DNA of 64,000 nt from contig CAVVHS010000003.1 in NCBI GenBank assembly GCA_963748215.1, positions 1-64,000 on the forward strand. Reading direction: 5' to 3'. Shown here in pieces: positions 1 to 64,000 of this stretch. The stretch comes from an uncultured Gammaproteobacteria bacterium (lineage in GTDB: Bacteria; Pseudomonadota; Gammaproteobacteria; UBA9214). The notes below the pieces were generated by a model. The model was given only the letters and a program-made list of their open reading frames with translations. It was not told the origin of the DNA and searched no databases. Numbering within the stretch: position 1 is the stretch's first letter; every line of letters starts with the position of its first letter. The translations under genes were made by a program, and so were the position numbers.

Positions 1-23
1 TAGGAGCGGACCGCGTCCGTGAT
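1..23 (+). repeat. REP-like palindrome (GTAG-type arm, truncated at window edge)
   Basis: TAGGAGCGGACCGCGTCCGTGAT is nearly identical to the arm GCAGGAGCGGACCGCATCCGCGAT at 9639-9662. Confidence 0.6.
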
Positions 24-79
24 CTTGTTTACGAATACACCGCCTCGGGCAAATACGTACGGGTGCTATGAATTGACGT

Positions 80-142
80 GTAGGGTGCGCTGTGCGCACC
101 GGCAATTTCGGACAACCTAATGGTGCGCGCAACGCACCCTGC
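80..142. repeat. REP doublet (REPIN-like inverted pair)
   Basis: GTAGGGTGCGCTGTGCGCACC (80-100) and GGTGCGCGCAACGCACCCTGC (122-142) are inverted copies (18/21). Each has an internal palindrome next to a GTAG/GCAG end. Confidence 0.7.
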
Positions 143-183
143 ATACTGAGCAGAATCGTGAATCAATAAACAAGGAAACCACC

Positions 184-649
184 ATGACCCGCACCATCAT
201 CCAGACCGACCAGGCGCCGCAGGCCATCGGCACCTATTCGCAGGCCGTGAAATGCGGCAACACCGTGTACCTGTCCGGCCAGATCCCGCTCGATCCCGCC
301 ACCATGCAACTGGTCGAGGGCGATATGGCCGCGCAGATCCGCCGCGTGTTCGACAACCTCGCCGCGGTGGCGACCGCCTGCCGGCGGCACGCTGGCCGAC
401 GTCGCCAAGCTCAACGTGTTCCTGCCCGACCTCGGCCACTTCGCCCTGGTCAACGAGATCATGGCCGAGTACTTCAGCGAACCCTATCCCGCCCGCGCCG
501 CCGTCGGCGTCGCCGCGCTGCCCAAGGGCGCGCAGGTGGAGATGGATGCTGTTATGGAACTGGATGATTTCGATGCGAGACGGATTATCTCGATCAATAG
601 ACGTTTGGATGTGGGTGATTCATCAGCTCAAGAGCCATTCAGGTGCTGA
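184..649 (+). CDS. ridA: RidA/YjgF-family enamine/imine deaminase, one apparent +1 frameshift near 379
   Basis: N-part [13 protein letters not shown]...[10 protein letters not shown] and C-part [33 protein letters not shown] lie in different frames. Removing one T at ~379 joins them. Its position upstream of recG is typical. Confidence 0.85.
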
Positions 650-665
650 TCCGGAATAATCTGAA

Positions 666-885
666 GGTTTCGCCCCGCCGGGGCGAGGTACTTTTCTTTG
701 TGCCGCCAAAGACGAATTCGCTCGGGAGCGAATTTGGACAGCCGCAGGCTGGCCCGCAGGGCGAAGTCCAGGGATTCGGACTTCGCACCCGCCTTCCGGC
801 TAGCAAATGCAGCTCGCAGAGGCTCTGGTAGTAAGTATCCCGACTATGCAGGTCTGCTGCGAGCTCGGCTGCGTCTGATGGGGTG
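666..885. repeat. Multi-hairpin intergenic repeat/MITE-like composite
   Basis: Consecutive hairpins: TCGCCCC/GGGGCGA (670-686), TCTTTG/CAAAGA (695-712), CGAATTCGCTC/GAGCGAATTTG (713-736), CAGCC/GGCTG, GCCC/GGGC, CGAAGTCC/GGACTTCG (762-785), AGCTCGCAG/CTGCGAGCT (811-865). Confidence 0.6.
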
Positions 886-965
886 AAACTTAATATATTG
901 TTGCAGATTGGCATGTATTTAGAGTGAGCTTTTCTTTTTGATGTCCGATGTGAGTGAAGAGAATT

Positions 966-2253
966 ATGGCTGGAAATCAAAAAGCGGGTGATTTGGGTGA
1001 AAAGAGATTGTTAAGTACGCGGCCTGTCCAAATTGCGGTAAGCAACTGATGCAACTCCCCAAGAATTACCCGCTTTACGATCTTCAATGCACTGGCTGTT
1101 CATTTCGAGCCCAGGTTGAGATTAATAATTCAAAAGGGGGCGCCGTTTGTGGGCATTGACCTTGGGCGCGAGCCGGCGCCGGATGAAACCACGGTGTGCA
1201 AGTTTCGGCATCTGCTTGAAGCGCACAACCTGGGTGACAAGTTGTTTGGCTTGATCAATGAGTATCTTCAGGAGAACGGACTGACGGTGCGCACCGGCAC
1301 GATTGTGGATGCCACCATCATCGATGCGCCCAGTTCGACCAAGAACAAAGACGGCAAACGCGACCCGGAGATGCATCAAACGAAGAAAGGCAATCAGTGG
1401 TACTTCGGCATGAAGGGGCACATTGGCGTCGACAGCCAGAGCAAGCTGATCCACTCGGTTGCTGCCACCGCGGCGAACGTTCACGACAGCCAGTTGCTTG
1501 GTGACTTGTTGCACGGCGATGAGACCCGCGTGTGGGGTGACTCGGCCTACGCAGGACAAGGCGAAGTTCTTCGGAAGGCGGCACCAAAAGCGAAAGACTT
1601 CACGAACAAGAAGGCCAGTCGCAACCGCCCGTTGAGTGACGAAGACAAAGCCAGGAACACGACCAAGTCGGAGGTGCGCGCCAAAGTCGAACATCCGTTT
1701 CTGATTCTGAAGCGAATTTTCGGGTTCAACAAAGTCCGTTACCGGGGATTGGACAAGAACGCCAATCGCTTGTTTACGGCATGCGGGTTGGTCAATTTGT
1801 ATATGGCACGCGCGAGTTGTTGCGACCGACGTAGGGAAGGTGCGTCTTGAATTTGCCGATGCCGCTGAAAACCGGGATCATCGGCAAAATAAGTTGCTAA
1901 TTCGTCTCGAATCCGGACCGATTGTAGGAAAATATGATTGCACTATTACAAAATCACTTGAATGCAGCTGGCTGCGCTAATTGATCAGAGCCTGAAGATG
2001 AAATGTTCGGGACTGTTTGGGAAAAATCGAAAAAGTCCTTAAGTCAGGGTTTATGGTTCCTCCACTTTTCGCCAACTTACAAATGGAAAGGAGCGAGGAA
2101 ATGATAGGCAGGAGATGATCTTTTTATCCGTTTATACCAAAAGCAAACTTAAAAAAGCGGCAGCTCTCGGCTTCGGCCCGAAGGGCTAATTACAAAATGC
2201 CTAACTATGTCGGTTTGTCAAAGATTCCTTCATTCAAGGTATTTGAAAGGTAG
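966..2253 (+). pseudogene. DpnI-like restriction endonuclease catalytic domain, split by an IS5 fragment and frameshifted
   Basis: Manual translation of 966-1135 gives MAGNQKAGDLGEK/EIVKYAACPNCGKQLMQLPKNYPLYDLQCTGCSFRAQVEINNSK. 1991-2253 gives PEDEMFG...KVLKSGFMVPPLF...FYPFIPKANLKKRQLSASARRANYKMPNYVGLSKIPSFKVFER*. The CxxC-(P-x-x-D)-CxxC Zn motif and the KR-x-L-S-x-x-ARRA motif recall DpnI. The region is AT-rich. Confidence 0.65.
1141..1991 (+). mobile_element. Partial IS5-family (IS5 subgroup) insertion sequence; 5'-truncated DDE transposase
   Basis: Motifs PDETTVCKFRHLLE, VDATII, RDPEMHQTKKGNQWYFGMK, WGDSAY and RAKVEHPFLILKRIFGFNKVRYRGLDKN. Right-end-like TTGATCAGAGC at 1981-1991. The N-terminus and left IR are absent, and there is a frameshift near the C-terminus (~1810). 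Confidence 0.9.
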
Positions 2254-2322
2254 GGGCAAAGATCATTGTCATTCGGGTTGTTTGGTGTGTGCATGGTATG
2301 TCTTTGACAGTCTTTGTGTCAT

Positions 2323-2397
2323 CTCTGCGTCCTCTGCGTCTCTCGGTAACTGCTCCATGCGTTACTCTACCTCCTGCATCCCTGTAGTCGTGCGCGA
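2323..2397. repeat. CTCTGCGT short-repeat arm interrupted by a 48-bp mini-element (2344-2391)
   Basis: CTCTGCGT-CCTCTGCGT-CTCT[48 bp]GCGCGA. The 48-bp insert is 44/48 identical to 9832-9879. Confidence 0.7.
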
Positions 2398-2410
2398 GGA
2401 AATAATCCAA

Positions 2411-4524
2411 ATTGAACCTCCGTCGCCTGAAACAAAAGACCAGCTCGCCACCCTGCCGGTGACGGTCCTCAAGGGCGTCGGGCCGCGGCTGGCGGAGCGG
2501 CTGCAGCGGCTGAACATCCGCACGGTGCAGGACGTGCTGTTTCACCTGCCGCTGCGCTACGAGGACCGCACGCGCATCGTGCCCATGGGGGCGGTGCGGC
2601 TCGGCGAGCACGTGGTGGTGCAGGGCGAGGTCGATCTTGCCGAGGTGAAGTTCGGCAAGCGGCGTTCGCTGCTGGTGCGGATCAGTGACGGCACCGGTTC
2701 GCTGACGTTGCGCTTCTTTCATTTCAATGCGCAGCAGCAGGCGAACTTCGGACGCGGGCGGCTGGTGCGCTGCTTCGGCGAGGTGCGCAATGGTGCGGTG
2801 ACGGCGGAGCTGGTGCACCCGGAATACCAGTTTGTCTCCGACGCACGATGCACCCGACAGTACAGGAACATCTCACGCCGGTGTACCCGGCCACCGAGGG
2901 TGTGCACCAGCTGACGCTGCGCGCCATCACCGAGCAGGCGCTGCAGTACCTGAATGGCAGGGCCGGCCACGAGCTGGTGGACTGGCTGCCGGTGGAACTG
3001 GTGAGCCATTTCAAAATGACCTCGCTGCCGGCGGCGTTGCGCTACGTGCACCGGCCGCCGCCGGATGCGGACCTGACCCTGCTGGCCAGCGGCAGTCACC
3101 CGGCCCAGCAGCGACTGGCCTTCGAGGAGCTGCTGGCGCACCACCTGAGCCTGCGCCGCCTGCGCGAGCGCGCGCAGCGCGCGGCGGCACCGGCGCTGTC
3201 CGGCGACGATGCGCTGGCGCAACGCTTTCTCGAGGCGCTGCCATTCGAACTGACTGCGGCTCAGTCACGCGTAATCGGGGAGATCCGTACGGACCTCGCG
3301 GGGGCACATCCCATGGCGCGGCTGGTGCAGGGCGATGTGGGTTCCGGCAAGACCGTGGTCGCCGCCTGCGCGGCACTGGCCGCGGTCGAGGCCGGTTACC
3401 AGGTGGCACTGATGGCGCCGACCGAGCTGCTGGCGGAGCAGCACTTTCGCAGTTTCAGTGACTGGCTGGCACCGCTGGGCATCGAGGTGGCCTGGCATAC
3501 CGGCAAGCTTAAGGGCAAGGCGCGTACCGCCACCCTGGGGTCAATCGCGGACGGCAGTGCGGCCGTGGCGATCGGTACACATGCGCTGTTCCAGGCCGAG
3601 GTCGAGTTCGCGCGGCTCGGCCTGGTGATTATCGACGAACAGCACCGCTTCGGCGTGCACCAGCGGCTGGCGCTGCGCGACAAGGGGCGCAGCGGTGAAC
3701 AGCGCCCGCACCAGCTGGTGATGACCGCGACGCCGATTCCGCGCACGCTGGCCATGACGGTTTATGCCGATCTCGATACCTCGATCATCGATGAGTTACC
3801 ACCGGGCCGTCAGCCGGTCAGGACAGTGGCGATCGCGCAGGAGCGCCGCGACGAGGTGATCCGCTCCGTGCGCAAGGCCTGCGCCGATGGCCAGCAGGCC
3901 TACTGGGTGTGCACACTGATCGAGGAGTCCGAGGTGTTGCAGTGCCAGGCTGCGGAGAACACCGCCACGTTCCTGACGGAGGCGCTGCCGGAGTTGCAGG
4001 TCGCGCTGGTGCACGGACGCATGAAGCCGGTGGAGAAGGAGACGGTGATGAATGCCTTCAAGCAGGGCGCGGTCGACCTGCTGGTGGCGACCACCGTGAT
4101 CGAGGTCGGCGTGGACGTGCCCAACGCCAGCCTGATGATTATCGAGAACCCGGAGCGACTCGGGCTGGCGCAGCTGCACCAGTTGCGCGGGCGGGTTGGC
4201 CGCGGCACCCTGCACAGCAGCTGTGTGCTGCTCTACCAGGCGCCGCTGTCGGTGAATGCACGCGAGCGCCTGGCCGTGCTGCGCGAGACCAGCGACGGCT
4301 TCGAGATCGCGCGCCGCGACATGGAATTGCGTGGTCCGGGCGAGGTGCTCGGCACGCGCCAGACCGGGGAGATGCAGTTCCATATTGCCGACCTGCTGCG
4401 CGACGAGGCCTTGCTGGAGGCGGTGGAGGCGGCCGCCGGTGAGTTGCAGAAGCATTGCCCGCAAAACGTCACGCCGCTGATCCGCCGCTGGCTGGGGCAG
4501 GCGGTTGATTTCGGGGAGGTTTGA
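2411..4524 (+). CDS. recG: ATP-dependent DNA helicase RecG (apparent frameshift at ~2845-2855; start uncertain)
   Basis: LKGVGP and LFHLPLRYEDRT in the N-terminal ORF; QGDVGSGKT, IIDEQHRFG, MTATPIPRTL and QLRGRVGRG in ORF 2848-4524. Confidence 0.92.
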
Positions 4525-4642
4525 GAACTGACTCGCGCCAGGATGCCAGGGCGCCCTGGCATCCTGACGCGAGATATTTTCCCGTTATTCGTGCGATAAT
4601 CGCGCGCCGGATAATCCTTGCCGTTCACCGCAGATCATACCC

Positions 4643-5218
4643 ATGCCACTCGATAGCAACTGGCTGCCGCACAGGCAGCATCGATGCAAAGATATCCCGC
4701 CGGACCTGTGTGCCTGGCTGCTCGATACCGAATCGCTCACGCTGCGCCTGCAGCAGCTGTGCCCGGGCCGCTTCGAGGTGCGCGTCATTGCGCAGCAGCG
4801 CGGCCGGCCGGCACGCAGCGAGGCGCGGGCGCTGGGCATGCGCAACGGCAGTCGCGCGCTGATCCGCCAGGTGCAGCTGCTGTGCGGCGGCCAGCCCTGG
4901 ATATTCGCACGTACCGTGATCCCGGTGCGCTCGCTGCGCGGGCGGCTCAAGCGCCTGGCGCATCTCGGCACACGTCCGCTGGGCGGCGTGCTGTTCGCCG
5001 ACCCGGGCATGCACCGCGGCGTGGTGGAACTGGCCTGCATCCAGCCCGGACAGGCGCTGTATACTGCCGCCACCGCGCACCTGCGTACGCGTCCGCCGGC
5101 TGTCTGGGGACGGCGCTCGGTGTTCACCATCACCCGCAAGCCGCTGCTGGTCAGCGAGGTGTTCCTGCCCGGGTTTCCGGCAGGCACTGCGGCACGGCGG
5201 ATGTGGAAAAGCCGCTAG
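4643..5218 (+). CDS. ubiC: Chorismate pyruvate-lyase
   Basis: WLLDTESLTLRL, FARTVIP, LGTRPLG, WGRRSVF, LLVSEVFLP; directly upstream of ubiA. Confidence 0.9.
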   Translation: MPLDSNWLPHRQHRCKDIPPDLCAWLLDTESLTLRLQQLCPGRFEVRVIAQQRGRPARSEARALGMRNGSRALIRQVQLLCGGQPWIFARTVIPVRSLRGRLKRLAHLGTRPLGGVLFADPGMHRGVVELACIQPGQALYTAATAHLRTRPPAVWGRRSVFTITRKPLLVSEVFLPGFPAGTAARRMWKSR

Positions 5219-5248
5219 AGCGGACAACCGACGACACACGAGAGGACG

Positions 5249-6106
5249 ATGAAAGGCCGGTTGCGAGACTACATATCCCTGATGCGGCTCGACAAGCCGA
5301 TCGGTATCTTCCTGCTGCTGTGGCCGGCGCTGTGGGCGCTGCTGGTCGCGGCACAGGGCCGGCCCGACACCCTGATCGTGGTGGTGTTCGTACTGGGTGT
5401 GGTGCTGATGCGCTCGGCCGGCTGCGTGATCAATGATTACGCCGACCGTGACTACGACCGCTACGTCTCGCGCACCAGTGACCGCCCGCTGACGTCGGGA
5501 CGCATCTCGCCGCGCGCAGCGCTGGTGCTGTTCGCGGTGCTCTGCCTGCTGGCTCTTGGCCTGGTGCTGCTGCTCAACACCCTGACCCTCGTGCTGTCGG
5601 TGGGCGGCGTACTGCTGGCAGTCATCTATCCCTTCATGAAACGCGTGACGCACCTGCCGCAGGTTGTGCTGGGTGCCGCCTTTGGCTGGGCCGTACCCAT
5701 GGCCTTCGCCGCGCAGACCGGCACGGTACCGCAGCTGGGCTGGCTGATGTTCACGGCCACGGTGCTGTGGGCGACGGTCTACGACACCATGTATGCCATG
5801 GTCGACCGCCAGGACGATATCGCGCTGGGTCTCAAGTCCACCGCCATCCTGTTCGGCGAGGCCGACCGCATGATCATCGGTATCCTGCAGGTCATGGTGC
5901 TGGTATGCCTGGTCATGATCGGCTTCCAGGCCAAGCTGGGCCTGATCTACTACACCGGGGTCGCGGTTGGCGGTGCGCTGTTCGTCTACCAGCAGCGCCT
6001 CATACGTTTCCGCGAGCGCGACGACTGTTTCCGTGCCTTCCTGAACAACAACTGGTTCGGTATGGCCGTGTTTCTCGGCATCCTGCTCGAGTACGTGGCC
6101 ACCTGA
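5249..6106 (+). CDS. ubiA: 4-hydroxybenzoate octaprenyltransferase
   Basis: [47 protein letters not shown]. Confidence 0.95.
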
Positions 6107-6145
6107 CCGGCTAGCCCGCCTTTCTCACCGGGATCCCGGAAGCTG

Positions 6146-6316
6146 GGGCAGGGCTCGTGTGACCGGACGCCGCTCTGGAATGAAAGTGGTAGCTGAGCTA
6201 CCACTTGAATGAAGAGGTCGCTCTCGACTTCCTGTCTCCCGCGACACTTGAACGTCCCTGTACATCGCAAGTACGGGTGCACGAGAACCAGCCAGGGCCG
6301 GGATAGGCGCCACCCG
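6146..6316 (-). ncRNA. Putative structured ncRNA resembling an IS110-family left-end (bridge-type) RNA
   Basis: The minus strand folds by eye into a closing stem plus two stem-internal loop-hairpin domains. It lies downstream of a TTGACA box. The resemblance to IS110 non-coding ends is from recall and was not searched. Confidence 0.45.
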
Positions 6317-6350
6317 ATAACACATTGCTTGTTGCTGAATGGGCATCACT

Positions 6351-6380
6351 TTCATAATTTGTATTCATTTTGCCTGTCAA
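6351..6380 (-). promoter_or_regulatory. Putative sigma70 promoter reading into the 6146-6316 RNA
   Basis: Minus strand TTGACA (6380-6375), 18-nt AT-rich spacer, then TATGAA. The -35 is perfect and the -10 is weak. Confidence 0.4.
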
Positions 6381-6404
6381 TAGCCGCGCGGTGAGAAAGG
6401 CGGG

Positions 6405-7103
6405 CTAGTGCGCGGCACGCGCGATCACCCACACCTCCACCCGCTCCGCCCCGGCCTGTTTCAACGCCCGGGCCAGTTCGCCGGCCGTGTGGCCGGTGGT
6501 CATGACGTCATCGACGATGGCGACGTGCGCGGCCGGCGTGCCCTGGATGGCGAAGGCGTTGCGCAGGTTGAGGCGGCGTGCCGTGGGGCTGAGCAGCGAT
6601 TGCGGTTGCGTCGCACGCCGGCGCACGCACAGCCGTTGCGCCACCGGGAGCGCGAGTCGGGCGCCGAGTCGTGTGGCCAGCAGCCCGGCCTGGTTGTAAC
6701 CGCGTTCGCACAAACGGGTGCGGTGCAGCGGTATAGCCAGCAGCGCTTCCGGCAACGGTTCCGTGCGGGACGCGATGCGTTCGGCCAGCAGTCCGGCCAG
6801 TAGCGGGGCGATGGCCAGCTCGCTGGCAAACTTCAGTCGTTTCAACAGGTAATCGACCGGCGGCCGGTAGTGAAACAGTGCCGTGGTGGCGTCGAAGGCG
6901 GGTGGCTTGCGCTGGCAGCGCCCGCAGCGGGCAGCCGTCATTCCGGGGTGCGCGCATTGCAGGCAACCGGCGGTATGCCAGGGCAGTTCCCGTTCGCAGG
7001 CCCTGCAGAGCCGAAAGGCCGCCGTGGCCGGATCGCCGCACAGCCGGCAGCGTGGCGGAAAGATCAGGGTTTGCAGCCGGGCAGTCCAGTGGTAAACCGT
7101 CAT
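6405..7103 (-). CDS. comF: ComF/GntX-family phosphoribosyltransferase with Zn ribbon
   Basis: CRLC, CRAC, CLQC and CGRC Zn motifs, RGYNQ, IVDDVMTTG; divergent from bioB. Confidence 0.88.
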   Translation of the reverse strand: MTVYHWTARLQTLIFPPRCRLCGDPATAAFRLCRACERELPWHTAGCLQCAHPGMTAARCGRCQRKPPAFDATTALFHYRPPVDYLLKRLKFASELAIAPLLAGLLAERIASRTEPLPEALLAIPLHRTRLCERGYNQAGLLATRLGARLALPVAQRLCVRRRATQPQSLLSPTARRLNLRNAFAIQGTPAAHVAIVDDVMTTGHTAGELARALKQAGAERVEVWVIARAAH

Positions 7104-7144
7104 GGCGTTTTCCGGTTGACAGGACGTCGAATCGGTTCCATAGT
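7091..7144 (+). promoter_or_regulatory. BirA-type biotin operator overlapping the bioB promoter
   Basis: GGTAAACC-N15-GGTTGACA (7091-7121) matches the TGTAAACC-N14/16-GGTTKACA BirA site. Overlapping TTGACA-17-CATAGT (7116-7144). Confidence 0.75.
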
Positions 7145-7179
7145 CGAGCCCCTTGTTTGTCTGCATCATGTTGAAATAT

Positions 7180-8160
7180 ATGAATAAGCCATCTATCTGT
7201 CTGTCGGAGAAATCCGCTTTCGCTGTCCGCAACGACTGGTCGCGCGCCGAGGTGCGCGCGTTGTTCGAGCTGCCGTTCAACGCGTTGCTGTTCCAGGCCC
7301 ACAGCGCCCATCGCGCGCATTTCGATCCCAACGCGGTTCAGGTCAGCACGCTGCTGAGCATCAAGACCGGCGGCTGTCCGGAGGATTGCAGCTACTGCCC
7401 GCAGAGCGTGCACCACGACACCGGCCTGGAGGCCGAGCGCCTCATGGACATCGAGGCAGTGGTGACGGCGGCACGGCGCGCGAAGGCGGCCGGTGCCACG
7501 CGCTTCTGCATGGGTGCGGCGTGGCGCAACCCGAAGGGCAGGAACTTCGAGCGCGTACTGGAGATGGTCGGGCGCGTGCGCGCCGAGGGTCTGGAGACCT
7601 GCGCGACACTGGGCATGCTGGACGAGGAACAGGCCGGCGCGCTGAAGCACGCCGGGCTGGACTACTACAACCACAATCTCGACACCTCGCCGGAGTTCTA
7701 CGGCGAGATCATCACCACCCGTACTTACGATGACCGGCTCGACACCCTGGCACATGTGCGCGAGGCGGGCATCAATGTCTGTTGCGGCGGTATCGTCGGG
7801 CTGGGCGAGGGGCGCGAGGACCGCGTGTCGATGCTGTGCGAACTGGCCAACCTGCCCGAGCATCCGGGCAGCGTGCCGATCAACCGGCTGGTGAAAGTTG
7901 AAGGCACACCACTGGATGAACAACCCGATATCGAGCCGCTGGAATTCGTGCGTACCCTCGCGGTGGCGCGCATCCTGATGCCGGCCTCGTACGTACGGCT
8001 GTCGGCGGGGCGCACGGACATGAGCGACGAGTTGCAGGCGCTGTGTTTCTTCGCCGGTGCCAACTCGATTTTCTACGGCGAGAAGCTGCTCACCACCGGC
8101 AACCCGGACACCGCCCGGGACGACGCCTTGTTCGCGAAACTGGGTCTGCAACCGGCGTAG
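7180..8160 (+). CDS. bioB: Biotin synthase
   Basis: Radical SAM motif [39 protein letters not shown]. Confidence 0.97.
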
Positions 8161-8340
8161 CCAACCGGGTGGAAATAGCTATCGTCATAAAATATTGATG
8201 CTAACTACAATTTTAAAGTAAGCATATATAACAGAAATATCAAATGGTTGGTGTCAAGAAGGGGTGATTCTCTTTTTTTAAGCCAGGCTAAAAAATTTCT
8301 GCGACGAAACGGAAAAAAGGGACCTGACCTCTTTAATTAT

Positions 8341-9522
8341 ATGAGAGACCTCGCCACCGCACTCATCCAGCGCAAACAGGACAAGCTGTACCGCCAGCGC
8401 GAAACCGTTGACGGACCGCAGGGTGTGGAACTCGACATCGCCGGCCGGCGCGTGCTGTCGTTCTGCAGCAATGACTACCTCGGCCTGGCGAACCACCCCG
8501 AGGTGGTGGCGGCCTTTCACCGAGGGGCTGGACGACTATGGTGCCGGCAGCGGTGCTGCGCACCTGGTAAGCGGGCACAGCCGCGCCCATCACCGGCTGG
8601 AGGAGGCGCTGGCGGACTTTGTCGAGCGGCCGCGCGCGCTGCTGTTCTCGACCGGCTACATGGCCAACCTCGGTGTCATGGCGGCCCTGCTGGGACACGG
8701 CGACCGCGTGTTCGAGGATCGCGCCAACCATGCCTCGCTGCTGGACGGCGCACGCCTGCAGCGGTGCCAGGCTGGTGCGTTACCGCCACGCCGACGCCAG
8801 CGACCTTGAGGCACGCCTGCAGTCAGCGCCGCCGGGCGAATACCTGGTGGCGACCGACGGCGTGTTCAGCATGGACGGTGACCTCGCGCCGCTACGCGGA
8901 CCTGGCCGCGGCCAGTACGCGCCACGGGGCCTGGTACATGGTCGATGACGCACACGGTCTCGGCGTGCTGGGCCGCAACGGGCGCGGTTCGGTGCAGGCC
9001 GCCGGGCTGGACAGTGCGCAGGTGCCGGTGCTGATGGGTACTCTGGGCAAGGCCTTCGGCACCTTCGGCGCGTTCGTCGCCGGCAGCGCGGAACTGGTCG
9101 AGACGCTCATCCAGCAGGCGCGCACCTATATCTATACCACCGCGCCACCGCCGGCGCTGGCCTGTGCCACTTTGGCCGCGCTCGCGCGCGTGCATGACGA
9201 TGACTGGCGGCGCGAGCGGTTGCAGGCGCTGGTACAGCGGTTTCGCGCGGGTGCCGCGCAGCTCGGCCTGCGGATGATGGCGTCGACCACGCCGATCCAG
9301 CCGCTGCTGGTGGGCGAGGCCGCGGACGCGCTGCGTCTGAGTGCGGCGCTGCGGGCGCGGGATATCCTGGTCACCGCGATCCGGCCGCCGACGGTGCCGG
9401 ATGGCACGGCACGGTTGCGCATAACCTTCTCCGCGGCGCACAACGACGAACAGGTAGACCGCCTGCTGGAGGCATTGGAGCAGATTTTCGCCATTGAGGG
9501 CACCGAGAACACAGAGGAATAA
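8341..9522 (+). CDS. bioF: 8-amino-7-oxononanoate synthase (about three apparent frameshifts at ~8520, ~8760, ~8895)
   Basis: FCSNDYLGL; [22 protein letters not shown] and [11 protein letters not shown]; [10 protein letters not shown]; [16 protein letters not shown] and IRPPTVP are spread over three frames. Confidence 0.9.
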
Positions 9523-9887
9523 GACCAAAGACTATGTCGCGCCAAGACGCAAAGGCGCAGGGAAAATCGAAAATACTTGCCACAGAGCACACGTGGAACA
9601 CAGAGATTAATGACTTTCCTGCGGTATGGGTGGCACCTGCAGGAGCGGACCGCATCCGCGATTTTATCTTAATGATCGCGCTTGCGAAGCGCTCCTACAC
9701 GACTAACACATGTGTTGGGTAAACGTTTAATGAAAAAGCTTTTGTTCGACAAACCACAGATGAAATTTTGTTCTTTGCGCCTTTGCGTCTTTGCGCGAGT
9801 ATTGTTTTTCTCTGTGTCTTCGGCGCCCTCTCGGCAACTGCTCCATGCGTTGCTCTACCTCCTACCTCCCTGTAGTCGTGTGGCGAA
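9487..9887. repeat. Nested inverted-repeat cluster with central REP doublet
   Basis: Outer pair 9487-9518 vs 9808-9831+9880-9887 (26/32); inner pair 9537-9560 vs 9775-9798 (22/24); REP doublet 9639-9698; 48-bp insert 9832-9879. Confidence 0.75.
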
Positions 9888-9893
9888 TAATTA

Positions 9894-10677
9894 ATGACGC
9901 TCTATACGCAAACCAGTGGACACGGTCCCGATCTCGTGCTGCTGCACGGCTGGGGACTGCATGGCGGGGTGTGGGATACGTTCGTGCCGCTGCTCGAGGA
10001 TGCCTTCCGCGTCACGCGCATTGATTTGCCCGGACACGGTTACAGTGCCTGGTCCGGCGAACGCGACCTGGATGACATGGCCGGGGCGGTACTGGCCGCG
10101 GTACCGGCGCCGGCGTTCTGGGTTGGCTGGTCGCTGGGCGGCATGGTCGCCCTGCGTGCCGCGTTGCTGGAACCGGCACAGGTCACAGCGCTGGTCTGTA
10201 TCGCCAGTTCACTTTGCTTCGTACGCAAGCCGGGCTGGCAGAGCGCCATGTTGCCACAGCTGCTGGACAGCTTCGCCGCTGACCTGGAACAGGATTACGC
10301 GCGCACGCTGAACCGCTTTCTCGCCCTGCAGGTGCGTGGCAGCGCCAATGCCGGCGCCGTCCTCAGGCAGCTGCGTGCGACGCTGCTGGTGCGCGGCCAG
10401 CCGCAGCCGGAAGGGCTGCGCGCCGGGCTGGATGTGCTGCGCAACGCCGATTTGCGCGCCGTCGCCGGCGGGCTGCGTTGTCCGTCACTGCTGCTGATGG
10501 GCGAGCGCGACACGCTGGTGCCGCAGGCAGCGGGACGTGCCACTAGTGCGTTGCTGCCCGGCGCGCGACTGGCGCTGATCGAGGCGGCCGGGCATGCCCC
10601 GTTCATCACGGCGCCGAAGGCGGTTGCCGCGCGCCTGCGGGATTTCCTGCTGACGCCGGTGCAGGCGGGAGAGCGAC

Positions 10678-10685
<8 letters not shown>
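9894..10685 (+). CDS. bioH: Pimeloyl-ACP methyl ester carboxylesterase
   Basis: LVLLHGWG, GWSLGG nucleophile motif, GHAPF; located in the bio operon. Confidence 0.93.
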
Positions 10686-12241
<1,556 letters not shown>

Positions 12242-12406
12242 TGCTCCACCAATCCTGTCAATTGAATCCCGCCGGTTTCTAATTTACTATACGTCCACTT
12301 TTTCGCAGGTGAAAATGCGCGTGAACGGATGAGTCTTTGCGGATATCCGGTGAAAACAACAGCGTGCGCGTTCGAGCCAGGCAGCGGTACCACAAAATAA
12401 ACGGAT

Positions 12407-12901
12407 GTGGTTGAACGGGTACTAGATCCCTCGGGTCGAGATTGTCACTGGGTCATTCGGCCAAACCAGTCCCTGTCATGGCGCGGGGCGGTCCGGATTT
12501 ATGCAGCCATCACTACCTGTCTGCTCGGTATCGGAACGGTGTTTGCGTTGCATGGCTACTGGCCGGTGCTGCCGTTTGCGGGACTGGAGGTTGTGGTGCT
12601 GGGAGTGGCCTTCCACCGGTGTCTGTCACGCAGCCAGATACGCGAGGTCGTGACCGTGAATGAAGACCGTGTCACGGTGGAGAAGGGACGCAGGCAGCCG
12701 GAGCAGCACTGGGAATGTCCACGCGCCTGGGCAAGGGTCATCATGGAGCGCTCGCCGCTCGCCTGGTACCCGAGCCGCTTGTCAGTGGCATTCCAGGGGC
12801 ACCGGGTCGAAATCGGACGGTTCCTCAACGAAGTGGACCGGCAAAGTCTCGCAGCGGAGCTGCAGGGCACGATCCGGCAGGGCGGCTGGCAGCAAAACTG
12901 A
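12407..12901 (+). CDS. DUF2244-type membrane protein upstream of cox genes
   Basis: IRPNQSLS, WPVLPFAGLE, EIGRFLNEVDR. Confidence 0.75.
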   Translation: MVERVLDPSGRDCHWVIRPNQSLSWRGAVRIYAAITTCLLGIGTVFALHGYWPVLPFAGLEVVVLGVAFHRCLSRSQIREVVTVNEDRVTVEKGRRQPEQHWECPRAWARVIMERSPLAWYPSRLSVAFQGHRVEIGRFLNEVDRQSLAAELQGTIRQGGWQQN

Positions 12902-12961
12902 CAGCCCGTGCGTGTGAAAATTTCAGAAATATCAATAACCTGGTCTTAGGGAGAGGAATGC

Positions 12962-14098
12962 ATGTTCGTTAACACACTAAGACGCACCCTGTGCGGTCTC
13001 TGGGGCGCAGCCACCCTGCTGCTGGCAGGCAGTGCCTTCGCCGGCTTTTCCGATACGCTGAATCTCAGGCAAGGGGTCACCGATATCAGCCACAAGGTCT
13101 ATGACCTGCACATGCTGATCTTCTGGATCTGCGTCGTGGCCTGTGTCGCGGTGTTCGCCGTGCTGATCTACTCGATCATGACCCATCGCAAATCCAAGGG
13201 TGCGGTGCCCGCCACTTTTCACGAAAGCACCACCGTGGAAATCATCTGGACCACCATCCCCTTCCTGGTACTGGTCGGCATGGCCGTTCCGGCCACCACC
13301 ACGCTGCTGGCGCTGGAGGACACCCGTGACTCGGACATGTCGATCCAGGTCACCGGCTACCAGTGGAAGTGGAAATACGATTACCTGGACGAGGACATCA
13401 GCTTCTTCAGCACTCTGACCACCCCGCGCGAGCAGATCGACGGTGCTGCCGAGAAGGGCGAAAACTACCTGCTGGAAGTCGACAACCCGATCGTGGTGCC
13501 GATCAACAAGAAGATCCGCTTCCTGATTACCTCCAATGACGTGATCCACTCCTGGTGGGTGCCGGACCTGGGCTGGAAGCAGGATGCCGTGCCGGGCTTC
13601 ATCAACGATGCCTGGACCGAGCTGAAGGAGCCGGGTACCTACCGCGGCAAGTGCGCCGAGCTGTGTGGCAAGGACCACGGCTTCATGCCGATCGTGCTGA
13701 TTGCCAAGACCGAGGAAGACTACGCCGCCTGGGTTGCCGAGCAGAAGGGCGCCAAGGCTGCCGAGGCCGCCGCAGCGACCCAGACCTGGACCATGGATGA
13801 TCTGATGGCCAAGGGCGAGCAGGTGTATGGCAGTGCCTGCGTATCCTGTCACCAGGCCAACGGCCAGGGTATTCCGGGTGTGTTCCCGGCCCTCACCGGT
13901 GGTGCGATCGCGACCGGTCCGGTCGCGGGCCACATCGACATCGTGGTGCATGGCAGCAAGAAGAATCCGGCCATGCAGGCATTCGGGCAGCAGCTGGGCG
14001 ATGCCGACCTCGCAGCCGTGATCACCTATGAGCGCAACGCACTGGGTAACAGCACCGGTGACATGGTCCAGCCGTCCGATATCGCGGCGGCCCGTTAA
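12962..14098 (+). CDS. coxB: Cytochrome c oxidase subunit II with C-terminal cytochrome c domain
   Basis: DVIHSWW, CuA motif CAELCGKDHGFM, heme c motif CVSCH. Confidence 0.95.
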   Translation: MFVNTLRRTLCGLWGAATLLLAGSAFAGFSDTLNLRQGVTDISHKVYDLHMLIFWICVVACVAVFAVLIYSIMTHRKSKGAVPATFHESTTVEIIWTTIPFLVLVGMAVPATTTLLALEDTRDSDMSIQVTGYQWKWKYDYLDEDISFFSTLTTPREQIDGAAEKGENYLLEVDNPIVVPINKKIRFLITSNDVIHSWWVPDLGWKQDAVPGFINDAWTELKEPGTYRGKCAELCGKDHGFMPIVLIAKTEEDYAAWVAEQKGAKAAEAAAATQTWTMDDLMAKGEQVYGSACVSCHQANGQGIPGVFPALTGGAIATGPVAGHIDIVVHGSKKNPAMQAFGQQLGDADLAAVITYERNALGNSTGDMVQPSDIAAAR

Positions 14099-14132
14099 GG
14101 ATTTCAGGATACAGAGTGGAGGTATACTTAAA

Positions 14133-15710
14133 ATGAGCACAGCAACCACGCACGACGAACACCACCACGGCGCACCGAGCGGCCTGATGCGCTGGGTCAC
14201 CACGACCAACCACAAGGACATCGGTACCCTGTACCTGTGGTTCGCCTTCATCATGCTGCTGATCGGCGGCGCGATGGCCATGGTGATCAGGGCCGAGCTG
14301 TTCCAGCCCGGACTGCAGATCGTCGATCCGCATTTCTTCAACACCATGACCACCATGCACGGTCTGATCATGGTGTTCGGCGCCATCATGCCGGGCATGG
14401 TCGGTCTGGCCAACTGGCAGATCCCGATGATGATCGGCGCCCCTGACATGGCGTTGCCGCGCATGAACAACTGGAGCTTCTGGATTCTGCCGTTCGCCGG
14501 CACCATGCTGCTCAGCACCCTGTTCATGGAAGGTGGCGGCCCGGCCTTCGGCTGGACCTTCTACGCGCCGCTGTCCACCACCTTCGCGCCGGCGAGCACC
14601 GACTTCTTCATTTTCGCGGTACACATGCTGGGCTTCTCGTCCATCATGGGTTCCATCAACATCATCGCCACCGTGCTCAATATGCGCGCCCCGGGCATGA
14701 CGCTGATGAAGATGCCGCTGTTCGTGTGGACCTGGTTCATCACCGCGTTCCTGCTGATCGCCGTGATGCCGGTGCTGGCCGGTGCCGTGACCATGATGTT
14801 GACCGACCGCAACTTCGGTACCAGCTTCTTCGATGCCGCCGGCGGCGGTGACCCGGTGCTGTTCCAGCACGTGTTCTGGTTCTTCGGTCATCCCGAGGTC
14901 TACATCATGATCCTGCCGGCATTCGGCGTGATTTCCGAGATCATTCCGACCTTTGCGCGCAAGAAGCTGTTCGGCTACAGCTCCATGGTGTATGCCACCG
15001 CCTCCATCGCGTTCCTGTCGTTCATCGTCTACGCGCATCATATGTTCACCACCGGCATGCCGGTAGCGGGTGAGCTGTACTTCATGTACGCCACCGTCAT
15101 GATCGCCGTGCCGACCGCGGTCAAGGTGTTCAACTGGACCGCTACCATGTGGAAAGGCTCCATGACCTTCGAGACGCCGATGCTGTGGGCGATTGCGTTC
15201 GTGTTCCTGTTCACTATCGGCGGCTTCACCGGCCTGATGATGGGCATCGCCCCCGCGGACATGCAGTACCACGATACCTACTTCATCGTGGCCCACTTCC
15301 ACTACGTGCTGGTAACCGGCGCGCTGTTCGCCATCATCGCCGCCTTCTACTACTGGGCGCCGAAGTGGACCGGCCACATGATCGACGAGCGCCTTGGCAA
15401 GATCCATTTCTGGTGGTCGGTGATTTCCGTGAACGTGCTGTTCTTCCCGCAGCACTTCATCGGCCTGGCCGGCATGCCGCGCCGTATCCCGGACTACTCG
15501 CTGCAGTTCGCCGACTGGAACATGATCTCCAGTCTCGGCGGCTTCGCCTTCGGTCTGGCCCAGGTGTTCTTCATCTACGTCATCATCAAGACGATCAAGG
15601 GCGGCGAGAAGGCTACCGGCCAGGTGTGGGAGGGTGCGCATGGCCTGGAGTGGACGCTTCCGTCACCGGCCCCGTATCACACCTTCGAAACGGCACCGGA
15701 AGTCAGGTAG
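14133..15710 (+). CDS. coxA: Cytochrome c oxidase subunit I (type A)
   Basis: TNHKDIG, WFFGHPEVY, AHHMF, VAHFHYV, GMPRRIPDY. Confidence 0.97.
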   Translation: MSTATTHDEHHHGAPSGLMRWVTTTNHKDIGTLYLWFAFIMLLIGGAMAMVIRAELFQPGLQIVDPHFFNTMTTMHGLIMVFGAIMPGMVGLANWQIPMMIGAPDMALPRMNNWSFWILPFAGTMLLSTLFMEGGGPAFGWTFYAPLSTTFAPASTDFFIFAVHMLGFSSIMGSINIIATVLNMRAPGMTLMKMPLFVWTWFITAFLLIAVMPVLAGAVTMMLTDRNFGTSFFDAAGGGDPVLFQHVFWFFGHPEVYIMILPAFGVISEIIPTFARKKLFGYSSMVYATASIAFLSFIVYAHHMFTTGMPVAGELYFMYATVMIAVPTAVKVFNWTATMWKGSMTFETPMLWAIAFVFLFTIGGFTGLMMGIAPADMQYHDTYFIVAHFHYVLVTGALFAIIAAFYYWAPKWTGHMIDERLGKIHFWWSVISVNVLFFPQHFIGLAGMPRRIPDYSLQFADWNMISSLGGFAFGLAQVFFIYVIIKTIKGGEKATGQVWEGAHGLEWTLPSPAPYHTFETAPEVR

Positions 15711-15715
15711 TACGC

Positions 15716-15745
15716 CGGGTGCACGGGTTGTCGCCCGTGCACCCG
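15716..15745. other. 12-bp perfect hairpin after coxA (mRNA stability/attenuation element)
   Basis: CGGGTGCACGGG-ttgtcg-CCCGTGCACCCG with no U-tract. Confidence 0.45.
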
Positions 15746-15766
15746 CTGATTATGCAGGCAGATTCG

Positions 15767-15883
15767 ATGTCACAGCCAGGTAACACACAGCGGTCCGGTA
15801 CCCGCATGGTAATCACCGTCGTCGTGCTGGTGCTGGTGGCGCTGGGTTTCTTTGTCGCCAGTTTCTTCGCCTTGACGAAATGA
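15767..15883 (+). CDS. Small single-TM protein in the cox operon (38 aa)
   Basis: MSQPGNTQRSGTRMVITVVVLVLVALGFFVASFFALTK; its stop overlaps the cox11 start (ATGA). Confidence 0.55.
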   Translation: MSQPGNTQRSGTRMVITVVVLVLVALGFFVASFFALTK

Positions 15884-16476
15884 CCATGCAAGCTGACGAT
15901 CGCAAGCAGGCCAACCAGCGCATCGCAAAGCGGCTTGTTATTGTCGCGCTGCTGATGTTCGGTTTCGGTTTTGCGCTGGTGCCGCTGTATGACGTGTTTT
16001 GCGACATCACCGGCCTGAACGGCAAAACCGGGCGCATCGAACTGGAACAGGCGCTGACCGGGCAGGTCGACGAGAGCCGGCTGGTGACGGTGGAATTCCT
16101 CGGCACGGTGCACAGCGACCTGCCCTGGGAATTCAGGCCGATGGTACGGCAGGTCAAGGTTCACCCGGGAGAGGTGACGGAGGTCCATTACTTCGCCAGG
16201 AACAAGACTGACAGCCAGGTCGCCGGGCAGGCCGTGCCCAGCGTGGCGCCGGGCCAGGCGGCGAAGTATTTCAACAAGACGGAGTGCTTCTGTTTTACCC
16301 GGCAGACACTGGAGGCGGGCGAGGCGAAGGAGATGCCGATCCGGTTCGTGGTCGATCCGGCGCTACCGGAGGATGTCGTGAGGGTGTCGCTGTCCTACAC
16401 CTTCTATCAGGCAAAGGATGCCGACCCGGCAGCAACCGTTTCAATGGAAAAGGGCAGCCTCGACTCCATCATGTAA
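15880..16476 (+). CDS. ctaG: Cytochrome c oxidase assembly copper chaperone CtaG/Cox11
   Basis: FALVPLYDVFCDITG, YFNKTECFCF, LSYTF. Confidence 0.93.
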   Translation: MTMQADDRKQANQRIAKRLVIVALLMFGFGFALVPLYDVFCDITGLNGKTGRIELEQALTGQVDESRLVTVEFLGTVHSDLPWEFRPMVRQVKVHPGEVTEVHYFARNKTDSQVAGQAVPSVAPGQAAKYFNKTECFCFTRQTLEAGEAKEMPIRFVVDPALPEDVVRVSLSYTFYQAKDADPAATVSMEKGSLDSIM

Positions 16477-16583
16477 CACGGGACCAGCAGCGCAAGATAC
16501 TGCGTGTGATTCATTAGCGGGTGGTCGGGCGGTCTATCCTGACCCCATAAAAGTTAACAACTTGAATAGAGAGGGAGTTACCA

Positions 16584-17447
16584 ATGTCAGCATCTAAAGG
16601 GGGTTATTACCTGCCGGAACCGAGCCACTGGCCCATCGTAGGCTCCGTCGGCCTGTTCCTGCTGCTGGGTGGTTTTGCGCATTTCCTGCACGGCGGGTCC
16701 TGGGTGGTGATGGCGACCGGCGGGGCTGTGCTGATCTTCATGCTGTTCGGCTGGTTCGGTACCGTGATCAACGAGAGCGTGAGCGGCAAGTACAACGAAC
16801 AGGTCGACATGTCCTTCCGCTGGAGCATGGGCTGGTTCATCTTCTCCGAGGTGATGTTCTTCGCGGCCTTCTTCGGCGCCCTGTTCTACGCGCGCATGTA
16901 CTCGGTGCCGTGGCTGGGCGGCGAAGGCAACAACGCCATGACCAACGAGCTGCTGTGGCGTGGCTTCGATGCCGCCTGGCCGACCAACGGTCCGGGCAAT
17001 GTCGGCGGTGCCTACGAGTACATGGGTGCCTGGGGCATACCGGCGATCAATACCCTGATCCTGCTGTCCTCGGGCGTGACCGTTACCTGGGCGCACTGGG
17101 GCCTGAAAAAGGCTGATCGCACCCAGCTGATCCTCGGCCTGATGGCCACGGTGGGGCTGGGCTTCCTGTTCCTGGGTCTGCAGGCGTACGAGTACGGCCA
17201 TGCCTACCACGAACTGAACCTGACACTGAATACCGGTATCTACGGCACCACCTTCTACATGCTGACCGGCTTCCACGGCCTGCACGTGACGCTGGGCGCC
17301 ACCATGCTGCTGGTCATCCTGATCCGCAGCATGAAGGGGCACTTCACCAACGAGCATCACTTCGCGTTCGAGGCCGTGGCCTGGTACTGGCACTTCGTCG
17401 ACGTGGTGTGGCTGGGCCTGTTCGTATTCGTGTACTGGCTGGTCTAG
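16584..17447 (+). CDS. coxC: Cytochrome c oxidase subunit III
   Basis: WFIFSEVMFF, FYMLTGFHGLHV, WYWHFVDVVWL. Confidence 0.96.
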   Translation: MSASKGGYYLPEPSHWPIVGSVGLFLLLGGFAHFLHGGSWVVMATGGAVLIFMLFGWFGTVINESVSGKYNEQVDMSFRWSMGWFIFSEVMFFAAFFGALFYARMYSVPWLGGEGNNAMTNELLWRGFDAAWPTNGPGNVGGAYEYMGAWGIPAINTLILLSSGVTVTWAHWGLKKADRTQLILGLMATVGLGFLFLGLQAYEYGHAYHELNLTLNTGIYGTTFYMLTGFHGLHVTLGATMLLVILIRSMKGHFTNEHHFAFEAVAWYWHFVDVVWLGLFVFVYWLV

Positions 17448-17465
17448 ACGAAAGCATCAGGACAG

Positions 17466-17496
17466 CAAGGGGGCGCTGCTTGCAGCGCCCTTTTTG
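17466..17496 (+). terminator. Rho-independent terminator after coxC
   Basis: AAGGGGGCGCTGC-TT-GCAGCGCCCTTTTT. Confidence 0.75.
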
Positions 17497-17589
17497 TTGA
17501 AGGCACCGGTAATTGTTCGCGGACGTGGTCCGTTCCTGCTGGGTGACGCTATTGGGCGTGGGCGCGCATCTCATGCGCGATGAAGCGCA

Positions 17590-17799
17590 TTATCCGCCCA
17601 CACCGTGCGGTTGCAGCAGGCCGGTGGCGTAGCCGAGCATCAGCAGCACGAACAACAGGACCGACAGGCTGATGCGTACGGTCAGCGCACGCACGGTACG
17701 CTCTGAGGTCCCCTTGTCCTTGACGAGGTAGAACAGACCGCTGAACAGGCTGCCAATGATGATGAACAGGAACAGGACAACGATGATTTTTGTGGCCAT
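17590..17799 (-). CDS. Twin transmembrane helix small protein (DUF2909-type)
   Basis: SLFSGLFYLVKD...RALTVRISLS...GLLQPH; usual position between coxC and SURF1. Confidence 0.8.
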   Translation of the reverse strand: MATKIIVVLFLFIIIGSLFSGLFYLVKDKGTSERTVRALTVRISLSVLLFVLLMLGYATGLLQPHGVGG

Positions 17800-17855
17800 G
17801 ACAGGGAACCGGAAGTGAGATATATACCCGGCAGTATATCAAATCAGGCGGTTCG

Positions 17856-18602
17856 ATGAGACTCGGCGCCTTCAGCTTCCGGCCCGGGCTTTGGCCCACG
17901 CTGGCCACGCTGGTCCTGTTGCCCCTGATGGTCGGGCTCGGCGTCTGGCAGCTGCAGCGCGCAGACTGGAAACAGGGACTGGTCGATGCCAATGCCGAGC
18001 GTGCCGGGCTGCCTGCCGTCAGCCTGCAGGCGCTGCTGCCGGTCACGGAGTCGGCCCAGTACCGGCCGGTGACCGTGACGGGACGTTACGATCTCGCGCA
18101 CCAGCTGCTGCTGGACAACCGTACCTGGCAGGGTCATCCGGGCTACGAGGTGCTGACCCCGTTGCGCCTGTCCGCCGGCGGTACGGCAGTGCTGGTCAAC
18201 CGTGGCTGGGTACCGGCCGACCCGGACCGCGGCAAGCTGCCGGCGCTGCCGGGCGCGGCCGGTGAAATACCGGTCAGGGCGACCGTCAAGCTGCCCCCGG
18301 AAAAGAACTTCCGGCTGTCGGACGTAGAGGAGGCGCAGGCCGGCTGGCCGCGCGTGGTGCAGCAGCCCGAGCTGGCACAGCTGGAGCAGCTGCTCGGCTA
18401 CCCGCTGCTGCCGGTGATACTCCTGCTGGACAAGGATGCGGAGCAGGGTTTCCTGCGCGACTGGAAACCGGTGTATGGTGTGACGCCCGACAAGCACCGC
18501 GCCTATGCCATGCAATGGCTGACGCTGGCACTGGTACTGGGGCTGATCTATGTCGGTGTGAACACGAAACGAATTGGCAATAACGGTGTGGATGTGCAAT
18601 GA
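17856..18602 (+). CDS. SURF1-family protein
   Basis: LGVWQLQRA, LLDNR, GYEVLTP, LVNRGW, HRAYAMQW. Confidence 0.92.
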   Translation: MRLGAFSFRPGLWPTLATLVLLPLMVGLGVWQLQRADWKQGLVDANAERAGLPAVSLQALLPVTESAQYRPVTVTGRYDLAHQLLLDNRTWQGHPGYEVLTPLRLSAGGTAVLVNRGWVPADPDRGKLPALPGAAGEIPVRATVKLPPEKNFRLSDVEEAQAGWPRVVQQPELAQLEQLLGYPLLPVILLLDKDAEQGFLRDWKPVYGVTPDKHRAYAMQWLTLALVLGLIYVGVNTKRIGNNGVDVQ

Positions 18603-19261
18603 AAAGGCAAGATGAGGTGATTCCGACCGCGGCCCGGCGCAATTGGTGGCGACAGCGCGGCTTCCTGACCTCGCGGCAGGCGCTCGTGGTGCTCGGACTG
18701 ATTTTCCTGGCGCCGACCTTCGTTGCCTGGATTATGCACCAGGGCGGTGATGGCGGCTGGCGTCCGGAAGGTATGACCAACCAGGGCAGCCTGGTGCACC
18801 CGGCGAGGCCGCTGCAGATGCCGGTCGGGTTGCAGGCGGGCGAGCGTCCGCTGAATGATTTCCTGCTGGGTATGTGGACGTTGCTGTATATCGGCGATGC
18901 CGATTGCGATGCGGTGTGCATCGACAGCCTGTACAAGATGCGTCAGATCAGGATCGCCCAGAACGAGAACATGAAGCGTGTGCAGACGCTGTTTCTGCTG
19001 CAGGGCGATGCCTTGCCGCAGGAGCTGGCTATGCGTCTCGCCGAAGAATACCGCGACCTGACCGTGGTGCCGGTGTCAGCCGCGCAGGCCGGGCAGATCG
19101 CGCCGTTCTTTGCCATCGACGATGCGGGTATGGAAGCGGCCGAACGTGTGTACTTCATCGATCCGCTCGGCAATCTCATGATGTACTACGGGCCGGATGC
19201 CGATCCCGCCGGCATGCTCAAGGACCTGCGCAAGCTGCTGAAATTCTCGAGGATCGGCTGA
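18599..19261 (+). CDS. SCO-like thioredoxin-fold membrane-anchored protein
   Basis: N-terminal TM helix, CDAVC (CxxxC), [20 protein letters not shown]. The canonical SCO His ligand is not evident. Confidence 0.7.
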
Positions 19262-19271
19262 AGTAACGCAA

Positions 19272-20144
19272 ATGATGACGCTGGTAAAAAGCTACCTGGG
19301 CCTGTGCAAGCTGAAGGTCGTTGCGCTGATCGTGTTTACCGCCATGGTCGGCATGTTCCTCGCCACCCAGCCGCCCGGCATGGTGCCCTGGGACGTGCTG
19401 CTGCTGGGCAACCTCGGTATCGGCATGGCGGCCTCCGCGGCCGCGGCGATCAATCACGTGCTGGACGCGCGCGAGGATGCACGCATGACGCGTACCAGCC
19501 GGCGTCCGCTGCCGCAGGGCGAGATCAGCCAGACTGGCGCCCTGGTGTTCGCCGTGCTGCTTGCGGCCCTGTCGATGGCGATCCTGGTGGTGTTCATCAA
19601 CAGCCTGACGGCGGTACTGACATTTTTTTCACTGGTGGGCTACGCCATCGTCTATACCATGTACCTGAAGCGTGCGACGCCGCAGAATATCGTCATCGGG
19701 GGTGCCGCCGGTGCCGCGCCACCGGTGCTTGGCTGGGCCGCGCTGACCGACACGGTAGACCCGCACGCCCTGCTGCTGTTCCTGATCATTTTCATCTGGA
19801 CGCCGCCGCACTTCTGGGCGCTGGCCATCCACCGGCGTGACGAGTATGCCAAGGTGGATATCCCGATGCTGCCGGTGACGCACGGTATTCCGTTCACGCG
19901 CCTGCAGATCCTGCTCTACACCATCATGCTGCTGGTGGTGAGCGTGCTGCCGTTTGCCATGCACATGAGCGGCTATTTCTACCTGGCCGGCGCGCTGTTG
20001 CTGGGTATCGGTTTCCTGCGCTACGCGATCCAGCTCATGCAGGGCAAGGATGTCGCCATGAAGACCTTCGGCTATTCCATCTGGTATCTCATGGCGATCT
20101 TCGCCATCCTGCTGGTCGACCATTACCTGCCGTTGTTGCACTAG
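19272..20144 (+). CDS. cyoE: Protoheme IX farnesyltransferase (heme O synthase)
   Basis: [40 protein letters not shown]. Confidence 0.95.
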
Positions 20145-20278
20145 CCGGCGACCTGCCGGATGCCGCCGCCAGCGCCGGCAAAATTGCCACGCCCGTCAAC
20201 AGCAAATATAGTACTGTCAGTCGTCACAATCGCGCCAGGCACAGTTGGCCAGCCGTGCAAATAACGGAGAATCAGTGC

Positions 20279-21343
20279 ATGACCGAAAGCTCGAGCAGTG
20301 TGTCCAGCAAGTCCGGCCTGCCGCCCGGCACGCTGATTCACGTCGGTGAGGTGCTGGCGACCGAAACCAGGGTATCGGTTGTCGACTACACCAGGGAACG
20401 CTGCAAGGAGCATGTCGCTCATTCGATAGAGGACATCACCCAGTACCGGAATACCGACTCGGTTACCTGGGTCAACGTCGAGGGGTTGATCAACGTGGAG
20501 CTGATCGAGGCCATCGGTCAGCAGTTCGATATTCATCCCCTGGTGCTCGAGGACATCCTGAATACCCATCAACGGCCCAAGTTCGAGGAATACGACGACT
20601 ACCTGTTTCTGGTGTTCAAGGTAATGTACTCCGCAGAAGACGGGGTGTCGGTGAACTACGAGCAGGCAAGCGTCCTGATCCTCAATGACTACGTCTTTAC
20701 GTTCAAGGAAAAGCAGGACGACATCTTCGAACCGATCAAGGCCCGGCTGCACAATCAGAAGGGACGCTTCAGAAGTCAGGGCGCCGACTACCTGGCCTAC
20801 ACGATCCTCGACACGGTCGTCGACCTGTACCTCTCCCTGCAGGATTACCTGGACAAGGTAATCGAGTCGGTCGAGGATGATTTGCTGGCCACGCCCGATA
20901 CCACAACACTGGCGAATATCCAGCGCATCCGTCGCGAGCTGATCTTCCTGCGCCGTTCATCCGCACCCTTGCGGGACTTGCTGAACGGGATTTTGCGATC
21001 TGACTCGGAATTGATCAGTGACGGTACCCTGATCTATTTCCGGGATGTCCATGACCACGTGATGCGGGTGACGGATGCATTTGAAACCTACCGGGACATG
21101 ATGACGGGCCTGATGGATATCTACAATTCCACCATCAGCAACCGGATGAACGAGATCATGAAGGTGCTGACGGTGTTTGCATCCATATTCATACCGCTGA
21201 CATTTCTCACCGGGATTTACGGTATGAACTTCGACTATATGCCGGAGCTCAAGTGGCACTGGGCGTACCCGGTGATATGGGCAGGCTTTATCCTGATAAC
21301 CGTGCTGCTGCTCGTGTATTTCAAACGCAAGAAATGGCTCTAG
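20279..21343 (+). CDS. corA: Magnesium/cobalt transporter CorA
   Basis: GLPPGTL, HPLVLEDILNTHQRPK, YGMNF, MPEL. Confidence 0.93.
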   Translation: MTESSSSVSSKSGLPPGTLIHVGEVLATETRVSVVDYTRERCKEHVAHSIEDITQYRNTDSVTWVNVEGLINVELIEAIGQQFDIHPLVLEDILNTHQRPKFEEYDDYLFLVFKVMYSAEDGVSVNYEQASVLILNDYVFTFKEKQDDIFEPIKARLHNQKGRFRSQGADYLAYTILDTVVDLYLSLQDYLDKVIESVEDDLLATPDTTTLANIQRIRRELIFLRRSSAPLRDLLNGILRSDSELISDGTLIYFRDVHDHVMRVTDAFETYRDMMTGLMDIYNSTISNRMNEIMKVLTVFASIFIPLTFLTGIYGMNFDYMPELKWHWAYPVIWAGFILITVLLLVYFKRKKWL

Positions 21344-21499
21344 CCGCGCCGATGAATCCGGGTCGGTATGGTGCAGGCAGTGCCGGGACATGCCGCGTTG
21401 CCGCATGCCCGGTATTGCAGTCACAGGGGATGCATACGCAGGCGAGGCGCTGTGCTAGCCCACGACAGTTTCACGTTCACCACGGTAGAGGATCCCTGC

Positions 21500-21913
21500 A
21501 TGTCGCATATTGAAGCAGGTGGCAGCTGTCTGTGCGGTGCGCTGCGCTACATCATCAGGGGCGAGGTGCTGCGTTTCTATCACTGCCACTGCACGCGCTG
21601 CCGCAAGGCGACCGGTACCGGGCATGCCAGCAATCTGCTGGTGACACCCGCGGACAGCATCGAGTGGATCGCCGGCGGCGAGCTGCTGGCCAGCTACAAG
21701 GTGCCGGAGGCGAAACGCTTCCGCAACTGTTTCTGCCCGCAGTGCGGCAGCCCGATGCCGCGCGTGATACCGGAACTGGACGGCGTGCTGGTGCCGGCTG
21801 GTTCGCTCGACAGTGAGCCGCCCGTACCGCCGCAGGCGCGCATCTTCTGGGATTCGCGTGCGCAGTGGTCGTGTTCGGGCGACGAACTGCCGGTGTTTCC
21901 CGAATACCCGTAA
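21500..21913 (+). CDS. GFA/CENP-V family Zn protein
   Basis: GSCLCG, HCHCTRCRK, FCPQCGS. Confidence 0.88.
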   Translation: MSHIEAGGSCLCGALRYIIRGEVLRFYHCHCTRCRKATGTGHASNLLVTPADSIEWIAGGELLASYKVPEAKRFRNCFCPQCGSPMPRVIPELDGVLVPAGSLDSEPPVPPQARIFWDSRAQWSCSGDELPVFPEYP

Positions 21914-21970
21914 ACAGTTCGCCCGATTGCCATGCCGGAACGTCCCGGCGGCCTCACGAACGGAGGCAGC

Positions 21971-22387
21971 ATGCAACCCAGAATCAGCATGATCACGCTT
22001 GGCGTACGCGATCTGGAACGCGCCGTGCGTTTCTACCGCGACGGGCTCGGCTTTCCGCAAATGGAGTCGCCGCCCGCGGTGGCCTTCTTTACCCTCAACG
22101 GCAGCTGGCTGGGTCTGTACGGTCACGATGCACTGGCCGAGGACGCCACCGTACCCGCCGCGGGCAGCGGTTTTCGCGGTGTCGCGCTGGCGCACAATGT
22201 GCATTCCGAGGCCGAGGTCGATGCCGTGCTCGCGCAGGCGGTCAGCGCCGGCGCCACCCTGGTCAAGCCGGGGCAGCCGGTGTTCTGGGGCGGGTACTCG
22301 GGGTATTTCGCCGACCCGGACGGACACCTGTGGGAGGTCGCACACAATCCGTTTTTCTGGATCGGCCCGGAAGATACAGCTACATGA
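21971..22387 (+). CDS. VOC/glyoxalase family protein
   Basis: ITLGVRDLERAVRFY, FWGGYSGYFADPDGHLWEVAHNP. Confidence 0.9.
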   Translation: MQPRISMITLGVRDLERAVRFYRDGLGFPQMESPPAVAFFTLNGSWLGLYGHDALAEDATVPAAGSGFRGVALAHNVHSEAEVDAVLAQAVSAGATLVKPGQPVFWGGYSGYFADPDGHLWEVAHNPFFWIGPEDTAT

Positions 22388-22448
22388 AGCGTCTACACTC
22401 AGTTTATTCCGTGCCGGGCTGAATGGCCCGACCGCAAGGAGACCGGTC

Positions 22449-22886
22449 ATGACGGCAGACAATCACAGCGTGTTCGAGCAGCTGCGCCGCAACGCGGTGG
22501 CGCTGATCAGCCTGATGGTCGCGCTTTCCAGCCTGGGCTACAACACCTGGCGCAACGAACAGACCGAGGCCAACCGCAACCAGCGCCAGGCCGCCTTCGA
22601 AGTCCTGCTCAAGCTGGGGGAGTTGCAGCAGGTCGTGTTCCACAGCCACTACGACATGGATGCCGACAAGGGCAATCCACGCACCGGCTGGGCCTATATC
22701 CTGACCGTGCGCGACCTGTCGCAGGTGATGGGTGCACCGATGTCGGGCATGGCCGACGAGTTGGTCGCGACCTGGAGCACCCACTGGCAGGAGCTGGGCA
22801 GCGACCAGTCCGGTGCAGACAGCATCATGAACGGCATCGATCAGGCACGCGAGACCACCTTGCAGGTGCTGAAGTCGCTCGACTAG
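22449..22886 (+). CDS. Hypothetical single-TM helical protein
   Basis: RNAVALISLMVALSSLGYNTWRNE; GGAGA RBS-like sequence upstream; host-like codon usage. Confidence 0.7.
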   Translation: MTADNHSVFEQLRRNAVALISLMVALSSLGYNTWRNEQTEANRNQRQAAFEVLLKLGELQQVVFHSHYDMDADKGNPRTGWAYILTVRDLSQVMGAPMSGMADELVATWSTHWQELGSDQSGADSIMNGIDQARETTLQVLKSLD

Positions 22887-23833
22887 GACGGCATCAGTTC
22901 CGGTGGATACGGATCCAGGTAGGTCTGCTGCAGCGCCCAGTCATTCGGGTGATGCCGGAGATGATGGCGGATCAGCGTCAGCGGCGCGGCCAGCGGCACC
23001 AGCCCGAGCCGGTACTGGTCGATCAGGCCGCTCATCTCGGCACGATCGCCCGCCCCCAGCTGTTTGCTGAAATACCCCTGCAGGTGCTGCAGTACGTTGC
23101 TGTGCGACTTGCGCGTGGCGTGCCGCTGCATCGCCGTCATGAGTTCCGTTTCGTAGCGCGCGCACAACCCGTCGAAACCCTTCTTGCCTGACGTTGCCAC
23201 CAGCTGTCCGAGGCGGCGGTAAGCGGCCTGATTGTGTGCCATGACACTCAGTTTCTGGCGGGTATGGAACTCGACCAGCCGCGCCGGCGAAATGCCGTGA
23301 TGCAGCAGCTGCAGCCAGCGGTACCGGATGAACACGCGCTCGATGAAGTTGTCGCGCAGGTCCGGGTCGTTCAGGCGGCCGTCCTCCTCGCAGGGCAGGT
23401 TGGGATGGGCGCGCATAATGACCTGTGCAAAGGCACCGATACCGTCCGAGCGGGCCGATTGCCCCGATTCGGTCCAGGTCTTGACCCGTTCCATGCCGCA
23501 GCTGGGTGAGCGCGACTTGAAGATATAGCCGCACACGTCGTCCATGCCGCGTGCGACCTTGACACCGCAGGCACCGAGCCGGTCGGTGACGTCGAGCGCG
23601 CTGTTTTTCACGCCCAGCACGCGCACGCCCCTTGCGGTCCTGACCAGCCGGATCGGTTCGCGCGGGATGCCCAGCCCGATGGCGACCTCCGGACAGAATG
23701 GCCGGAACTCGAGGAAATCGGCCAGCCGCCGGTTGATGAAGCGGTCGTACTTGTGTCCGCCGTCGAAGCGTACCTGTTCACCCAGCAGGCAGCTGCTGAT
23801 CCCTACCGGAATTTTTGTAATGTCCCCGTGCAT
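22883..23833 (-). CDS. YbgA-family (DUF523/DUF1722) protein
   Basis: GISSCLLGEQVRFDGGH, CPEVAIGLG, KSRSPSCG, NVLQHLQGYF, QTYLDPYP; downstream of phrB. Confidence 0.9.
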   Translation of the reverse strand: MHGDITKIPVGISSCLLGEQVRFDGGHKYDRFINRRLADFLEFRPFCPEVAIGLGIPREPIRLVRTARGVRVLGVKNSALDVTDRLGACGVKVARGMDDVCGYIFKSRSPSCGMERVKTWTESGQSARSDGIGAFAQVIMRAHPNLPCEEDGRLNDPDLRDNFIERVFIRYRWLQLLHHGISPARLVEFHTRQKLSVMAHNQAAYRRLGQLVATSGKKGFDGLCARYETELMTAMQRHATRKSHSNVLQHLQGYFSKQLGAGDRAEMSGLIDQYRLGLVPLAAPLTLIRHHLRHHPNDWALQQTYLDPYPPELMPS

Positions 23834-23842
23834 GGCCGCCGG

Positions 23843-24331
23843 CTACAGTGAGTGCCCGAACACGATGATAGCAATATTCGTATCGTCGTCGAGCTGTTCG
23901 ACGGTTTCCTCCAGCACGTACCAGCCCTGCTTGTTGAAGAATCCGACAGCTGCGGCATTGAAGGTCTCGCAGCCGGCCTGCACCGATGACATACCCGTGG
24001 CGCGCAGGCGTTCCAGCTGGTCGTCGAGCAGGCGCGCACCGATGCCGCGGCGGCGGTACCTTTCCTCGACCCAGACACCGTCGATGCAGTTGGCCACGTG
24101 ATCGCAGTAGCCGACGATGCGATCGCCCAGGCGCGCGATGCTCGCCTGCGGCAGGCGTTGTGCTATGAGTTCCCGAAACAGCGCAGGCGGTCGTTCGGCG
24201 CACTGCGCGGCCGGCAGGAAGCGGTCGTAGCATTGATGCCAGACGCGGTGTACCAGGCCGGCGATGGCCTGGAGATCATCCGGCTGCGGTGTTGCGACGG
24301 ACAGCGCCGGGAAGGCGATGATCCGGCTCAT
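23843..24331 (-). CDS. GNAT-family acetyltransferase
   Basis: WVEERYRRRGIGARLL, NAAAVGFF..GW. Confidence 0.8.
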   Translation of the reverse strand: MSRIIAFPALSVATPQPDDLQAIAGLVHRVWHQCYDRFLPAAQCAERPPALFRELIAQRLPQASIARLGDRIVGYCDHVANCIDGVWVEERYRRRGIGARLLDDQLERLRATGMSSVQAGCETFNAAAVGFFNKQGWYVLEETVEQLDDDTNIAIIVFGHSL

Positions 24332-25752
24332 ACCTGGCCACGCAAGGACTTGAACGCGTCGAGTGCACGAATGCGGGTTGCCTGCAGGTCGACCATCGGG
24401 GCGGGGTAGGCCAGGTCGAGCCCTGACTTCCAGGGTTCGTGAACACAGCGCGTATCGAGCGCGGCCAGCTCCGGGACCCAGCGGCGCACGTACTCGCCGT
24501 CGGGATCGAACTTTTTACCCTGGGTGACCGGGTTGAAGATGCGAAAATAGGGCGCGGCATCGGTACCGCAGCCGGCCACCCACTGCCAGCCGAGCGTGTT
24601 GCTGGCGAGGTCGGCATCGAGCAGCGTGTCCCAGAACCAGCGCGCACCTTCCTGCCAGGGGATCAGCAGGTTCTTGGCCAGGAACGAGGCCACCAGCATG
24701 CGCACGCGGTTATGCATCCAGCCGGTATGCCAGAGTTCGCGCATGCCCGCGTCGATGACGGGGAACCCGGTCTGGCCATGCTGCCAGCACTGCAGTGCCG
24801 TGCGGTAATTGCGCTGCCAGGGGAAACGCCGGAAGCGCGCATCCATGGCGGTATCCGGACTGTCGGGATAGTGGTGAAGGATATGCGCGGCAAAGTCGCG
24901 CCAGCCGACCTCGGTTATCAGACGTTCCAGCGAACGGTGCGTCGCCGCGCCGCCGGGTGCGTTCGTCTGTTGCAGCGCGCGGTTGACGATGGTGCGCGGG
25001 CTGATTTCCCCGTAGTGCAGGTGCGGCGACAGCCGTGAGGTGCCCGCGATTGCCGGGTAGTCACGGGCATGGTCGTACTGCGCCACGGCATCTTCCATGA
25101 ATCGCTCGAGTCGTGCGCGTGCTTGCAACTCGCCGGGTTGCCAGTGCCGGTAAAATCCGTCGTCCCAGGACAGTCGCGGCAGCAGGCCGAGGCTGTCGAG
25201 CGCGATGCCATCGATGCCGGCCAGGCCGGGCAGCGTGGCCGGCGCCGGCAGCTCGGGCTGGTACAAATCCATGGTGTGACACCGGCGCCACCAGGCGGTG
25301 AACACGCGGTAAGGCGTGCCGTCGTCCTTTTTCACCTCGTGCGGTTCGAACAGCAGGCCGCCCCTGAAGCTGGTCACCGTCAGCCCGTCTTCCCGCAGCC
25401 GTGTCTTGATAGCACTGTCGCGTGCCATGGCCTGCGGCGTATACAGGCGGTTCCAGACTATCGCCTGCGCGCCGGTCTCCCGTGCCAGCCCGGCGAGGCA
25501 GTCGAGGCTGGTGCTGCCGCTGCGAATGAGCAGGGCATTGCCTTGCTCGCGCAGCTGCCCGTCCAGCGCGCGCAGGCCGTGATGCAGCCACCAGCGGCTG
25601 GCGGCGCCCGGTCGCCAGCCGCCGGCCTCGTCCGGCTGGTGGATATAGAGCGGGATGACATGCTCGTAATGGGCGCAGGCATGGTCCAGTGCCGGGTTGT
25701 CATGCAGCCGCAGATCTTCCCTGAACCATACAATCGCGATGCGTTGCGCCAC
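24328..25752 (-). CDS. phrB: Class I CPD DNA photolyase
   Basis: WFREDLRLHDNPAL, TSRLSPHLHYGEIS, GWMHNRVRM, WQWVAG, PYFRIFNP. Confidence 0.93.
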   Translation of the reverse strand: MAQRIAIVWFREDLRLHDNPALDHACAHYEHVIPLYIHQPDEAGGWRPGAASRWWLHHGLRALDGQLREQGNALLIRSGSTSLDCLAGLARETGAQAIVWNRLYTPQAMARDSAIKTRLREDGLTVTSFRGGLLFEPHEVKKDDGTPYRVFTAWWRRCHTMDLYQPELPAPATLPGLAGIDGIALDSLGLLPRLSWDDGFYRHWQPGELQARARLERFMEDAVAQYDHARDYPAIAGTSRLSPHLHYGEISPRTIVNRALQQTNAPGGAATHRSLERLITEVGWRDFAAHILHHYPDSPDTAMDARFRRFPWQRNYRTALQCWQHGQTGFPVIDAGMRELWHTGWMHNRVRMLVASFLAKNLLIPWQEGARWFWDTLLDADLASNTLGWQWVAGCGTDAAPYFRIFNPVTQGKKFDPDGEYVRRWVPELAALDTRCVHEPWKSGLDLAYPAPMVDLQATRIRALDAFKSLRGQV

Positions 25753-26097
25753 TGGCTGCCCCCGTGTTTCCTGTTATCCGGTCGGATAGTCAAACTAATC
25801 ATAAACTTGCTGTAAACGATGCGACAGCGAAAACAATCCTGTCCCGGCTTCGCGGCCGGCACCCGGCACTTTAACTGAAATCCGGCCAGGACCGGCCGGG
25901 TGATGACATGGGCCGAATTTCGGTGCCGGGCATGCTGCTGGTGGGTGCGGCACAGGATAACGGGACGTATTGCAGGCCGTGCGCGATGTGCTGGAAGGAT
26001 CGAAATGGCAGCTGTTTATTGCGCCTGGCCTGGCCTATGGCCGGAAGGCGGTCGGATTCCGCCCGATGCCATGGCGATCCTCGAGGTGGGGCTGCTG

Positions 26098-27696
26098 TCA
26101 GTCAAGTGACAGCTGTTGAGCCTGCGTCGGACGGGTAATGTCCAGCTCCGGATCGTAGATGGCGGTGTCGATCTCCAGCAGGCCCAGCACGGTGTGGAAG
26201 ATGTTGTCGTGTGACCAGGGCCGGGCGCTGTTTGCCTGTAGCGTGCTGACGACGTCTGTATCGAAGTTGCCGTCAAACCACAGCACTGCGCTGACATCCT
26301 TCTGTGCATCAGGCGCCATTATCCAGGGCAGGCCGTGCAGGTAGACGCCGTGTTCGCCCAGCGATTCGCCGTGGTCGCTGATATACATCATGGCCGTCTC
26401 GAACCGCTCGTCATTCTGCCTGAGCAACGCGATGACCTTTGACAGGAAGTAATCCGTGTACAGGATCGCGTTATCGTAGGCGTTGTTGATTTCCTCGCTG
26501 CTGCATTCTTCCAGCTGGCTGGTCCGGCAGACCGGGGTGAACTTCTCGAATTCTGCTGGATAGCGCTTGTAATAGGCCGGGCCGTGATTGCCCATCTGGT
26601 GCAGGACGATGAAGATGTCGCCGCTGCCGGTGCCGTTGATATAGTCCTGCAGCCCGACCAGCATGCCCTCGTCCCGGCATTCGTCGTCGCATACCGTGTT
26701 GTTCTCGGGGGTCCTGAAGTCCTGGTAGGCAACGCGGTCCGCCACGCCCTTGGAACTGGAATTGTTGTCACGCCACAGCACCTGGACACCGGCATGCGCG
26801 AGCACGTCCAGCAGGTTTTCGCTGCGCTTGGCCTTGTCATCGGAATAGTCCGCGCGGCCCAGCCTGGAGAAAATGCACGGTACGGAGACCGCGGTCGAGG
26901 TGCCGCAGGCCTGCATATCCGTCAGGCTGATGACGTTTTCCCTCGCCAGTAACGGGTTGGTTTCCCGCGCGTAGCCGTTCAGGGAGAAGCGGTCCGCGCG
27001 TGCGGTTTCGCCCAGCACGAAGATGACCAGTTCCCGGTGTTTGTCGCCCGGGGGTGTCACGGCGTCCATGCCCAGCGCCTCGACGATCAACGGTCCCGTC
27101 GGGATACTTTCCGCCAGGTACTTGCCGCCCGACCAGAGGCTGGTCAGTGGGTTGCTGTAATAGCGCAGCGGCTTGTGTTCGCGGAAGAAGGACGCGTAGG
27201 CCTTGCTGAACAGCAGCAGCTGCGCCGTGATGACCACCACGATTACCGCGCTGACCTTCAGCTTCGCGAACAATTCATGCCTGAACGGCCGGGGCTTGAT
27301 CGGCACGCGCAGCACGAACAGGGCCGGCAGGATGCCCAGCAACAGGACGTAGACCAGCAGCCGGTAATCGAACAGGTCGAGGGATTCCCTGACATCGGTC
27401 TGTACCACGTTGCGGATCATGCCGGTATCGATGACCACGTTGTAGCTGTCCATGAAATAGGCAGTGACGGAAGCGAGCAGCAGGATCACGGCCAGCAGCG
27501 GCCGGGTGACGGGCTGCCATGTCAGCAGCGTCAGCAGCAGCATGATGAAACCCGCCAGCAGTATTCCCAGCGAGGCTGTAAACGCGAGCGTATGCAGGGT
27601 ATCGGGATAGGCGGCGGTCACGTTCCTGAAAAACGCAAAGTTGGTGAACAACACCAGGAAACCCGTGGCCAGAAGATTGAGTCGTGTTGTGTGCAA
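26098..27696 (-). CDS. eptA: Lipid A phosphoethanolamine transferase (start uncertain)
   Basis: FVLGETARAD, CGTSTAVSVPC, HQMGNHGPAYYKRYP, YDNAILYTD, SDHGESLGE; N-terminal TM segments. Confidence 0.9.
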   Translation of the reverse strand: MHTTRLNLLATGFLVLFTNFAFFRNVTAAYPDTLHTLAFTASLGILLAGFIMLLLTLLTWQPVTRPLLAVILLLASVTAYFMDSYNVVIDTGMIRNVVQTDVRESLDLFDYRLLVYVLLLGILPALFVLRVPIKPRPFRHELFAKLKVSAVIVVVITAQLLLFSKAYASFFREHKPLRYYSNPLTSLWSGGKYLAESIPTGPLIVEALGMDAVTPPGDKHRELVIFVLGETARADRFSLNGYARETNPLLARENVISLTDMQACGTSTAVSVPCIFSRLGRADYSDDKAKRSENLLDVLAHAGVQVLWRDNNSSSKGVADRVAYQDFRTPENNTVCDDECRDEGMLVGLQDYINGTGSGDIFIVLHQMGNHGPAYYKRYPAEFEKFTPVCRTSQLEECSSEEINNAYDNAILYTDYFLSKVIALLRQNDERFETAMMYISDHGESLGEHGVYLHGLPWIMAPDAQKDVSAVLWFDGNFDTDVVSTLQANSARPWSHDNIFHTVLGLLEIDTAIYDPELDITRPTQAQQLSLD

Positions 27697-27820
27697 GTTT
27701 CGTTGCTTCCCGTGGCGGGCGTCCTTCGGTGCCGGTGCGGCACCGTACAACCCTGAACGGCCCCGCAGGGCCGTTACTGGTAGAGAATAGGTCAGTTTGC
27801 TTAAGGGTGGCTTAAAGCAC

Positions 27821-28687
27821 TCAGTCCTGCAGGGCCTTCTTGAGTTTGCCGAGGGCGTTCTTTTCCAGCTGCCGGATGCGCTCGGCGGAGACATTGTAAC
27901 GTGCGGCGAGTTCGTGCAGTGTGGTCTTGTCTTCCGACAGCCAGCGCGCCTCCAGGATTGCACGGCTGCGCTCGTCCAGTATGTCGAGGGCTTCGGCAAG
28001 ATTGCTGTTGCTGGTCTCGCTCCAGTCCGCATGCTCCAGCAGCAGGGCCGGATCATTTGCGGTGTTGGTCAGGTAGGCGGCCGGTGCGTAGTGGTTGTCC
28101 TCGTCATCGTCACTGCCGAGCGGATCGAAACCGATATCCTGGCCACTCAGACGCGACTCCATTTCCAGGACCGTCTCCGGCTTGACACCGAGATCCTCGG
28201 CCACCGCATTGACTTCGTCGTTATTCAGCCAGCCCAGGCGCTTTTTCTTGCTGCGCAGGTTGAAGAACAGCTTGCGCTGCGACTTGGTGGTAGCGACCTT
28301 GACGATGCGCCAGTTGCGCAGGATGAATTCGTGCATCTCGGCGCGGATCCAGTGCACGGCAAATGACACCAGGCGCACGCCATGGGCCGGGTCGAAGCGC
28401 TTCACGGCCTTCATCAGGCCGATATTGCCTTCCTGGATCAGGTCGGCCAGCGCCAGCCCGTAGCCGCTGTAGCCGCGGGCGATGCGCACCACGAAACGCA
28501 GGTGCGACATAACCAGCGTGCGCGCCGCCTCGAGGTCGTTCTCGGTGTGCAGGCGCACGGCCAATGCCTTTTCTTCCTCTGCGGTCAGCACGGGAATGCT
28601 CATCGCCGCATGGATATACTGATCCAGGCTGCCGGTCGGCATTGGCACCATAAATGACTGATTCTTAAGTGTTAAATTCTGTGACAT
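27821..28687 (-). CDS. rpoH: RNA polymerase sigma-32
   Basis: RpoH box [23 protein letters not shown]; downstream of ftsEX. Confidence 0.97.
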
Positions 28688-28722
28688 CAGGGTTTTTCGC
28701 TCCTCAACGGCTTGCCGTCATA

Positions 28723-28749
28723 CTAGCACTCCTGCCTATAGAGTGCCAA
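28723..28749. promoter_or_regulatory. CIRCE element (HrcA operator) upstream of rpoH
   Basis: CTAGCACTC-N9-GAGTGCCAA versus consensus TTAGCACTC-N9-GAGTGCTAA. Confidence 0.85.
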
Positions 28750-28832
28750 ATTCAGCAAAAGTTGCAGGCACTTCGGCTGCCGTGGTCCGATCTTTAATAG
28801 GTGGTGCGGGCTGGCGGCAGGCGCGGTCGGGG

Positions 28833-29804
28833 TCAGCTTGGCTCGATGGCGCTCAGGTGGCGGCCGACGGCCAGCCAGGAACCCAGCAGGCCGAGCAGGA
28901 TGCCACTGGCGAGCAGTCCGCCGAGCGAGAGCAGGGGCAGGGTCTCGAGTTTGAAATTGCTCTGGTAGAGGCCCGCCAGCCGGGCCACCGGGTCGTCCAG
29001 CAGCCAGAAGCCGCTGACGACCAGCAGCCAGGCGAGCAGCGCGCCGAGCAGGCCGTACCACAGGCCGCTGTAGAGGAACGGGCGGCGCACGAAGGCGTTG
29101 GTCGCCCCGATCAGCTTGGTGACGACGATCTCGGCGCGGCGGTTCTGGATTTCCAGGCGGATGGTATTGCCGATCACCAGCAGCACGGCCAGTGCCAGCA
29201 GAGCGCCGATGACCAGAATGCCGCGCCGGGCGATGTCGATCATCGCGGCGAGGCGTTGCACCCATTCCAGGTCGAGCTGCGCCAGGTCCACTTCCGGCAG
29301 GCTGCGGAGTTTTTTCTGCAATTCCGCTGCAGGTCCCGGCGCGGTGTGCTCGCGGCGCGGCGCGACGATCAGCACGGCAGGCAGCGGGTTCTCATCCAGT
29401 GCCTCGAGGGCGTCGGCAAAGCCGGACTGGCTGCTGAATTCCTCCAGTGCCTGGGCCGGCGTGATCAGCTGCAGCGTATCGACCTCCGGCCATTGCCGGA
29501 TGCGCGTGGCAAGCCCCTCGGCCTGCGGGGCCGGCACATCGCCCTTGAGAAATACCGAGATGGTGGCCTGGCCGTCCCATGACCCGCTCAGTCGATGCAG
29601 GTTATCAAGCAGCAGATAGAGCCCGGACGGCAGTGCCAGCGCGATGCCGATAACCGCCGCCGTCATGATCGAAGGCAGCAGGTTGCGGTACAGGCGGCCC
29701 AGACTGTCGAGCGCGACCTGCGCGTGGCGCTGCAGGTAGACGCGCGGTGACAGCATGCGCGGCGCCCGTTCGCGCTGACGCCGGTTTTTGCGCTTGCCGA
29801 TCAT
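28833..29804 (-). CDS. ftsX: Cell division permease FtsX
   Basis: ENPLPAV, IGNTIRLEI, KLIGATNAFVRRPFLY. Confidence 0.93.
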   Translation of the reverse strand: MIGKRKNRRQRERAPRMLSPRVYLQRHAQVALDSLGRLYRNLLPSIMTAAVIGIALALPSGLYLLLDNLHRLSGSWDGQATISVFLKGDVPAPQAEGLATRIRQWPEVDTLQLITPAQALEEFSSQSGFADALEALDENPLPAVLIVAPRREHTAPGPAAELQKKLRSLPEVDLAQLDLEWVQRLAAMIDIARRGILVIGALLALAVLLVIGNTIRLEIQNRRAEIVVTKLIGATNAFVRRPFLYSGLWYGLLGALLAWLLVVSGFWLLDDPVARLAGLYQSNFKLETLPLLSLGGLLASGILLGLLGSWLAVGRHLSAIEPS

Positions 29805-30472
29805 GCGCAGGCTTCCGCGTGTTGCACGAGACGGCCGTGTTCCAGCGCCAGCACGGGGTAGTCGAGCGAGCGGATCAGCGGAATATCGTGGCTGGCGACC
29901 AGCACCGTGACGCCGACGTCATTGAACAGGCTGAACAGCTGCATGATTTCCCGCGAGAGGTCCGGGTCGAGGTTGCCCGTCGGCTCATCGGCAAGCAGCA
30001 GCATGGGCTTGTTGACCACGGCTCGCGCGATGCCGACACGCTGCTGTTCGCCGCCGGAGAGCGTGATCGGGTAAAGGCGTTCCTTGCTGAGCAGGCCGAG
30101 CTTGTCGAGCGCTGCACGCACGCGCCGGCCGATTTCCTGGTGCCGGTAGCCGGCGATGACCAGCGGCAGGGCGACGTTGTCGAATACCGTGCGGTCGAAC
30201 AGCAGGTGATGGTCCTGGAAGATGAAACCGATCCTGCGGCGAATGTACGGGATACGCCGGTTGCCGATATTCGTGACGTTTTCCCCGTCCAGGAAGATCT
30301 GGCCGCGCGTGCCGCGCTCGATCAGCGCGATGAGCTTGAGCAGGGTGCTCTTGCCGGCCCCGGAATGCCCGGTCAGGAATGCCATCGAGCCCGGCTCCAT
30401 GTGAAAGCTGATGTTGTTGAGCGCCTCGAATCCGCCGGGATAGCGCTTGCTGACGTTGGTGAATCGAATCAT
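29801..30472 (-). CDS. ftsE: Cell division ATP-binding protein FtsE
   Basis: [27 protein letters not shown]; lies between ftsY and ftsX. Confidence 0.95.
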
Positions 30473-30473
30473 T

Positions 30474-30640
30474 TATACGTTAAACGTTAAACGTTAAACG
30501 TGAGACGTGAAAGGTGAGCATCTGCACACGTGTCGTATTACGAGAATGGCACCAGTGTAATCGCAAATTGTACTTGCAACCTGTAGTAACGAAGATGTCC
30601 TGAAAACGTCTCACGTCTCACGTCTCACGTCTCACGTCTC
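30474..30640. repeat. Two heptamer tandem arrays in inverted orientation
   Basis: TATACGT (TAAACGT)3 GAGACGT GAAAGGT at 30474-30515 and (ACGTCTC)5 at 30606-30640. Confidence 0.85.
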
Positions 30641-31617
30641 TGTTGCTCCTTGCCGAACAGTGCCTCGACGAACTCGGCGGCATCGAACGCGCGCAGGTTC
30701 TCGATGCCCTCGCCGACGCCGATGAAGCGGATCGGGATGCCGGTCTTCCTGGCGATGGCAAAGATGATACCGCCCCTGGCGGTGCCGTCGAGCTTGGTGA
30801 GGGTGATGCCGGTGAGGCCGACGGCTTCGTTGAATTCGCGCGCCTGGTTGAGAGCGTTCTGGCCCGTGCCGGCGTCCACCACCAGCATCACCTCGTGCGG
30901 CGCCGTGGCGTCGAGCTTGCCCATGACGCGCTTGATCTTCTTCAGCTCTTCCATCAGGTTGGACTGGGTATGCAGGCGCCCGGCAGTGTCGGCGATCAGC
31001 ACGTCGACATTGCGCGCGCGTGCCGACTCCACTGCGTCGAAGATCACCGAGGCGGAATCCGCGCCCTGTTGCTGGGCGATCACCGGCACGTTGTTGCGTT
31101 CGCCCCAGGTCTGCAGCTGTTCGACGGCGGCGGCGCGGAAGGTGTCGCCCGCGGCCAGCATCACCTGCTTGCCCTGCAGTTGCAGGCGGTACGCCAGCTT
31201 GCCGATGGTGGTGGTCTTGCCCGCGCCATTGATGCCGACCATGAGGATCACGAAGGGGCGGGGGGTGTCGGGTATGGACAGCGGGATGCTGCAGGGCGCC
31301 AGGATAGCCTGCATGCGCTCGCGCAGCGCAGTCATCAGGGAATCGGCATCGGTGACCTGCCCCAGTGCGATCAGGTCGGTGAGATTATCGATAATCTCGC
31401 GCGTGGCCTCGATACCGACGTCGGCGACCAGCAGCGTGGTCTCGATTTCCTCGAGCAGTTCCCGGTCGATTTTGCGGTTGCTGCGCACCAGGCTGGTCAC
31501 GCTGTCGGCCAGGCTGCTACGGGTCCGGGACAGGCCGGCCTTGAGCCGCGCAAACAGACCGGCCTTTGCAGGTTTTTCCGTATCGGTCGATGATTTACTG
31601 TTCAGGAAACCTGCCAT
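30625..31617 (-). CDS. ftsY: SRP receptor FtsY
   Basis: [30 protein letters not shown]; the stop lies inside the heptamer array. Confidence 0.96.
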
Positions 31618-31715
31618 CGGATTTGTTGTCTGTGTATGAATCGGGAATTCTTCGGCTGGATATCCTATCATCCTGACCCTCTCGGGGTAACCATCGCAAT
31701 ACGGGGAGAAAATCA

Positions 31716-33083
31716 ATGCGGAATCTGCTTGCAATTATCCTGGCCCTGTTCGGTCCGATGGCATCAGCTGGCGGTGACGTCAATGAATACACGCTCGATA
31801 ACGGGTTGAAACTCATCGTCAAAGAGGACCATCGTGCCCCGGTGGTGGTGTCGCAGGTGTGGTACAGGGTCGGTGCGAGTTACGAAACCGATGGCATTAC
31901 CGGTATATCGCACGTGCTGGAGCACATGATGTTCAAGGGTACCGATAGCCATCCGCCCGGCGAGTTTTCGCGCATCATCGCCGGCAATGGCGGCCAGGAG
32001 AACGCCTTCACCAGCCAGGATTACACGGCCTATTTCCAGCGCCTGGAGCGCAGCCGCCTGCCGGTCAGTTTCGAGCTGGAAGCGGACCGGATGCGCAAGC
32101 TGCACCTGCAGGACGAAGAATTCCAGAAAGAAATCAACGTGGTAATGGAAGAACGCCGAATGCGTACGGATGACAAGCCCACGGCGCTGACCTACGAGCA
32201 GTTCATGGCCGCCGCCTACACCGCCAGTTCCTACCGCACGCCGACCATCGGCTGGATGAACGACCTCGAAAACCTCGAACTGGCCGATCTGCAGGCGTGG
32301 TACCAGCGCTGGTATGCGCCGAATAACGCCATCGTTGTTGTGGTTGGCGATGTGCAGCCCGCGGACGTGCTTGCGCTGGCGAAGCAATATTTCGGGCCGC
32401 TCAAGCCCGAGACTATCATCCAGTCCAAGCCGCGCGTCGAACCACCCCAGCAGGGTCGACGTGACATCCGGGTCGAGGTCCCGGCCGAAGTCCCCTACAC
32501 TGTCATGGGTTTCAAGGTGCCGGTGCTGAAAACGGCCGGGGACGACATGGAACCCTATGCGCTTGAGGTGCTGGCCGGCATCCTCGACGGCGGTGACAGT
32601 GCGCGCCTGGCTACCGAGCTGGTGCGCGGCAGCCAGGTCGCTTCCAGCGCCGGCGCCGGTTATGACCTTTACAGCCGCCAGTCGGACCTGTTCCTGCTGG
32701 ACGGCACACCCTCCAAGCGGCACAGTGTCGCCGAGCTGCAGCAAGCCCTGCTGGAGCAGATCAGGCGCCTGCAGGAAAAACCGGTAACACCGGACGAACT
32801 GGCGCGCGTCAAGGCCAGGGTGGTCGCCAGCGCGGTGTACGAACAGGATTCCACCTTCTACCAGGCCATGAAAATCGGCCAGCTGGAGGCGGTAGGACTC
32901 GACTGGCGGCTGGCGGATGACTACGTGGCACGCATCAAGGCGGTGACTGCGGACCAGCTGCAGGCGGTGGCCGGCAAGTACCTGGTCGAGAAAAACCTGA
33001 CCGTGGCGGAACTGGTGCCGCTGCCCATGGATTCCGGACGCAAGCCGCGTGCGGCCATGCCGGAGGGTGCCCATGTCCACTAA
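31716..33083 (+). CDS. M16 family zinc peptidase (active subunit)
   Basis: Signal peptide, HVLEH (HxxEH), NAFT, WYAPNNA. Confidence 0.92.
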   Translation: MRNLLAIILALFGPMASAGGDVNEYTLDNGLKLIVKEDHRAPVVVSQVWYRVGASYETDGITGISHVLEHMMFKGTDSHPPGEFSRIIAGNGGQENAFTSQDYTAYFQRLERSRLPVSFELEADRMRKLHLQDEEFQKEINVVMEERRMRTDDKPTALTYEQFMAAAYTASSYRTPTIGWMNDLENLELADLQAWYQRWYAPNNAIVVVVGDVQPADVLALAKQYFGPLKPETIIQSKPRVEPPQQGRRDIRVEVPAEVPYTVMGFKVPVLKTAGDDMEPYALEVLAGILDGGDSARLATELVRGSQVASSAGAGYDLYSRQSDLFLLDGTPSKRHSVAELQQALLEQIRRLQEKPVTPDELARVKARVVASAVYEQDSTFYQAMKIGQLEAVGLDWRLADDYVARIKAVTADQLQAVAGKYLVEKNLTVAELVPLPMDSGRKPRAAMPEGAHVH

Positions 33084-34419
33084 CAGCCAGCGTGAGGCAA
33101 ACAGCATGACGAAACGATTACTGGGCGATGTGGCCCTGGTACTGGTGTTGCTGCTGCCGGCACTGCCGGCACAGGCCATACCGCCGATCCAGCACTGGCT
33201 GACCGATAACGGGCTGCGCGTCTACTACGTACATGCCCCCGAATTACCGATGGTGGATCTGAACATCACCTTTGCCGCCGGCAGCGCGCGCGATGACGGG
33301 CACTCCGGGGTCGCACACATGACCAGCACCCTGCTCGATACCGGGGCGGCCGGCCTCAGTGCCAGCGAGCTGGCAAACCGGATCGAGGCGCTGGGTGCGG
33401 AACTCAACACCGGTTCCGCGCGCGACATGGGCTGGGTGAGCCTGCGCAGCCTGAGTGACACTGAATACCTGCAGCCGGCGCTGGCGATCCTGGGCGACAT
33501 ACTCGGCAAGCCGGATTTCAACAAGCGCGACTTCGAACGCGAGCGCGAGCGCACGCTGGTCGCCCTGCGCAGTGATGAACAGTCGCCGTCGACCGTGGCC
33601 GAATACGCGCATTTCGATGCCATCTACCACGACCACCCCTACGCGCTGCGCGAAAACGGTACCGAAGCGAGTATCAAGACACTGTCGCTGGCAGATATCC
33701 GTGAATTCCATGGCCGTTACTACGTGGCGCGCAATGCCGTGCTGGCCATTGTCGGCGATATTGACCGCCAGGAAGCCGAGAAGGTGGCGGAACGGCTCGC
33801 CGCACGCCTGCCGGAAGGCAAGCGCGCCGATTCCCTGCCGCCCGTGCCGCGCCTGGAAAAGGCCAGCATGGAGCGCATCTACCATCCGTCCGCACAGACC
33901 ACCGTGCGCATGGGGGCGCCGGGCATGCATCGTGGCGATCCGGATTATTTCCCGCTCTATATCGGCAACCACGTACTCGGTGGCAGCGGCCTGGTGTCGA
34001 GGCTGAGTGACGAGGTGCGTGAGAAGCGCGGCCTGTCCTACAGTGCCAGCAGCTATTTCAACCCCATGGAGCAGGACGGGCCGTACCTGCTGTCACTGCA
34101 GACGCGCAATGACCAGGCCGAGGCGGCGCTTGCCGTCATGCGCGAGACCCTGCAGAAGTTTGTCGACGAGGGTCCGACCGAAAAAGAGCTGGTCGATTCG
34201 AAGAAGAATATTACCGGCGGCTTCGCGCTGCTGATCGACAGCAACTCGAAGATCCTCAGCTACCTGGTGATGATCGGCTACTACGGACTGCCGCTCGATT
34301 ACCTGGAGAAATTCAACGAAACGGTCGAGGCCGTCACCCGCGAGCAGATTATCGACGCCTTCCGGCGTCGCGTGCAGCCGGATGCCATGGCCACGGTGAT
34401 CGTCGGCGGCGACAGCTGA
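33073..34419 (+). CDS. M16 family peptidase, non-catalytic subunit
   Basis: Lacks HxxEH; has SRLSDEVREKRGLSY. Confidence 0.88.
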   Translation: MSTNSQREANSMTKRLLGDVALVLVLLLPALPAQAIPPIQHWLTDNGLRVYYVHAPELPMVDLNITFAAGSARDDGHSGVAHMTSTLLDTGAAGLSASELANRIEALGAELNTGSARDMGWVSLRSLSDTEYLQPALAILGDILGKPDFNKRDFERERERTLVALRSDEQSPSTVAEYAHFDAIYHDHPYALRENGTEASIKTLSLADIREFHGRYYVARNAVLAIVGDIDRQEAEKVAERLAARLPEGKRADSLPPVPRLEKASMERIYHPSAQTTVRMGAPGMHRGDPDYFPLYIGNHVLGGSGLVSRLSDEVREKRGLSYSASSYFNPMEQDGPYLLSLQTRNDQAEAALAVMRETLQKFVDEGPTEKELVDSKKNITGGFALLIDSNSKILSYLVMIGYYGLPLDYLEKFNETVEAVTREQIIDAFRRRVQPDAMATVIVGGDS

Positions 34420-34624
34420 TACGGCGCAATATCACAACAAAGCCCTGCCGCGTACACGGCCTGTCGGTTGCCACTGACAGGCCGTATTGTTTTCTGACCA
34501 CTGTCTGTCCCTTGAGCCCCCGCTAAGCTGCATGCCAGGACACCCGGAAACGGGCCGGGCAGGGATGCCTGCTGTTCATCCTGGTGCAGGATCGCACCGT
34601 AGTCATACACTCAAGGAGGGGCTT

Positions 34625-35275
34625 ATGAAACAGAAATACACGGGCTTGACGCGTCTCATGCAATCCACGCTGGTGCTTGCCACAACTTCGCTGGCGACGG
34701 GTGCACAGGCAAACACGGTGATTTCCGAAGTGCTCTACGATGCAGTCGGTACCGATCGGGGCAATGTCTTTATCGAATTGTTCGGGGCGCCGGGCAGCTC
34801 GCTGAACGGGCTGTTTCTCGAAGGCGTGAACGGCACCGACGGCAGCGTCTACAAGACCGCTGCGCTGAGCGGGCTGATCCCGTCCGACGGCGTATTCGTG
34901 ATCGGCGATGACAGCGGCAACGGTACCAGCCAGGTGAGCAATGTCGATCTCGTGCTGGATGTCGAGTTCCAGAACGGGCCGGACTCGATTGTGCTGCGTG
35001 ATGCGAACGGCGTGCTGGACGCACTTGGCTACGGCGATTTCAGTTCCGCTGTCTTTGCCGGGGAGGGCGGTGCGGCACCCGACGTCGCGGGCGGCTGGAG
35101 CCTGGCGCGCGGCAACCCGCGGGTCGACAGCGACGACAATGCAGCGGATTTCTTCGGTCTCGACATCCCGACTCCCGGCCTGGTTCCGGCCAGTCCGGTG
35201 CCGGTGCCGCCGGCGCTGGCACTGTTCCTGTCCGGGCTCGCCGGCCTGATCGGCGTGTCGCGGCGCAAGGGCTGA
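34625..35275 (+). CDS. Secreted lamin-tail-domain protein with a PEP-CTERM/VPLPA-CTERM-like sorting tail
   Basis: Signal peptide; VISEVLYD, FIELF, QNGPDSIVL and PTPG (LTD-like); C-terminal VPVPPALALFLSGLAGLIGVSRRKG. Confidence 0.75.
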   Translation: MKQKYTGLTRLMQSTLVLATTSLATGAQANTVISEVLYDAVGTDRGNVFIELFGAPGSSLNGLFLEGVNGTDGSVYKTAALSGLIPSDGVFVIGDDSGNGTSQVSNVDLVLDVEFQNGPDSIVLRDANGVLDALGYGDFSSAVFAGEGGAAPDVAGGWSLARGNPRVDSDDNAADFFGLDIPTPGLVPASPVPVPPALALFLSGLAGLIGVSRRKG

Positions 35276-35363
35276 GCACGTGTCCGGCGGGGATCGGGCC
35301 AGGGACTGCCCGATCCCCGCCGGACGCTCGACGCCAGCGCGACGTTCATGGATCATCCCGGGG

Positions 35364-35942
35364 ATGAGTCCGAAGTCGACACAGGGCCAGCTGCGCATCA
35401 TCGGTGGCAGCTGGCGTGGCCGCAAGCTGGCGTTCGCACCGATACCCGGCCTGCGACCGACGCCCGATCGGGTGCGCGAGACGCTGTTCAACTGGCTTGC
35501 ACCGGTGATACGCGGAGCACGCTGCCTCGACCTGTTCGCCGGCAGCGGTGCGCTGGGCATCGAGGCGGCATCGCGTGGTGCGGCGGAGTGCGTGCTGGTC
35601 GAGCATGATGCACAGGCGGTGCGCGTCTTGCGTGAACAGGTGGGCCGTCTTGACGCGACGCAGGTGCGGGTGGTCGAGGCTGATGCGCTGCACTGGTTGT
35701 GCCTGGACCCGCAGCCGTTCGATATCGTGTTCCTCGATCCGCCGTTTAGTGCCGGCCTGCTGCCCGAGTGCATGCGTCTGCTCGAAGCGCGGGGCTGGCT
35801 GGCGCCGGAGACATGGATCTACCTGGAAGCCGGGGCTGCCGAGGCGCCCGAGCTGCCGGACAACTGGGAGCTGTACCGCGACAGGCGCGCCGGCCAGGTC
35901 AGTTATCGCCTGGTACGACGCAGCGCCATGCCCGCCCTATAA
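35364..35942 (+). CDS. rsmD: 16S rRNA m2G966 methyltransferase
   Basis: LRIIGG, LRPTPDRVRETLFNWL, DLFAGSGALG, FLDPPF. Confidence 0.95.
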   Translation: MSPKSTQGQLRIIGGSWRGRKLAFAPIPGLRPTPDRVRETLFNWLAPVIRGARCLDLFAGSGALGIEAASRGAAECVLVEHDAQAVRVLREQVGRLDATQVRVVEADALHWLCLDPQPFDIVFLDPPFSAGLLPECMRLLEARGWLAPETWIYLEAGAAEAPELPDNWELYRDRRAGQVSYRLVRRSAMPAL

Positions 35943-36314
35943 CGGGGCGGTCTGTTGTCTGTCTGGTGCGTTGGAAAATCCCCATGGCCTTGCGAGTAAC
36001 GCCTGGTACATGCCTGTTGCCGAACGCAGGCACCTGCAGGGTGCGGCGGCGCAGATGCCTGTGCATTCCGGGTGCGTGCTTACAAGCGCAATACGTGACA
36101 TATAGATTCGTGCAATTCCTGCCAGACGGCATTGCCTGAATGTGCCTGCTGCGTTACTGTGACGGCTGTGTGGAGTCACGCTTGTGATGCATGTCAATCC
36201 TGCACGTCATTGCATCGAAGGTGTTATCGCGCCGGCGGCTGAATACAGGTTTTCGGCATGCACCTATGTGTTACTGGCTTCAGTATGATATTTGCATGAG
36301 GAGAAAAACCGGCA

Positions 36315-36524
36315 ATGAATGATCGTCATATCGCGGGTACCGTTGCTGCTGGCGAGCGGCTCACTCCCCTGGAAGCCTATGACCTTGCCTTGCGACGGGC
36401 GCATGCCGCCCGTGCACAATTGCTGCGCAATGTACTGTTCAACTGCGCGCACAAACTGCGTGAGCGGATCTGCGCCGGCGCGGAAAAGCTGCACGTCAAT
36501 CTCTGTCCCCTGTGCTGCCAGTAG
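36315..36524 (+). CDS. Small hypothetical protein (possibly RSP_7527-like) with Cys-rich tail
   Basis: GAGGAG RBS upstream; YDLALRRAHAARAQ; ends CPLCCQ. Confidence 0.5.
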   Translation: MNDRHIAGTVAAGERLTPLEAYDLALRRAHAARAQLLRNVLFNCAHKLRERICAGAEKLHVNLCPLCCQ

Positions 36525-36664
36525 CCATTCCGCGCAGTACGCTGGTATTGTAGTCACCCCGTTTCGCCCGGAACCGGGCCGCCCGTTCATGTCACGGTTG
36601 CATCAGTCAGTACGGAATTCCCATTCGACCGCTTTCCAGCCATGCTTGCCGGGTGTCATGCCAG

Positions 36665-37879
36665 TTATTCGTAGCGCAGGGCCTCGATGGGCTGCAGGCG
36701 TGAGGCCTTGCGGGCCGGATGCAGGCCGAAGAACACGCCGATAACAGCTGCGAAGGAAAACGCCAGTACCACTGACCAGGGCGTGATGTCGACCTGGAAC
36801 TGGGAGAGTTGCCCGAGTCCAAGCGCGGTCGCGATACCGAACAGCACGCCAAACAGGCCGCCGGTGCCGCTCAGCACCAGGGCCTCCAGCAGGAACTGCC
36901 AGAGGATATCGCGCCGGCGTGCTCCCAGTGCCATGCGTATGCCGATCTCGCGGGTGCGCTCGGTGACCGATACCAGCATGATATTCATGATGCCGATACC
37001 GCCCACCAGCAGCGACACCGAGGCAATCGAACCGAGCAGCCAGGTGAACACGCTGGCGCTTTCCGCGGCAGTCTGGGCCAGTTCGGCGCGGTTGAAGATG
37101 CGGAAATCATCGTCCTGGACCGGTTGCAGGCGGTGCTTCTCGCGCAGTACGCGCTTGACCTCCTGGTAGGCGGTGCGCGCCGCGTCCGCGCCTGCCGTCT
37201 GGATCTCGATGGTGTGGATATGGGTAATGCCGAGCAGTTTGCGCTGCACGGTGGTCACCGGTGCGAGGATGGTGTCATCCAGATCGGTGCCGTGGGCGCT
37301 GGCGCCCTTTTCCGACAATACGCCGAGTATGCGGCAGGCCACGCCCTTGATGACGATGGTTTCACCCACCGGGCTGACCAGGCCGAACAGCTCGCGTGCC
37401 ACAGTTTGTCCCAGCACACACACGTGGTCGGCTGACATGACATGCCGTGTGGTGAAGAACTCGCCTTCCGCAAGCGGCCAGTTGCGCACCGCGATATAGT
37501 CGGGTGTGACGCCTTCCACCGCCGTACCCCAGTTGCTGCCGCGATAGCGCACCTGGGCGCTGCTGCGCACGCTGGGCGCCGCCGCAATTACGTTCGGCAG
37601 CAGGGCGATGGCCTCGGCATCCGCCAGGGTCAGTTTGGTGGTAGTGCCCGCGCCGGTGCGTACACCGCCGCGTGTCACGCTGCCCGAACGCACCGTCAGG
37701 CTCGAGCTGCCCATGCTCTCCAGCTGTTTCGCGATACGCTGTTGCGCGCCGCTGCCGACTGCCAGCATGGCAATCACCGAGCCTACGCCGATGATGACGC
37801 CCAGTGCGGTGAGCATGGCGCGCACCTTGTTGCGCCACAGCGAACGCAATGCGAGTGAAAAGGCCGTGGACCAGATCAT
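36665..37879 (-). CDS. MacB-type ABC permease
   Basis: LTALGVIIGV, LLVGGIGIMNIMLVSVTERTREIGIR, PIEALRYE. Confidence 0.92.
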   Translation of the reverse strand: MIWSTAFSLALRSLWRNKVRAMLTALGVIIGVGSVIAMLAVGSGAQQRIAKQLESMGSSSLTVRSGSVTRGGVRTGAGTTTKLTLADAEAIALLPNVIAAAPSVRSSAQVRYRGSNWGTAVEGVTPDYIAVRNWPLAEGEFFTTRHVMSADHVCVLGQTVARELFGLVSPVGETIVIKGVACRILGVLSEKGASAHGTDLDDTILAPVTTVQRKLLGITHIHTIEIQTAGADAARTAYQEVKRVLREKHRLQPVQDDDFRIFNRAELAQTAAESASVFTWLLGSIASVSLLVGGIGIMNIMLVSVTERTREIGIRMALGARRRDILWQFLLEALVLSGTGGLFGVLFGIATALGLGQLSQFQVDITPWSVVLAFSFAAVIGVFFGLHPARKASRLQPIEALRYE

Positions 37880-37880
37880 C

Positions 37881-38558
37881 TCAGCCCTCCAGCCGTCCGT
37901 CGCGCATGGTCAGCCGTCGCTGCGCATGCCCGGCGACCTCCTGTTCGTGGGTGATGAGCACGATGGTCACCCCGTCCCGGCTGTTCAGTTCATCGAGCAC
38001 GGCGAGGATCTCGCCGCTGGTCGCGCTGTCGAGGTTGCCGGTCGGCTCGTCGGCCAGCAGCAGCGCCGGTTGCGTGACCAGCGCCCGGGCCAGCGCCACG
38101 CGCTGCTGCTGACCACCGGACAGCTGGCTGGGCTGGTGACCGGCACGTTCGCCCAGCCCCATGCGGTCGAGCATGGCGCGGGCACGGCCATGTCGCGTCT
38201 GACGGTCAATGCCGGCGTATACCAGCGGCATTTCCACGTTATCCAGCGCACTGGTCCGCGCCAGCAGATTGAAGTTCTGGAACACGAAGCCGATGGCGCG
38301 GTTGCGGATGGCAGCGAGTTCGTCCGCATTCATACGGGTTATGTCCTCGCCGTTCAGCATGTAATTTCCGCTGTCGGGGATGTCCAGGCAGCCGAGGATG
38401 TGCATCAGCGTGGACTTGCCGGAACCGGATGTGCCCATGATGGCGATGAACTCGCCGGGCTCGACCACCAGGTCGATGCCGCGCAGAGCCTGCACCTGCA
38501 CGCCGTCCATGGCATAGGTCTTGTGTACGCCGGACATGCGGATGATGGGCTCACCCAT
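37881..38558 (-). CDS. MacB/LolD-type ABC ATP-binding protein
   Basis: [28 protein letters not shown]. Confidence 0.92.
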   Translation of the reverse strand: MGEPIIRMSGVHKTYAMDGVQVQALRGIDLVVEPGEFIAIMGTSGSGKSTLMHILGCLDIPDSGNYMLNGEDITRMNADELAAIRNRAIGFVFQNFNLLARTSALDNVEMPLVYAGIDRQTRHGRARAMLDRMGLGERAGHQPSQLSGGQQQRVALARALVTQPALLLADEPTGNLDSATSGEILAVLDELNSRDGVTIVLITHEQEVAGHAQRRLTMRDGRLEG

Positions 38559-38562
38559 GATG

Positions 38563-39765
38563 TCAAAACAGGCTGAAGCCGCGGTAGCGGCCGCCGGCGT
38601 CCTGTTTGCGTGCGGGCACAGCCACCGACATGCCCTCGTTCGCGTGCTCACCGGCGATCTCGGTTTCCTTCTCGCCGACCAGGCCGGCCTGCACCTTGCG
38701 CGGTTCCAGCCCGGATGCGCCTTCTGTCCAGAGCATGGATTCACCCGCCACGAGTTCCCTGCGCAGTCTGCCGAGTTCCGTCGCCGGTAACTGGGGTACA
38801 AAACGCAGTGCCTCGTTCGGCGCCTTGAGAACATTCCTGCGACGGTCCACCTCGATGGATACCGTGGCGGTCATGCCTGGCTTGAGTGCGAGATCGGCAT
38901 TGTCGACATGGATCACGCAGTTGTACTTGACCACGCCGGCATCGACTTTCGGTTCCAGCCTTACCTGCACGAGTTCGCCGCTGAACGCGCGGTCAGGATA
39001 GGCGAACACAGTGAAATTCACCGGCTGGCCCTTCTTGACCATGCCGATATAGGCTTCGTCCACGTCGGTCTCGATCTGCATGCGAGTCAGGTCCTGCGCA
39101 ATCGTGAACAGCGTGGGCGCCTGCAGGCTGGCGGCCACGGTCTGCCCCCTGTCGACATTGCGCGAGATCACCACCCCGTCGATGGGGGCGCGGATAATGC
39201 TGTTGTCGAGATTGAAGCGTTCATGATCCAGCGTGGCGTCGGCCTTGGCCATGGCGGCTTCCTTTTCACGCAGCTCGACTATCGCGCTTTCCAGGGCGAA
39301 CTGTGCCGTGTCGATATCGCTGTCGGAGACCAGCTTGCGTTCCTGCAGGCCCTTGAGACGGTCCAGGTTGCGGCGTTTCTCCTTAATCGCGATCGCCGCC
39401 TTGTCACGCAGGGCCTCGGCGTTTTTCAGGCTGGCCTGTGCCTCGGCCAGCTTGGCCCTGAACAGCGACGGCTCGATGCGGGCGATCACGTCGCCCGCAT
39501 GCACCGGTGTGTTGAAGTCGGCCTCCAGCGACTGGATGGTACCCGAGACCTGACTGCCGACCTGCACGGTGATCAACGGGTTCAGCGTGCCGGTGGCCGA
39601 GACGGTCGCCACCAGGTCGCCGCGGGTCACCCTGGCGGTGTTCCAGGCGGGGGGCGACTCGTCCTGCTGTCCGGGCAATAGCAGGTAAACCGCACCGGCG
39701 GCGGCAAGCAGCAATGGCAGCCAGAGTATCCACTTGCGGTGGGAGTGCGTTCGTGTGTGAGCCAT
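38563..39765 (-). CDS. MacA-type periplasmic adaptor (membrane fusion protein)
   Basis: VQVGSQVSG, IRAPIDGVV, GQTVAASLQAPTLF, LKPGMTA. Confidence 0.9.
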   Translation of the reverse strand: MAHTRTHSHRKWILWLPLLLAAAGAVYLLLPGQQDESPPAWNTARVTRGDLVATVSATGTLNPLITVQVGSQVSGTIQSLEADFNTPVHAGDVIARIEPSLFRAKLAEAQASLKNAEALRDKAAIAIKEKRRNLDRLKGLQERKLVSDSDIDTAQFALESAIVELREKEAAMAKADATLDHERFNLDNSIIRAPIDGVVISRNVDRGQTVAASLQAPTLFTIAQDLTRMQIETDVDEAYIGMVKKGQPVNFTVFAYPDRAFSGELVQVRLEPKVDAGVVKYNCVIHVDNADLALKPGMTATVSIEVDRRRNVLKAPNEALRFVPQLPATELGRLRRELVAGESMLWTEGASGLEPRKVQAGLVGEKETEIAGEHANEGMSVAVPARKQDAGGRYRGFSLF

Positions 39766-39971
39766 GAAACCGTTCCAGTGCCGTGCGGCGAATCAGACGC
39801 ATTGACCAATCCGACGCACTGGCTTCGCCGTTTTCACAACATGCGGTTGCATGCGCGTATAGCTGGCCGCTACCGCCGGTTGCTCCCGGTAATCAGAGCT
39901 GCCTCCTGCGCGGAAGTTCAGTCGCATGCTGCCGCCCGTACGGGAAAAATCGGAAACTGCAGTGCCTGCCG

Positions 39972-41288
39972 TCAGTCTGCGAGCGAATAAACCAGTCGGC
40001 CGCCAAGTAGCGTATGCAGGGCGCGGCCTTTCATTTCCCAGCCGGCGAATGGCGTATTGTGACCCTGACTGCGCATGCTGCGGGCATCCAGCAACCAGGT
40101 CAATTCCGGGTTGAAAATACAGATGTCGGCGAGGGCGCCCATTGCCAGGGTGCCGGCAGGCAGGCCGAGTATACGGGCCGGCCCGCAGGTCAGGCGGCGG
40201 ATCAGTTCCGGCAAGGTCAGGATGTTGTCCTCGGCCAGGCGCAGGGCCAGCGGCAGCAGCGAATCCAGCCCGGAGATGCCCGGTTCGGTCGCCGGAAACG
40301 GCCCCATCTTGGCATCGGGTTCGTGCGGTTGGTGATCCGAGCAGATGGCCTGGAAGGTGCCGTTCTGCAGGGCATCGCGTAGCTGCTGGCGATCCTCGAC
40401 CGTGCGCAGCGGCGGCAGCACATGGCACTGGCTGTCGAATTCACTGACGTCGTTTTCCGTCAGGTACAGATAGGGAATGGCCACGTCGGCAGTCACCGGC
40501 AGACCGTCAAAGCGTGCGCGTGCGACCATGCGGGCGGCACGACCTGAAGTCAGTCGGCAGAAATGCGCGCGCACCCCGGTTTGTCCGATCAGTGCCAGGG
40601 TATGGGCCACCGCCGCGGTCTCGGCCGCCTCCGGGATGCCGGGCAGGCCAAGCCGGGTCGCCACACGTCCCTCGTGTGCGCAGCCGTCGTTGGCCAGCCA
40701 GTGGTCGTTGGCGTGCAGAAACACGGTCAGGTCAAAGGTGACCGCGTATTCCAGCGCGCGGCGCAGAACCAGTGAATTCGCCACCGGCCGGAGGGTATTA
40801 CTGACGCCCACGCAGCCGGCCTTGCGCAAGGCCGCCATCTCGCTCAGTTGCTCGCCGGCCAGCGCGCGCGTCAGCGCGCCCAGGGTCACGACCCGTGCCT
40901 TGCCGCACTCGGTGGCGCGCAGGCGGATCAGTTCCACAACGGCCGGCGTGTCGATGATCGGGTTGGTGTCGGGCGGGCAGCACAGCGTAGTGATGCCGCC
41001 ACTGGCTGCAGCGCGGGTTTCCGAGGCGATCGTGGCCTTCTGTTCCTGGCCCGGTTCGCGCATCCGGGCGCTCAGTTCCACCAGGCCCGGACACACGATG
41101 CAGCCGCTTGCGTCCAGGGTTGCATCGGCCGTAAAGCCGTCGGGCGCCTTGTCCAGGCCGACGATCCTGCCCTTGGCGACGAACAGGTCGGCGCTGGTAT
41201 CGATATCATTGGCGGGGTCGATGATGCGGCCACCCCGAATGTGAAATCTGAGTTGCTTGCTGCGGCTGGCGGGCGACATGTCAGGCAC
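39972..41288 (-). CDS. Dihydroorotase-like protein (PyrC'-type, likely non-catalytic)
   Basis: [14 protein letters not shown] lacks the HxH metal ligands; SDHQPH and NTPF are present; adjacent to pyrB. Confidence 0.85.
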
Positions 41289-42252
41289 GGGCCTCCCGGC
41301 GTTGCATGGCCATGGACATTACGGCCATGCGCACCGCGATGCCGTGCGTGACCTGTTCCAGGATCACCGAGCGCGGCCCGTCCGCTACCTCGGAGTCCAT
41401 TTCCACGCCGCGGTTGATCGGCCCCGGGTGCATCACGGTGACGTCGGGGCTGGCATGCTCCAGTTTCTTTTCGGTCAGCCCGTACAACTCGTAGTATTCG
41501 TGCTCGCTGGGCAGCAGGGCGCCTTTCATGCGTTCATGCTGCAGCCGCAGCATCATGATCACGTCGACATCCTGGATGCCGGCACGCAGGTCATGGAAGA
41601 CGCGCACGCCCAGCGATTCCGCGTGCACCGGTATCAGCGTGCGCGGGGCGACGATACGCACCTCGCCGGTGTTGAGCAGGTTCAGTGCATGGATCTGCGA
41701 ACGCGCCACGCGCGAGTGCAGGATGTCACCGACGATGGCCACGCGCAGCCGTCCGAAATCCGGTCCCTTGACGCGCCGGATGGTGAACATGTCGAGCATT
41801 GCCTGGGTCGGGTGCGAATGCCTGCCATCGCCGGCGTTGATGACGCTGGTGTGCGGCGCCACGTTGCGTGCGATGAAATGCGCGGCACCGCTGTCGGCAT
41901 GACGGACCACGAACATGTCGACATGCATGGCCTCGATGTTGCGCAGTGTGTCGAGCAGCGTTTCACCCTTGACTGCGCTGGACTGGGTGATGTTGATGTT
42001 CAACACGTCCGCCGACAGGCGTTTCGCAGCCAGCTCGAAGGTGGTGCGAGTACGCGTACTGGCCTCGAAAAACAGGTTGACGATGGTCTTGCCGCGCAGC
42101 AGCGGGACCTTCTTGACGGTCTGTTCGGTAACGCCGGCAAAGGATTCCGCGGTATCGAGTATCTCGGTGAGCAGTTGCCGGTTCAGCCCGCTGAGGGTGA
42201 GGAAGTGGCGCAGCCGGCCCTCACTGTCGATTTGCAGATCCCGCGTATTCAT
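41281..42252 (-). CDS. pyrB: Aspartate carbamoyltransferase catalytic subunit
   Basis: [31 protein letters not shown]. Confidence 0.96.
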
Positions 42253-42755
42253 GGATTGCGTCTGATTACCAGTTTCAGCGGGTCCGGTCCGGTCAGCTTG
42301 ATATGTTCGCCAGGCTGCAGCGTGACCCGGTGCCCGACGACGTCCGCTGCGATCGGCAGTTCGCGTCCGCCGCGGTCGATCAGTACTGCCAGCAGGATGG
42401 ATGCCGGTCGGCCGTAATCGAACAGTTCATTGAGCGCCGCACGGATGGTGCGCCCGGTGTGCAGGACGTCGTCCACCAGGATGATATGCCGGTCGTCGAT
42501 GCTGAATGGCATTTGCGACGGCTTCACCACCGGGTTCATCCCGATGCGGGTGAAATCGTCGCGGTAGAAGGAGATGTCCAGGCTGCCTGCGGCCCCGGTG
42601 AGGCCAAGGCGCTGCTGCAGCTGCATGGCGATCCAGACCCCGCCGCTGTGGATGCCGACTATTGCGAGGTCGGTGCGTCCGGTCTGCCTGATCAGCACCC
42701 TGAGTTGTTCCGTCATCTCGTCGAGGATGGCCGGGATGTCGTCAAAATCTGTCAT
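42249..42755 (-). CDS. pyrR: PyrR / uracil phosphoribosyltransferase-like
   Basis: [33 protein letters not shown]. Confidence 0.93.
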
Positions 42756-43216
42756 GGTTGTTCCGTGTCCAGCCAGTCCTGGAGGATGATCCTGGCAGAA
42801 ATGGCATCGATACCGGTGGTCGCGCCCCGTGCGTCCTGCCTTTGCAGCTCGCCGGCGGTACGGGAGCTGAGGCGTTCATCCATGGTATGCACCGGTAGAC
42901 CGTAGCGTGCTTCCAGCTGCTGCGCAAACCGGCGCGCGACGCGCGTCATGCCCGAGTCGCTGCCATCCGCGTGACAGGGCAGTCCAACCACCAGCGCCTG
43001 CGGGCGCCATTCCCCGACCAGTGCGCCGATGCGCTGCCAGTCAGGGGTGCCATTGCTGGAATGCACGGTACACAGTGCGGTTGCGGTACGGGTGACGCCC
43101 TGGCCGACTGCGATACCGATGCGCTGTTTTCCATAGTCGAATCCAAGCAATGTCTGCAATGCTATTCGTTCGACCCCGTATTGACCGCGACCTTGGGCGC
43201 AGCCCGGGTCAGGCAT
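42752..43216 (-). CDS. ruvX: Pre-16S rRNA nuclease YqgF/RuvX
   Basis: LGFDYGKQRIGIAVG, VVGLP, DERLSS, DAISA. Confidence 0.92.
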   Translation of the reverse strand: MPDPGCAQGRGQYGVERIALQTLLGFDYGKQRIGIAVGQGVTRTATALCTVHSSNGTPDWQRIGALVGEWRPQALVVGLPCHADGSDSGMTRVARRFAQQLEARYGLPVHTMDERLSSRTAGELQRQDARGATTGIDAISARIILQDWLDTEQP

Positions 43217-43772
43217 GTCCCGGTTCGCTGGTTAGCAGGTGCAGGTCGACGCCGATCAGTTCGGCGGCCGCCAGCCAGCGACGCTCGGTCGGCGTGCGGA
43301 ACAGGATGTCCGCGCTGGCCGGGCCGCTCAGCCAGGTATTGGATGCCAGTTCCTGCTCCAGCTGGCCGGCGCCCCAGCCGGCATAGCCGAGGGTCACGAG
43401 GGCATTTGTCGGCCCCTTGCCCTCGGCGATGGCGGCGAGAATATCCCGCGAGGAAGTGATACCGATCTCGTCGGTCACCTTGAGGGTCGCCTCCCAGTCA
43501 CCGGGCGGTTCGTGCAGGACGAAACCGCGATCGCTTTGCACCGGGCCGCCCATGTAGACCGGTTGCGAGGCGATTTCGATATTGTCGGTGCGGATGTCCA
43601 TGTGCAGCAGGATCTCGCCCAGCTGGATGTCCAGCGGACGATTGATGACCACACCCAGCGCTCCGTTCTCGTCATGCTCGCAGATATACGTCGTGGTGTG
43701 ATGGAAATTGGGGTCTTCCAGCGTCGGCATGGCGATGAGGAAGTGGTTGCTCAGTGAGCTTGGATAAGTCAT
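43209..43772 (-). CDS. yqgE: YqgE/AlgH family protein
   Basis: FLIAMP, GGPV, GYAGWGAGQLEQE. Confidence 0.92.
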   Translation of the reverse strand: MTYPSSLSNHFLIAMPTLEDPNFHHTTTYICEHDENGALGVVINRPLDIQLGEILLHMDIRTDNIEIASQPVYMGGPVQSDRGFVLHEPPGDWEATLKVTDEIGITSSRDILAAIAEGKGPTNALVTLGYAGWGAGQLEQELASNTWLSGPASADILFRTPTERRWLAAAELIGVDLHLLTSEPGHA

Positions 43773-43840
43773 GCCCCTAGTATCAGGCAGAGTGCCGGTT
43801 GCCTTCAAGCCTTGCCGTGAAGTTACCGGGATTTCCGGGG

Positions 43841-44695
43841 CTAGCGGCTTTTCATCCGGTCCGTGGAAAACTCCCAGGTACGCGTGATGTGCAGGATGTC
43901 GGCATGTTTGAGGATTTCCGGCGGAAAGGGTGCAAACGGGGCGGCGAGGTTGACGATTCGTGTGGCCGCCTCGTCGATGACGGTGTATCCGGATGGGCGC
44001 AGGATCCTGATATCACGCACCGTGCCGTCGGCATTGAGCGCCACGTCCATCATGAGTTTGCCGGAGATGCCGGCCCGGCGTGCTTCGTCCGGGTAGTTAA
44101 GGTTGCCGACCCGCTCCACTTTCTTCACCCATTCCGCCATGTAGTTTGCATACCTGAACTCCTGGGTGCGCGCGGAGACAAAGATCTGCTTGGGCCGCTT
44201 GGCATAGGCCTGCATGGTCTCGCTCAGCTGCTCGCTGAGATTGACCATTTCCATGCTGCGCTTGATCAGTTCCGACGCCGTGAGGTCGGGTGACTCCTCT
44301 TCGGGCATGTCGGTCTTTTCCTGGCGGACCTGGATCTCGGAAGTGGTCGCCGTCAACACCTGTGCAGGTGCGGCCTCCGGCCGCTGCGGCCTGACCGCCG
44401 GCGCCTGTTCCGGGACCGCGAGTACCGGTTTGACCTTTTCACTGACATTGCCGCCACCGTCCTGGCTGGTCTGGGCCAGGTAATCCGCCTCGTCGGGTGG
44501 CGGGGTCTTGCGGTTTGACACGGTGATATCGAGCGTCGGCAAGGTGTTAGTGGGCGGCGGGTCCTCGTACAGCCCGAAGGTTATACCGAGGATGATAATG
44601 GCATGTATGGCCAGCGCAAAGAACAGGGTCAGTGCGAAGCGGTCCGTGGTGGTGACTGCTGATTCTGCAATGAGTGGCGCGTCTATGTCCTGCAT
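43841..44695 (-). CDS. TonB-family energy transducer
   Basis: N-terminal TM helix with HAII; C-terminal KVERVGNLNYP...AAPFAPFP...ITRTWEF. Confidence 0.85.
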   Translation of the reverse strand: MQDIDAPLIAESAVTTTDRFALTLFFALAIHAIIILGITFGLYEDPPPTNTLPTLDITVSNRKTPPPDEADYLAQTSQDGGGNVSEKVKPVLAVPEQAPAVRPQRPEAAPAQVLTATTSEIQVRQEKTDMPEEESPDLTASELIKRSMEMVNLSEQLSETMQAYAKRPKQIFVSARTQEFRYANYMAEWVKKVERVGNLNYPDEARRAGISGKLMMDVALNADGTVRDIRILRPSGYTVIDEAATRIVNLAAPFAPFPPEILKHADILHITRTWEFSTDRMKSR

Positions 44696-44817
44696 GCCGG
44701 TTCCGGTATATCCATGACGCGGCTCATTATACCGCTGATAGGTGTTGACAGGTGTGCCCTGGTCGGCAGGTGCCGGGTCAGCCCTCGGTCGGCGTCAGAC
44801 AGGGTGGCTCCTGCATG

Positions 44818-45249
44818 TTACCAGCAATGTTGCCGCAGGTAGTTGGTGTTTTCCTTGCGCGCAGCATGATTGCCGGTGCGGTACTGTCTGGCGCGGCTTT
44901 CCCGGCAGTCCTTGCGCCGCTTTGCCAGGTCGCGGGCATTCTGCCGGCGTGCCAGTTGCGCGCTGCGGTGCTGAAGATCGCGGCGCCGCTCGATGGCCTG
45001 CAGGGATGCTTTCTCACCAGGGCGCAGTCCCTGTGCGGCAACTGCCCCTGCCGGCGCGGGTTCGAGTTCGCGGCGGACCACCGGTGGACCGGCCGGCGCG
45101 ATATCGCTGAAATGCGGAATACCCGCGGCGTCAGTCCAGTGATAGACCGTGTCCGCAGCGCCCGGTGCTGGCAGGACGAGCAGCAGCAACAGACGGGCAA
45201 CCGGCCGGTGCCACGGCAGAAAAATATAACAAACTGAATCATAAGCCAT
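44818..45249 (-). CDS. DUF4124-type secreted protein
   Basis: Signal-like LLLLLVLPAPGAA followed by VYHWTDAAGIPHFSD. Confidence 0.7.
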   Translation of the reverse strand: MAYDSVCYIFLPWHRPVARLLLLLVLPAPGAADTVYHWTDAAGIPHFSDIAPAGPPVVRRELEPAPAGAVAAQGLRPGEKASLQAIERRRDLQHRSAQLARRQNARDLAKRRKDCRESRARQYRTGNHAARKENTNYLRQHCW

Positions 45250-45488
45250 ATATCTCTCAATCCTCGGGTTTTACGGAAACTGCCAGGGATGGTTGGAGTC
45301 TATCCTGCCGGGGCGGTGCCGTCATTGCCGTCACGCCCGTCATTCGGTCGGAAATGCCTGATTTTAAGGGTAAAGCGCGCCCGTCTTCAGCCGATAACTG
45401 GCGGACACTAGCATGCAGGAACTGTTAAACACACCGGTAATAGCGGCGCCCGGCTGGCCGGGAAATTGCCGGACCCGGGGACGGCTGG

Positions 45489-45887
45489 GTGGAAATATTG
45501 ATTGTGAGAGGATTCCTTAATCGAGGTTTGGCCTGCCTGGCGGGCATCTCGCTGATGTACGCCATGCAGGCCGGCGCCCAGGATGATTACCTGAGCATCC
45601 TCGAGGCCGAGGCCGACGATACCGGTGGACCCACGAATACGGGTGACGCCGCGCCCGCCGCGCGGCCAGCTAAAAAGTTCAGAAGTGTACAGGACAACCA
45701 GGTCATCAGGCCGGCGATGGGATTCGAGGAGTTCGAGGCGGAGCTCAGTGCCAACTTTACCGGCACCTGGATACTGTACGACAAGCTGGCGATCAGGCAA
45801 CGCGCGGCCGTATACAGCGCCTACCAGGAAGATAACCGGACGGAGCAGGTGCGGGAAGTCATTGTCAAGATGCTGTCCGCGCGATGA
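45489..45887 (+). CDS. Hypothetical secreted protein
   Basis: Signal-like N-terminus, DDYLSILEAEA, FEEFEAEL...GTWILYDKL. Confidence 0.6.
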   Translation: MEILIVRGFLNRGLACLAGISLMYAMQAGAQDDYLSILEAEADDTGGPTNTGDAAPAARPAKKFRSVQDNQVIRPAMGFEEFEAELSANFTGTWILYDKLAIRQRAAVYSAYQEDNRTEQVREVIVKMLSAR

Positions 45888-45931
45888 CGGAACAGCGGTT
45901 GAATTCGGACATATCAAGAGGGATGGTCATT

Positions 45932-46681
45932 ATGAAGAAGCTGGTAACCGGAATTTTCGCTGCTGGAGTGCTGTCGGCAACAGCCCTGCTGGTGCCCGCA
46001 AGCGCGCAGGCAGTGGATGTCATGCTGACCGACTACCTGGCCTATCTGCAAGTCATTCATGACGGCCAGCCGGTACGTGTCGAGCGTATCCAGGACCAGC
46101 AGCATATGCTCAATGACGGCTTCGCCAAGACATCGCGCAAGTGTCCGCCATTTTGCATACAGCCGATGAAGGTCGCGCCCGGCGTAACCACGATCGGGGA
46201 AGCTGAAATCTTCCGCTTCATGGAGCGCCAGCTTGCACAGGGCACCGGTCTCATCATCGATGCGCGTACACCGTCGTGGTACGAGAAGGGCACCATCCCG
46301 GGTTCGATCAATATCCCGTTCACCGTGTTCTCCGGCGATGCCAGTGAGCCGGAAACGAGCGCAGCACTGGAGAAGGTCGGCGGCGCACGGCGTGGTGAAG
46401 TCGGTACCATGACCCGCAAGTTCGAGCAGGCGATGGCACCACTGGGTATGTTCGGTGCCAACGCCAAGACCGATAGCTGGGATTTCACGAATGCCAAGGA
46501 ACTCGTGTTGTGGTGCAACGGACCATGGTGTGGCCAGTCACCGCGCGCCATCAAGGGGCTGATCGACCATGGTTTCCCGCCCGGGAAGATTTTCTATTAC
46601 CGCGGCGGCATGCAGATGTGGAAAATCCTCGGGCTGACCGTGGTGGTGCCGGATGGCGAGAAGTCGGTTGCCCTGAAGTAG
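45932..46681 (+). CDS. Periplasmic rhodanese-like sulfurtransferase
   Basis: Signal peptide; RKCPPFCIQP; IDAR, GTIPGSINIP, WCNGPWCGQS, YYRGGMQMW. Confidence 0.85.
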   Translation: MKKLVTGIFAAGVLSATALLVPASAQAVDVMLTDYLAYLQVIHDGQPVRVERIQDQQHMLNDGFAKTSRKCPPFCIQPMKVAPGVTTIGEAEIFRFMERQLAQGTGLIIDARTPSWYEKGTIPGSINIPFTVFSGDASEPETSAALEKVGGARRGEVGTMTRKFEQAMAPLGMFGANAKTDSWDFTNAKELVLWCNGPWCGQSPRAIKGLIDHGFPPGKIFYYRGGMQMWKILGLTVVVPDGEKSVALK

Positions 46682-46704
46682 GGAGAGTCGCCAGGCGATA
46701 CTGC

Positions 46705-46731
46705 AGGGGGCGCCATAGCGCCCTCTTTTTT
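46705..46731 (+). terminator. Rho-independent terminator
   Basis: AGGGGGCGC-CATA-GCGCCCTCTTTTTT. Confidence 0.7.
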
Positions 46732-46738
46732 ATGTGCG

Positions 46739-47659
46739 TCACGCCATGTCCATTACGTGCCGGATTTCCGGCTGCATCCGTTGCACGCAATTCCGTCCTT
46801 CCTCTATCGCCTCGCTGGCGCGATAGAATTCCAGCAGGCCGATATGTGCAAGTCTCGGGGTCAGGAGGATATCCGGCGGGTCGCCAGCCATTCGGCTGCG
46901 AGTGATCCTGTCCTGGGCAATGTTCACGGAGCCGGCAATGGCATCGAACAGGCCTGGTGGCTGGTCCTCTGACTCGGGGGAGGAAAAAAGATCTCCGGTA
47001 TATTCCCTGACCAGGTCCGTCACGAGGTCGGTAACCTTGTTGATATGGTTCGGCTGTTTTTTTAGCTGTTTTTCCGGCTGCTCGAAGTGCTTCCCGGCAA
47101 TATTTCCGTTCAGGTTGACCGCAATGACGATGTCGGCACCGAGTGCCCTGCTGACGGATACCGGCACGGGATTCACCAGTCCGCCGTCAACCAGCCACTT
47201 GCTGTCGTTCCTGATCGCAGGGAACAGGCCCGGCAGGGAAATGGATGCCCACACGGCTTCGATGATCGGGCCCGATGTGAACCAGACTTCCCTGCCGGTT
47301 TGCAGGTCGGTCGAAACAGCAGCATAGCCCTTGTCGAATGACTCTATCGTAGCATCATCCCCGGCGACGCATTTATTCAGAAAACCATGCAGACGTTTGG
47401 TATTGACGAAACCGTTCATTGCAGAACTGATTTCGAAAAATCTGGCTGTGTCGAGCTTCGTCAGCGAACGAACCCAGTCTTCGAGTTTCGGTAAATTTCC
47501 CGCCACGAAGGATGCGCCAACAATGGATCCAATCGATGTGCCACAGATGATATCCGGTTCTATGCCGAGATCGGCCAGTGCGCCGATGATGCCGATATGC
47601 GACCAGCCACGGGAAGATCCGCTGCCGAGCGCCAGTCCGATTTTGGGTTTCGATTTCAT
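46739..47659 (-). CDS. rssA: Patatin-like phospholipase RssA
   Basis: LALGSGSSRGWSHIG, GTSIG, DGG. Confidence 0.85.
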   Translation of the reverse strand: MKSKPKIGLALGSGSSRGWSHIGIIGALADLGIEPDIICGTSIGSIVGASFVAGNLPKLEDWVRSLTKLDTARFFEISSAMNGFVNTKRLHGFLNKCVAGDDATIESFDKGYAAVSTDLQTGREVWFTSGPIIEAVWASISLPGLFPAIRNDSKWLVDGGLVNPVPVSVSRALGADIVIAVNLNGNIAGKHFEQPEKQLKKQPNHINKVTDLVTDLVREYTGDLFSSPESEDQPPGLFDAIAGSVNIAQDRITRSRMAGDPPDILLTPRLAHIGLLEFYRASEAIEEGRNCVQRMQPEIRHVMDMA

Positions 47660-47715
47660 CAGTGGCCGTTTCCTGATTGCATGTGCATTATATAGATAAG
47701 AGCAGTGACACGTGA

Positions 47716-48786
47716 TCAGGGTCGGGGTAATGCAGTTTCCAGCGAAGGGTTGCCGCTGACGTGTACCAATGCATCGATATCGGGTGCCAGTTCGATAATT
47801 GCCCGCATGGCCGGTGTCATGTGGATTGTGCCGCCACTGTCGACCAGCATGACGCGGTCGATACCCATTTGCCGTGCGATGGCGGTCCATTCGGCAGGGC
47901 CTGCCACGAACAATGCTGTGGCTGCGGCATCTGCAATGGCGCCTTGTTCGTGTACCACGGTGACCGCGCTGCTGCCGATGGCCGGATAGCCGGTACGCGG
48001 ATCGAGTATATGGTGGAAGCGTTTGCCATTTGCCTCGAACAGTCGCTCATAATCGCCCGAGGTGAAAATACTGGTATCGCCACTGCTGTCGATACTTGCC
48101 ATGATGCCGTTTTTGCGCGGATCTCGAATGCCGACATGCCACGGACGCTCGCCATGCATGCCGATAGCGCGCAGGTCGCCACCGGCATTGACGATGGCAT
48201 TGTCGATGCCGCGGGCACGCAGCAGGTCGATCACACGGTCGATTGCATAGCCCTTCGCGAAACCGCCGAGGTCGTAGGCTACTTCCGGGTTTCGGCAGCG
48301 TACCCGCGTGCCCTCGATTTCAACGTCGTCTACCGTTGGTGCGCTAGCCAGCCATTTCCCGATGGCGGCAGGATCGGGCTGCGTGCCGGCTGGCAGCGGA
48401 TTACCCTGAAATCCCCATAGTGAAATCAGTCTGCCGAGCACCGGGTTGAACAGGCCATTGCTGAGCTTCGACAGGCGGTTTGCCTCCGTGATCAGGGGTA
48501 GCAGCCCGGGATCGAGCGTGAACGGCTGCAGCGTGGCAAGCCGTGCATTGACCTGCGTCAGCAGTCCCGGTTCCCAGGCATGCCAGTCACGATGCCAGCG
48601 CTGGAACTGCTGTTCGATCTCGGCGGTGACCTGCCCGGCATGGCCGGGATCGACACCGTACAGGGTGATGTCAACCAGCGTGCCAAAGGCTAGGAACTGG
48701 TCGCGGTATACCTGCTCCCGCACGTCATTGCATGCAACGGCCAGCAATGCGCACATTACTGTCAATGTGACCCGCAGTCCGGTCAT
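47716..48786 (-). CDS. apbE: FAD:protein FMN transferase (lipoprotein)
   Basis: Lipobox AVAC, DLGGFAKGY, NAGGD, TSGDYER, HHILDPRTG. Confidence 0.92.
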   Translation of the reverse strand: MTGLRVTLTVMCALLAVACNDVREQVYRDQFLAFGTLVDITLYGVDPGHAGQVTAEIEQQFQRWHRDWHAWEPGLLTQVNARLATLQPFTLDPGLLPLITEANRLSKLSNGLFNPVLGRLISLWGFQGNPLPAGTQPDPAAIGKWLASAPTVDDVEIEGTRVRCRNPEVAYDLGGFAKGYAIDRVIDLLRARGIDNAIVNAGGDLRAIGMHGERPWHVGIRDPRKNGIMASIDSSGDTSIFTSGDYERLFEANGKRFHHILDPRTGYPAIGSSAVTVVHEQGAIADAAATALFVAGPAEWTAIARQMGIDRVMLVDSGGTIHMTPAMRAIIELAPDIDALVHVSGNPSLETALPRP

Positions 48787-49739
48787 TCGGTCTTTTTCAG
48801 CCTGCGTGCAATGGTATCCATCAGCTGGCCCGCGATATCGGCACCGTACTGTGCATCGAGTTCGCGAATACAGGTAGGGCTGGTCACGTTGATCTCCGTC
48901 AGGTAATCACCTATGACGTCGAGGCCGACGAACAGCAACCCGCGTTCGCGCAGCGTCGGCCCGACCTGGTTGCAAATCCAGCGGTCATGTTCGCCGAGAT
49001 CCACGCCCAGTCCGGTGGCGCCTGCCGCGAGATTGCCGCGGGTTTCGCCGGCAGCGGGAATGCGTGCCAGCGCATGCGGGAAGGGTTCGCCATCGATCAG
49101 CAGGATACGCTTGTCGCCGGCGCTGATTTCCGGGATGTAGCGCTGGGCCATTGCACTGCGGCGTCCGTTATCGGTGATGGTTTCCAGAATCACGTGCAGG
49201 TTCGGGTCCTGCGGACGCACCCTGAAAACCGAGGCCCCGCCCATCCCGTTCAGCGGTTTCACGATGATATCGCCGTGTGAATGCAGGAACTCTTCCAGCA
49301 GTCGCTGGTCCCGGCTGACCCGCATCGGCACGCAGCAGTCTGCGAACCATGCAGTGTAGAGTTTTTCGTTGGCGTCACGGATGGCGCCCGGCCGGTTGAC
49401 CACCAGTACGCCATCAACCTCGGCGCGCTCCAGCAGATAGGTGGTGTAGAGATATTCCATATCGAAGGGCGGGTCCTTGCGCATCAGCACTACATCCAGG
49501 TCGGTCAACGGTGCGGCCCGGGCAGTGCCCAGCGTGTACCAGTCCTCAGGATCAGGGCGTACCTCCAGCCGCGCCGTGTATGCGTGGCAGTGGCTGTCTT
49601 CCAGGAACAGGCCGGTCTGCTCCATGTAATAGAGCTCCCAGCCGCGTTGCTGCGCGGCCAGCAACATCGCCAGCGTGCTGTCCTTCTTGTAATTGATGGC
49701 CCCTATAGGGTCCATGACAACACCGAGTTTGATGCTCAT
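48783..49739 (-). CDS. gshB: Glutathione synthetase
   Basis: MRKDPPFD, NEKL, GDKR, RGNLAAG, EINVTSPT; divergent from pilG. Confidence 0.96.
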   Translation of the reverse strand: MSIKLGVVMDPIGAINYKKDSTLAMLLAAQQRGWELYYMEQTGLFLEDSHCHAYTARLEVRPDPEDWYTLGTARAAPLTDLDVVLMRKDPPFDMEYLYTTYLLERAEVDGVLVVNRPGAIRDANEKLYTAWFADCCVPMRVSRDQRLLEEFLHSHGDIIVKPLNGMGGASVFRVRPQDPNLHVILETITDNGRRSAMAQRYIPEISAGDKRILLIDGEPFPHALARIPAAGETRGNLAAGATGLGVDLGEHDRWICNQVGPTLRERGLLFVGLDVIGDYLTEINVTSPTCIRELDAQYGADIAGQLMDTIARRLKKTE

Positions 49740-49959
49740 AAGTATCCTGTTTTCGCTTGCTTGCGGAGTCCCGTCAGCTGCGTTCGCCGAGTGCGTAAAG
49801 TTTGCTGATCCCGTGACGATAAACCGTTGTATCCGAAAGCCAATACTAAATTAATTCATGGCACGGGGAGTGACCAGCGCGCCGGAAAGCCGGCGCAAGG
49901 CTCGGCATAACTGCCGGTTGTAAATAAACATCTTATGAAACATACAGATAGGGGTCACC

Positions 49960-50415
49960 ATGCAGATTAGCATACCGGCAGATGAAATGCTTGAAACCGG
50001 CACGGCCGAGACTTCGGCAGCACCCGGCGCCGAGGGTGCCCGCGGTATCAAGATCATGGTGATCGATGACAGCAAGACCATACGCCGCACGGCGGAGACG
50101 CTGCTGAAGAAAGAAGGCTTTGAGGTGATCGTGGCCACCGACGGATTCGAGGCGCTCAGCATGGTAGCCGACCACAAGCCAGACCTGATCTTCCTGGACA
50201 TCATGATGCCGCGCCTGGATGGCTACCAGACCTGCGCCCTTATCAAGCATCACCGGGTGTTCAAACATACCCCGGTAGTGATGCTGTCCAGCAAGGATGG
50301 ATTGTTCGACCGTGCACGTGGCCGGGTGGTCGGTTCCGATAACTACATCACCAAGCCATTTACACGGGAAGAGCTGCTCGGAGCTATTGAAAAACATTGC
50401 GCAAAAGCAGCGTAG
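49960..50415 (+). CDS. pilG: Twitching motility response regulator PilG
   Basis: IDDSKTIRRTAETLL, DGYQTCALIK, SSKDGLFD. Confidence 0.93.
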   Translation: MQISIPADEMLETGTAETSAAPGAEGARGIKIMVIDDSKTIRRTAETLLKKEGFEVIVATDGFEALSMVADHKPDLIFLDIMMPRLDGYQTCALIKHHRVFKHTPVVMLSSKDGLFDRARGRVVGSDNYITKPFTREELLGAIEKHCAKAA

Positions 50416-50458
50416 GGAAACAGGTTGACGGCGTAGATTATTCCACGAGGCAATATCG

Positions 50459-50824
50459 ATGACACGAATAATGATAGTTGATGATTCACCGACCGATGCT
50501 CATGTGCTCAAGAAAATGCTTGAGAAGAACGGTTACAGTACGGTGCTTGCCACGGATGCCAACGAAGGCATCGAGGTCGCACGGCGCGAAAAGCCTGACC
50601 TGATACTGATGGATGTCGTTATGCCGGGTCTCAATGGCTTTCAGGCCACGCGAGAACTGACATCTGATCCTGAGACGGCGGGAATACCGGTCATCATCGT
50701 GACACGAAAGGACCAGCAGGTTGACCGGGTCTGGGGTATGCGCCAGGGTGCACGTGATTACCTTACCAAGCCGGTCAAGGAAAACACCTTGCTGAGCCTG
50801 ATCAACCAGGCACTGGTTGCGTAG
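50459..50824 (+). CDS. pilH: Twitching motility response regulator PilH
   Basis: VDDSPT, MDVVMPGLNGFQATR, DRVWGMRQGA. Confidence 0.93.
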   Translation: MTRIMIVDDSPTDAHVLKKMLEKNGYSTVLATDANEGIEVARREKPDLILMDVVMPGLNGFQATRELTSDPETAGIPVIIVTRKDQQVDRVWGMRQGARDYLTKPVKENTLLSLINQALVA

Positions 50825-50825
50825 T

Positions 50826-51374
50826 ATGGAAGAGAGTCTGAAAGCCGTCGATCCGGTCTCCCTGCTGCGAGAACTCGAAGACCTGTGCCAGAACAGTGTG
50901 GTCGGTATGGAGCGGCAGGCCGAAACCACTATCGAGTGGTCCGGTATTGCCTATCGGGTCGGCAGCAATTTACTGGTATCCAAGCTTGGCGAGGTGGTCG
51001 AAATTCTTGAATTTCCCGAGCTGTCAACGATCCCGCTGACCCAGCCATGGGTGCGCGGGATCGCGAATGTTCGCGGCAATCTGCTACCGGTAATCGATCT
51101 GAATGGTTACCTGGACAGCCGTGTGACCGAATTGACAAGCCGCACCCGGGTGCTGGTCATAGATTATGACGGTTTGTATTCGGGGCTTGTCGTAGACGAG
51201 GTTCTTGGTCTAAAGCACTTCACCGATGATGAGTATTGCGAAGATGACGCGGGGATCGATACATACCTGCAGCCATACTTGCAAAACGGTTATCGCAGGG
51301 GCGATCAGATCTGGGCGATATTCAGCCTGTTCAAGCTTGCCGAGGCACCACAATTCCTGCAGACCGCCGTGTGA
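50826..51374 (+). CDS. pilI: CheW-like adaptor PilI
   Basis: PWVRGIANVRGNLLPVIDL, GLVVDEVLG. Confidence 0.9.
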   Translation: MEESLKAVDPVSLLRELEDLCQNSVVGMERQAETTIEWSGIAYRVGSNLLVSKLGEVVEILEFPELSTIPLTQPWVRGIANVRGNLLPVIDLNGYLDSRVTELTSRTRVLVIDYDGLYSGLVVDEVLGLKHFTDDEYCEDDAGIDTYLQPYLQNGYRRGDQIWAIFSLFKLAEAPQFLQTAV

Positions 51375-51445
51375 CATTGCGTGTCTGGGAACTGGAAACA
51401 CTTAAACAAATTTGCTATCTGGACTAATCGGTCAGGAGACGGACC

Positions 51446-53458
51446 ATGAAAAAGATGTTTGACATGAGAATGTTTGGCGCAAGCAGCAGGATGAAGGTGC
51501 TGACCATCCTGTTGCTGGGCGCAGTTTGGGCCATGGTCTGGACATTCGTGCAGGTCGGCAAGCAGGCGGAAAAGGACCAGATACGCCAGGCCGACGTCGG
51601 TGAGCAGCTGGTTTTGTCACAGCGACTGGCCAAGTATGCGCTGGCGGCAACCACGGGTGATACCGAGGCATTCGAGAGCATGTCGAGGTCCAAGCAGGAG
51701 TTTTCGGCAATCATAGAAAAACAGATCGCCGATTACGGCGGTAACCTTGGGGAGAGCGAAGCGCCCGAGAGTATTGCACTGACCGACCTGCATAACATCT
51801 GGAGCGGTTTCCGCTACAGTATCGATGCGGTGCTTGAAGGGCAGTTCCTGATCATGGCGATGGCAGAAGCCACCAACCTGATGAGCGAAGTCATGCCGCA
51901 GTTGATGGAACACACCCAGGATATCGCGGATACCCTGGTCAAGAGTAATGCGGGTGCGGAGCAGGTTCGCCTGGCAAGTCAGCAGGCCGTGCTCGGCCAG
52001 CGCATCGTGAACAGCCTTAACGGCGTTATGACGGGCAAGGGAACTGAATCATCGGCACTGCTGTTTGCATCGGATACCAAGGAGTTCGGCCGTGTGCTGG
52101 ACGGTTTCATGCGCGGAACGGGCGGGATTACCCAGCTCAAGGGCAATGCGCTGCAGGACAAGCTGCAGAAGATCGCGCTGCTGTTCAGTCGCATCAGCGA
52201 CAATGCCGGTTCTATTGTAGAGAACGCCGAGGAACTGGTTGCCATACAGAACGCTGCTGCTGATTTCACGAACCAGAGCGAGGCGCTGTTCAACAGCTCC
52301 TACAATCTGAAAGAAGTGCTGGAGTCATTGCAGGGTAATCGCCTGATCAACAATGAGCTGGCGTACTTCCTGGGCGCAGTCGCATTATGCATGCTCCTGT
52401 TCATGGGCTTCGAGATCCTGCGCACTCAACGTTCACGCAGTCATATGATCGAGGACGAGAATACCCACAACCAGCAGGCCATCATGCAGCTGCTTGACGA
52501 AATGGGCGACCTGGCATCCGGTGATCTGACCGTGCATACCACGGTGACCGAGGACTTTACCGGTGCCATTGCAGATTCTATCAATGTCACGATCGATTCA
52601 CTGCGTGGCCTGGTCAAAACGATCAATGTCACCTCCACGCAGCTTTCTTCATCGGTTTCGGAAACCGGAGAGATCGCCAACAAGCTGGCAGCCGCGAGCA
52701 AGCAGCAGTCGCAGGATATTACGGTGGCCAGCAAGTCCATCGCCGATATGTCGGTTTCCATGGAAACCGTATCGAATAACGCCAACGAATCCTCCAAGGT
52801 GGCGATGCGATCGGTCGAGATCGCCAAGAAGGGTGGCGATGCGGTAAAGCGGACCATGTCAGGTATGGATACGATTCGCGAGCACATCCAGGAAACGTCA
52901 AAACGAATCAAGCGTCTCGGTGAAAGTTCACAGGAGATCGGTGATATCGTGGAGCTCATTAATGACATCGCCGAACAGACCAATATTCTCGCCCTGAATG
53001 CCTCTATCCAGGCAGCAATGGCCGGCGAGGCCGGGCGCGGATTTGCGGTGGTTGCGGACGAGGTGCAGCGGCTTGCGGAACGCTCCGCGAATGCAACCAA
53101 GCAGATCGAGGCACTCGTAAAAACCATTCAGGCTGACACCAACGAGGCGGTTATCTCCATGGAGAAGAGTACCTCCGGTGTGGTTAACGGTGCGCAGATC
53201 GCCGAAGATGCCGGTGGCGCTCTTGAAGAAATCGAGAGTGTGTCCGACCAGCTGGCGGGTCTCATTAAGGAAATGTCGGGAGAGTCACGTCAGCAGGCGA
53301 ATGTCGCTGCCCAGCTGTCGACCACGATGAATGGTATTCAGGAACTGACGACACAGGCAACCGCAGGCGCCGAACAGACCTCGCGCTCTATCGGCAACCT
53401 TGCGCGTCTTGCCCAGGATCTGGACAAGTCGGTGGCCGGATTCAAGCTGCCGCAGTAG
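51446..53458 (+). CDS. pilJ: Methyl-accepting chemotaxis protein PilJ
   Basis: Two TM segments, NQQAIMQLLDEMGDLA, IAEQTNILALNASIQAAMAGEAGRGFAVVADEV. Confidence 0.93.
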   Translation: MKKMFDMRMFGASSRMKVLTILLLGAVWAMVWTFVQVGKQAEKDQIRQADVGEQLVLSQRLAKYALAATTGDTEAFESMSRSKQEFSAIIEKQIADYGGNLGESEAPESIALTDLHNIWSGFRYSIDAVLEGQFLIMAMAEATNLMSEVMPQLMEHTQDIADTLVKSNAGAEQVRLASQQAVLGQRIVNSLNGVMTGKGTESSALLFASDTKEFGRVLDGFMRGTGGITQLKGNALQDKLQKIALLFSRISDNAGSIVENAEELVAIQNAAADFTNQSEALFNSSYNLKEVLESLQGNRLINNELAYFLGAVALCMLLFMGFEILRTQRSRSHMIEDENTHNQQAIMQLLDEMGDLASGDLTVHTTVTEDFTGAIADSINVTIDSLRGLVKTINVTSTQLSSSVSETGEIANKLAAASKQQSQDITVASKSIADMSVSMETVSNNANESSKVAMRSVEIAKKGGDAVKRTMSGMDTIREHIQETSKRIKRLGESSQEIGDIVELINDIAEQTNILALNASIQAAMAGEAGRGFAVVADEVQRLAERSANATKQIEALVKTIQADTNEAVISMEKSTSGVVNGAQIAEDAGGALEEIESVSDQLAGLIKEMSGESRQQANVAAQLSTTMNGIQELTTQATAGAEQTSRSIGNLARLAQDLDKSVAGFKLPQ

Positions 53459-53558
53459 TGCGGTCGGATACAGGTACTGGATAAATCACGGTATCCGTAA
53501 CGATGCAGCTGGAATGCAGCAGTCGGCGGGTATTGATTGTGGCTTGCAAGGAACAATT

Positions 53559-56500
53559 ATGCGTGAAGCAATAGACTACAACGCTCTGAGCTGGATACGC
53601 CAGGAGGTGGGGATAACCCTCAAGCAGTCGCGCCTGGAACTCGAGGAATATGCCGAGGGTGAACAGCGCAAGGAGCTGCTGCAGGGCTGTGCGGCGCACC
53701 TGCACGAAGCACGTGGTCCACTGCAGATGGTCAACATCAAGGGCGCGGATATGCTGGCCTGCGAAATGGAGGAGGCTATTGCCGACCTGTTGCTGGAAAC
53801 GGTGGTCGACAAGGAGACGCTGCTCGAACAACTGATGCAGGGATTCCTGGAGCTGCCAGAGTACCTATCCAATTTGCGTTCCGGCAGGAAGGATAACCCG
53901 AGACAGCTGTTCCCGCTGATCAACAGCCTGCGTGCCAGCCGTGGCCTGCAGCCACTGAATGAAGACGCGGTATTTGCCCCCGACCTTTCAGCCTCCATGC
54001 CGGCACCGGAATTCAGCGAGCGTGCAAAGCGCGGTCAGCGTGACATGACAACGCTGGCCCGTGCGGCGCGTGTCCGTTTTCAGAGCGGCCTGCTGGAATG
54101 GTACCGGGACAGCGGCACGAACCATGGGTTGCAAACGCTGGTTGATGTTCTGGAGCATTTGCAAGGAACAGCCGGTAGCGAGCACGCCGCCCGTATATGG
54201 TGGGTGGGTGCCGGCGTTGCCGAACTACTGCGTGATGGCGCTATAGAAACAAACCCGACCGTAAAACGGCTGTTTGGTCAGCTTGACAGACAGATCAAGC
54301 GTCTGATGGATTCCGGTGAGGCAGTATTTGACGACGTCCTCAGCGAGGATCTGCTCAAGAACCTGCTGTTTCAACTGACTGGATTCGATACCGATTCCCC
54401 GCGGATCACGTCAATCCGGTCTACCTATGGAATTACCGCGCACAATACTGTCACCACTGATGCCACTGCAGATGCAAATGACCTCGGCGATGAATTGCTG
54501 CAGACAGTATCCCTGACCGCGCGTGACGAAGTGGAACGTATCAAGGATCTGCTCGATAGCATGAACCGAAAATCAGAGGGTGGCATGGCCGCGCTCGTGA
54601 CGGTCGCCGATGGACTGCATTCGCTGGGCAATACCCTCGGCATGATTGGAATGGAAAAACTGGGTGCACGACTTGCGGAGAAAGAGGTGCAGTTGCGTGA
54701 ACTTGCCGCTGCAGATGCCGGTCACGGCGACATGGAGTTCAATGAACTCGCCAACACGCTGGTTGCCGTCGAGGATGCCCTCAGTGACATTGCCGCGCAT
54801 TCGGGCAACGGTGATGTCAATGCAGACCACGGCAATGCTGTCCTCAGGCAGGGCCAGCAGGCTGTAGTCAATGCAGTCATCGCGGATATTGCCGCTGCCA
54901 AGGAAGCCATTAACGACTTCCTGAACTCCTCGGACGATTTCGGATTGCTGGACCCGGTGCCTGTACTGCTGAACAAGATATGCGGCGGTCTCGAGCTGGT
55001 AGACGAGGAGCGTCTCGCGGTCGCCTCACGCCAGGTCAGGAATTTCATTGCCATGGAATTGCTGAAAAACCATCGCCAGCTGAACGAAGACGAGCTCGAC
55101 AGCCTGGCTGATGCAATTTGCAGTATAGAGTACTGTGTGGAAGAACTGGGCGAGAACCACAGGTACGGTGAGCGTGCAATCGGTGTGGCCGTCGCAAGCC
55201 TCGAAAAACTGGGTTATGCCGACGCGGGTCTGCACGTTTCCGGACTGAATGCTGCGCCTGTCGCGGAGCCGGCCAGCGGTGAATTGGCTGCGACTGTCCC
55301 TCAGGCAGCCGTGGAGCCGGAACATCATGCGGAACCGGTCATTGCAGAAGTGCAGCTGCCAGAGCTGCCATCGGGCCAGACCCTGGCAGGTGAAATACAC
55401 GAAACCGGGGAATCGCAAATGGCTGTGCCGCGTGTTGCGGCCGAGCCCGAGCAGGCCAGTACCGGGCCGACAGCGATGGACAGCGAGGCTGTTGCGGAAC
55501 CGGTCGCGGCAGAAGTGCAGCAGGTCGCGACGCCATCGGACCAGGCCGCGGTTGATGAAACACCCGCTAAAGCGGAACTGCAGGTCATCTCACCGGATGC
55601 GGATAGCGAGATTGTCGAGATCTTTATAGAAGAGGCGGGTGAAGTGCTGGACGGGCTCGCCGTCGATATACCCGCCTGGATCGCGGACCCGGATGACCGG
55701 GAGGTGCTGGCCGAAATCCGCCGTGCCTTCCATACCATCAAGGGCAGTGGCCGGATGGTGGGTGCCATGGCGGCAGGTGAATTGGCCTGGGCATTCGAAA
55801 ATCTGGTCAACAGGGTAATCGAGAATACAGTGCCGGCCTGTCCCGCGGTGCTTGAACTGGTTGGTCAGGCGATGCCGGCACTGAGGGATCTGGTGGCGCA
55901 GGTCAGCAACCCGGATACCATCCTGTTAACCGACGTCAGCGTCCTTGGTAGCCGGGCAGTGCACCTCAGCAAGCCTGGCGCACACTACGACGAGCCTGGA
56001 CACCTGGCCGAGGCAGTTGTGGATCAGCGTGTGCATGATGCTGATACCGGCACTCCGGACGCGGCGATTATGTCTGTGCAGGGCCATGCCGGCGACGGGG
56101 TATCTGTTGATCTGGCAGGGATGATTGCAGAACCGGAAAGCCCGGATGCTGCTGCGCAGGAACAGGAGCCTGCTGCGATATCAGTTATTGAACTGACAGA
56201 TGTCGATGACGCAGTCCGCCTGGCGGGTGAAGAAACACTGCTTGATGAAGAGGAAATGCACGAGGCTGTCGGGCCGGTTGTACATGATGTTTCCGTGCAT
56301 GCGGGTGAAGACGCAGCTACTGCTGGCAGTCACGCAGATCTGCCTGTACTAAAGCAGGACGCAGACCCGGAAATAGTCGAGATATTCCTCGAAGAAGCAA
56401 GCGGGGTACTTGCGTCGATTTCACTGAATATCCCGGAATGGATTCAGCAACCGGAAAATACCGAGCTGCTGGAGGAAATCCGGCGCAGTCTGCATACCCT

Positions 56501-59500
56501 CAAGGGTAGTGGCCGCATGGCAGGCGCAATGCTTATGGGTGAATTTGCCTGGTCGATCGAGGCGTTGCTCAACAAGCTTGTCGAAGGTACCGTCAGATCC
56601 GGTGGTTCGCTGTTTGCCCTGCTTTCACAGGTGCCGCAGGCGGCATCCGGCCTGTTGCGCCAGTTGCAGGACGGCGGCGAGCCGGATATGGATATCGTCG
56701 GCATGATGCAGAAGGCCGCCGACCTGGCGAGTGCGAGTCCAGCCGCATTCAGTGACCATGCTGCGGAAGTCGAGCGCGATGCAGAGGTCATGGCTGATGA
56801 TGAAATGTCGACGTCCGAGGACGATGACGTCGTGTTGATGGAGCTGTTTTCCACCGAGTGCGGCGAGCATCTTGACACGCTTGCAGCAAGCAACCCCAAT
56901 ACAGGCGAGCCCGGCATGGTTTCCGATGCACTCTATCGGGCATTGCATACCCTGACTGGTATCAGCGAGTCCGCCGATGTCCCTGGCATTGGTCGACTTG
57001 CGGCGGCGCTTTACGATTATTTCGGTGAGCTTTACCAGGAAGGCAGGCCGGCCGCGCCGGAAGCCTTTGCCCTGCTGAATGACTGTGTGCGCGAGATGTC
57101 CTCGCAGCTGCAGCGTCTTCCGGATCGAAATTATGATGAGGACATGGTGCTTGAGCTGCGTGGACTAATTGCCGCACTGCCTGCTGCCATCGTGGATGTG
57201 CAAGAGGATGTGCCCCGGACTGCGGAAGAGAGTGCTGCCCCGGAAGCCATAACTGACGATGGCGAAGCCACCTTCGACGAGATACCCGAACTCCCTGCAG
57301 CCGCCATGCCTGCGTATGATGTACAGGCAGCCGGATCTCCCGGGACCGAGGGGCAGGATGTCATCGAACAGGGTCAAGCCAATCAGTCCGTGAATGAGGA
57401 ATTTGCCGGCCCTTCGACACCCGAATCCGGGGTCGATGCACCCGTCCAGGGCGAAGGGGATGTCTATTCCGGCATGGATCAGGAAATGTACGAGATCTTT
57501 GTCGAGGAAGCCACGGAGATTATCGACAACAGCGAGACCTCGTTGCGTAACTGGTCAGAGTCGCCGGATGACCGTGAGCTGATGGCGGAATTCCAGCGCC
57601 TGTTGCACACCCTGAAGGGTGGTGCCCGGATGGTTGATGTGCAGGCCATCGGTGACCTGAGTCATGCACTCGAGTCATTGCTGACCCAGGTGGTAGACGG
57701 CGCGGTGGCCGCAAACGATGACCTGTTTTCCCTGTTGCAGGAATCACATGACCGGCTTGCTGAAATGCTGGAGAAGGTCAAGTCGCGCGCAGTAATTGAA
57801 GCCGCGACCGATCTTGAAGCTCGACTTGCCGGGTTCAGGCGTGGTGAGACCGGTGCGGCTGCAACGGAGGATCATTCTCCGGAGCAGGTGGCCGATGCGG
57901 TCCCGGCAGGTGCTGACACGGAATATTCGACGCCGGAAGCTGCCGACAATTCCCGGCATACTGCAGAACACGGCGAGGATGATGAAAACGAGCCGGCAGT
58001 TACGGATATCATGCCGCATTCCGGATTTGATGCCGTGGCGAGTGATACCGGCCTGATGGTGCAGGCCCTGGCCGCGCATCCGCAGACAGTAGAACGGCGC
58101 AAGGAAGGACGTTCACGCAGCGAACTGGTCAGGGTGCAGTCCGATGTGCTTGACAACCTGGTCAACAATGCCGGCGAAATCAATATCTATCGCTCACGCA
58201 TGGAACAGCAGATCAGCAATTTCAGCTTCAACCTGACCGAGTTCGACCAGACGATCAGCCGACTGCGTGACCAGCTGCGCCAGCTTGAAATGGAAACCGA
58301 GGCGCAAATCCTGTTCCGTTATGAACTGGAAGCGGAGAGCCGTAACCAGGATTTCGATCCCCTGGAAATGGATCGCTATTCAAAGCTTCAGCAACTGTCG
58401 CGCTCCCTGATCGAGAGTATCAGTGATCTGCGCAGCCTGCATGACCTCATGGACGTCACGACCCGTGAATCGGAGACACTGTTACTGCAGCAGTCGCGCG
58501 TCAGCACGGACCTGCAGGAGGGGTTGATTCGTACGCGCATGATTCCGTTTGCGGGACTGGCGCCGCGTCTGCGCAGGATCGTACGTCAGTCTGCCCGCCA
58601 GCTGGACAAGAAGGTCGACTTGCATCTGCGTGGAGCGGAAGGCGAGATGGACAGGGCAGTTATAGAGAGAATCGTGGCGCCGCTGGAGCATATGCTGCGG
58701 AATGCCGTGGCGCACGGCATCGAGACGCCGGAGCAGCGGAAGAATGCAGGAAAACGTGTTGCCGGAACCATCACGATCGATTTCAATCGTGAAGGGACCG
58801 AGATCGTACTGCGCATCAGCGATGATGGTGCCGGCCTCGATATAGATGCTATCCGTACCCGTGCGATAGAGCGTGGCCTCATGAGCGTGGACATGGATCT
58901 GCCTGATTCCGATGTCATGCAGTTCGTGCTGCAGACCGGCTTCAGTACGGCCAGTGAAGTGACGCAGATCTCCGGCCGCGGGGTCGGGATGGACGTGGTG
59001 AACAGCGAGGTCAAGCAGCTGGGCGGTTCACTGCATATCGATTCGCAAAGCGGCGAGGGCTCGGTATTTACCATACGCTTGCCTTATACCCTGGCCATCA
59101 ACCAGGCGCTGCTGATCACGATTGGCGAGCAGGTCTTCTGCGTACCCATGGGCAGCATCGAGGGTGTCGTTACGGCAAGTACCGAACAACTGCAGTCATG
59201 CTACGAAGACTCCACCCAGGAGTTCGGTTACGCCGGACATAACTACCAGTTGATGCACCTGGGGTCCCTGCTTGGCATTAGTCGCATGGATCTGGAGAAT
59301 GCCGGCACCCAGATTCCGGTGCTACTGGTACGCACCGGTGAAAAGCGGATCGGTATGCAGATCGACTCATTGCTGGGTAGCCGTGAGGTTGTCATCAAAC
59401 CGCTGGGCGCACAGTTGAGCCTGGTCGATGGTGTCTCAGGTGCAACAATTCTCGGTGATGGCCGCGTTGTCATGATACTCGATATGTTTGCAATATCGCG

Positions 59501-59942
59501 CATGAAAGTACGAGATCAGTCGCAGATGCGACCGGTCGGTTCGCTGGAAGACGGTCGTCTGCTGGTGATGGTCGTCGATGATTCGATCACCGTCCGCAAG
59601 GTGACAACCCGACTCCTGGAGCGGAGTGGATACAGGGTCATGACTGCGAAGGACGGCGTCGATGCAATGGGGCAGTTGCAGGAAGTCGTGCCGGATATGA
59701 TGCTGCTCGATATCGAAATGCCGCGCATGGACGGTTTCGAGCTGGCGACCCATATGCGCAATGACGAGCGACTGAAGCATGTGCCGATTATCATGATCAC
59801 ATCGCGCACTGGCGACAAGCATCGCGAGCGGGCTTTTGAGATCGGTGTAAACGAATACCTCGGCAAGCCTTATCAGGAATCCGAATTACTTACGTCAATC
59901 AACAACATTATCGGCGTCAATACGGTCGCGGTGCGGGCGTAG
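53559..59942 (+). CDS. chpA: CheA-like hybrid histidine kinase ChpA (multiple Hpt, kinase, CheW, receiver)
   Basis: Hpt motifs HTIKGSGRM, HTLKGSGRM, HTLTG and HTLKGGARM; HMLRNAVAHGIE, GRGVGMDVV; C-terminal VDDSITVR receiver. Confidence 0.93.
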   Translation: MREAIDYNALSWIRQEVGITLKQSRLELEEYAEGEQRKELLQGCAAHLHEARGPLQMVNIKGADMLACEMEEAIADLLLETVVDKETLLEQLMQGFLELPEYLSNLRSGRKDNPRQLFPLINSLRASRGLQPLNEDAVFAPDLSASMPAPEFSERAKRGQRDMTTLARAARVRFQSGLLEWYRDSGTNHGLQTLVDVLEHLQGTAGSEHAARIWWVGAGVAELLRDGAIETNPTVKRLFGQLDRQIKRLMDSGEAVFDDVLSEDLLKNLLFQLTGFDTDSPRITSIRSTYGITAHNTVTTDATADANDLGDELLQTVSLTARDEVERIKDLLDSMNRKSEGGMAALVTVADGLHSLGNTLGMIGMEKLGARLAEKEVQLRELAAADAGHGDMEFNELANTLVAVEDALSDIAAHSGNGDVNADHGNAVLRQGQQAVVNAVIADIAAAKEAINDFLNSSDDFGLLDPVPVLLNKICGGLELVDEERLAVASRQVRNFIAMELLKNHRQLNEDELDSLADAICSIEYCVEELGENHRYGERAIGVAVASLEKLGYADAGLHVSGLNAAPVAEPASGELAATVPQAAVEPEHHAEPVIAEVQLPELPSGQTLAGEIHETGESQMAVPRVAAEPEQASTGPTAMDSEAVAEPVAAEVQQVATPSDQAAVDETPAKAELQVISPDADSEIVEIFIEEAGEVLDGLAVDIPAWIADPDDREVLAEIRRAFHTIKGSGRMVGAMAAGELAWAFENLVNRVIENTVPACPAVLELVGQAMPALRDLVAQVSNPDTILLTDVSVLGSRAVHLSKPGAHYDEPGHLAEAVVDQRVHDADTGTPDAAIMSVQGHAGDGVSVDLAGMIAEPESPDAAAQEQEPAAISVIELTDVDDAVRLAGEETLLDEEEMHEAVGPVVHDVSVHAGEDAATAGSHADLPVLKQDADPEIVEIFLEEASGVLASISLNIPEWIQQPENTELLEEIRRSLHTLKGSGRMAGAMLMGEFAWSIEALLNKLVEGTVRSGGSLFALLSQVPQAASGLLRQLQDGGEPDMDIVGMMQKAADLASASPAAFSDHAAEVERDAEVMADDEMSTSEDDDVVLMELFSTECGEHLDTLAASNPNTGEPGMVSDALYRALHTLTGISESADVPGIGRLAAALYDYFGELYQEGRPAAPEAFALLNDCVREMSSQLQRLPDRNYDEDMVLELRGLIAALPAAIVDVQEDVPRTAEESAAPEAITDDGEATFDEIPELPAAAMPAYDVQAAGSPGTEGQDVIEQGQANQSVNEEFAGPSTPESGVDAPVQGEGDVYSGMDQEMYEIFVEEATEIIDNSETSLRNWSESPDDRELMAEFQRLLHTLKGGARMVDVQAIGDLSHALESLLTQVVDGAVAANDDLFSLLQESHDRLAEMLEKVKSRAVIEAATDLEARLAGFRRGETGAAATEDHSPEQVADAVPAGADTEYSTPEAADNSRHTAEHGEDDENEPAVTDIMPHSGFDAVASDTGLMVQALAAHPQTVERRKEGRSRSELVRVQSDVLDNLVNNAGEINIYRSRMEQQISNFSFNLTEFDQTISRLRDQLRQLEMETEAQILFRYELEAESRNQDFDPLEMDRYSKLQQLSRSLIESISDLRSLHDLMDVTTRESETLLLQQSRVSTDLQEGLIRTRMIPFAGLAPRLRRIVRQSARQLDKKVDLHLRGAEGEMDRAVIERIVAPLEHMLRNAVAHGIETPEQRKNAGKRVAGTITIDFNREGTEIVLRISDDGAGLDIDAIRTRAIERGLMSVDMDLPDSDVMQFVLQTGFSTASEVTQISGRGVGMDVVNSEVKQLGGSLHIDSQSGEGSVFTIRLPYTLAINQALLITIGEQVFCVPMGSIEGVVTASTEQLQSCYEDSTQEFGYAGHNYQLMHLGSLLGISRMDLENAGTQIPVLLVRTGEKRIGMQIDSLLGSREVVIKPLGAQLSLVDGVSGATILGDGRVVMILDMFAISRMKVRDQSQMRPVGSLEDGRLLVMVVDDSITVRKVTTRLLERSGYRVMTAKDGVDAMGQLQEVVPDMMLLDIEMPRMDGFELATHMRNDERLKHVPIIMITSRTGDKHRERAFEIGVNEYLGKPYQESELLTSINNIIGVNTVAVRA

Positions 59943-59969
59943 CAGCGTCACAGACAGCAGGAATTATCG

Positions 59970-60434
59970 ATGGAAGGATCACAGGACAAGATACGCAGCC
60001 TCTGGGTCCCGTTGCGGAAGCTGAATCTGTTGTTGCCGAATGTGGCAGTCGCTGAAATCGGCAGCTATCGAACCCCCAAAGCGACACCGGATATGCCCGA
60101 ATGGTACCTGGGTACTGTCCGGTGGCAGGATCAGGACATCCCGGTGATGTCCCTGGAGTCTCTGGTCGGTATCAATGTGCCATCAAATCCCGTGTTTTCC
60201 AGGTTGATGATACTGAACTCGGTGCATCCGGACAGCGCGGTGCGGAATTATGCAATTATCACTGCTGGTCTGCCTGGACTGATACATTTCGCGAATGACA
60301 CCGCCAGTGAATTTCATCCACTCGATGAGCCGGGGCTGAGATGCATTGTGCGTATAGGCAACGAAGAAGCGGTAATACCCGACCTGGAATACCTGCAATC
60401 GCTGCTCGAGGAGCAGGTCGCCAGGGCCGCCTGA
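59970..60434 (+). CDS. chpC: CheW-like ChpC
   Basis: LLLPNVAVAEI, WYLGTVRW, IPDLE; follows chpA. Confidence 0.8.
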   Translation: MEGSQDKIRSLWVPLRKLNLLLPNVAVAEIGSYRTPKATPDMPEWYLGTVRWQDQDIPVMSLESLVGINVPSNPVFSRLMILNSVHPDSAVRNYAIITAGLPGLIHFANDTASEFHPLDEPGLRCIVRIGNEEAVIPDLEYLQSLLEEQVARAA

Positions 60435-61169
60435 TTATCTGAAGTCTCCCCATAGCGTCTGCAGTCCTGCGATGGCGGACAGTGCCGCTGTTTCGGTGCG
60501 CAGGATGCGCGGTCCAAGCCTTATTCCCGTGAAACCAAGCGAACCGGCGAGCGACTGCTCGTCCGGGTTCAATCCACCCTCGGGGCCGGCGAGCAATATG
60601 ATCCCGCCTGCTGGCCTGGTTAGCGAATGCAGTGTTTCACTGCCGTCAGGCTGCAGCAGCAGTTTCAGGGGGGCAGGTGACAGGGTTTCGAGCCATTCCG
60701 GCAGGCCCGACGGCTGCAGCAATTGCGGCAGGGTATTGCGTCCGCACTGTTCGCATGCGCCGATGATTACACCCTGCCAGTGTTGCAGGCGTTTCTCCAG
60801 GCGCTCGCCCTTCAGATGAGTCTGGCTCCGCTGCAGCCAGAGCGGCTGTATGGTGCGAACGCCTAACTCGACGGCTTTCTGCAATATCAGATCCATGCGG
60901 TCATGGCGTGCGATGCCCTGTGCGAGGATGATATGCAACGCGGACTCGCGGTCACCCGGAATGTCTGCGCCGATTTGCAGCGTAATTCTCCCGCGACCGA
61001 TATCTGCGAGAACAGCGTGATGTTCGTTTCCCGCTCCATCGAATACCCGGATTGCTGCTCCCCTGCGCATGCGCAGGACATGTGTAACATGATGCGCCGG
61101 CTGACCCTCGACGGTGATATTGCCGCCTGCTGTCAGCTGCTGAAGAACGAGCAGACGCGGAACGCTCAT
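60435..61169 (-). CDS. rsmE: 16S rRNA m3U1498 methyltransferase
   Basis: HVLRMR, QKAVELGV, ACEQCGR, GPEGG, LGPRILRTETA. Confidence 0.95.
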   Translation of the reverse strand: MSVPRLLVLQQLTAGGNITVEGQPAHHVTHVLRMRRGAAIRVFDGAGNEHHAVLADIGRGRITLQIGADIPGDRESALHIILAQGIARHDRMDLILQKAVELGVRTIQPLWLQRSQTHLKGERLEKRLQHWQGVIIGACEQCGRNTLPQLLQPSGLPEWLETLSPAPLKLLLQPDGSETLHSLTRPAGGIILLAGPEGGLNPDEQSLAGSLGFTGIRLGPRILRTETAALSAIAGLQTLWGDFR

Positions 61170-61172
61170 GAT

Positions 61173-62522
61173 TCAGTCCCGGGTTGCATGTTCGATGCCG
61201 GAAAGTGCAACCTCGGCCATCAGGCCGATTTCCTCGGGCGTGATGACGTACGGCGGCATGAAATAGATGACATCGCCCAGCGGTCGGAGCAACACCCCGC
61301 GTTGCAAGGCGTGCTGGTAAACCCGCAGGCCGCGACGTTCCTGCCATGGGTACGGGCTGCGGCTGATCCTGTCCCTGACCATTTCGACGGCCAGGATCAT
61401 GCCGGTTTGCCGGACTTCGCCGATATGCGGATGGTCTTGCAGCGGGAGCGCGGCGGCATGCATGGCTTCTGCAAGCCGCCGGTTGTTTTCGATTACGTCG
61501 CCCGACTCGAACAGTTCGAGTGTCGCCAGTGCGGCGCGGCAGCCCAGCGGGTTACCGGTATAGCTGTGGGAATGCAGAAATGCAGACAGCTTGTCGTAGA
61601 CGTCATAGAAACAGTCATAAACGCTGTTGTTCGTCAAAACGACCGAGAGCGGCAGGTAGCCGCCCGTGAGTCCCTTTGACAGACACAGGAAATCCGGTGT
61701 TACGTTTGCCTGCTCACAGGCGAACAGGGTGCCGGTACGGCCGAAGCCGACGGCGATTTCATCGGCAATGAGGTGCACGTTGAACCGGTTACAGGCATCG
61801 CGCAACAGCTCCAGGTATACCGGGTCGTACATGCGCATACTGCCTGCACACTGCACAAGCGGTTCGATAATTACTGCGCAGACCTCATCCGCGTGCCGCT
61901 CGAGTGCGGATTCCATCTTGCCGAACTGCCGCATGCTGTAGTCATGCCAGCTTTCCCCGTCGGCCCGGTGATAACAGTCCGGTGATTCGACGCTGATGGT
62001 CTCCATCAGCAGTGGTGCGTAGGTGTTCCTGTACAGCTTGACATTGCCGACCGCAAGCGCGCCCAGGGTTTCGCCGTGATAGCTGTTTTGGAGCGTGATG
62101 AATTTCGTCTTGTTCACCTTGCCCTGATTACGCCAGGCGTGAAAGCTCATCTTGAGTGCAACCTCGATGGCCGAGGAGCCGTTATCGGCATAGAAGCAGC
62201 GCTCCAGCCCCGGTGGCGTGATCGCCACCAGCTTTTCCGATAATTCGATTACCGCTTCGTGAGTGAAGCCGGCAAGCAGCACGTGTTCCAGTGTGTCGAG
62301 CTGCTCGCGCAGCGCAGCGTTGATATGCGGGTTGCTGTGACCGAACAGGTTTACCCACCACGAGCTGATGGCATCGAGATAACGGTTGCCGTCGTAGTCC
62401 TCCAGCCAGACACCCTTGCCGGAGCGGATCGGGATGACCGGCAGCCACTCGTGGTCCTTCATCTGCGTGCAGGGATGCCACAGTACAGAAAGATCGCGAC
62501 GGGACAGTTCGGCGTTGGACAT
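61173..62522 (-). CDS. bioA: Adenosylmethionine-8-amino-7-oxononanoate aminotransferase
   Basis: WHPCTQM, SSWWVNLFGH, YHGET, ADEIAVGFGRTG, SKGLTGG. Confidence 0.94.
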   Translation of the reverse strand: MSNAELSRRDLSVLWHPCTQMKDHEWLPVIPIRSGKGVWLEDYDGNRYLDAISSWWVNLFGHSNPHINAALREQLDTLEHVLLAGFTHEAVIELSEKLVAITPPGLERCFYADNGSSAIEVALKMSFHAWRNQGKVNKTKFITLQNSYHGETLGALAVGNVKLYRNTYAPLLMETISVESPDCYHRADGESWHDYSMRQFGKMESALERHADEVCAVIIEPLVQCAGSMRMYDPVYLELLRDACNRFNVHLIADEIAVGFGRTGTLFACEQANVTPDFLCLSKGLTGGYLPLSVVLTNNSVYDCFYDVYDKLSAFLHSHSYTGNPLGCRAALATLELFESGDVIENNRRLAEAMHAAALPLQDHPHIGEVRQTGMILAVEMVRDRISRSPYPWQERRGLRVYQHALQRGVLLRPLGDVIYFMPPYVITPEEIGLMAEVALSGIEHATRD

Positions 62523-62903
62523 ACGGTGAAGATACTGGAAACAGCCTGCCATTGGCCACACGGAATATCCCGCACAGGCTTCGGTGACATGGTGAGAAAG
62601 AGGATGAACCCGATGCCGGCGTGGCGGGTATATTTACCACCTTCGGCACGAGCGGGGCGGCGCCTGACCGAATGATGGCGGATGCACAGGGATTGGAAAA
62701 AAAACGGCGGTCATCCCCTGCACCTGTCTTGCCGGGTGCGCCGGCCAGCCGTCATGTTCCTCGTACAGGCCGGTGACAGAGGCCTGCAGGGATGACACTA
62801 ACGTGCTCGCTGTATGCTGCGCCGATCATTACCGCCGGATGATGCCGCGTCTATCCACGCGCCATGAACCCGACATGCGCAGATGTCGCTCTCCCCTGCA
62901 GTC

Positions 62904-63704
62904 TCAGGGTTGCGGTCGAACTGCGGCGGGCGCGGTCGGTGCGGGGTTGGCCGGTGCGGGTGTAGCCGGCGCCGGCGGTCTGGCCGGCTTTATCGCAGCC
63001 TCAGCCGTTGCACTCGCCGTTGCGGCCTTGTCGAAGCAGTGGATGTATGCTGAGGTTCCTTCTGTGCTGACATAGGAAATCAGGCATTCCTTGTGGTTGG
63101 CCTCGTCCACTATCTTCCTTACAACCAGGTCGCCCTCGCGCAGGTAGCCCTGCTGCGAGATCCCGCCCTTGCCACTGCCCATGCTGTCATAGCAGGCCAG
63201 CGTAGGATTGGCGCTGCCGACTCTCACGAATGCGATCAGGCAGGTCTTGGTGCTGTCAGCATCGAGCACGCGTTCAATTTCCAGGTCGCCCTCGCGCAGG
63301 TGACCGGTGCGCTGGATATCGTCCTTGGCCGTGGGGCTGCTCCGGTAACAGTCGATTGCCGGTGCGGTGCCTTCGGCGCTGACGTAGGCCACCAGGCAGG
63401 ATACGTTATTCAGCCTGTCCTTGATCTTGCGGACGACCAGTTTGCCCTTCTTGAAGTGCCCGGTCTGGCTGACATTGGACCGGTAGCCACCCCGCGTGTC
63501 ATAGCAGCTCATCACTGGGCTGGTGCCCAGGGTCCTGACATAGAATGCCAGGCAGATCTTGTTGCTTTCGAGATCCGTGACGGTGCGCACGATCAGGTCG
63601 CTTTCGCGCAATGTACCGGTCTGCACCAGCAATGTGGATTGATAATCTTCAGCCGCCGCGAGTATCGGCAGGCCTGACAACAGCAGCGCAAGCAACCTTT
63701 TCAT
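62904..63704 (-). CDS. Secreted protein with four tandem ~52-aa two-cysteine repeats and a Pro/Ala-rich tail
   Basis: Signal peptide MKRLLALLLSGLPILAAA; AGGAGGAG RBS; the repeat is visible in the translation. Confidence 0.8.
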   Translation of the reverse strand: MKRLLALLLSGLPILAAAEDYQSTLLVQTGTLRESDLIVRTVTDLESNKICLAFYVRTLGTSPVMSCYDTRGGYRSNVSQTGHFKKGKLVVRKIKDRLNNVSCLVAYVSAEGTAPAIDCYRSSPTAKDDIQRTGHLREGDLEIERVLDADSTKTCLIAFVRVGSANPTLACYDSMGSGKGGISQQGYLREGDLVVRKIVDEANHKECLISYVSTEGTSAYIHCFDKAATASATAEAAIKPARPPAPATPAPANPAPTAPAAVRPQP

Positions 63705-64000
63705 TGTTCTCCTCCTATTATCCGGTTGATACCGATACCCTTTCGGGTATGACGGCTGTCGCTCCGTCCGGGTGCGAAATATTGCATAATCTTGTATGTA
63801 GCGATATGACAGTAAATAATTATAAATCGCAAACTATGGCGCTATACGCAATCATAATGTAATACCGATTGTGTATACGGCGTGTTTGACATAGGTCAGG
63901 TAAAGTGGAAATTACATATGCTTTTATTGACACTGGCCTGATGGATAAGCCCCCTTGGGATGATCCGGCTTGAGTGTATAACATCATAATACTAAAGGAA

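What the first reader, a model, noticed from the sequence alone, without database searches (positions are those of the whole stretch)
6111..6408. Orphan IS110-like (bridge-type) RNA with its own promoter, enclosed by perfect inverted repeats between ubiA and comF
Seen: perfect 20-bp IRs (6111-6130 / 6389-6408) whose outer 4 bp are CTAG, and no credible ORF inside. On the minus strand TTGACA(6380)-N18-TATGAA precedes ~170 nt that folds into a closing stem (GGGTGG / CTGCCC) and two domains. Domain 1 is CCTG..TTCTCGTG[CA CCCGTAC-loop-GTACAGGG ACGTTCAAGTGT]CGCGGGAGACAGG. Domain 2 is GCGACC[TCTTCATTC AAGTGGTAGC-TCA-GCTACCACTT TCATTCCAGAGCGGCGTCC]GGTCAC. Both are hairpin-capped asymmetric internal loops. 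The RNA segment CACTTTCAT (6188-6180) is complementary to ATGAAAGTG next to its own promoter (6355-6347). Established: IS110-family elements encode a non-coding RNA with two internal guide loops that pair with target and donor DNA, expressed from a junction promoter. Inference: the sequence recalls proteobacterial IS110 left non-coding ends (from memory, unverified), yet no DEDD recombinase is in the window. It could be a stand-alone or MITE-borne guide RNA acting in trans, or a domesticated sRNA. If CTAG is a target duplication, the empty site is ubiA-TGA-CCGG-CTAG-comF with 16-bp TIRs. Alternatively, an IS110 relic inserted into a pre-existing terminator hairpin.
Basis: partly seen in the sequence, partly recalled or inferred. 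Interest (0 to 1): 0.8.

Follow-up and report, generated by a model that had tools for sequence, protein, structure and literature searches.

The report
Miniature transposon with conserved RNA hairpin
The stretch is a small non-autonomous transposon of the IS1380 family, one of about 35 copies in this genome, that carries a widely conserved hairpin-forming module of unknown role; it is not an IS110-type guide RNA.

Summary
The 20-bp perfect inverted repeats are real. The element is a MITE, not an orphan IS110 bridge RNA. The genome holds 35 paired copies of 42-685 bp with the same ends. A sister genome has the empty ubiA-comF site with a single CTAG. Full-length insertion sequences with the same ends and CTAG/TTAG duplications encode IS1380-family transposases.

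The interior is a mosaic:
- a 120-nt module that folds into one rod-like hairpin
- a nested 51-nt REP-like unit

The rod shows strong covariation: 24 of 42 pairs change on both sides, and 0 of 500 shuffles reach this. It is favoured on the window's + strand, with 82 G-U against 8 A-C cells. A covariance model finds it in 25 of 54 genomes of the family and in 12 of 150 other gammaproteobacterial families.

There is no similarity to this genome's two IS110 loci. The module's function is unknown. I infer a cis-acting RNA role. Evidence for transcription is weak.

The parts
5249..6106 (+). ubiA (context). Its stop codon TGA is at 6104-6106, 4 bp before the insertion site.
   Evidence: ORF. PF01040 UbiA, E 1.2e-71.
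6111..6114 (.). Left copy of the duplicated target, CTAG.
   Evidence: The empty site in G045 has one CTAG between the same flanks. 23 of 35 copies in this genome have CTAG on both sides.
6115..6130 (.). 16-bp terminal inverted repeat at the module-side end. I tentatively call it the IRR.
   Evidence: Perfect complement of 6389-6404. Differs from the genome consensus end at one base, and that base is changed in both arms. The same ends occur on IS1380-family elements.
6133..6304 (+). Rod-like hairpin module, 120 nt in its basic form, here split by the nested unit. Helices:
- P1: 6133-6139 with 6298-6304
- P2: 6143-6147 with 6291-6295
- P3: 6154-6161 with 6278-6285
- P4: 6163-6168 with 6271-6276
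- P5: 6172-6176 with 6213-6217
- P6: 6184-6193 with 6197-6206
   Evidence: 30 distinct copies aligned. 95.2% of cells are paired, 24 of 42 pairs change on both sides, 0 of 500 shuffles reach this, and slid controls give at most 7 such pairs. G-U 82 against A-C 8 cells. The + strand is more stable in 30 of 30 copies. Window coordinates were mapped by me.
6217..6267 (+). Nested 51-nt hairpin repeat (unit B), inserted in the 3' strand of P5. Its borders are ambiguous by 1 nt.
   Evidence: Absent from the 248-bp copies and from the orthologous G044 copy. Occurs alone in many genomes of the genus. In this genome there are 6 matches outside and 14 inside MITEs.
6305..6388 (.). AT-rich, fast-evolving core of the minimal 128-bp element.
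   Evidence: Anatomy. Mean pairwise identity is 69.2% for the core against 87.4% for the module over 105 pairs. The promoter scan finds 0 sites.
6389..6404 (.). 16-bp terminal inverted repeat at the core-side end. I tentatively call it the IRL.
6405..6408 (.). Right copy of the duplicated CTAG. Positions 6405-6407 are the TAG stop codon of the comF-like gene on the minus strand.
   Evidence: ORF 6405-7331 on the minus strand. Empty site. At 32 of 70 element ends in this genome, an open frame of at least 100 codons stops in the flanking TAG.
6405..7331 (-). comF-like gene (context). Its start codon is uncertain.
   Evidence: PF18912 DZR_2, E 2.3e-10. PF00156, E 6.7e-6, is just under its cut-off.

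Best explanation
Window 6115-6404 is one copy of a family of miniature inverted-repeat transposable elements (MITEs). Their 16-bp ends are those of IS1380-family insertion sequences.

How it got there. It was pasted into a CTAG that holds the TAG stop codon of the comF-like gene. The CTAG was duplicated (6111-6114 and 6405-6408), so comF kept its stop codon. The element encodes no transposase. It must be moved by an IS1380-family DDE transposase made elsewhere. None was found in this assembly, but intact ones with the same ends occur in the same bacterial family.

What is inside.
1. A 120-nt module next to one end folds into a single long rod of six helices with nearly invariant, non-complementary internal loops. 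It is conserved and covarying across many gammaproteobacterial families.
2. A 51-nt REP-like hairpin unit is nested in that rod.
3. An AT-rich, fast-evolving core holds the promoter-like hexamers.

It is not an IS110 bridge RNA.

Shown: MITE identity, target site, parent IS family, and the structure and its strand.

Inferred:
- The rod works as RNA (about 0.6).
- It acts in cis in transcripts that read into the element from the module side, here the ubiA 3' untranslated region. It would serve as a stable 3' structure or insulator between the convergent genes, or as a protein-binding site (about 0.3).
For: Copies. This genome has 35 paired copies of 42-685 bp with ends within 3 mismatches of the 17-mer consensus. 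23 of the 35 are flanked by CTAG on both sides.

Empty site. G045 is about 97% identical in the flanks and reads ...TGACCGG-CTAG-TGCGCGG.

Orthologous copy. G044 holds the orthologous copy at the same CTAG. It has the same rare end variant and 233 of 247 aligned positions identical. It is inverted and lacks the 51-nt unit.

Parent IS.
- Elements of 1.6-1.75 kb with the same ends and CTAG/CTAG or TTAG/TTAG flanks encode PF13701 (E 6e-162) / NF033539 IS1380-family transposases.
- In the window's own family, G059:C224 holds a 1744-bp IS with these ends and CTAG flanks.
- G024 holds an intact 485-aa transposase.

Module.
- 42 pairs, 95.2% of cells paired, 24 pairs with changes on both sides, 0 of 500 shuffles as high, and at most 7 such pairs when partners are slid.
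- G-U 82 against A-C 8 of 1260 cells, and 24 against 4 in ten copies from outside the training alignment (nine from other genera of the family).
- Mean MFE is -71.0 on the + strand against -58.3 kcal/mol on the minus strand. The + strand is more stable in 30 of 30 copies.
- Module identity is 87.4% against 69.2% for the core. The module is higher in 105 of 105 pairs.
- The covariance model hits 25 of 54 genomes of the family (5 of 6 genera) and 12 of 150 genomes of other families.
- In every copy I inspected from other genera and families, the module sits inside the same kind of inverted repeats.

Against IS110. The two PF01548 loci are elsewhere. Blastn of the element against them gives a best E of 0.068 over 21 nt, and nhmmer gives nothing.
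Against: - No IS1380-family transposase was found in this genome (assembly 95% complete, 9 contigs). No match over the family cut-off was found in G044 or G045 either. Mobilisation in trans is therefore inferred from shared ends only.
- The MITE interior is not a deletion derivative of the family's IS. The 210-nt non-coding end of the G059 IS has no module.
- Several copies have unequal flanks, such as TTAG...CTAG and CTAG...CTAC. These fit a 2-bp TA duplication as well as a 4-bp one.
- For an RNA role, the only expression data are metatranscriptome contigs of relatives, without strand, and DNA carry-over is not excluded.
- No + strand promoter is evident upstream of the module, and no terminator-like site was found.
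- Module orientation shows no bias toward flanking genes: the module-side gene reads into the element in 14 of 23 copies, by crude gene calls. This argues against host-level selection for a 3'-UTR role.
- Compensatory change in quasi-palindromes can arise at the DNA level by template switching (recalled). Only the G-U/A-C asymmetry speaks against that.
- Copies are related, so cell counts overstate the number of independent events.
Confidence: 0.8

Rival explanations
1. A stand-alone or MITE-borne IS110-type bridge (guide) RNA is transcribed from the minus-strand TTGACA-N18-TATGAA promoter. Two internal loops pair with target and donor DNA for a DEDD recombinase acting in trans.
For: The genome does encode two PF01548 (DEDD_Tnp_IS110) proteins. 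The hexamers exist. In the single window sequence the proposed stems can form: 88.6% of cells are paired on 9 copies.
Against: - The ends, duplication and parent elements are IS1380-family.
- No copy of the element adjoins an IS110 gene. The nearest is 3.6 kb away on contig C4.
- There is no sequence similarity to the IS110 loci.
- The two-domain fold shows no covariation (2 of 41 pairs; 225 of 500 shuffles reach this).
- Domain 1 depends on a 51-nt insert that most copies and the G044 orthologue lack.
- The favoured strand is the opposite one.
- Rfam gave nothing, but it also gave nothing at the genome's own IS110 loci. It is therefore no test.
Confidence: 0.03
2. The rod module is a trans-acting non-coding RNA. 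It could be a protein-binding or regulatory small RNA, or an RNA partner of the IS1380-type transposase. It would be made from many MITE copies rather than acting as a cis element of neighbouring mRNAs.
For: - Internal-loop letters are nearly invariant and non-complementary while the helices covary.
- The module is more conserved than the rest of the element in 105 of 105 pairs.
- Distribution across families is patchy, always inside these MITEs.
- There is no orientation bias toward host genes, so selection looks intrinsic to the element.
- Short RNA-library contigs cover the module more than the core.
Against: - No promoter for the + strand is visible inside the element.
- Minimal 128-bp copies without the module are about as numerous: 12 of the 35 paired copies are 125-129 bp. 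The module is therefore not needed for spread.
- The family's full-length IS lacks it.
- Expression and strand are unknown.
Confidence: 0.2
3. The rod matters only as DNA. Either it is a single-stranded DNA hairpin used during replication or transposition of the element, or it has no function and is a quasi-palindrome kept paired by template-switch correction.
For: - Every helix can form on both strands. The whole element is palindrome-like.
- Other size classes with the same ends in other phyla are also long imperfect palindromes.
- Precise loss of the module between the 7-bp direct repeats that flank it would explain 128-bp and 248-bp copies sharing core subtypes.
Against: - The tenfold excess of G-U over A-C cells is not expected for duplex DNA or for cruciforms.
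- It also holds outside the four wobble-rich P3 pairs, where I count 30 against 7 from the per-pair table.
- The invariant non-complementary loops would be erased by template-switch correction.
Confidence: 0.15
4. The functional product is the minus-strand transcript from the promoter-like site. It would be a MITE-borne outward or inward promoter that drives antisense RNA across the ubiA 3' end.
For: A perfect TTGACA lies 18 nt from TATGAA. A TTGAnA motif sits at a similar offset from the transposase-side end in full-length elements L060 and L117.
Against: - The scan tool rejects the site.
- The core is the least conserved part, and many copies lack the -35-like hexamer.
- The minus strand folds worse in 30 of 30 copies.
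- RNA-library contigs give little depth over 6325-6399 (weak evidence).
Confidence: 0.07

Closest known systems
Bacterial MITEs that fold as RNA hairpins (Correia/NEMIS, ERIC, BOX, RUP).
   Same: - Short, multi-copy and non-coding.
- Terminal inverted repeats and a target duplication.
- Lies in intergenic 3' regions.
- Interior predicted to form stable hairpins when co-transcribed.
- Modular, mosaic size variants.
   Different: - The ends match IS1380-family elements.
- The target is CTAG/YTAG, often a stop codon.
- The hairpin module is far more conserved than the rest of the element, covaries, and is strand-specific.
- It is shared by at least 13 gammaproteobacterial families.
IS1380-family insertion sequences, for example IS1247 (1672 bp, IR 16/13, DR 5 bp; PMC3281130 Table 2, passage seen)
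   Same: - Same 16-bp ends starting with CC.
- Short target duplication.
- Full-length relatives of 1.65-1.75 kb with one PF13701/NF033539 transposase.
   Different: - The window element has no transposase.
- Its interior is unrelated to the IS interior.
- The duplication appears to be 4 bp at a near-palindromic YTAG.
piggyBac transposons and their miniature derivatives. IS1380 transposases are used as the prokaryotic outgroup of piggyBac, and TTAA is the conserved piggyBac target (PMC10813416, passages seen).
   Same: Related transposase superfamily. 4-bp palindromic target with a central TA. One tandem pair in genome G063 is flanked by and shares TTAA.
   Different: Prokaryotic. The target is mostly CTAG. 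Precise excision was not shown. It is only one possible reading of the empty site in G045.
   Same: A structured non-coding sequence of about 170 nt inside a mobile element, with hairpins and internal loops.
   Different: - No adjacent DEDD recombinase.
- DDE-type inverted repeats and a target duplication.
- One rod instead of two guide-loop domains.
- No covariation for the proposed loops.
- No similarity to the IS110 ends of this genome.
REP/REPIN and BIME-type mosaic repeats (recalled)
   Same: The nested 51-nt unit B and units A, C and E are short hairpin repeats. They are dispersed through intergenic DNA, sometimes in tandem, and inserted into one another. The genome has 5 Y1_Tnp (PF01797) matches.
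   Different: A link between these units and the Y1 transposases was not examined. The 120-nt rod itself was never found outside the MITE ends in this genome.

Membership tests
IS110 bridge RNA | Encoded in the non-coding end of an IS110-family element, next to a DEDD/Transposase_20 recombinase gene | tested here: not met
   PF01548 matches lie only at C4:100876-101295 and C2:83814-84179. None of the 35 copies adjoins them. The nearest is C4:97131-97258, 3.6 kb away.
IS110 bridge RNA | Sequence or profile similarity to IS110 non-coding ends | tested here: not met
   Blastn of 6111-6408 against both IS110 loci gives a best E of 0.068 over 21 nt. nhmmer of the module gives nothing. A covariance-model test was not possible: Rfam 15 gave no hit at the element nor at the IS110 loci themselves.
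IS110 bridge RNA | Two internal loops, each carrying guides for target and donor DNA | tested here: not met
The competing single rod has 24 of 42 such pairs and 0 of 500. Matching of loop sequences to targets was not searched.
IS110 bridge RNA | Element without DDE-type terminal inverted repeats and target duplication (recalled property of IS110) | tested here: not met
   The element has 16-bp perfect inverted repeats and a duplicated CTAG.
MITE | Terminal inverted repeats | tested here: met
MITE | Target-site duplication, shown by an empty site | tested here: met
   The G045 junction has a single CTAG between identical flanks.
MITE | Many copies, small size, no transposase gene | tested here: met
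   35 paired copies of 42-685 bp. No conserved open frame.
MITE | Ends shared with an autonomous element | tested here: met
   G059:C224 holds a 1744-bp IS whose two 20-mers each differ at 1 position from the MITE consensus. L060, L134 and L144 also share the ends.
MITE | Mobilised by that element's transposase | not testable with these tools
   Presence, absence and inversion among G000, G044 and G045 show recent change. They do not show which enzyme caused it.
IS1380 family (parent element) | Transposase matches the family models | tested here: met
   P0001 of L060 matches PF13701 at E 6.1e-162 and NF033539 at 389 bits against a cut-off of 180. The G024 copy matches PF13701 at E 5.5e-159.
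IS1380 family (parent element) | About 1.7 kb, one ORF, short inverted repeats, 4-5-bp direct repeats | tested here: met
   Elements of 1647-1756 bp with CTAG or TTAG on both sides. For comparison, IS1247 is 1672 bp with a 5-bp DR (PMC3281130 Table 2). The range of 4-5 bp for the family is recalled.
REP/REPIN (for nested unit B only) | Short hairpin repeat dispersed in intergenic DNA | tested here: met
   19 of 24 sampled genomes of the genus had matches, most of them to query 106-157 alone. Stand-alone copies occur in this genome.
REP/REPIN (for nested unit B only) | Associated Y1 (RAYT) transposase flanked by the repeat | not tested
   5 PF01797 matches exist. Their flanks were not examined.

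The most novel reading that the evidence does not exclude
The 120-nt rod is an undescribed functional RNA that travels on IS1380-type (piggyBac-related) MITEs through Gammaproteobacteria. Its invariant, non-complementary internal loops would be a binding site for a protein. The partner could be the transposase itself, making it an RNA cofactor or regulator of transposition, or a host RNA-binding protein that the element exploits.
Probability: 0.15. Interest if true: 0.75.

Novelty: new member of a known kind. Interest (0 to 1): 0.4.

Why it matters
- It removes a false lead. A hairpin-rich, promoter-bearing, ORF-free insert between perfect inverted repeats looked like an orphan bridge RNA, but it is a MITE. 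The same pattern will recur in scans of this clade.
- It documents a MITE family tied to IS1380 (the prokaryotic relatives of piggyBac) that targets CTAG. CTAG is about tenfold under-represented in this genome. As a result the elements often land on TAG stop codons and restore them through the duplication.
- It brings out a strongly covarying, strand-specific 120-nt structure that is shared by many gammaproteobacterial families and matches no Rfam family. This is a concrete candidate for a transposon-borne RNA whose role can be tested.

Tried and rejected
IS630/Tc1 parent. I first suspected this because of the CTAG target with a possible TA duplication. PF13358 has 0 matches in the genome. Non-palindromic equal flanks favour 4 bp: TTAG/TTAG in L133 and L144, CTAT/CTAT in L236 and TTAC/TTAC in L257. 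Unequal flanks in some copies leave 2 bp possible.

Rfam. No family matched the element or 10 other copies. There was also none at the genome's IS110 loci, so Rfam says nothing about bridge RNAs.

Promoter as a relic of the transposase promoter. There is only a positional resemblance (a TTGAnA at a similar offset in L060 and L117). The family's own IS (G059, G042) reads differently there. I dropped this as evidence.

Module as a piece of the parent IS. It was not found in the 210-nt non-coding end of the G059 IS nor in L060, L062, L133, L134 or L144.

Coding potential. Several insert lengths (120, 51, 48 and 156 nt) are multiples of three, which made me check. Frames and start codons are not kept.

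Orientation bias toward neighbouring genes. There is none (14 of 23). The gene calls were crude (long ORFs with high GC3). For the window itself they were wrong, and I used ubiA and comF instead. The "mod" column of that script printed "-" both for "minus" and for "none", so I assigned copies by size and core orientation.

RNA evidence. One search gave 4 metatranscriptome runs with small word shares of 0.04-0.08. When laid, 17, 5, 11 and 1 contigs matched at 88% or more, mainly over 6101-6322, from relatives' copies. They carry no strand, and DNA carry-over is not excluded. The low depth over 6325-6399 is not a finding.

Other points.
- Junctions of G008, G002, G052, G007 and G046 were not printed because my anchor pattern did not match. 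For G008 and G002 I have only the abutting hit coordinates.
- Literature: "IS1380" with "MITE" gave 21 papers, of which 15 were listed. I saw the listing and passages of four, and none describes this element. "bridge RNA" with "IS110" and "Rfam" gave 2 preprints (listing only). Supplements were not opened.
- Structure prediction, complex prediction and the large protein searches were not used.
Full report
OBSERVATION. Positions 6111-6130 and 6389-6408 are perfect reverse complements whose outer four bases are CTAG. They sit between the stop codon of a UbiA-family gene (TGA at 6104-6106; PF01040, E 1e-71) and the stop codon of a ComF-like gene on the minus strand (6405-7331). That stop codon (6405-7407 would be wrong: it is 6405-6407) lies inside the right-hand CTAG. 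The consensus scan, however, lists no promoter-like and no terminator-like site in 5800-6700. The 298 nt fold about equally well on either strand (-125 and -128.3 kcal/mol, z about -5 each), largely because of the 20-bp terminal stem.

IT IS A REPEAT FAMILY. The element matches about 70 places in its own genome (68 HSPs). A scan for the 17-base end with up to 3 mismatches gives 102 sites. Of these, 70 form 35 pairs no more than 800 bp apart. The sizes are 42, 125-136 (13 copies), 234-257 (8), 298, 299, 323-350 (3), 404-503 (5) and 650-685 (3). 23 of the 35 pairs have CTAG on both sides. The window copy is unusual only in having the same one-base variant in both arms.

INSERTION SITE.
- In 34 of 37 genomes of the genus the flanks are found.
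- G045 is about 97% identical in the flanks. There the ubiA and comF parts join directly as ...TGACCGG-CTAG-TGCGCGG.
- G044 has an element at the same CTAG with the same rare end variant. It is 94.3% identical (233 of 247 aligned positions). It lies in the opposite orientation and lacks 51 nt.
- The three genomes therefore differ by presence or absence, by an inversion, and by gain or loss of the nested unit. The inversion could come from recombination between the perfect arms or from excision and re-insertion. An assembly error is unlikely but not excluded.
- CTAG is rare here: 1194 sites against 12,560 expected from base composition.
- At 32 of 70 element ends, an open frame of at least 100 codons stops in the flanking TAG. 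The figure for all CTAG site-sides is 494 of 2388. Landing on the comF stop codon is therefore typical of the family.

PARENT ELEMENT.
They are titled Acidobacteriota, Planctomycetota, Alpha-, Gamma- and Deltaproteobacteria, Verrucomicrobia, Nitrospira, Actinomycetota and others.
- Most pairs there are 40-350 bp apart, in discrete size classes.
- Four pairs span 1.3-1.75 kb. They encode a protein that matches PF13701 (E 6e-162) and NCBIfam "IS1380 family transposase" (389 bits against a cut-off of 180), with CTAG/CTAG or TTAG/TTAG flanks.
- Within the window's own family, G059:C224 carries a complete 1744-bp copy with these ends and CTAG flanks. G024 has an intact 485-aa transposase.
- The window's genome has no match to this transposase or to PF13701. 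It has none to PF13358 either.
- IS1380 transposases are treated as the prokaryotic outgroup of piggyBac, whose target is TTAA (PMC10813416, passages seen). IS1247 of this family is 1672 bp with 16/13-bp repeats and a 5-bp duplication (PMC3281130 Table 2, seen).

NOT IS110.
- The genome has two PF01548 genes. None of the 35 copies adjoins them.
- Blastn of the element against both loci gives nothing better than E 0.068, and nhmmer gives nothing.
- Rfam gives no hit at the element. It also gives none at the IS110 loci, so it is not a test.

ANATOMY.
- The minimal 128-bp element is the two ends plus an AT-rich core.
- The 248-bp form adds a 120-nt module right after one end.
- The window's 298 bp add a 51-nt unit (B) inside that module.
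- Longer forms add further units: A of 46 nt, C of 48 nt, E, and a unit D of about 156-170 nt.
- Units A, B, C and E also occur outside the MITEs. The counts of matches outside versus inside are 51/10, 6/14, 22/7 and 4/5. Unit D (0/8) and the module occur only inside.
- Unit B alone is what most relatives of the genus matched. It lies beside other REP-like repeats. The genome has 5 Y1-transposase matches, whose flanks I did not examine.

THE MODULE IS A CONSERVED ROD.
- I aligned 30 distinct copies from this genome, eight other genomes of the genus and four MAGs. I dropped 2 of the 32 full-length matches because their 5' half is not homologous.
- On this alignment, a single hairpin of six helices (42 pairs) has 95.2% of cells paired and 24 pairs with changes on both sides. 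0 of 500 shuffles reach this. Sliding the partners by 1-3 columns gives 27-41% pairing and at most 7 such pairs.
- I derived the structure from these same sequences, which inflates the paired percentage but not the double changes.
- Non-Watson-Crick cells are strongly asymmetric: 82 G-U against 8 A-C on the window's + strand. In ten further copies, nine of them from other genera of the family, the counts are 24 against 4.
- Each of the 30 copies folds better as + strand RNA (mean -71.0 against -58.3 kcal/mol).
- The loop between P5 and P6 is non-complementary and nearly invariant.
- Across 15 elements the module is 87.4% identical on average and the core 69.2%. The module is higher in 105 of 105 pairs.
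- A covariance model built from the alignment hits 25 of 54 genomes of the family (5 of 6 genera). It also hits 12 of 150 genomes drawn one per other family of the class. In the copies I inspected, the module again lies inside inverted repeats of this type.

Only 2 of 41 pairs change on both sides, and 225 of 500 shuffles do as well. The outer stem of Domain 1 uses the sequence that forms covarying P3. It needs unit B, which the 248-bp copies and the G044 orthologue lack. Only the P6 hairpin and the hairpin at 6257-6277 are common to both folds.

FUNCTION.
- Shown: a non-autonomous IS1380-type element, its target, and a single-strand-specific conserved structure.
- Not shown: any transcript of defined strand.
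- Four metatranscriptome runs hold contigs of relatives' copies, mostly over the module. This is weak evidence.
- Orientation relative to neighbouring genes is unbiased (14 of 23, crude calls).
- The 128-bp copies spread without the module, and the family's IS lacks it.
- I therefore commit, with modest odds, to an RNA-level role in cis in transcripts that enter from the module side, here the ubiA 3' UTR. The rivals are a trans-acting or protein-binding RNA and a DNA-level hairpin.

VERDICT. The finding is an ordinary kind of thing, a MITE, and a new member of that kind. It carries an unusually well-conserved structured passenger that deserves an experiment. The IS110 reading is rejected.

CORRECTION. 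In the first paragraph the comF stop codon is at 6405-6407.

Noticed in passing
window 2342-2391 and 9830-9879: Two copies (88% identity) of the 50-nt hairpin repeat "unit C", which also occurs inside the longer MITEs. The genome has 22 such matches outside MITEs.
   Followed up: no
whole genome G000: CTAG is about tenfold under-represented: 1194 sites against 12,560 expected from base composition. The flanks of the 35 paired elements (46 flanks in the 23 CTAG/CTAG pairs, plus single CTAG flanks in others) are a noticeable share of all CTAG sites.
   Followed up: partly
L054, L089, L093, L094, L107 and others (loci): A 183-186-bp size class with the same ends occurs in MAGs titled Thiohalobacter, Actinomycetota, Thermoanaerobaculales and Bryobacterales. 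Length is equal and identity is 69-80% across phyla. The interior is a different long imperfect palindrome. This points to cross-phylum spread of the element. Bin contamination is not excluded.
   Followed up: partly
L227 (G063:C16:147329-147706): Two 248-bp-type copies lie in tandem and share a TTAA between them. The pair is flanked by TTAA. TTAA is the piggyBac target.
   Followed up: no
L172 (G024:C19) around 1340-1400: In the intact IS1380-family copy of G024, the terminal repeat on the transposase-start side is missing. The sequence joined there looks by eye like the 5' part of a tRNA gene. This was not tested with a tRNA finder. The contig ends 115 bp after the transposase gene.
   Followed up: no
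L210-L212, L214 (G000 C8:281335-281984, C9:19884-20562, C6:221316-222000, C9:2295-2617): The 46-nt unit A is found inserted at the same short motif (between GGA and TGC), both in the rod module and inside unit C. It may be a small site-specific insertion unit. It has 51 matches outside MITEs.
   Followed up: partly
G000 C9:23960-24110, C3:88530-88680, C5:94670-94810: Stand-alone B units lie next to another REP-like inverted repeat. The genome has 5 Y1_Tnp (PF01797) matches. These could be the mobilising RAYT-type genes. Their flanks were not checked.
   Followed up: no
G000 C4:95320-95776, C4:97131-97258 and C4:100876-101295: Two MITE copies lie 3.6-5 kb from one of the two IS110-family genes. 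They are near it but not adjacent, and there is no shared sequence.
   Followed up: yes
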